Origin: Oculina patagonica
Lineage: Eukaryota
DNA: 64,000 nt
Reading direction: 5' to 3'
Assembly: GCF_052425735.1 (NCBI RefSeq)
Contig: NC_135759.1
Span: forward strand, 23,188,001 to 23,252,000
The notes under the pieces are model-generated. The model saw only the letters and a program-made list of their open reading frames with translations. It ran no database searches and was not told the origin of the DNA. A program made the translations under genes and the position numbers. Positions 1-64,000 of this stretch are shown here, one piece after another (the stretch's first letter is position 1; every line of letters begins with the position of its first letter).

Positions 1-11245: not shown

Positions 11246-11845
11246 TACTAAAAAAAACTCCAAATTTCCATATAAAAATGATTTTCTCACTACACCTTCG
11301 TGCATCATTTACAAAACGTAAATCACATCCAATGTTCTAAGTGCTCACAGCACATCAAAAAATGCCTAGAAATGATTTGATACAAAACAATAGCCTGCGT
11401 GCAGCCATCTCCTGCAGGCAGAACAAACGACTTCAATAAAACTCGGGTCTATAAAGTCATTACCTTGAAATCATACTTAGTGAACATTATCTACACGGGT
11501 GGTATATTACCTCCGTTTATACCGTTACACGTAATTTGGCTTCCAAAAATCAAAACACAATCGAGAAATTTATCCTTTTAAAAGGGCAACCATATCCCCA
11601 TATAAACAGGCCCTAAAAAGACAAACACAATGGTCCTATATCTTTGCAATTAAGGGAGTAAGGTTTTACACCCTTTTTTCCAAATTGTCACATCACCAAA
11701 AACAAAACTGTATATAGTGCTATCTATTTTAAGTTCTATTATATCTCGGATCAGATGATGATTGATCCAATCAATGTTGACTTGTAACTCCGCTTGCACG
11801 GCGTGAGACTGATATTTTGTTTTACTCGGTTTTCAAAGCCACACT

Positions 11846-14800
11846 TCATTCCACGATTAGTTCTCTCCTTCGTCGTATGTGGCTATCCAGATGCTTGGCC
11901 TGTTCCATGAAATCCGCCTCCCACACAAGTGTGTAACCAAACTCGGAGTTGGGCTTTTTCCACTCACATCCATGCCTCTCAATGAACCCCATACCCCCGG
12001 TCAACACAAGTGAAGTGGACTTAGTCGACGCAGAGCCTCGTGTGTCCGCCAGACAGCGCACAGCGGACACGTGACGGTGGAGGAGGGTCAAAGGCTTTCG
12101 CGTTGTAGGGTCTACGAGTACCACGTGACCAGTGCCCAGTCCCACCCATAGGGTCTTGTGTGACAAGAGAAGGCTGACAACGCGTGTTTCGCGTAAGTTA
12201 CCAGTATACCCGCTGTCCCTAAGAATTGTCAGACAGTCAACAGAACCAAGCAGCTTGGCTTTAGAAAAGTCCCAGCACTCAACCACTGGACTGTCTCGAG
12301 TTGAGATCCAAACAGACGTGGAGCCCACAGCGATGTTCAAAACAAGTCCCTTGGCTCTGTCCTCTACGGACCAACGACGCTCTATCTCGATATTCACGTT
12401 GTCCTTGATTCTGAGCACGACTACTTCGTTACCGCATCCACAGAACAACCTCTTCTTGCCAACAGCCATGCAGGCCAAGGGGTGCGCTCTACAATCCTCA
12501 CAGGGGGTACCCTCGATCTTGCTGTGACACAAGTCAAAAAACCTGGGCTTGGCATCTTCTGTCTTGACACAATGGGTGTCATAGACAGCTAACTGGCCAT
12601 TAGCAAGTCCTGCCAGTACAACATCCACGTCCACATTGTAGTGCCTCAGACAGAGAACCGCGTCAGGAAGCCGGGGCAGAGAGAACTGGCACTTGTGGTT
12701 CCACGCGTCAAACACCCAGATCCTACCGGACTGTGTGCCAGCCAAGACAATGTCGCTATTCACTGCTGCGATACTCTTTACTCGTCTGTCTCGGATGAAT
12801 GTACCCGTGCAGCCCTGGGGAACAAAGCACAAAAAGGTTTAGTCGAAATGCTTTTTAGTCGCAAACGTGCACGAGATTTACTTCTATTGATCTTCATCTA
12901 TGCACAGGAAGTAACTTCAAGATGAAGAACAATTGTTACTCCGTTGGTAGCAAAAAGGTGATTTATTCCGAAGGTTGTGGGTTCGAATCCCACCGAGCTT
13001 AAAAAATATTTTTTCTGCCTCATGTGATCCCCCCACATTTCCTATTACCTTACAAAAGTTAACACTCAGTACCAAATTCACTGGTTTATTTTAGCACTAA
13101 AATTGCCACAGAGTTAATTATCTAATTTTGCGTCACCAAATAATGTTATTTTGCAATATAAATATTTCTGCAACAAAACCCACATATAAAAAACAACTTT
13201 CATCAGAAATCCGTGTATTCAAAACCATCTGTTAAAACTCAATATCACTAGGGTATGGTAGCGGTTTGTAGCTGTGCTTTGTCATTGGAATCTTTTCAGG
13301 TCAGAGTTGAAAACAAATACTCTCCTTTTCTTTTGGTTCTAAGAAATTCTCACGCCATCAAAGAGTAATAATTTGTTCCTTCAAAATGTTAGGGCAACTT
13401 GACAAAAGGCTGGGAGTGAGGGGGGGGGGGGGGGGAACCCACGATGAGCAAGAATCCTTTCCAGGGGACCGAAACCAAGGTAAGTGTAAACTTATTTACC
13501 TCGACTCCCATGTCTGACAGGTCGACAATGGTGACTTGTCCACTGAGATCATCTGACTGTCCACTGCCCACCCACACCTCCAGTTTAGGTGTGTCCTTTT
13601 CAGTGAAGTGACGGACAGTCATGCACTCGACTGTCTGTCCCTTAGACACGGCGATATCACGCTTCAAACAGATCAGCTCAGGGTGACACAAGCGCGAGTA
13701 AGCCTGTCAGAAAGAACACGAAACGTTTAGAGGTGGGAGAGTCTTGAGCCTTTGTAACCAATTTTCTACCTCTTCCTCACCAATAAGGTGAAAGTTCATA
13801 TTTAATGCAAACAAGAAATACTGTAGCTAAAGAAGGTTGATCAGCATTGACCTTTTTTACTGGCTACTACGTAGACTAATAAAGATCATCAATTACGGAC
13901 AAACAGAAATTCCAGAAACAATCAGTCGAAAAGGCTCTACAAGTCTGTAACAAGTGCTATTAAAAATCCCAAATTCTCGCTAAAGAAACGTAGGTGGCTG
14001 CACGCGTTATCAGTTAACGACAGGAACAACATATACAGAAAAGAGCAGCATGGACACAGCAGGAAAGCGGCTTTTCAAACTGACAAGATGACAGGGTTCA
14101 AAATAGCAGCCGGCTGTCGGGGTAGCCGACACTTTCAAGACACTTGCCGCTACTTTTCACCAAAGAAATAGAAAACATCAGCCTTAATCGACCAACTAAA
14201 TCAAAGTCGAGAATAAACATTCAATCAGACAATAAAGCAACACAGGGCAGAAAGTGCGACCACTGATCGCTAAAGCGACCACAATTTTGGCGACAAACTC
14301 TGGTTTTACTTTTAGTCGCCAATTGCACTTTCTGTGTTAAGATGAATAACAGGCCGCCCCACCTTCTCAGGTATTGTGTCCCTCCAGAAAATTATATTAA
14401 AGATCATTTCTTCTCAAACATTCAAAATAAGAAAAGAAGTCACATTGCTCCAATCCATTCTTTTGCATTGCCGTAAAAATGACACCGGAAACATATGGCC
14501 GACGGGAAACGCCCCAGAATGCATCTGGTACATCATGATGCAGATGGAGGTAAATGCATAGCTCTCTAACAGCCGGAAAAAATGAGCCTTGACAAAAAGA
14601 GCCGACAAATTCAGGCTAAAAACGAAAATTTTATTTTGAACCCTGAAGATGAAAAGAATATATCATAAAACTCCTAATTACATTTATTCGTTTATGGGCT
14701 AAGGCCAGTTTTTTCTGTCTTTTTCTCATAAAGATTGTATTGGACCTCTTTTACCTGGATATTAAATATTGCACTTGTTGCCACTAGAACTGTCTGGTTG

Positions 14801-17800
14801 CTTAACAGTGGCGTAGCACAAGAGATTGTTATTATTGTTGTGTTTTTTTTTAAAGAAAAAAATTTACTTCACCTGTTCAGCTGTAACTCTTCTATGCGGT
14901 TGAGGCTCAAGAGCATGCGCAATAAGATCCGCAAGGTCAGGCCACGGAGGGCAGTCTGATGACGTAATAGGGTCCAGCGCTCGTCCTTTCAACACAGCCG
15001 CGTCCAGCTCGTGCCGGAAGCGCAAGTCTTCAAACGGTTTGGTTCCGCCGGTCACCAGCTCATAAAGGAACATGCCAAACGAGTACATATCAACTTCCAT
15101 GTTGTAGGCGATGTCGCCTCGGGCAATTTCGGGTGCTCGATAGCCTGGCGTACCCTCAGTGGCGGTCAAGCCGCAGCGAGTGGCGTACCGGGCGATGCCG
15201 TAATCAGAGATCTTGGCGTTGATGAGGTTGGCGAGGGAAAGGGAGAAGATAAGGATGTTATGGGGTTTGAGATCACGGTACACAATCATGTGATGGTGCA
15301 AGAACGCTAAACCTTCTGCAACCTAAAGAAAAGAAGTACAAATTTGTGAGCTCAGATTTTGAGGCCACTCGTTGAGAAATGGCTAAATAATTTTACAACT
15401 ATGTCTGCATGTGTTCGTCAACTTAAGGCATGCTTTTGAGCGTAACATTACGACTCTGTGCAACTTTGGCTTCGTATATCTCCATCTTTTCAACAGTACT
15501 CTTTATCTCATATTTATATGCAGTCAGGGGAACACTGATCATTAATTCACGTAGAGATAAAGAGTTTTCGTGAAGATGATTTTTTCAGTCAACAATGACA
15601 CGAGCATGCTCAGTCATCCCGGTATCTGGGAGACCATGTTCGAATTTTTCTTTGTTCCATGCTCGTGTCATTGTTGAAAAAAAAACATCTTCATTATTTA
15701 TCACCGAGCTTAAAATTGACCATCTTGTTTTTTACTACAAAGAGTTTCATGTAATCAGAACGTGGCAGTTACGTCTGCATGACGTCACAGAGCTACGTCA
15801 CGTTACTTAGCAACACTGAAGAAAATCACAGGCTTGGTCTATTACAGATAACGAGGCTCGCTCGTCCCGTTGGCTTGTAATAGAATTTAAAAGGATTGGA
15901 AGTTGCTTCTGCGCACCTGTAAGGCGATTCTGTGTTGAATTCCTCTGCTCAGCGCCTGCCCGCTGTTTAGAAGCGTGCTCAGTGATCCCAGCGGAGCCAA
16001 CTCCATTATCAGAGCCCACGGTTTCACGCATGCGCCCACCATAGAAATAATGCTCAGATGACGTAGCTTTCGTAAGAACATGACTTCCTGGCGCAGTAAG
16101 GTGTGAGGATTGCACTCACTTCCGGAATGAAACACCTGTACGAAAACAAAACGGCCTACTATTAGCTTAGTAAATAAAGAAAAAATAATAATTTGTAAGC
16201 TCGTTAGCGAAAAAAAGATGTATAAATCATCATGCCATGAGCGTGGTATAAGGAAAATCTGAGTCCCCGACGGGAATCGAACCCATGGCCTCCCAAACAC
16301 ACGACGGGCGCTCTTTCCACTGAGCTACGGAGAGTCTCTTGGTGAACCAGGCCATTTACTAAGTTTAAACGTGACACGCATCCGACATACTGCTAGGATC
16401 AGCAATGTCGAGAGAGTACTGTATGGCGATAGATAAAGAAAAGATAGTAAATTAATATTTTTTTTTTCTTTCAAGGTGAACACATAGCGAGTTCCGAAAT
16501 TTAACTGAAGCACCACAATCACAAACCTTAGCGGCAACGGACTTTCCATGATAACAGGCCCTGTACACTGCTCCATAGCTGCCGTCTCCAAGCAACGAGG
16601 TACGCGTGACATTGAGAACCAATTTACTCTCCTCAATTCTGAACTGTTCGCCGACATCTTCCATGATCACATCAGGCGCTATCTGTCGCAGGGACACCAG
16701 CAGTTTCGTGTTGGGACACATGATGTATTCATTGTCACTCGCCTTAGCTATGGTGTCAAGGGGGAAGGTGTGAGCATCGTCTCCCTTGCACACTGGACAG
16801 ACGGCCTGCTTCCTGACAAGAGGTTGCCCTTCCTGTGGATCCACTCCACCTAAACAGAAGAGATTCACATGTCATTACAAACACAGCCTGGTACCCATTG
16901 TATCTGTGAGCTGATATCAGGAGTACACGCTGCTTTTGGGAGCGAAGACAGAATAGTCCAGGGATCATTAGCGTGCAAAATTTTATGGTACACGGTAGTG
17001 CACGGCGTATGCTATATCTGCAGCTGGACCGGAGGGAATGAGCCGCGTTCAGCGGCAGAAATGGATCCTATAAGTCCCACTCCTGCCTGGCTCGTGAAAA
17101 AAGCTTTGCAGTGGGGAAAACAGTTAAAAAGGAACAACACGGAGATGGAGAGTGAGCCAAGCTGAGAAAACACTGCTCGTTCTTTACCCATTACATAGCC
17201 TGTTCGCAGACTAACAGCGATTCTTGCCCAGGAAGCACATACAGTACGTAATTTCACAAGGGACTTTCCACAAGAGAGATTTCATCGACATAGTAGTGTA
17301 GATGCTGGTAATTTACTATGCAAGTAGTGATCTGAAACACTTACACAAGTCTGGAAACCATTCCTCTAGCAGTGTATCCAAATGATCCACCACATGAGCT
17401 AGAATTCTAGCTCCATGCTTTGTACTAGGCGTTGTAATCACCACGGTGTCTGCACTGGGATTGGTCAAACCGTGTGAGATTACAAAGAATGCTTGCTCTG
17501 TCCAGAAGACAAAAATCCCTTCGTTCCACTGTTGGACTTGTGGTTCACGAGGGCTCTCCAGTTGAGCTCTGTGGTCCATGTATAAGTTCACCACAAACGT
17601 TTGCACCCGGGTTATGAGACGAGGCCACAGACTGGGCGGTAGATAAGCCAGGCTGTACACACGGTTCACAAACACGTTACGTCCCGGGTTTGGGATCTTG
17701 ATCGAGGGCTGTTTGTTGCTGAGCAAAGATGGTAAAAGATACTTGTCGTCTCTCAGCGGGAGTGCAATACAGTAGTGTCCGAGTAGCCTGTAAAGCAAGA

Positions 17801-20800
17801 AAAACTTCACTCGCACCAAGTTCAAACTGGCACAATTAAAAACAGAACGCTAACGACCTAGTCTAACTACGCTGCGCTTGAAATGTGTTTGCCAGGTGAT
17901 GAGCTGAACACATTCACATGGCGGGTAAGAAGGATGCCAAACCTGTGGAACATAAGGACACCCGAAAGAGTGATATTGGATTCTACTGACATATAGATTA
18001 CAGGGCCATAACGAGACTTTTGCCATAGACGAGGCAAGAATTTGTTGGGGGTTCTGGGGGCAAACCCTCCAGAAACATTTTTAAAATCTAGAAGCTCCGA
18101 AACTCTTTTAGAGACGTTTTTCATGACGCATTTCTTGAGAAAACTCAATCTTGTTCAACTGCGCATTATTGCGCATATTGGGCAAAAATCTAGACGAGGC
18201 AAGTGCCTCGTCTTGCCTCTTGCTAGTTACGGCCCTGGATTAGATCGATTATAAAAGAAAGCTCACGCATGCATTCACTTATGGGAGGTGGCGGCAATGA
18301 CGCTTTTAAGCGACTGTGTCACGGCTAAGTTAATTTCATGTTCTCAAATTTTGCCATAAATGTTTGCAAAGAAATTAATTCTATGATTCTAAATGACAAA
18401 ACTATAGCTTCCTTGCAGCCAAATGTGTCTTCCGGGCGTAATAATTAAAAGTTACGAGCAGAAAAGATTAACTTTGAAAACTGTTCCGACGGACCATTTT
18501 TCAAAAACCCATATCCCAATCCGTTTCAACTTAGTCAATTTTGGCTATCTGTACATGTACCTTCTTTTGCATTTGGTGTGTTATTTAAATATTCCTTCAC
18601 TGTTTTAAGAGGTTATTCTATATATTTAAACGAATTTGATGGTCATTTCCTAGGTTTGGCTAAAATCTGTGACACAATCCCTTTAACTTTTATCTGTAAA
18701 TTGACTCATGATGCCTAGTTTATAGAAAAGAACGGAAACCAATAAATTTATCAACAGAAGGCACCAGTAGTTGCGACAGACATCTTACTTTAATATCTGT
18801 GGCATGAGATCTGAAGTCAGGTTGACTACACCACTTCCATCACGGACCAATTTCTCAAGTTCCTCCAATCCAAGGATGCCATTGCTGTTCTTACTGTCCT
18901 TCCTTGTCGTCAAATGAGCAAACAAATGGAAAACCCACTTGGGATCAACAAATAGGAGATCGTTCAACTGGCACGCTGGATCATCCACATGGATGAGTAC
19001 TCCTAAAGGAAAACAACAGAACAAATATATGATGGGATGGACCCTTATTGAAGTTATGTACATGTACCTCTGGACGTTTTCAGTAGAGAAGTACACATTT
19101 TAGACATTTACGAGCAATAATGTAATTTTATGAGGCACAAACAGTAGAAAATTGATATCACAGTATAAGAAGTCATTGCCATTTTCGAGATGGCTGCTGT
19201 AGGAGGTTTAATAACAAAAATCTGTGGCTGTGGGACACAAATTCTGGATCAGAAAGCAGCTCTAGCAAGGTCTAACATGAATGGATCGCTGCTCTTTGAG
19301 AGAACAACCGAACATACAACAGGAACAATGTTCCTAGCCCTAACAAGCAATAATAAGCTGCTAAACTATTGAAAAACTCCCTGTTATAGAGTGAGAGATG
19401 GTCGTTATAGTGGAGGGTTGACTGTATGTCATGCAACATGAAGTTGAAGTTAAACTAATGATTCACAGAAGGACATGCAGTAAGGGTACCTTACCTGCTT
19501 CACTCATGAACCTAATGGCTTGTTCAACCTCAGTATCATCCATGAGTATTTCATTATCTAGGATGAGCTTTCGGATGTTGGCCATTCTCAGGATTCTTGG
19601 TGACTCCTGTCCTTTGGTGAGTACATGATGCATGATCAGCTCCTGTAGACGTACAAAGTTCTGTGGCACTCTAGGACCAACCAATGAATGACCTTTGCAC
19701 TTGCATCTTGTAATCAACTGCATGATCCGGTGGCGGAGCGATTTCACTCCCGAGGTCTCTTGAGTGCAGTCGAGGACCACATGGCTCTTGACCTGGGGGA
19801 AGCCAGCACCAGCACACATGCTAAGGGCTCTTACCTTGATCTCCTCGAGTAAACCAGTGACCTGGTCCTTCGGCACCTTATCCTTATGTGTACCCACAAG
19901 CATGATGGATGCCTCTGGTGCACAGGCATGAATGTTGAGGAGCCAGGGTTTGAGAGCATCTATCTCGCTGGTGCCTTTGCTTACATCATAGACTGCCAGA
20001 AACAATGTCCTTGATGACAGGAGGCACTGATAAGCACTGTACAAGTCATTACGTCCTTTGAGATCCCATGTGCTGATGACATAGTTCACGCTCTTGCGGT
20101 GGCACACCTTGCACTCGGCTTTGGTGTCTCTGACACACCATTCTCTCATCATAACATCGTGGTGTGGTCCTGTAGCAACGTCTTCCTGCAGCTGGTTCAG
20201 CAAGGTTGTCTTTCCGCATCCTGCCTGACCAACAGCAACTAGCTTCATGCGATAGTAAGGCACAGAATTCTTGAGCCTGGAGTGCAAGAATCCTATGAGC
20301 TCCTGGGCTCTGCTTTCCAGAATGGCTGAATCCAGATCAAGCTTGAGACCATACAGCTGCAGGTCCCATAGACTGGACAAACCTCCCATCTCATCTGGCA
20401 AGTGCGTGATACCAGTGTTGCGACTCAAGTTAAGGGAAGTCAGGGATTTCAACTCACCGATTCTATTTGGTACTTGCTTCAGACAGTTGTCGCTCAAATT
20501 CAGTCTTTCCAAGTGTGCCCAACTCTCTACACCCTCCAAGGAGAGCTTTTTTATCTTGTTATCAGCTAGAACAAGCTCTTTCAGTTGCTGCGTAGACCAG
20601 GAAATGGGAGGAGGGATGTCCTCCAGATTATTACTGGAAAGGTCCAAAATTTTCACGTTGGGAAGTGTGAGAAGAAATCGAGGGATTGAAAATTGTTTCT
20701 TTGAAGATTTCTCTCCAAGATTATTCTTGTTCAACCGAACTGTCTTCAAATTTGTCAAGGAAGGGGCGACTGCTTCAGGCAATGTTGTCAGGCAATTGTT

Positions 20801-23800
20801 TGAAGCCAAAAGCATCTCCAGAGCAAAACATTTTGAAATGAATTCATGTGGAATCTCTGTGAGCTGGTTATTTGACAAGTCTAGCGTTTTCAGACGCGGC
20901 AGTTTCAAAGCAGTATCTGGCAGCTTCTTCATGTTATTGCCAACCACATAAAGGCTTGTTAAGGCTGGAAATAAAGGCCCAATCCACTCTGGAAAGCAGC
21001 TTTCCTCGTTGTGCGACAAATTCAAGTGCTCAAGCATGTCACTACTCCCCACAGACTTCGGTTGAGGACAGGACATCTTTATCTTGTTGTGTGACAAGTT
21101 TAGGACTTTTACCCTAGTCTGGATAAAGGCGTAAGGAAAACTCGAAAACTCATTGTGACTCAGATTCACATACGTTAGATCAGGCATTGCATCACTAAGT
21201 AATGACGGCGGAAAAGATGACAAGTGATTGTGACTCAGGTCGAGCTTCTCGACTTTTGCCAAATATGCAAGAAAGTGAGGAGATGCTTCTGCCAGTGCTT
21301 GCAGATTTGAGATGTTGTTGCTGGAAGCATCAATTAAACGCACTGTCGCATTTGCAGAGATGGCTCTGGTAGACTGCCTTCGCTTTCGTCTTGAAGCAAA
21401 GGACTCGAATGTCTTTGCACTTGTGCCTCTTCTGTCTGAACGCTCTGCACATTGGTCGAACAATCTCCCACTGTCATACTCACTACAAGCACTCATGGAC
21501 CGTACTCTGTAACCTTGTTGCTGAACCTCCCAACTGTACACATAGCTACGATTAGGCATTTTAAACACACCGGGCAGCTGTACATCTTCTTCAGATTCTG
21601 TTATTCCACTAACCTGTTCAGGGTCAGTGCAGGGTAGTGGCGAGACTTTGCCAGTATAGCAAGAGGCTTCTAGGCTGGTAAAGGGAGGATTTATGTCACT
21701 GGCTGCACGCCTCTTCAACATTGGTCGCTGACGCTCAGGCAGGTGCTCTTCAAAGGATCGCCTGTGTGCACTCCTGGGTAAAATGACGCAGTTCCTGTCT
21801 GAGAAAGGAGACACAACACGAGGATCATGTGAGCTGTAAGGGAAGGCAGCTCCACTAATGCTACGAGCCCGTAATGGTGATTCCTCAGTTAACTCGGGAC
21901 CATTCAAGTCAATGTCGGAGTCAGAGTCTGACTCATTGAGTGACTCAAGTTCAAGGACCACTGATGTATCTGTGTCAGAAGTGATGCTTGTGTCATCCTG
22001 CCATCCAAAGCTACCATCCAAAGACTTGTTTAAGGTTGATTCACTTCCTCTTCTTCTCAGGCGATTATTCAGTGTGGTTCTTAGTTGCGTCGTTCTTGCT
22101 GCATCGTCAAGGAATTCAGACCATCCAACACCAAGGACTGGTGGAGAGTACTTATTACCAGCCAGAGAAGGTGACATCCATTCCGGGAGCAAATCACCCA
22201 AATTAAGGTTACTGAATGCAATGATACCAGCTTCTTTATCATGGCCAAGATGCTGCAAAAGCAGTCCCACAATGTTACTATAACCCATCTCAAGAGAGAG
22301 CCTTAGTGCACTCTGAATGTCTGTAATTCCCTGAGTGAGAAGGAACTTGACCATTTCTTCCTTGCCATTCTGGCAAGCACGGCAAAGTGGTGTGTTCTCC
22401 CCATGACCGGCATTGACATCTGCACCCTTCTTTATCAGACAGTCGGCACCTTTAAGAAGGCCTCCAGCACATGCTGACAACAGCATGGATGTCTTCAGAT
22501 TTCGTTCCCAACCGAGATACCGGATGCATTCGCTGGCCAGAAACACTAGCTCTGCTTCTTCAGCAAAGTTCTCCATTATGAAGAAAAGTCTTTCATGTGC
22601 ACAGTTGTTTACCAAAATTGTACTCTTTCCCTCATCTATTTGAGCAATAACAAGCATAGCCACACAGCCTTCTGCTTGGACACCTCTATCGTCTGGAAAC
22701 CGACACATGGCCTGGATGACGGCTGACACTGCCATTTGACAATGATCATCAGACAACAAGGGTGCCAGCACTTGAATAAGAATGCATCCTTTTTGTTGTA
22801 TAGCAGGTTCTGACTCGTGTCTGGTCATTGCATTAAAAATGGTCTTCACACCACCATGATCTGCGCTTTCACAAACTAAGAGATCTGGAATTTCTTCTGC
22901 AGCAGTAAGCACACCTGAAATGTCATGCCAAGGACAATCCATTAATCATTTTTTAAACAAAATTAGTTTCTAAAAGATACTTATAAAATTATTTCTTTGA
23001 ATCAAGTGACTCCACGAGTGTCCTTGAGGATTTGTTTTGTTTCTTTTAGGTTGGGGTCAGTACCATACATAAATGGCGATTCTAGTATTTTATTGGGTTT
23101 ACATGAACATGGCCTAATAGTTAGAGCATCCAATTTGTGAACAGAAGTGAATGGGTTCGCTTCCCGTCTCGAATTCAGATTTTACTTTGTCCCACGCTCA
23201 TGACAAAAGAAAACTAAATCTTTCTCATTAGATAAACATTATTTCTGGGGAAACAAAAACATTATTTCCTTGTGTTCAACTTTTTTTCTTTGAGCAACTT
23301 CCACTCCCCACTTCCACCCTCCAAGGCAGCTTGTAAACACCAAAAAAGACATATAAATACTCACCCAAAGCCTCTAATGAGATCTCTGCCAGGGACATCT
23401 GGTCTGGAAAGTTGCTCATGGCATTCAGAATCATGCTATGAATTCCCTCAACAGCACTTTGATGCCAGACAAGCTCAACATCTGTTGCCAAGCAAGCGAT
23501 CAAGGCTATCGCTTCTTCTTGGACACCAATGTGATCTGCAAATCTACACAGTCAAAAAATTAACTTAATAAGACTTCTTTTTCTAATGTTTAATGTTACA
23601 TGTATGAACGTTCTTTATAAAGAAAGCTATCATCTGTAGATGCATTCGTGAATGTTGCATTTAATAAAGCCACATAATCATGCATTGTTAGAACTGCTCA
23701 ACAGCTATCTACATGCAGCCTTCACTTTCAACATTTTGTTATTAAATGAAACAAAAATTAAGTGTGCAAACAGGGATGTTTAAAAGCAGGGCTGCAAATA

Positions 23801-26800
23801 ACAGTTGGTCATCAGATATTGGCCGACCAAAATTTACTCATGTCCGATGAAATCCCAAGTGTGGTCAGACATGATGTCTGGACATTTTTGTGATAGTAAA
23901 TCATTTTATGGCAACAATGAATAAAGTTCAACTTTTGTTTGATAATGTCCGACCAAAATACATGTCCTTTCAAGTGAAAAAACTTATTTGCAGTCCTCAA
24001 AAGCTATCCAAGATTTGACTAAGGCATACTACAGGTTTCTGTCGTTGTTATAAAAACCATCAACTGTTTACCTTCGAGTACATCTGAAGACCAGCTCTAA
24101 AACTCCACAGTTAATCATGAGTTCCTTGTGACCACATCCTGACAATGACAATCCTCGGAGTGCTCTACAGCCCCACTGCTGAACCCCTGCTTCTCTTTGG
24201 TGTTGTTTCATTGCACGGACAATGTACAAGTACAATCCTTTGGATATTAGAGACTGAAAAATAAATGTTATGAAAGTAAACATCTGATGAATAACCACAC
24301 GATAAAGGCTCCACTGCAAGAATTTTTCCCTCATGAGTTATTTTGCGCAACAAGCTGAAAATGGACTCTCCAGTTCTCATACAGTCATTTTCCATCTCAT
24401 TTTATTGCTTGTTGACTGGCAAGATCTAACAGGAAACGATGAATTGCTTTGCATTCCATAGAGACTCCCAAGGCTATACAAAAATAGAAAAGATAAGTAA
24501 ACACTTTGTCTTATTACCTCTCGCAGAGAGCTGGAGTTGTTGACAATGGATGCTAAGACTCTACATGCTGACTGGCAAAGCTCTGGGTCATCTATGTGTA
24601 ACATCAAGGCAGCCATACAGCACCTATGTAATGGAATAGTGCTACCTGGTTCATCACCTATTTCATCCAACACATCAGGACAAACATCTATCAACTCTCG
24701 CAGGGCATGGCAGGCTGCATATAAGACTTCTGGTTTGTCACAAAGACTTGTCATGGCAGTAAATGCTTCTCGAGTCCAGCTGTAGTTCTGTAATCCTAAA
24801 GACAAGACCATAGATAACTCAATTGAAGGTGCATTACAGAGTAGTGACCATCACTATTTTATCTTTTTTTTAAAAAAAGAGTGCATAGTCCTCTGCCTTC
24901 TAGGGATTTAATTAACACTTAATTGGCTGGGCTATGAAAATGTACCAGTACAAGCCTTGAGAATATTTTTGTATGCAAAGTTTGTTTTTTGCAACTTACT
25001 AAAAGAAGGCATTGAATCTCCCGTGTGACCACCCCTCAAAAGTGATCACTTCCTGTAATACTTTCAAACTATCAAGTGTCGCAAGTTTTCAATACCCTCA
25101 TTCAATGCCACAATTATGCCTTCAACCATGTTTACTCTCAAGTTAGATAACAAGCAGTATGTTTTTCTACCAAAGCTGAGAGAGGCAAACGTAACATATT
25201 ACAGAATAGCAAGTGACAAAACTACAACCATTTTAGTAAAAATAGAGCCTACAGCTTCAATAATTTCCACTTTATAGTTATTTCCTATTTGCTCTATTCA
25301 GTTTTGAGAAAGGCAATACTGAATGCTTGCAGTTTATTTCACGCTAGGTACAGTTCACAAGAAATATTTTGGCTTGTGGCAGAGTACCTGCCCGGGGGAG
25401 GGGAGGGGCACACCCATATATGAGCTATATAGTATGTGCCGCTGTGAAGGGCATGGTTTTCAAGCAGTTTAGTCTGGGATAGGGTATAGAATTCAGAGAG
25501 TTTTGGTCTAGAGAAAGGTAGCATTTGCCGGACGACTGATCGGTGGTATGACGAATTAAGTCCAGAATAGGAATAGAAACTCAGAAGAGAAAGAGGCTTT
25601 CCTGAACGTAAATAAAATCTTCACAGCATCGTTGTTTACACATCATTTTCCATTAGAACACTGATAGTGATACAGTTCTAAAAAAAATGCAAGTCTGGGA
25701 TAGGGTAGGGATTTTCGGTGTCTAGTCTAGTATAGGGGTGCAAAATCAGCTGAACATGGTCTGGTATAGGGTAAGGGTTTTAAATTCCCAGCAGCACACC
25801 CCCACCCAAAAATATACAGGATTCCCCCCCCCCCCCAGAGTACCTGCCTCTGCAACTTTGATTTGAATTTACAACGAAGTCTGTTACTTACTGTCTTGCA
25901 GCCTGTTCTCTAGTGCCTCAGTGAGAAGAGCTAAAGCAGTCAAGCCATTTTTCTGAACATCAACGGAATCTTTAAAATTCTGTAAAGCACGCAGAATAAC
26001 AGCTAGGACCACACTCTGTTGAACTAAAATCTCTCTGTGAGGCTCAAAGGCTGCAAGAAGGACCAGAAGTCGGCATCCAGCTGCTTGCACTCCAGGGCAA
26101 TCACAATGTTTCTTCATTGCTTCTAAGGCCACAATAAATGTTCTCCCACGAACAAGAGTACAACAGTTTTTGTTTGAAGATGCTAGAACACACATCAGCT
26201 GTATACCTTGCTCTTGAATCTCTCCTTTTAAATATAAAAGAAGAAAAAATAAATGAAGTAAAAGGGTATATACATAGAATGCAATGTATATGGGCGAAAA
26301 GGTAAGGTTCTGTAAAATTCCAAAAATAAGACCCCCCCCCCCTCTCCCCCCAAAAAGCCCCCTTAAATCTCAGATGCCAATATCCTTCCAGAAATAAGCC
26401 CTGCTGAGCTTGCAGCTTTTCCGAGTATAAGCTCCTATTGTAGGGCTTGTTACATTGTATGCAGATAGTTTATCTGGACGGATGATCTATCTGTTTGCCC
26501 CTATTTACAGCTATTTCGAGAAAGGTTGTCGGAAAAAAAAACATCAAAGTGCACGCGACAAGACCGAAAGGTGGTCTGGGTATTCACTGGAATTTTGCAT
26601 ATATTGGCCTAGAGGAAATTTACAAGTTTGTATTTTTGCACGTGGAGAATTTGTTTCTCTTCTCAGGAGGCCTATATCTGTCAGGGCTTCTGAAATTTCG
26701 CACGGTCGCGGAGCCGCGAAATTCAGGTATATCCGCGAAATCCCGCGAAATTGACAAAAACATATGAAATACCGCGAAATTCGCTAGAAATTCGACCAAA

Positions 26801-29400
26801 TACATGTCAGTTCAACATATTTGAAACTTATCTTGGCTGTTGGAGCTGTTTACTTTGCCATAAACGTGCAAATTTATCTTGAAATTTCGTCAATGCCACG
26901 AGTAAACATCACACCAAACTACCAGGCGTTCTTAGATTGATGTTGCAAAAACCTGGGGACTGGTGGCAAAGAAGACTTTTCGTTGACACTACACGAAGTG
27001 AAAGAAAACTGCTGTCTGTAGTAATGCAGGCACACGTTTAATCGTACACGAATGAAGACACAAGAATGTTTTGATTTCACAGATGGATTTAAACCTTTTA
27101 TCTGGAACAATCTTACCTTGGAAACTGCAAAGCAACACAAGAGAGCAAAATGGAGAAAATAAGTTTATTGCATTACTGTTTTCGGCTCTGAATTGCAGCT
27201 GAAAAAGGAGGTTAACCGGCCAAGCATATTTTCGGTAAAGCTATAAGCTTATTGGTTTTTCTTTCCACTTGAAACAAGTACAGTTGCCTTCAGAACTGTG
27301 TTGGATGAACTTTTGTGGTTTTTTCTTGCCCTGAATTTGACATCCTTCCAATATTTTTGTCAGGAATCTTTCTTTTTTCTTTCTTGTTTGCTTGTCAACG
27401 AAAATTTGCCCCGAAAATTTCCGCGAAAATCCCGCGAAATTGGCCGTTTTCTCCGCGAATTTGTCTCTTCAAATCTCGTGAAATTTCACTTTTTTTCCCG
27501 CGAATTATCAGAAGCCCTGATCTGTAGCTTTACTTTTACTGTCGCATGTCTTTGAGTGAGGAAAAATTCTTCTGAACTTCAGAGGGTCTAAACGTACCTT
27601 GTTTCTACATGTCTGAAAAGAAAGAAAACCTGAAAATTGCGCTTATTTTGTTGTTATATCTCATTAGTATTTAACACGTGCAGTAGCTCAATATGTCTAC
27701 CCATACTACAGTAAAAACCCGCGTGTAAGAACCTGCTTTTTTAGAGTTTGGCAAAACAGGTTCTTATATTTTGGGGTACTTACTGGCATTTTTTAGCTTC
27801 CCTGTGCAATTCTTGATCTCTAAAGACATCCTTTTTGATAAAATACAGTTATTGTATTATAAATAAAATAGTTTAACCCCACATATAAGAACCTTTTGGG
27901 GTATTGAGGAAGCAAATTTCTGCCAGGAGGTTCTTCATTTCTAGGTTCTTACACGCGGGTTTTTACTGTACCTTTAGGGATTGGCTTGTGCAGTTTTGTG
28001 CTTTTTTCCGACAACGTTTCTCGAAATAGCTGTATACACAGACGAATTATCAGACAAACTAAAAAATGCTTGCCTAATTAAAATGCAAGTTTGTCCAGAC
28101 GGATCATCCGTCTCTAGTATAAATCAAGCCAATTATAATATTATTACGTGACTGTATTACATCTATGCCAACTATCCTGAATACAGATGGAATCTCCGGG
28201 TCTCCCCTATGGGTCATTAACTCTCCCAGATACCAAGGAGAATGCTTGAAATATGTGTTTTTGTTTTCATATTTGACATGCTCTAATTTTTACTCCATTT
28301 GGGGGTCGATAAGAGGTACCTTTATAATGCAGAATTGGCTATCTCCCAGATTTTATTTTTTTTAATAGGAGGCATCTCTGGTATTATTTCTAGCAGAAAA
28401 TGAAAGGTCATCGTATCTTTAAGGATGGAAGCATGAAAAATAACTTTATATTGCTAAGGTTTCAAACACAGTCCTATATATAAAGACAAAAAGGATCTTA
28501 TATAATTAATTATATGTTTGTAGACACAATATAGAAAACATATTTTACTGCAAGTTCTGTTAAGTTGTTGAGAGCAGAATATAAGCTTTATTGTAAAGGC
28601 GTATGTCAGGTTAATCTTTTAAACAAACCCTTGGATAATAATCCGACTTCTACTGTTTGTTTTCAAAGAAAACGAGGAACACAAACAATAACTGACTCAC
28701 CTGATTTAGCGTGTCTCTCCATAATTTCCACCACCATGCGATATTTTTTTCGCGAATTTTTCACGTCCATGTTAATAAAATTCTCTTGAGCTGACGGATC
28801 GTCAGACAGCAATTGCGTTAAAGCTTCGAACGCAGGAATATAAAATTCCTCGTCCTCACCAAAATGGCTCATGGCAGAAAGAACTGCATCTACAGCTGCA
28901 CAATCGAGAGCATCGCTTCTTGTCCTTGCAGTTGTACAAAGCGCAGACAATAACTTACAGCCTACAACTTGGCACATTTTGTCAGCAAACCTTTCCATCA
29001 TTTGCAGAATAAATCGTTGAGTGTTTTTATCCTGCAGTTCAGTTCTAACTTTCGAGCTGAGCTCCATAAGTCTGGAGAGCACATAACACCCGTGAAGCTG
29101 AATATTGTAGTTAGTTTTATAATCACGCATTGAGGTCAGGACTGTACAGTGAGCTTGCTCCGTTTCAAGAGCGTCTGGATCGGCATCAACTTCTTCATCG
29201 TCTAAACCGTCGGCCAGTAAACTCATACAGCTCTCCACTTGACCTTCGTTAGAATTATTCTTGATGCAGCGAAGTAGCTTAAGCAATTCTTGAACATTTT
29301 CCTGGCCTGGTTCGTCTTCCAAGGCCATCGGAGAATTCGTTCCGTTCAAACTGTCGAGCAGTCGGAAGCTTTGCTCGCAATCAGGATAGATTAGGTCCAT
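11846..29400 (-). CDS. LRRK2: Leucine-rich repeat kinase 2 orthologue (ARM-ANK-LRR-ROC-COR-kinase-WD40 Roco protein), 13 exons, about 2637 aa
   Basis: Exons 29400-28701, 26224-25892, 24795-24518, 24253-24072, 23543-23365, 22914-19495, 19002-18789, 17787-17345, 16849-16527, 16135-15917, 15322-14873, 13703-13500 and 12814-11846. All GT-AG and phase-consistent, 7914 nt in total. ROC P-loop GQAGCGKTT and LVGTHKD. Kinase LLGDGSYGAVY, YRDLKPHN, KISDYGIA, EGTPGYRAPE. N-terminal armadillo-like repeats and the C-terminal helix (HLDSHIRRRRELIVE) point to LRRK2 rather than LRRK1. The start could be a later ATG in exon 1. Confidence 0.93.
12935..13010 (+). repeat. tRNA-derived repeat head (SINE-like), not a tRNA gene
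   Basis: B-box GGTTCGAATCCC with a degenerate A-box. No acceptor or anticodon stem. Confidence 0.5.
14092..14645. mobile_element. CAGGG-ended non-autonomous DNA transposon with a 7-bp TSD
   Basis: AAGATGA|CAGGGTTCAAAATA ... TATTTTGAACCCTG|AAGATGA. Confidence 0.85.
16160..16450 (-). mobile_element. tRNA-related interspersed repeat (SINE-like)
   Basis: On the minus strand, A-box TAGCTCAGTGG (16327-16317) and B-box GGTTCGATTCC (16283-16273). Related decayed copies near 15580-15725 and 23110-23215. Confidence 0.65.
18001..18237. mobile_element. CAGGG-ended MITE with a 5-bp TSD
   Basis: GATTA|CAGGGCCATAAC ... GTTACGGCCCTG|GATTA. A partial homologue lies at about 40975-41160. Confidence 0.8.
18310..18682. 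mobile_element. TTAA-flanked (Kolobok-like) MITE
   Basis: TTAA|GCGACTGTGTCACGG ... CTGTGACACAATCCCT|TTAA. The interior is homologous, inverted, to 55180-55280. Confidence 0.65.
23787..23998. mobile_element. CAGGG-ended MITE with a 5-bp TSD (family copy 1)
   Basis: AAAAG|CAGGGCTGCAAATAA ... TTATTTGCAGTCCTC|AAAAG. Homologous to 34457-34709. Confidence 0.8.
25391..25836. mobile_element. CCCGGGGG/poly-C-ended element flanked by a 10-bp direct repeat
   Basis: AGAGTACCTG at 25381-25390 and at 25837-25846. Internal GTCTGGGATAGGGTA repeats. Confidence 0.7.
26682..27519. mobile_element. CAGGG-ended non-autonomous DNA transposon with a 6-bp TSD
   Basis: ATCTGT|CAGGGCTTCTGA ... TCAGAAGCCCTG|ATCTGT. 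Clustered subterminal CCGCGAAAT motifs at both ends. Confidence 0.85.
27709..27968. mobile_element. 260-bp TA-flanked Tc1/mariner-type MITE (copy 2)
   Basis: TA|CAGTAAAAACCCGCGTGTAAGAACC ... GGTTCTTACACGCGGGTTTTTACTG|TA. Confidence 0.9.
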
Positions 29401-30477
29401 TTGAAATTCTCTTGAAACATAAAACTCTCTTAGAAATTACCGCTTTCTTTCTTCCTCGGCAGACAAGACCAATTTGCGTGAAGGAATATTCTGGAAGGCA
29501 TCAATGTCAGGAATTCGTTCATAAAGCTAGAGAGAAATCCTTGCATAACATTACAATGCTGTCAGGCCATTATCAGCTTACCGTTCAACTGGTTCGAAAC
29601 CGCTCTCAACATGAGGTAAACTGATCTCTCATCAAATCGATCAAAAATATACACATACACGTCAAACATGTGATACATGCATGATCCAGTACGTGACCAG
29701 CCTTTCTTCTATAGAGCGATCGCTTTTGAATCAAGTCTCGGACTCTTCCAGACGACCCAGACCGCAAATTTGTCACGGTTTCGTTAACTGCTTCCTGCCT
29801 CCGACGCCCACATGATTATGAAACCGGCCCTGGATAGCCAGATTAATATTGCTCTTCGTCTGCAATGTATAGTGTATACAAGTATCTGAAGTGTTTATGC
29901 TAGAAAATAAAGAGGATGGAAGGCAAAACGAATATTAACATGTCCACACGACGTGTTCCATGATCCACTCGTTCGTTCTTCGATAGTGACGTCACACGAT
30001 ATCTTCGGGAAACGAAACTGTTACGAAAAACACATCACTTATCCGATTTCACTCCGAGGGAGCCAGTCACAACCGAAACTGATGATCGGGACCAGTTTCT
30101 AACCAAACTGAATCATCGCCAAAAAGGCAGCACCTGGTTATTTTACTATTCTGGAAAGGGGAATTTCCCTATCCAACCAGACTGGTCTTATGACTGCCTT
30201 ATGGCGACTAGTCGGCATTCCGGAAGAAGGAATTTTATCACAGTTATCATGTTTGCCATGTTCAGAATGATTTAAAAAAGAAAGAGAAGAAAAGTTTTAA
30301 ACTGTAAAGAAAAGAGAGGAAGAGAAGCCTATTTTCTTTTTTCTCTTTTCTCGACTTCCATCGTTTTACTTTCCACTTTGCCCTCAGTTTCAACCCTTGA
30401 AAAGCACTATAAAATTGATTTTTTTAAACCTAATATTCTTCGGTACTATCCAATAAGATTTTTTCTTGTATTGCTGA

Positions 30478-30897
30478 GGCTACGTTTACACGGACACGGT
30501 TATCAATCGATACGGTTTCATGACCTCAAAACCGCATCGAAAACGACACGGTTTCGAAGTGTTTACACGGAGCCTATATAACAATTTTCGACTGTTTTCG
30601 AATGTGATTGTATAAGCAAGCGCTGCTCTCTATGCGTGTTTCACCATGTTTACCCTTCGCAAGCCAGCCAGTTCGTGCCAAAATACATGGCCGTTTTCAA
30701 ATCGATGCGGTTTCGCCATTTTTGATCGTTTACACGACAACGAAACCGTATCGTTTTGAAAACGCTCCACTTTTGACAGCGTTTTCAAAACGACCCGGTT
30801 ACAGTAGTGGTCTCGATCGGTGCCGTGTAAACGAAAGGCGTAACCGCATCGCTTTCGATACAGTTACAAATGAAACCGTGTCCGTGTAAACGTAGCC
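30478..30897. mobile_element. PIF/Harbinger-type MITE between the divergent LRRK2 and PCGF1 starts
   Basis: TGA|GGCTACGTTTACACGGACACGGTT ... AACCGTGTCCGTGTAAACGTAGCC|TGA. Perfect TIR and a 3-bp TSD. Confidence 0.85.
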
Positions 30898-31433
30898 TGA
30901 ATGCTCAAAAAAAATTTCCAAGTGTATAACAAACACCAAATATAATCACATTATAATTATTGGTAAAGAAATAGATTTGAAATGTTCACGGTAGAGCGGT
31001 ACGTTTTTGTAAGTTAAAAGGTTCCGCATGCTATCTGTGGGCTCCTGCTGAATGATATTTTTAGTCTTGGACTTTAGAGTCCGTGAAGACATGTGCATAT
31101 TCCGCGCGATTTTCGCAGGAAATAAAATATTTTTCTTTTTGATGATCTACGGTACCTGCGTCATACACAGTACTTTAATACGCATACACACTTGAAATTT
31201 GACCATTGTTTGTTTACAGTGCAAGTGGCGTGTGAATCATAACAGTTTAACCCTTGTTTTGATACCGGATGGCAGCCATAGAATTAAGAAAGAAAGGGAG
31301 TACGGGATTGGGCTCGGGACAACGTTACCCATAGCGGGATTGCGGGATGAGATGCGCGGAACCTGGAACGACATCAATACAAAATGGCGGAAAGATTGGA
31401 CAACGAAAAATTTCCGTGATTTAAACCAAAGAA

Positions 31434-34400
31434 ATGGACTCAAAGGAGGTACTGTTCATTACTGGGTTATGCCCACATAATATATAAGAGTGTTGTCTAT
31501 GTTAACCACAAACCTAAAGCATTGTATGTCGCCATTTCAGCTCAGATCTCTTGTTTATGGGTCCGCTTTCCACGGCCTTCGTCATCGAATTTAATTCACA
31601 AATTGCTAATAATTGCTTCCAAATTTGTTTGTGTTCTTCTAAATTACCCAACAGAGAAAGCTCAAAGTTATATATCTCATCGTCTATTACTTTAAATAAT
31701 TATTTCCAACTGCGGTACTAAATATAGTCCAGGGTTTAATGCAAGCTGGCAAAATTATACGTGCTTTACTGCTACATGTACAGACTGCTAGAACTACAGT
31801 AGAAGACGTGTGCTTGTGTTGCATAAAGTGCAACGAAATAAATATGCAAGATAAATGATGACTTGAGCAGCCAAGCAAGTAATAATAAGATATTGTTACA
31901 ACTAAGAGTAGAGTAAAAGTTTGGTTTACTGGGTGGGCTCACACACAAAATTCGGTCGGTATAAAACGCAGACCATGCAGACTGCAGACTGCAGACTGCA
32001 GACCGTGCAGACCGTGCAGACCGTGCAGACTGAGTAATTTTTTTTCTTCTTAATTTTTACATTGTGTTTCACAAAACTTTTCACGAACGGTTTCCGAAGC
32101 TCGTTTGAAATTCGCGAAGTTCGCTACGAACTTTAGGGGAAATTTCATTATGTAGTTGTCAATCAAATTACGAACTTCGCAACGAAATTGTGAATTTCAC
32201 ATGCAGCGAAGTTGAAAGGTTGAGGAGTTCGCAAGTTGAGAAGAAGTTCGTCCAGTTTGTTTAATTTGGTGAAATGAATCCGTTCCCAGTACAGCAAAAA
32301 GCAATCCCAAGTCCAGTAAGGCAGGACATCAACGGACTAAAAAGCAAGGCTGCCCTGAAAATGGTTTGTGAATGTTACAACTGAGTTTTCCCAATGTCAC
32401 CCGACACCCGACTAAAAATAGATTACAAGTTCTGCCGTGTGCAGTTTCGAAGGAAAAAAATTCAACAGATGAACCGGTTTACATATAAAAATACTGTTTG
32501 TGTGTGCCGTAAAAATCTTCTAAAGAGAAAAAAACGTTTTCCTTCTTGAATACACATCAGTTTGGAAAATCTGCGGAAAACCAGAACTTTTCAATTCCGT
32601 GTTGTTATACTTCTGTGTTTACACAACACGCAAGTCACGCCATCTGTCTGTTCGTGATAAACTCTGTTCCTCTGAAAGAATTTATAATTATTTGCAAAAA
32701 AATAAGCTTTGGTTAAAAAAATTTTTTTTACTAATAAACAACACTTGCTTTGGAACAATTGAAATGTGTATTTATTTACGAATTACTTATATTTTATTAT
32801 TAAGGACAGTGTAAAAATTTTGGGAGATTTCTCAAGAAAACCCTGTATTCCCAAAGCATAACTACCAAACGAAGCATTTGTTTACGTTATAAAATTGAAC
32901 TAGAAACCTGAACTTAACAAATAAACTGCTATATCCGACCAGTTCGTTTTACCTATAACTTAAAATGTTCCAATGTTTAAAGTGTAACGCGCTCTCTGAC
33001 AGTAGAAGAAAACTCAACAAGCTGGAAGCTAAATAAAATAATCCTTGACCTTGAAGCCAACTTTAGATGATTTCCTGCCTTCCTGGACTTGAAATTGCCT
33101 TTCCTTGTACCGTGAACGGATTCATTTCACCAAATTAAACAAACTGGACGAACTTCTTCTCAACTTGCAAACTCCTCAACCTTTCAACTTCGCTGCATGT
33201 GAAATTCACAATTTCGTTTCGAAGTTCGTAATTTGATTGACAACTACATAATGAAATTTCCCCTAAAGTTCGTAGAGAACTTCGCGAATTTCAAATGAAC
33301 TTCGGAAACCGTTCGTGAAAAGTTTTGTGAAACACAATGTAAAAAAAGAAGATAAAAAAATTACTCAGTCTGCAGTGTCTGCACCGTCTGCACGGTCTGC
33401 ACGGTCTGCACGGTCTGCAGTCTGCAGTCTGCAGTCTGCATGGTCTGCGTTTTATACCGACCGCACAAAATTGGATGTTATTGATATACCTGCCAACTTT
33501 TCCTAATTAAAAAGCATTTGACTTTTTATTGTGGTTTTTAGTGATATGCGAACTCTGAAATTCAATCCTTAACCAACGGTTTAGGCTTTTTGCTGCCGAC
33601 AATCATCTTGGCAGACCTGTTGTTGCATTGGGAAACAGAAGTTCACTTCAACTGAGTCAAAAGGTCATGTCCGTCAGCTGTAATTGGTAGATTCCGATCC
33701 ATTTTGTTTGTATCCGTTTTTCATGTTTCGTTGGCTGTCACCATAATTATGATTGATGGCAGCGAAAAAAGCAATCATTAGTTGGATTTTGAATTTCAGA
33801 GTTCACATATCACTGAAAAGCGCAAATTGAAGATGTTCCAACTATTCTCTAACATTGCCAAAAAGTTCCGAAGATGTTGCGATGACTTCCAAGCATACTG
33901 AAGATGTTCTGATGACTTTTAAAGGTTGTTGAGGACTCAAACACAATAACAATGCATGCTCATTTATTGGACTGTTTTTTCCTAAAATTAAATTGAATTC
34001 ACGTTTAATGGGTTTATGAGCAGGAAATCTGGATTGTCAGTCAGGCATGAAAAATTGGCCTGGATGCACAAGATCGATCTTTTAGGTATACTGGAGTGAG
34101 ACATTGAGAGTTGGCAGGTCTAGGATATCAACTTCAAAGCATAATTTTAGAATTTCTGTTATAATAAGTCTATTAAAATTCAAAAATAATGCATTGAACT
34201 TTTTTTGTCATTGTAGATTGTTATAAAAATCTGCGATCTGAACCCGCATGTGGTGTGCAGTTTGTGTGCAGGATACTTTGTTGATGCCACAACTATTACA
34301 GAATGTCTCCACACATGTATGTACAGAAGGCAAACTGTTATATTATTTACTTCCACTTCAGATCAGCTTAGCACTTATATACTAGTCCTGTTTTGGCCAC

Positions 34401-37400
34401 ATATACACGTTATGAAAGTTTTAATCTGATAATATGTGCAGAAACTTAACAAGTTGCAGGGCTGCAAATAGCAGTCGGTCGTCGGACATTGGCCAACCAA
34501 AATTTGCTCATGTTCCATGAAATGCCAAATGTGGTCGGACATTGTCCAGACAATTTTTTTATCAGAAATCATTTTATGACAACGATGAATAAAAATTCAA
34601 CCTTTTTGTTTTTTGGTGATGTCCCACCACAATTTTGTTTTGTCCAACCAAGATGGCGTCTTTGTAGGATATATGTCCTGTCAAGTGAGAAAAATTATTT
34701 GCAGCCCTGAGTTGAAAAGCTGAGTCCCGCAAGGGCAAGGGAAATAGCAAGGAACAAGTAGTGTCCACATGTAACTCTTGACCCACATGTACACATCTCT
34801 TTGTAGATGGTTTTACTTACTTTTAATAGCCAGATAATGAAAAAAAAATGCCGGCCCTACCCCCCATCCAGGGGCAAGGAACTAAATAAATGAAAAAAGG
34901 GAAGGCCTGGGAATTAGTAACAGGTCATTGATATTTTAACCTTAGTACTGAAGGTTTCATCTGTTTTTATCCTGTAGTTTGCAAAAGCTGTATTGTAAAA
35001 TACTTCCAAACCAGCAAGAATTGTCCCATGTGCAACCTGCAGATACATGAAACCCAACCTCTTTTTAATCTCAGGTAAATCATAAATTTAGTAATAAGTT
35101 AATTAACTATAAACTGTGGAAACAATAAATTAATTATATTCATTTTTGCATCCAGTATGGGATTTGATTTTTATAAGTGACTTTAACATTTTTATAAGCA
35201 ACTTTTAAGTCGCTTATTTTTTTAGCTTCATTAATGCTTTTTGGTGCCCTTTTCTGTACTTGTATCATATTATCTCTCGCTCCTGTGCTTTGTGTCACGT
35301 TTAAGGGCTTTCACTAGAAAAACCACCATATTGCCATAATTGTATACTAGTCCATTAGATATCCAGTGTTTAATCATATGGTACACCTTGTAGGTTAGAC
35401 AGAACAATGCAAGATGTTGTGGCAAAACTTGTTCCTGGGATTATTGAAGGTAAAACTGTTAAATTAATCTTGTTTGATGCTGTAGTTTGGTCATGCTGTA
35501 GTCAAATTTAAGGACACCCTTAAGACCACAATTGTAGCGTTTGCATGTGTCTAGGACTATGACTGTGTGTCAGTGATTATGAGAGGTGCTCACTTACAGA
35601 AGGCAGTGATTATTAAAGGCAGTTACATTAATCTACCTAAAGTGCAAACTACCAAGCACGGACTCAAATCTTGGCGATATTTCGCCCCCAAATTATGGAA
35701 TAGCCTCTCAGACACTGCCAGAACTTCAATATGCTATAAAACCTTTAGAAGGGCGTTAAATGCTGTAGATATTAGTCGTCATCTTTAATTTTTAATTAAA
35801 TAATTGTATATATTTTATGACTTTTAGCTCATTTTTAATCAGGAAATGCGTCGCACATATTTAAAGCTTTAAAACTTTGAAGAATTGTATTCACTTTTTT
35901 TATTTTATTTTATTTTATTTTTTTTTTAATTTTTTATTTTCATTGTGGCTTACCTGTAAACTAGCTGGTGCGTTCCCGCAGATTTTGCTAACCATATCTG
36001 CGGGACGCATCGAAACCATAGCTAAGTGTAATGACCACATTAAACATTGTATTGTATTGTATTGTATTGTATTGTATTGTATTGTATTAAAATGGGAAAG
36101 CAACAAAGTGCTTCTACAGATCTAGATGCAGTTGCTGCTGTTGTTGTTGTGATGATGATGATAATAAAATAAAAACTTTATTGAAGTGTCAGGCTAAATA
36201 TTTAGCTAACAGAAGCTAATTGGGGACACTCTACTACTTTATTACTACTTTTTGATGATGATGATGATGCTGTTAAGACGAGAACAGCATCATCATCATC
36301 ATCAACTAGACATTAAGCATGTAATGATTGTAATTATATAAATTGCACATAACTTCCATGTGTTTTTGTTTAGCTGAAGAGGCAAGAAGACGAGAGTTCT
36401 ATGAATCCAGAGGAATGGCAGTAGTAAAACCTTCTCAGGGTAATGAAAATTCATTTTACAATATGCATTTTATTTTTCCTTACCGCTTTTTGTATTAAAT
36501 AAATGTGAGTTGGAAAGTTGTAAGGTTGATAATAAGTTTTCTTCCTAGAGCAAAGGCACAATAACTTCCACTGATAAACTGCATTTTGATTGACAGTTGT
36601 GCTTTTGAAGCCAACTTTTTTGGCTAATGTTTGAGTCACCTAAAATAAAATTATTTTAAACCTTGTGCACCACCATGATAAAGTTATGAGGCATCTTCCC
36701 CCCCCCCCCCCCCAAGTTGTGAGCTGAAATAATCTTAGACAAATAATTATGTTCATTTTACTAAGACTGGGTACAAAGTCACAGTAATTTTTGGATAGAT
36801 GAATTTTAATTGCACCCTTGTTAATTTTTTTTTTCAGATGAAAATGACAATGAAAAACAACCAATGGAAAATGTGGTAAAAAGAGACTATGCTGAGAATA
36901 GGAATTTGTACAGAGATGATGAACAAGTGTCTCTGTGTGTTGAGAGATATGATGAGAGGTTAGTACAGTCCCCCTTGTGAAGTGGAGTGGGACAGGGGGT
37001 AGAAGCCCGGAAGAATAGGGAGGGGTACAAGAGGCAGGATAAAAGACGGCTGGAACCAGGAGAAATTGAGAAGCATATTAACATTTTTGCAATAGAAATA
37101 GCACAAAGAGGTGGGAACCACTAAGGAAGGGCAAGGAACCGACAGTAAAAGGTGCGGGAAGCGGGAAGTCTAGACCCCCCTGTCTTCTCTCTCTCCGCCG
37201 CCCCACAAACTGCGCCCGACTGTAGAATAGTACTCATTGTTTTAGCATAACCCTACATGCACTCCAAGGGAAGTCTATCAAAAATTAGCTTGCACCTTGC
37301 GTAGCCAATCGGATTGGGAGTTTGCATTAAAGTCAGTCACTGGGTTATGCTAATGACTATTAGATTTATACCTTACCCATCACCGCTGCATGTAGTACTT

Positions 37401-39123
37401 ACAACTAGCAATTTAAAATATACATCATTCTTGCTCATTTTCCCACAGCATGGAAGAAAATGAAGAGGAGACAGAAAATGACAGAACAACAGAAACCGTG
37501 GGAGTAAGTGTTAAACTGTTAACTCTGCTTCTCGATGCCTTGTTCTATAATATTTGTAATGTTTGCTTCTCAAAAGAGACAGACAAAAAAATTTATTTAG
37601 ACTTTTTGCGAGTGGACTGCTCTAATCTATGTTTTGTGTATTTGCAGACACTGAGTAAGAAATACTTGCGTTGTTCAGCTCGGATGATGGTTGTTCAACT
37701 TCAAAAGCTCTTAAGAATGAAACTCAACATCCCAGAAGAGAAAGAGGTGTGTAGAATTGTTGTAGTGATGTAAAAGCTACGTTCTCTTCTTTGCATCTGT
37801 TCTTTTACACTGTAGGTTCTTTATGATGATGCTTACATGAAATAGAACCTCATTTCCCCCTCTCTCCCATGGAGAGTTTGATCACAATGAATAGCCCATG
37901 TTCGATATATCAAAATTCTAACTTGACTCCGAGGCTTTCCAGTACAAGAGACTTGATACAAAGAAAACAAACCAAATATAGAAGTTTGACTAGAAGCCTC
38001 ACTGCCATTTTTTAATTTTGATACATCGAGTGTGGGCTATTAGATTGATTATCCAGAGAGTGGGATTATTTGCAAATTGCTAAACTCCCATCTTTGGCTT
38101 GGAGCCAGTGTTTGCCATGATGACTTTTGAAGTCTAAATAAAATAATTGAAACGTCAGTTTAATTTTAATGCTAGATTAGCCCTAATCAACATTGTAGCC
38201 ACTAGCCAGATGCTAATCTTCCTTCATTAGGCTGGAAGATTGTGTGACCAGTCAAACGAATGTATGCTTAGGAAGCTATTTAGCTACTGGCCCGTGCACG
38301 CATTATAGTGTACGTTTGAACTCACATGATGTTCGCATGCTGTAGGTAGAAATTGTGTGTAATGAACACGTGATACACCCATTCAGAACCATGAAGTTCA
38401 TTTGGATAAGTGAGTGGTTAAACCGGGTAAGTACGTAATTTGTTTCCTCTTTTTTGTTTGTAACGCGGGGTTGCCACGGTCAGGGAAAAGTCAAGGAAAA
38501 ACAAAAAAAATTTCAAGGTCAGGGAAAAGTCAGGGAATTTCGCAAAAAAAGTCAGGGAAAATCTTAGTATTGGTCGAAGTCAGTGAAAAGTCAGGGAATT
38601 TTGGCTGAAACAAAAAACAAAATGGATTTGTTGATGAAGTCAAATGTCATGCATTCAAAATCCTGAGAAAGACATAAAGAGATCGAAAATGAAGAGAAGA
38701 CTATCGATGGTCTGTAAAAGAAGCTGAAGCAAATGTAAAAGAAGGTTGAGGTTGTTTGTTAATCCATCTTATTCAAGGTCAGTGAAAAGTCAGGGGAGAG
38801 TCAGGGAATTTTTTGGTTTCTAATAAGTGGCAACCCTGTAACTCTTAATTCACCCAAACGAAAAGAGCATTGAACTAGTACTGCAGTTCAAAATAATACA
38901 ATCACGCCTTCCTCAGGACATGTAACAGGACACAGAACCTAAAGTTTGTAATGTAACTAATGCCATGACAAAGTTTAAGCGACACCCTACCTGACCCCAC
39001 CCAACCCTCTGCCCTTAGATTTCTGTTCTATCAAATGAACACAATAAATTAAACGATTTCTGTTGTTGTTTTTCCCAGGCACCGCCCATGGTTCTACATT
39101 ACCGTGTTCACAGCATCTCTTAA
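31434..39123 (+). CDS. PCGF1: Polycomb group RING finger protein 1 (RING + RAWUL), 10 exons, about 244 aa
   Basis: Exons 31434-31448, 34217-34316, 34978-35074, 35394-35449, 36374-36439, 36838-36958, 37449-37503, 37648-37746, 38346-38426 and 39079-39123, phase-consistent (735 nt). [67 protein letters not shown] closely matches PCGF1. Exon 1 (MDSKE) is the least certain. Confidence 0.88.
31953..33463. mobile_element. Palindromic element with a 9-bp TSD (Mutator-like) carrying a central nested element
   Basis: CACAAAATT|CGGTCGGTATAAAACGCAGACC(GCAGAC repeats) ... GGTCTGCGTTTTATACCGACCG|CACAAAATT. Confidence 0.9.
32060..33339. mobile_element. TA-flanked Tc1/mariner-type element with about 270-bp TIRs, related to 1006-3627
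   Basis: TA|CATTGTGTTTCACAAAACTTTTCACGAACGG ... CCGTTCGTGAAAAGTTTTGTGAAACACAATG|TA. The TIR core GTTTCACAAAACTTTTSACGAACGG is shared with the element at 1006. Confidence 0.88.
33528..33826. mobile_element. Palindromic MITE (family copy 2), apparently inside an older ACCTGCCAAC-ended element (about 33486-34120)
   Basis: GATATGCGAACTCTGAAATTCAA / TTGAATTTCAGAGTTCACATATC inverted pair. Homologous to 3989-4257. Confidence 0.7.
34457..34709. mobile_element. CAGGG-ended MITE with a 5-bp TSD (family copy 2)
   Basis: AGTTG|CAGGGCTGCAAATA ... TATTTGCAGCCCTG|AGTTG. Confidence 0.85.
35613..36088 (+). mobile_element. 5'-truncated L2/CR1-group LINE 3' end with a (TATTG)n tail
   Basis: Encodes [42 protein letters not shown], typical of CR1/L2-group ORF2 C-termini. 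Followed by an AT-rich UTR and a TGTAT microsatellite at about 36047-36088. Confidence 0.75.
36252..36305. repeat. Perfect 23-bp inverted repeat with an 8-nt loop
   Basis: TT(GAT)5GCTGTT-aagacgag-AACAGC(ATC)5AA. Confidence 0.9.
37890..38041. mobile_element. Short MITE
   Basis: AATAGCCCATGTTCGATATATCAAAATT ... AATTTTGATACATCGAGTGTGGGCTATT inverted termini. Confidence 0.7.
38466..38838. mobile_element. hAT-like MITE with GTCAGGGAAA subterminal repeats
   Basis: CGGGGTTGCCAC ... GTGGCAACCCTG termini. Flanks TAACG/TAACT form an imperfect 5-bp duplication. Confidence 0.75.
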
Positions 39124-40355
39124 ATAACTGTTACTTGAAAGATCAGTTCAAGCCATCATCACTTCATAGGGCCTCTCAAAGAAAACAGAACACTGTGACT
39201 TTGTAACTTACACAAGTATCGGTAGAACTGAAACGATGTAAGAATCTGCGTACCCGTAAGATAGAACTTGACGTTGTCCAAAGCCTTTATTGTTCCACGA
39301 ACTCGTGTTAGTCAGGTTTTGATGGGTTTCCTATTCTTATTGCCCAGTGACAAATGACACGAGCAGGATACGTCATGCTGCCTACATGCAGTAGTAACTT
39401 CATGGTCGAATATTGTGAGCTCAGTCAATTTTTGGCCTTACATTGAGTGCACAAGTTCGCGCTTTGAAGAGCTTGTTTCACCACCAAGTCAGTCAGATCT
39501 CCGCCTCACACTAAACCATCTGGGAGGATAATAAGTAGTCCACGTGTTCTACACCTTTCACACCAAACCCTAAACATTGCAACCTGTTTGTTTTTGTAGG
39601 ATTAAAATCGTTTTTGTGCATGAACGTTGGTTGCAGAGGTTTATGGGTTATTTCCATCCCCGTGTAAAATTAAAGCCGCCAGTTTCCTCGTGTGTCACTG
39701 ATCTTTAATCGTTAAACTTGCTTTTACTAAACAGGTTTAGCAGGTGTGAACGGCCTCGGTGCGCGTGTACAAATGTCGAGAGACAAGCACCGAATTTTTC
39801 TTCACGTTAGTGTATTTTAACCGTTTTCTCGTCGAGTTTGACGAGCTGGAGTTTATCTGGCGTAATATGTTCATAGTCTCAAGTTAATTTGGGGAGCGTT
39901 CGAAAGCTATGTTATAACTCAGTGTTCGAAAAAACTTTGATAAATAGTTCTGCAGACAATCTGTTAAATGTACACATTGCATTTATTACTTTAATATTTT
40001 ATGCACAAAATTTATTAAGATAAAATTTATGTCCTTATACACTTGTGCGTAAATATTTTTAAAAATAAAAGTTTATTATATCCTCTTGGCATAGTTACGA
40101 TTTATTTTGTTCGATTATCGAAAAAAAATGTCGAAGCTTGGAGGGAAACTATGATGGTCTTGGATGGCAAATCGTCCTTGACTTTCTCAGCCCTATTTCC
40201 CTGGTTCTTGTGGCCTACCGGAAAGCCGTAATCAAGGCTTTTTTTAGAATTATCATCCAATTATAAAATGAAGCTGGAAAGTGGATTACTTCCCGCACAA
40301 AAAGTTTTTGTAACCGACGTGGGTGGTATGAAAATTACGGGTCTAAAATCACTAA

Positions 40356-40401
40356 ACCTGCGAGAGTAGACGGCTTTTTCTACTCGAGTTAGCCGAAAAA
40401 G
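40356..40401. repeat. Small hairpin-forming MITE remnant
   Basis: CCTGCGAGAGTAGACGGCTTTTTC ... GAAAAAGCCGTCTGCTCTCGCAGG. Confidence 0.6.
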
Positions 40402-40520
40402 CCGTCTGCTCTCGCAGGCTAAAAATCACTCGTAGCAAACAGTTTACGCAACACGGCAGATTTCTAGGCTATTCGTGAAAAACCAAATGTGGCCGGATGG
40501 TGTAAGAGGAGTACACCGTG

Positions 40521-40770
40521 ATAATAATAATAATTAATTTCTAGTGCATTACATTAAAAATCTCAATGCCCTTACAAGTAAAAATATTTAAAATTACAAT
40601 AGGATAAAATACTAAATTCTTAAAATCTAAAGTTCATTAAAAATACTAAAATTCATAAAAAATACTGAAGTTCATTATAAAATACTAAAATTCATTAAAA
40701 AAGATAAATACTAAAGATCATTATTGAATAAAAACGTTTTAAGCTTAGTTTTAAAAGTGTCAACCGAGGC
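40521..40770 (-). mobile_element. L2-type LINE 3' fragment
   Basis: The minus strand encodes SVDTFKTKLKTFLF, then a TGTAAGGGCATTGAG...AATGCACTAGAAAT stem-loop-like end and an (ATT)n tail. Confidence 0.65.
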
Positions 40771-42096
40771 GATGGAGCACTTCTCACATTAAGTGAGTGC
40801 GTACAAATAATTTTTTACCGCGTCATGAATACCCTGCGGCTTTTCTGCAGGCAATGGTGGTCCTTCTGTGTATTGATGTGGGACCTCGCATCTGTTTGCG
40901 TAAACATTTGGGTAGGGCTTTAAACTATCAACTTTATAAAATCGCACTTCATAATCCGTTAGCGAAGTCTGGAAAGAAAATTTTTAAATCTAGAAGCTCT
41001 AAGACACTATTTTTAGCATTTTACATGAGGTATTTCTTCAAAAAACATCAATCAAGATCAGTTGGGGATTATTCCCCCATCTGAATGTATTTTCTTTTAA
41101 TTTGGGTTAAAACTAGACGAGGCAAGTACCTCGTCTTGCCTCTTGCTAGTTTCAGCCCTGACCCTATTTCACATCAAAATATATCTATAGAGCTTATAGG
41201 GAGTACACCCCAACCCAGGTGAGGGGGGGGGGGGGGGGGTGCGAACCACCTGGAAATTGCAGGATTAATCACGAGCGCCGATTTTCCGTCGTCAGATTGC
41301 CCATAGTGCTGGTTTGCATTTCCTGTGAGCACTGAACCCAGGTCAGTTAAATACAACTTTTGCGTAACACGGTTAGATAAGAACGGCAAAGGGAATATAT
41401 AATGACAACGCAAGCACGGGCAGTCCACGAGCAGGATTTGTATTTCAGTCTGGAAAAATCCCCACGTTTTCATTCTCTAAACTGAGGACTACTTGGGAAA
41501 CCACAGGGCAACCCAGCCTCGTTTTCAAGACGTCTGGTGACGAGGCTCACAGATTGAAACACAGGTAGGTACTAAACTACAAAATATTGCCTAAACTCTT
41601 GAAATATGTCATTTATTCACGACTGACGACGCATATTGCATGCACTGTACAATAAATATTTACTTCCATCTTTATAAAAACAATTATTCCTGTTAATAAA
41701 CACAGTCGACTTGAACGCAACTAGCAGCGCTTTTACACACAACGTAATTATCAACGCGTGGGTAACATTGAATATGATGCGTAATTATACAGGATCAAAA
41801 TTTTTAACATTGTCCTCGCTGGAAAACTCCAGTAATAATAAAACCGAACTTTAAATTTTCGTATTGAGTCGAAAGAAGAAATTAATTCATTTTGTATTTG
41901 CGCTGTGATTTTCTGATGGAGGGAATACAGCTTTGCCAGCCTCTTGTGGGTGGTGGCTCTTGTTGTTGTGCTCGTTTGGGTAATGTTTTCTTCAGAGCAT
42001 AGTTTACAGCTGGTAGCAGACCGGGCCTTGGCCTGTAGGTACTAGGTAGAGAGGCGTGGTGCTTTCTCTTAGCTCCTGGGTATCGAGCGAGTCTAG

Positions 42097-51043
<8,947 letters not shown>

Positions 51044-54000
51044 TCAACACTTCGACTTCAGTCAAGATTCTTCAAAACCTCTTCGGCTGAGCCTCCAAAC
51101 AAAGGCCAGAGAGTCGACGAACGTGCGTTGCTTTCGACACAAGAGTTTCGCCTGGATCAATCAGACCACACGTACAAACAGAGCAAAGAGCCTCAGGGCA
51201 GATTTGTTGTGAGCGGTGGGCGGTCAACATAAAAATTATCCGATCATCAACAATATTCCCGAACAAAGAGAGCAGGCTAGTCTCAAGGGACCTTCTCTTC
51301 ACGTTGATCACTTGAAGCGAAAAGCGACTTTTACCACGTTCATTTCATTTGAGCGCGGAAGGACAAGACAGCCGCGCAAATTGACACGATCGGTAATTTC
51401 CTTGACTCTTCCTGTCGGAATCAGCTTTCGTTTCTTGTGTAAAGAGAACGAAGGAAGCTGAGAGAGGCTTGTGGTCTCTTATCTGTAAGGCAAGAATCCA
51501 AGGCCTCTCAATAATGAACCAGTTTTCAATAGAAGACAAACAATGATAATATCTTTAGTACTGCCGATTGTGAATAGCGTTTCTACCGGTGGTTGAACGT
51601 TTAAAAAGACGTTTGTGAATAGGTCTATTTACCACGTTTCTCGTTGAGATGCCATTTGGATAGAGTGTTTTTTATGAAGTACAAGAGAATGTTCCTAGGT
51701 ACCGGAAATAGAGGATAGATGGCCTGTCAAAATAAACCACAAATGGCATGCATCAAATATCACAGAGGTTGAAAGGATCGTAACACGACAGAACAAAATG
51801 CATGTGTAAACTGCCGCTTAACAAGAAACTGCTCGGCAAACTAAGTTAATCTCTCGAGTCCAAACATACAAGCACGGAATGAAAAGCTTTGTGGATTACT
51901 TAGAGCAAATACTTAAGCTCTGAATCGTAAGGTAAGGCCGAACGAATCTGTTTGTCTATTCTGAACGATGTAGGCTGGTCGTGATCTTATCTTCGGCGAC
52001 TGTGGAATGCAAAATGAATGAAGGGGGCAGAATTAAATATCTTCCGGTCAACAAGTACCCTGCAAATGTGTCTATTTCTTGCTATATTTAAATACTTTAT
52101 ACCTTAAAATAGCAACCCCAATTTTGGATCTTGAGATTTAGACCAGAACTTTTTCTTCCTATGTTACCAGCTGACCTTTTGAAGAGCAATTATAAAAAAG
52201 TTGTAGAGAGATTGAAACACTTTAAAACTAACGCGTTTCCGTTTTTTCGAGTGATTCAGTTATCCTAAGCCCTTCACTCAATAACGAAGAAGTGTGTAAT
52301 GTTGCGAAGCGTTTTTACATCGAACTGTCGAAACTAATATACTTTAGTAAACATAACGCCATCTTCTCAGAACTGTTTGACAGTCGGCAGGTTATTAACA
52401 TCTGTAAGAGAATTATATTTACAAGTTGGCTCCGATGCATCAATTAAATTCGTGAGAGATTAGTGACAGTATGTTAGCATGTATGTTGCTACTTTTCAAA
52501 TTCAAGTGCACTTTTCCCTTCAAGTTGACATGAAATGTGGGTACTAATGGTCACTTATGAATGCAGTAACCACAAAATCAGTACTAAAAACGATTTTCAA
52601 GAACTTTTAAACACGGATCACTACATGTGCATTATGACTTGGCATTCTATTAATTTGATCCACTGGAAGTTTTTTTCCTTATCCAGGACAATCGATTGTA
52701 CAGTGCCACAAATACTCTACTAATACTAACAAGATGGACGCAAGTTATATATTGCCCGTCGTTTAGATACTAGATAGCATTGCCAAATATGACATTGAAA
52801 AGAGTGACAAATGACGATATAAATTTAATCATATCTAAAAGAAACTTAAAACAGATTTCTAGGTCAGTAGACGTGGCCTTATGAAAATGTAGAATTTTAT
52901 TTTATAGTTTTGAAAAGCTTCAACTAAACTGTACTATTTTCAAATTTCCCTTCTTTCTTGCATTGCATAATAAGGATCTGTCTGTCTTATTTGCAAGCGT
53001 GACAATGTGATATTGTTTCAAATATTAAGTAAAAATAACAATGGTCTAGAAGCGGAAATCACAAAAGCGTTCACCTAAAATTAGAATTTTATGGATACAG
53101 TTTTATACCAGTCGCGGTCCTCTATCAGTGTTTAAGTCACTGTTTTCAGATCTTAATTTCATCACCACATGTGGTTGATCTATAATTTCCTTTAATGAGT
53201 TCTAAACAAATAGATTTAGCCCTAAGTCGCATGAGTATGCAGGCTTTCTATAGTGGATCAGACAAGATCGTGTTTTCAGCTAAGCCCCCAAACGAGAAGG
53301 CTACCTACGACAAAACAGGTCACTAGACAAAATTAAGCAGGTGCTTGTTATATTTGACCATAAAGAGATCTCTTTGTAACTGGGTTGCAAATATACATGT
53401 AGAACTGACTTCTAAACAGTACAAATCAGTTGCGTTTTGATCGACCTACACACGTATAAAAGAGAACAGCGAAATGATGACTAAATGTGGATAAATGTAA
53501 AGTGAAATGGCAACTTGGATAAAGTGAAAGTAAATAAACTTGAGAACGCTTCTTCATTTACTTTCACAAACGATGACTAGTGACAGCCTAATTACAACTG
53601 AAACTCTCTCAGTGTACCTGTTGGTATTCTGGCATGGCGTATAAACCGAGATCTGAACTTCAAGCTTGTTCTAGCTACTGGTGCCAACATTAAAACTTCA
53701 GAAGGACATCTCCCACCCAATAGCCAGAATTAGCGGCTGATTTTAATCGGTATCAAGTTCAAAGCCATACAGCACCGACTTTTTCGTCACTTTTTCGGTT
53801 TGCCGATAAATCATTCTCATTCATTTCATTCATTCATTTCTCATTCTCATTCTTGGCGAAGCTAATTTTTAAAATGCGCTCAGTGCAAGAGCCGTGCAAG
53901 CATATGATGACTTCTCGAACAGACACCAGAAGCCTTTTTACCTCATATCTACCCTCTCCCCTTTAAACAGGGTTCCCAAATGAGCACTTTGAGTTCCAAT

Positions 54001-54987
54001 CGCCTTTGACATTCTGCGTCTTTTAAACACACCTAATAACAGAATTGAAGCGGAATTTTTGCCAATGTTGACCTTGTGTCTACGGCCTCTATACTATGTA
54101 CATTGGCAACTTATTACACACATTGCAGGGCTTTCTTATGTGAATGTTCCACGTGTCGAACTAGACAAAAAGTCTGGTGCATTTGACGTCTTCGATAATC
54201 CATGAATTAACATGAAAGACAGTTGTCCTTCATATGCGAAATCTGTTGGTGTTTAATTACTCGGTCCAGTGGGCCGACCGACGCATCAAAATTATGCGTG
54301 GGCTTCGAGACGCCGAAAACCCACGCAGTTGAAAAATACACTTGTCACTTTTCGTATTGTGTTTGTTTAGACTTCGGCAAACACAGTTGAAAAAGTATTT
54401 GCTTTTTGAATCAGCCAAGAAACGGAATAAATAAAGCATACTTAGCTGATTTACTTTGGCGTGTTTGAGGTGGAGTTTCTTATAATGTCATAAATTAGCT
54501 TGAATTGTTATCGCACGCAAGTCCAGCCAGTTTTATCAAAAGATGCGTGACCTCTTTCAGTGAATTGTCGTAGTCTTGACTTATTAAAACTCAAGAGATT
54601 AGAATATTGCATTATGGCTGCTAATCTGTCTTGATCTTAACATAAGAGAAACATTGCAATTAGTTTTCTTATTGCTCTCTCAGGCACCGAAATAATTTCT
54701 CAAGGGCAAGAATTTGTTTTTGCGCTATTCGATCTCTTCATTGTTTTGTTTGAATCATTTCACTAGCTGGCCAAATTTGTCAAAGATGACAAAGATGTGA
54801 GACGAAGCTTATGCCAGAGTCCCACGGCAGGCTATTTGCGATGATGACCTTTGATAACAGTGATAAGTATTTCAGAGATTTTTTCTTTTTATATTCTGAT
54901 TAGTGACGGCTTCAGTAAAAGTTATGTTTTCCAACCTTGCGATCCACGTGAACACCAACACTCTTTTTGCTGTTGTACAGGGCTTAA

Positions 54988-55346
54988 AGAAACTGTGGCA
55001 TGGATTTAAGTCAAATTTAGGCATTTGAAATGGCCAAATTCGGTAAAATATAAAAAGAAACCGCTAAAACCAATGAAGGGACATTTTAATAACACCGCAA
55101 ATACAAAAGAAGGTACGGATGGCCAAAAGTGACTAGGATTGAAACGGATTGCGAAATGTTTTTTTTTCTTTAAAAATTTTTTTGGCTGAACAGTTTTCAA
55201 AGTGAATCTCGTTTGTTTGTAACTTTAAATTATAACGCCCAGGAGACCCATTTGGTTGAAATAAAGTTATATTTTTGTCCATAGCTGTTTAAAGCTGGTA
55301 TTTGTCAAAACTTATTAAAGTAAACTTAACTCAGCCGTACAGTCCC
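54988..55346. mobile_element. TTAA-flanked (Kolobok-like) MITE, inverted relative of 18310-18682
   Basis: TTAA at both flanks. The internal segment 55180-55280 is the reverse complement homologue of 18395-18490. Confidence 0.6.
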
Positions 55347-58300
55347 TTAAATATTTGCTGACCAATATAACCGTCCGTTTTGTGACATACTGCTTCTCTG
55401 TGTGGGTCGCGGTCGAATCAAAGAGGTCTTTGCAACAGGCAGTGAAATTAGCTCATCATTTGGTTAATCAGTATAGACCGGAAACACTGTGACCTCGAGG
55501 CACTGTCTTAATTTTTTTTAGCGGGAGTTGTTGATCCTAGCTAAAAGGCCAATATTGATAAGGCTTGCATTTTTAGAATAATGTTTTAAAATTTTGTTTA
55601 TTTGAAAACAATGGGCCAATTAGGGAACAGATGTGAAATATTTTCATTACCACTTTAATTTTTGCATGCCTGTGCCTGGATTCTCGTTCAATTTGTTTCC
55701 TCCAACTCAACAACAGCCAGAGTACTTCTTTACAACTGCCTTCCAGTAGGATAGTCGTTTTTAGCATTTTCTCTTTAAGACAAGAATGGCAATATAACAA
55801 CTTTAAAATTTTGGCCGCAGAAAATAAGTCGTGAGTCATACGCCTAAAGTGACGAAATGAAAATCTAGACAAACAAACAAAAGGTGACAAAAAGTGAGGT
55901 GCTCCGTACGAAGCTAAAAAGTTAGTTAAGATGGTTCCTTGGTAGTGCCTAGTTGAGACAAACCAACGTAAAATAAGATTTTAGTTTTAACGTAGTAATC
56001 TCAAGATGTGGACAGTATTTTATATTCACTAAGATGAACAATTTGGAGATGCAAGAACTCATTAGACGGTGCCTATACATCAGATAAAAGATCGTTTTTT
56101 TTTAGATTGTTTGTTTGTTTTATAGATACCCAGACTTGACACGCACCTTTTCAATTTAGTCACGGGATGGAGCTCTGCTAAGCACACTGGAGGTTTTAGT
56201 TTCATTTTACTGATTTATACGGCGTAAGTAAATGGCACGAAATTTCAGCGACTAATCCATCACTGATCGAACTATATCGCATGACAGTTTTCTTCAGTCT
56301 GTGGCTTATGCAAAAATATATAAAGTTACATGTCTGCTACACACACTTCAGCAGTCGGTTGACTCGGTTTCGGAGAGAAATTAAGATGGGGAGCTCTGTA
56401 AAAAAGAAGATCGCGACTTTGAAATGAAATGAAAGCTGGCTGCAAAACTTGCGACGGTTTATGTCTCGGGTAGTGTCCTGTGCGAGCCGCATTGAGAAAA
56501 AACGGTTTGCTGTGGTTGCCTTTGGTTTGTTTGCCTCTAGACGTGAGCGACAGAAAACCGGAAGAAAATGGTTGAAGTCCCCTGAAATTGGTAGGCGCAA
56601 CTTTACGAGGACATCGCACGCAGGCTTTATGATTTATGGCCTAGAGAGAGAAATAAAACCGTCTTGAATAAGTTGTGATTAAGGTGACCTAAAAAAACAT
56701 GTTCTGAACTGAGATTATGTAGTTCAGGGGTTTGTAACTGGCCCGTGTAATAAAATGATAATCACAGATCACAAATATCATTTTGCGTTAAGGACATAAA
56801 TCAATCTTTCTTTTTATCTGACAACACCTGTCACAGGTATTTGTCGTTCACAGACCAGAGATGACAAGTTGTATCTGTTATGAGAAACTAGAAATGTTTC
56901 CCTGAGTAATAGGGTGCAGCTGATTAAACGAAAAGATAGACTGTTTGCACGCTTTCACGCCGAATACAAACAACTTTCCTCGCTCAGTAACAGGCCTAAA
57001 GAGAGAACTTAAACTGAGCCACATTCGACATTTTCCCTTAGGGCCCACTTTTCTAAATTGCGGTCGTTTCATTTATAATTTATCACCGGCCACAAGAACT
57101 TTAGTCTTATCTTAACTAATCGACCACAAAAATTCGCTCAAATGGTTGCGAAAATTAAAAATAACAAAAACAATTTACTTTTAAGTTAAAGTAATAGATG
57201 CTGGCTCCTAGTTCACTGAATAAGTCTAAACGCATTCTCACCTCGAAGATTTATTTTCTCCATGGTGACCGATCAAAAGATACGCAAATGTTATATACAG
57301 CTCTTATGCCATATTTCACTCGTGGTTTCTTTTCTTTGAAAATATTTTCCATAACAAAGGCAAGCCGTTGAGCCGCTGTTGTTTCATTGTCGAGTGTTTG
57401 AATTACAACTGCTACATACAGAGTTACTGAAACAAAAGCAGCAAACGCATAGCCACTGAAAACCTTTGCGCCATAAGAAATAATTTCCCATGTGCTATCA
57501 CATTGAGATTAGTTAAAGCGTTTTTTTTTTAACTCTGTAATCGAAGCTAATGCTTAATGAAGCCTCCAATTGGAACAAGACCGCTACTAACTATGACATC
57601 AAAGACTAAACTCCCAGACGATGTAACTCGAATTTAACAACTCCCTGATTTCTGTTCGGATCTGCCTGTCTTGTGACTATCTTGCTAACAAGTTTTTTTA
57701 AACTGGGTTTTGTCTTGCGATAAATGCTAAAACTCTGGCATTTCTTGAGGCTAGACAAAATTAGACTGTCAAGGTTTCGTTCGTTAAGAGTGCAGCTTCA
57801 CGGGGTTAAAGAATATTTTATTCATGTACTTCAGTACTTATTCTACAGTATTTTTAAGTGGTGATATGTTTCAACCATTATTTCAAGATAACAAATGACA
57901 GCTACTGATCCGAAATCCGACAAAAATACCAACGCAATTTGTCTGAAAGAATAAATATTTTGAATATACACTGTTGCATTTTGGCAGTTTATTTTAGTTG
58001 ATATCCTGGCGCTTAATCTACAAGTTCACGCGTAAGAAATTGGGAATGTTTAGATAAGGGAAGATAACCGCTCTGTGAAAACACCATATGTCACAATATT
58101 TGACAGAAAATACTTGTGCCATTTTTGCTTTTATAAAATGAGACAAATCAAAGCCAGGGTATATGTTAATTTTGCAACATGCTTCGCTACCGGGTGGTCA
58201 GATCTTCGATGCTCTCAGCACGCGAACCGTGGATCGGTGTTAAGAAAGAATGATATTTGAAAGGCTGGCTTTGTAAAGATAATTCACCGGAGGCGATTTA

Positions 58301-58466
58301 CGTTAATGAGGAGCTTCCTACCTGGCGAAGGAAACACATTTAAGCGAATAAACACTCGACTTCTCATCCGGGATTTCCTAACAAAGGAAACCGCAATCCA
58401 CAGAGCGCGATAAAAGGTTTGTCAATATCTGTACATCGTGGTGGGCCTCAGCTTCAACGTTCTGAA

Positions 58467-59393
<927 letters not shown>

Positions 59394-62300
59394 TAGAAAC
59401 AGTAGCGGGGATGTATGTGACTGCCTTTTTAAAATCCTTACATGTCGACATGATCTGTCAATGCGCGGCCCAGGGCGTTGAAAGATCGTGGAATTAGAGC
59501 TCTAGGAACGGTCCGAGTTCGCCATTCTCTTCTGCTGTTATGCCCCAAGGCCGGCCAGATGTTCATTTATTATGCACGCTCGTCAAACGCTATTTATTTT
59601 GTTATTAGTTTAACTCAGTGACGCCAAGCATTTAGACGCATATAAATAACACGCTCGAAGGCTGTCATTCTGCGTGGCACGCGCGCAGACAATGTGAAGT
59701 GGCTTTTGTGTTCCATTCTTCTCGCGCTATCTTCATTATGAAAGAGTTTTCAAGCCAAAGATTGAGAAATTGGTCTTCCACAATGACCAATTATCGGCCA
59801 GCTCGATATATTCATAAAATAGTCTGCTTGCGTCGGGTTCCAAGTGATTTCTTTCGCACTTCACGGAGTATGATTAAATTTAATTACTTTCAACTAAGAG
59901 CATTTACTTTATATATGAAGCTTCGTTTTGCATACTAAGTAAGTCGGAGATTATCTTGACAAAATTCCCCTAAAAATGTCTTTTCTTCGGCCATTCTTTC
60001 CGCAGAATACCCCGAGGTTTTGAGGTTTATTTGCGGTTAAAACTCGCGGTGATATTAATTTTCGTCGCTATTTGAAACGGGAAGAATCCCCGCTGGGACA
60101 AAGTTGTACAATATTAATGGCACCCCTGCGGTTTTGTATTTGTTTGTGCTAATAATCTTAGCTTTCCAGGTTATGAAAACCTTGTTTTTGCGTAGAGCGA
60201 GATTGGCCGCGATTTCAAACACTGCTTAAATTTTCGCTCTTGTCGTACGCCATTAAAAACTCGCGGAGTGATGTTTAGTTATCAACGAGAGCGCAATTTC
60301 GATTCCACGGTGAAGGGCGTTCAGCAAGTCATAACAAGAAACGTCATCTTTCAAAGCTGAACAATACGATAACAATGCGCGATAACTTTATCATTAAAGT
60401 AAACATCGTGTATTCACTAGATTAAAGCTAGCATTAGCTTGCTGTTGTATAAAATTGACACAGTTTGGAAAAGCAATTTTACGTGCCAAATTGTTCTCAA
60501 AGCTGGAACATTTTCAAGAGCCCGATTAGGCGAGGGCACGATTTAAGGGGTCTTTCGACTGATATATCGTCCCGTTGTTCAAATCCTTCAGTTTTTAAGT
60601 GGTCTTTGGTTAATCTTTAAGACTTGAATTCCTCGATTGTATGTCAAAAATTTAACCTTTTATGTTCACTTTTTAATCTGGTGTCAATTTTGGCCTAAAC
60701 TTTGGTGGGTTACCTCACGGGCGCGAGATGCCGTTCGACGAAGGAAACTTTTGTTCAAATCTAGACCAAACAGGACAACAACTTTGTAAATTCGTTTCTC
60801 TTGCTGAATTGTTGAATTTCGCTACGGGGGAGGCAGGTCAGACCGGTGCTCCATTCTGTTAATCTCTTCAAAAACAAGGCTTGAAATCCTTTTATCAGAT
60901 TATAACACTGGTGTTAAACCTCTGTTAATGAAATACGTCAAACGGTTAAAACGCGAAAGCTATAAACACTTAAAATATGTTTTATGGCGCACATAAAAAG
61001 ATCTAATTTTTACGCTGAACCAACGGATTGCAACATAAATCGTTCAAGACGTGGCGCGGTGCCTGTAATTCTATAAAAACCTGCAAAATTAAACAAAGAC
61101 CGACATTTTAGCACAGCACGCTATGGAAATCAATATTTGAGATTTATTTGATGAGATATATGGCATGTTGTACGAATGCAGCTTCGCAACACGCGTTTCC
61201 GTACTTTTTTCAATGAAATATCATTAACTCGTCATTAACAGACCTTGTGAAAAGAATGAATACCATTTTAATTGCTTTTCTGTGTTTGACAAGTTGATTG
61301 TGAAGATAAATAGCCTATTGTCGTCCGTTTTGATCGAATAATACAATAGTTTATTATAGAAAGCGGTCGGTGTCCTTTGTTTTAGAAAACAAACTCGGAA
61401 ATGCTAAACAAAGCTGAAACGTGTGTTTTTAATACAACTGGTTACGTGGTTTTTGATCGGGAATCTAGAAAAGTCCGACCTTCATTAGAAATATATCTCT
61501 CTGGGGTTTTCTAAAATAAATATACACCTTTCAATTTCATCAAAGTCAAAGCCTTCTAGCTCAGTCTAACAGATTACGTAGGAACTATTGTTTTGGAAAT
61601 AAATTATTGGTTCAGCGAAGAATGACATCGCTTCTGGATACAGTCAATAGAAAATACGAACATACAGTACGGCTAACACACAACATCATCTGTTTCATTG
61701 GCATTTTCATTTTAATCGGAAATCTGAACGTATTGTTTTTAAAAAAAAAAGAGTGTAAAGGTATTTAAACCCCGGCTAAAACGAGATCCCAAAACGCCCA
61801 ATTTGTAACTGTCAATGTGGAGTTTTCAAATTCTGTTTACCCGGCTAAAGAAATCGAAACTCTTTTGAAATCCGTAAAAAAATATATTTTCCCTTTTTTC
61901 TTTGAACCATCTAGTAGTTTATTTCCCTGTAAAATATTTTAAAAACGTCCGTAATTGATACTGGTTTCGCTGTCCTTTTCCGCGAAAATGTAAATTTATT
62001 TTGTGATCAGTTGCATATTATCACTCAGTCAGTTTCTAATTCATTTTCAAGGGACTTTTCCCCGTCGGCTATAAAAGTCTGGACTAAATGGGTGTGACCA
62101 CCTGGGTGTGACACTTAAATTACTAGGAAATTAAGAGTAAATTCCTCGTAAATTTTAAATGGAATTCAAGGAACTGCAGGCATTTTTGGCGTAGCCTTAC
62201 TTCTAGAAACTACACACAAATTCGCCAAGATAACAACGCAAAATAAAACCAGGAAATAGGATATTACATTCTTAGGCATAATTAAAACGCTAAATTCGCC

Positions 62301-63812
62301 GTAGACTTTCTACGTCAGTACCAGAGGCACTACAGCAATGCTTAAAATAAGCTTTTGTGTTATACACGGTAATTCCTTCCTATCTTGGGCTTGGCTGACC
62401 AACGCGCCCATGCCTAATAGCTGTGATGTGTGTTTGACTGTGTAGTGAAGGCAAAATTGAGCTTTTTGTGTACTGCACGGCAATTCCTTCCGTGTTTTCA
62501 TTTCCGCGAATTTCAATATTTATTTCCTTTTGCCTAGAAGTTGCGAACTCAGCTAGTTTCCAGCTTTGTTCATTTCCTGGGGGGTTTTCCCGCCAGGTAT
62601 CATCACAGTTTCGCTGAACGCAGGTTTAATAATGGGCGAATCGTTTACCAGGAATTAACCGCAATTTCCCTTTAATGGGTTAATCTTCAATGGGTTTCGA
62701 AGAATTTCAACGAGCGGTGTGGTTTTGGACCAGTTTTTTTCCAAGAAACCATTGATAAAACAAAATAATGATAGATAAGGAGTGTTCCGTTTTTAAAAGA
62801 CTATCGAAAGTTATTAGCATATGTAATAAATGTTTGCTTTCAATGATAAAAGTTTCTAAATATCTTTTTTTTATTTATTCGAGATGTTTTTTACTCGGCT
62901 GACAGTACGATGGCCTAAAACCAAGATCTTATCTCGCTCAGTATTTTTTCACAAGGGGCGTAACTAAGGCGTAACGATTCTCCGGTAAAATGATCCGATG
63001 CTGAAGAAGCGAAACGTTGTGGCACTCAATCCTTCATGAACTGTAGTAGTCGTGCCCGTATGGAAGCCGATTCTTGAAGCTTGTAGTAGGAGGGTCTGAA
63101 TTGGGCAACTCAATTCTCTGTTCCCACGTCGGCCGAGTCTTTTGGGCCTTAAAAAATTTCGCCGGGCTTTTTCTCGTCTTATCATTTGTAACAGGTTAAC
63201 CAAAATTTGAAATTAAAGATCTCACTTCTCAACTGACAGCTGCAGTTGTTATTTTTAACTCCATTCAGACTTCTGTCGGCTTCTCTCCAGCTTTCGCTGT
63301 AAGTTTCTAACTGGAACATAAACTGGCATTTAATGTCCCCGTTTCGTGTAGAATAACTTTTAGTACGCGGAAAATAGTGCGTTTATTTCTGGAGAACTAT
63401 TGCAAATGAGGTAAATGACGAATGTATTCTGTATGTTAGGAGAAGTGGAATGATTTCTAAGCCACATTCACAAATTTGTGTCGAGGATCAGAATAAGTTT
63501 GTATGCGCGTGTGCCACACGTACAGCCACGAAGCGCGCGATCTGAGTTAGAAAAATATAAAAATATAGAAGTTTTTTTTATCTGGTTGTTGTTGTTGGAA
63601 GCTCTGCAATTCTGGCTCAAAAGACAGTTTGAACACTATTGTAAAGTTTCATGCGTTGCTGCATGAACGAGATGAAAAAAATAAATTCAACGACCACTTT
63701 ATGTTTTGAGAACGGCCAGAGGACACTTGCACAATGGCGCAATTACTCTGCTCCCTGAGGTTTACTTTGTTCTCTTTTCTCGATCAAATTTGAGCTGCGA
63801 AGCGATGACAAC

Positions 63813-64000
63813 GTACCCTGGTTCCAGAGGTTTTCTCTTTTTATATTTCTCAATCTAAGTCGAGCCGCGAAGTGGCGAAAACAACCGCGGATTTCGACCG
63901 CCGCGGATTTTACGATTAGTAAAAGGAAGAAGAAAGAAAACCTCCCTGACCAAGCGACAACGAGTGGCGATGTGACGAGCGAGAAAACAGGTTTTGTCTT
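63813..64000. mobile_element. Probable MITE at the right edge
   Basis: GTACCCTGGTTCCAGAGGTTTTCTCTTT with a partial inverse AAAGAAAACCTC near 63933-63944. CpG-rich GCCGCG repeats inside. Confidence 0.4.

Follow-up and report, generated by a model that had tools for sequence, protein, structure and literature searches.

A cysteine opposite human LRRK2 R1441 is probably the ancestral, fixed residue of hexacoral LRRK2

The window, the whole 64,000-nucleotide stretch of Oculina patagonica DNA analysed here, encodes an LRRK2 orthologue in which a human pathogenic residue stands as the wild type: a cysteine lies opposite R1441 in gap-free alignments. Our comparisons with other animals indicate that this Cys is no mutation: hexacorals (stony corals and sea anemones) have it as their ancestral, fixed residue, which makes it an ordinary lineage difference. 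We consider it very probable that this LRRK2 is otherwise ordinary and that the residue is tolerated throughout its lineage within a co-diverged interface, as a deviation that is compensated or neutral in effect.

The gene occupies positions 11846..29400 on the minus strand, where 13 exons form a predicted CDS of 7908 nt that encodes 2636 amino acids with zero internal stops. Pfam matches in the minus-strand ORFs between 29400 and 11846 comprise ARM_LRRK2, ANK_LRRK2, LRR, Roc, COR-B, Pkinase, and Beta-prop_LRRK2 (E 7e-64), and the domain order of the protein is ARM-ANK-LRR-ROC-COR-kinase-WD40. With the full-length LRRK2-like proteins of amphioxus, hemichordate, and starfish as tblastn queries, 13 collinear blocks span the gene and cover residues 6-2664 of the amphioxus LRRK2-like protein. 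Two full-length cnidarian transcripts encode proteins of 2646 and 2633 aa that are collinear with the model over its whole length, at 72% and 67% identity, respectively. Transcription and splicing of the gene are shown by GT..AG-joined contigs in three runs guessed to be RNA, from at least three sample sets. The P-loop (GQAGCGKTT), the DxxG motif (DLKG), and THKD of the GTPase are intact, as are the catalytic lysine of VAAK, YRDLKPHN, and DYGI of the kinase. The coral protein is therefore a ROCO kinase that is expressed and retains its GTPase and kinase motifs, and it probably works as a normally regulated LRRK2.

All exons lie on the minus strand; the junctions around the ROC exon were taken from contigs of three runs behaving as RNA and the remainder were predicted, those between exons 1 and 2 and between exons 3 and 4 being the least certain. 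Exons 1 to 5 encode ARM repeats. Exon 1 (28701..29400) begins with an ATG at 29400 and has a predicted boundary with the donor GTGAGT. Exon 2 (25892..26224) has the least certain acceptor of the model, any position within 26206-26224 being possible, and the donor of exon 3 (24505..24795) may lie at 24505 or 24518. These are followed by exon 4 (24072..24237) and exon 5 (23365..23543), whose 3' partner junction at 22914 is backed by RNA contig ends. Exon 6 (19495..22914; 3420 nt), which holds the Cys codon, encodes the end of ARM, ANK, the linker, LRR, the whole ROC GTPase, and the start of COR-A; it is spanned by RNA contigs of the runs X4, X6, and X18, spliced at 19495/19002. Exon 7 (18789..19002; COR-A) is connected through the joints 19001->19494 and 17786->18788 (GT..AG, minus strand), seen in three RNA runs. 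Exon 8 (17345..17787) encodes COR-B with the Y1699 equivalent and with EEWFP, the end of the COR-B helix that includes the E1790/W1791 equivalents. Exon 9 (16527..16849) covers the linker from COR-B to the kinase and the kinase N-lobe with the VAAK lysine; its acceptor was set at 16849 because the RNA pieces extend 2 bases (GT) beyond the end of exon 8. The kinase continues in exon 10 (15917..16135) and in exon 11 (14873..15322), which carries YRDLKPHN and DYGI, and is joined through the kinase-WD40 linker of exon 12 (13500..13703) to exon 13 (11846..12814), which encodes the LRRK2-type WD40 propeller, the source of the Beta-prop_LRRK2 match, and the C-terminal helix, with the stop codon at 11848-11846.

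Translation of the minus strand from 19850 to 19960 gives DALKPWLLNIHACAPEASIMLVGTHKDKVPKDQVTGL, in which the codons CAT GCC TGT GCA CCA place the TGT at 19922..19924 (read 19924-19922), corresponding to Cys1554 of the predicted protein. We compared the 279-residue ROC/COR-A part of exon 6 with all solved structures using HMMER, and obtained human LRRK2 chains (E 1e-43 to 2e-45), followed by LRRK1 (2e-19) and small GTPases (1e-5). Since human residues 1414 to 1510 align without a gap, the Cys matches R1441, and the Asn four residues before it stands opposite N1437. The top-scoring PDB sequence, 9oya_B, itself has Cys at 1441. We also aligned 18 full-length LRRK2 proteins with MAFFT, numbering them along a primate LRRK2 (2527 aa) in which W1434 to R1441 are numbered as in human; the Cys again falls in the R1441 column. 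In this alignment the coral protein matches human LRRK2 at N1437, Y1699, E1790/W1791, G2019, and I2020; it has Pro and Glu at 1443/1444, with no Ser, and thus lacks the PKA/14-3-3 site. The original prediction, which placed a Cys encoded by this TGT at the R1441 equivalent, reported the S1444 PKA site as missing, and described N1437, Y1699, and G2019/I2020 as wild type, is borne out on all of these points.

The window gene is a true LRRK2 orthologue. Built from 42 ROC-COR-kinase regions, a maximum-likelihood tree mirrors the species tree and leaves the LRRK1-like proteins outside; this tree comes from a quick search and its two LRRK1-like outgroup rows are long-branched. In it, the window LRRK2 groups with the two cnidarian transcripts and Nematostella LRRK2 with an SH-aLRT of 100, the medusozoan and bilaterian LRRK2 proteins coming next. 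A ROC query finds a single strong match in the 529-Mb assembly, at the window locus, from which we take the gene to be single-copy; no second LRRK2 copy with Arg was found in that assembly, which has two weak ROC-like exons on another contig. Ninety-three percent (93%) of exon 6 words occur in a run labelled coral metagenome, which marks the source animal as a stony coral, a possibility that the original prediction had raised.

The Cys codon is the same in independent samples. TGT is kept in contigs of X2 (an independent DNA run from a coral metagenome), of X4 (RNA from another sample with the same species label), and of X6 (RNA with a second species label), and among the differences from the window in exon 6, all of which were listed for these three runs, none falls at 19922-19924. 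This support comes from assembled contigs, in which rare alleles would be hidden; X18, with a third species label, was left out of the codon comparison, only 2 of its 29 exon 6 differences being listed. A CpG-type variant near the codon, 19872 G>A (Pro to Leu), segregates in X2.

To place the residue among corals, we used relatives that are mostly metagenome or transcriptome contigs, consisting of big-exon ORFs and the two full-length transcripts; among the matches of the protein search there were no full-length scleractinian LRRK2 proteins under species names. The coral metagenomes and transcriptomes provide 31 orthologous big-exon sequences as stand-alone ORFs, at 53-99% identity. Every protein of the window's coral clade (18/18) has Cys, which is also present in the outgroup lineages P0289, P0299, and P0007/P0300 and in Nematostella (P0196). 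The sister coral clade (n=14) has Tyr in eight proteins, His in four, and Phe in two, and Arg occupies the position in 0 of the anthozoan LRRK2 sequences collected. Three changes on 37 tips account for the whole anthozoan pattern. Six separate lineages with Cys all use TGT although their flanking codons differ synonymously, and two relatives have TTT and CAT. The presence of Cys in the window's clade, in the lower-branching lineages, and in Nematostella, together with the lack of Arg among these anthozoans, points to a residue that was ancestral in hexacorals and older than the split of corals and sea anemones.

A wider survey shows that the R1441 position is not specially conserved across animals and that whole clades live without the Arg. 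Among full-length LRRK2 proteins from named animals, Arg is found in mammals, reptiles, amphibians, bichir, gar, most sharks, chimaera, lamprey, amphioxus, hemichordates, molluscs, and nemerteans. Leu occupies the position in all eight echinoderms sampled, which represent all five classes, and in one catfish; Val in four non-catfish teleosts and in Hydractinia; Cys in the two carpet sharks Stegostoma and Chiloscyllium; His in one skate and one electric ray; and Ser in the jellyfish Rhopilema. On a 40-taxon LRRK2 tree, the R1441 column requires 10 parsimony changes among 7 residue types, which equals the median of 176 ROC columns, a rate that is somewhat overstated because the sample was enriched for species with a variant residue. 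On the same tree, W1791 and G2019 show 0 changes and N1437 and Y1699 2-3, and the column of the PKA/14-3-3 site at 1443/1444 shows 17, the most among the columns checked. At the sequence level, the site thus varies freely among invertebrate LRRK2 proteins (Leu in echinoderms, Val or Ser in medusozoans, and Cys, Tyr, Phe, or His in corals). This is the sequence half of an outcome named in advance as speaking against the original prediction, the other half being that a C-to-R swap has no effect.

In human LRRK2, the side chain of R1441 caps the COR-B helix through a bond to the backbone carbonyl of W1791, coupling ROC to COR-B, and its loss is thought to uncouple the two domains and to favor kinase activation (PMC8863276). 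A Cys is incapable of such a bond to the COR-B helix end. That helix end (LLEEWFP) is kept in the coral protein and the Arg is gone, so that coupling between ROC and COR-B in hexacorals would have to use other contacts. Such contacts may be sought within the ROC domain, whose surface around the R1441 position has diverged in all hexacorals; for example, the hexacoral switch II reads WD-L-K-G-R-x-D-L-Y-S-A-Y, as opposed to the almost universal WDFAGQEEFYSTH, and its LYSAY in place of FYSTH could contribute alternative contacts around the Cys. The fixation of the Cys suggests that it is tolerated owing to this diverged ROC background, as a compensated or neutral deviation. This fits the first of the two options offered by the original prediction, a compensated pathogenic deviation, as the protein is a true LRRK2 orthologue and the Cys is its wild-type residue throughout a clade. 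The COR-B helix end was itself considered as a simple site of compensation and was ruled out, EEWFP being conserved.

Switch II (1401-1405) is altered in the non-Arg hexacorals, teleosts, and batoids and unaltered in carpet sharks and most echinoderms, and co-variation between 1441 and switch II, which looks suggestive by eye, is not significant when counted over phylogenetically independent pairs (p about 0.5 with 5 pairs only). We put forward tentatively, and as the less probable case, the broader proposal that hexacoral and, independently, carpet-shark, batoid, teleost, and echinoderm LRRK2 have dispensed with the R1441-W1791 latch and that intragenic second-site changes restore normal ROC:COR-B coupling, for which the coral switch II (1396-1405) would offer the first candidates.

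The second option of the original prediction is a naturally activated LRRK2. If so, hexacoral LRRK2 would hold ROC and COR-B together more loosely, hydrolyze GTP more slowly, and have a higher basal kinase activity than orthologues with Arg, a set point that the animal would use, for example, in the control of phagosomes, lysosomes, or symbiosomes. This reading draws on the helix-capping role of R1441 and the uncoupling thought to follow its loss (PMC8863276), on the retention of the helix end without the Arg in the coral protein, and on the strict conservation of the TGT-encoded Cys in the window's clade. We nevertheless consider it unlikely. It transfers the effect of a human mutant to a protein that is 29% identical, and the divergence of the ROC surface around the site argues that human mutant effects are not transferable. 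L, V, S, H, Y, F, and C occupy the column in other healthy lineages, and the median rate of change looks like relaxed or context-dependent constraint as opposed to a tuned switch. The replacement of Cys by bulky aromatics or His in the sister coral clade likewise argues that no particular chemistry is required. A role in the symbiosome is not favored, given that Nematostella, which is not known to host algal symbionts, has the Cys too.

It is also conceivable, and in our view very improbable, that the Cys was selected as a cysteine whose thiol, being for instance redox-sensitive or otherwise open to modification, would regulate the enzyme from the ROC:COR-B interface. Other LRRK2 cysteines have reportedly been described as acting in redox control of the protein, and both the window's clade and the outgroup lineages keep the Cys strictly. 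However, Tyr, Phe, or His throughout the sister coral clade and Ser or Val in medusozoans argue that the position has no indispensable thiol-specific role, and a partner Cys or motif was not identified. The suggestion that the codon arose by a recent CpG transition, still segregates, or reflects a sequencing or assembly error deserves hardly any weight: CGT to TGT is indeed a single transition and the neighboring CpG-type variant segregates in X2, but no contig of X2, X4, or X6 has CGT, the independent DNA and RNA contigs that agree on TGT include a second species label, and the Cys of all 18 clade members and of the outgroups, the recurrence of TGT in six distant lineages with diverged flanking codons, the Nematostella Cys, and the absence of Arg among the anthozoans collected all contradict the recent or polymorphic origin that had been raised as a possibility.

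With the tolerated, lineage-wide Cys as the preferred reading, little changes for the coral itself: it has a normal-looking, expressed LRRK2 that carries, at the Parkinson hotspot, the residue normal for hexacorals. A small by-product of modest value is the survey of LRRK2 proteins that naturally lack the Arg, which might interest structural biologists working on LRRK2. R1441, treated as a critical latch in the human protein, has given way to other residues in several whole animal clades, and in cartilaginous fishes and corals the replacements include Cys and His, both known from disease alleles. The proteins without the Arg are ready backgrounds for finding the residues that make the latch dispensable. 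Should second-site changes prove to restore the coupling, mapping them would yield natural suppressors of the R1441C/H Parkinson alleles. The survey also cautions against calling single human disease residues in distant orthologues mutations. Our literature search returned nothing explicit on LRRK2 R1441 as a compensated pathogenic deviation, nor on the states in fish or zebrafish.

Compared with human LRRK2 (PARK8), the coral protein has seven domains in matching order and conserves N1437, Y1699, E1790/W1791, K1906, D1994, DYG, G2019, and I2020, at an overall identity of 29%. It differs in its switch II, where LYSAY replaces FYSTH and a Lys occupies 1396, and in the Pro/Glu that stand for S1443/S1444. 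At human position 1441, where we compared the Parkinson alleles R1441C/G/H, the residue of R1441C is identical to that of the coral; in the coral, however, the Cys is the fixed wild type of a clade and not a dominant mutation. Human disease residues that are wild type elsewhere are said to be a well-known general phenomenon, that of compensated pathogenic deviations (attributed to Kondrashov et al. 2002). As in those cases, a human pathogenic allele is fixed here in an orthologue, and the compensating change is a candidate only.

The closest named orthologue is Nematostella vectensis LRRK2 (nvLRRK2), which is sister to the coral clade and 50% identical over its full length. It shares with the coral protein the Cys at the R1441 position and the KGR start of switch II, and differs in switch II (LHHVF) and opposite Y1699, where it has Phe and the coral Tyr. 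The part of the nvLRRK2 study available to us describes G2019/I2020 as conserved and the ROC disease residues as not conserved (PMC11308222); in that part, the study appears neither to name the residue at the R1441 position nor to trace it through corals.

Beyond cnidarians, the Leu of echinoderms, the Val or Leu of teleosts, the Cys of carpet sharks, and the His of the skate and ray resemble the coral case in that true LRRK2 orthologues have a non-Arg residue fixed in their clade, with origins independent of that in corals. The carpet sharks have arrived at the same residue as the coral; unlike the coral, they have kept a local sequence close to that of human (KACASSCPVILVGTH), and their switch II is unchanged.

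Position 1441 of human LRRK2, to which Cys1554 of the predicted coral protein (TGT, 19924-19922) is equivalent, is occupied by a residue other than Arg in the vertebrate LRRK2 proteins P0206, P0351, P0311, P0327, P0024, P0315, P0321, P0348 and P0361. Two carpet sharks have Cys at this site, and the residue of a skate and an electric ray is His, in each case within a near-human local sequence, while five teleost proteins carry Val or Leu, and Arg is retained in bichir and gar. The Cys of carpet sharks and the His of the skate and electric ray represent natural R1441C and R1441H states of vertebrates.

In the coral, the 3.4-kb exon 6 of LRRK2 is open throughout as a single ORF of 1159 aa (window 19463-22942). 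Relatives of this ORF (database entries P0270-P0300) are listed in public protein collections as separate "proteins" of 1120-1260 aa, which are ORFs called on contigs from coral metagenomes and transcriptomes. We reject these entries as separate genes and regard them as LRRK2 fragments. At window 19872, also in exon 6, the DNA contig from a coral metagenome (X2) carries a plus-strand G>A change of the CpG type, which converts CCG into CTG and replaces Pro by Leu at model residue 1571, inside ROC and 17 residues beyond the Cys. At 20218 of the same exon, a plus-strand A>G difference is common to the contigs of three RNA runs, one bearing the species label of the window sample (X4) and two bearing other labels (X6 and X18); since all three have G, the window's assembly holds the minority state.

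Introns 7 and 6 of LRRK2 each contain a stretch (17976-18751 and 19140-19333, respectively) at which every one of the four runs shows contig depths ranging from the hundreds up to tens of thousands, together with numerous short contig pieces, internal joints and indels. Both stretches are interspersed repeats of high copy number, common to the three species labels.

Elsewhere in the genome, another contig carries two ROC-like exon matches with 25 kb between them (G000:C1:2816464-2816619 and G000:C1:2841889-2842041; 48-49% identity over ~50 aa), which probably belong to other LRRK/ROCO paralogues arranged in tandem. An unbroken plus-strand ORF of 247 aa (window 7138-7881) lies a short way downstream of LRRK2, which is encoded on the minus strand. 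The whole of this ORF matches the Rtf2 RING-finger family (E 8e-91), which makes it an apparently intronless replication-termination-factor-2 gene or a retrocopy.

In ROC switch II (window 20040-20090), Arg directly follows the DxxG glycine (KGR), as it does in Nematostella LRRK2 (P0196) and the coral relatives, and further on the hexacoral proteins read LYSAY in place of FYSTH. This Arg matches R1398 of human LRRK2, whereas in LRRK2 of almost all other invertebrates that site is occupied by a Ras-like Gln (AGQ). In the column of human Y1699, the Nematostella protein has Phe, and the coral, like most animals, has Tyr.
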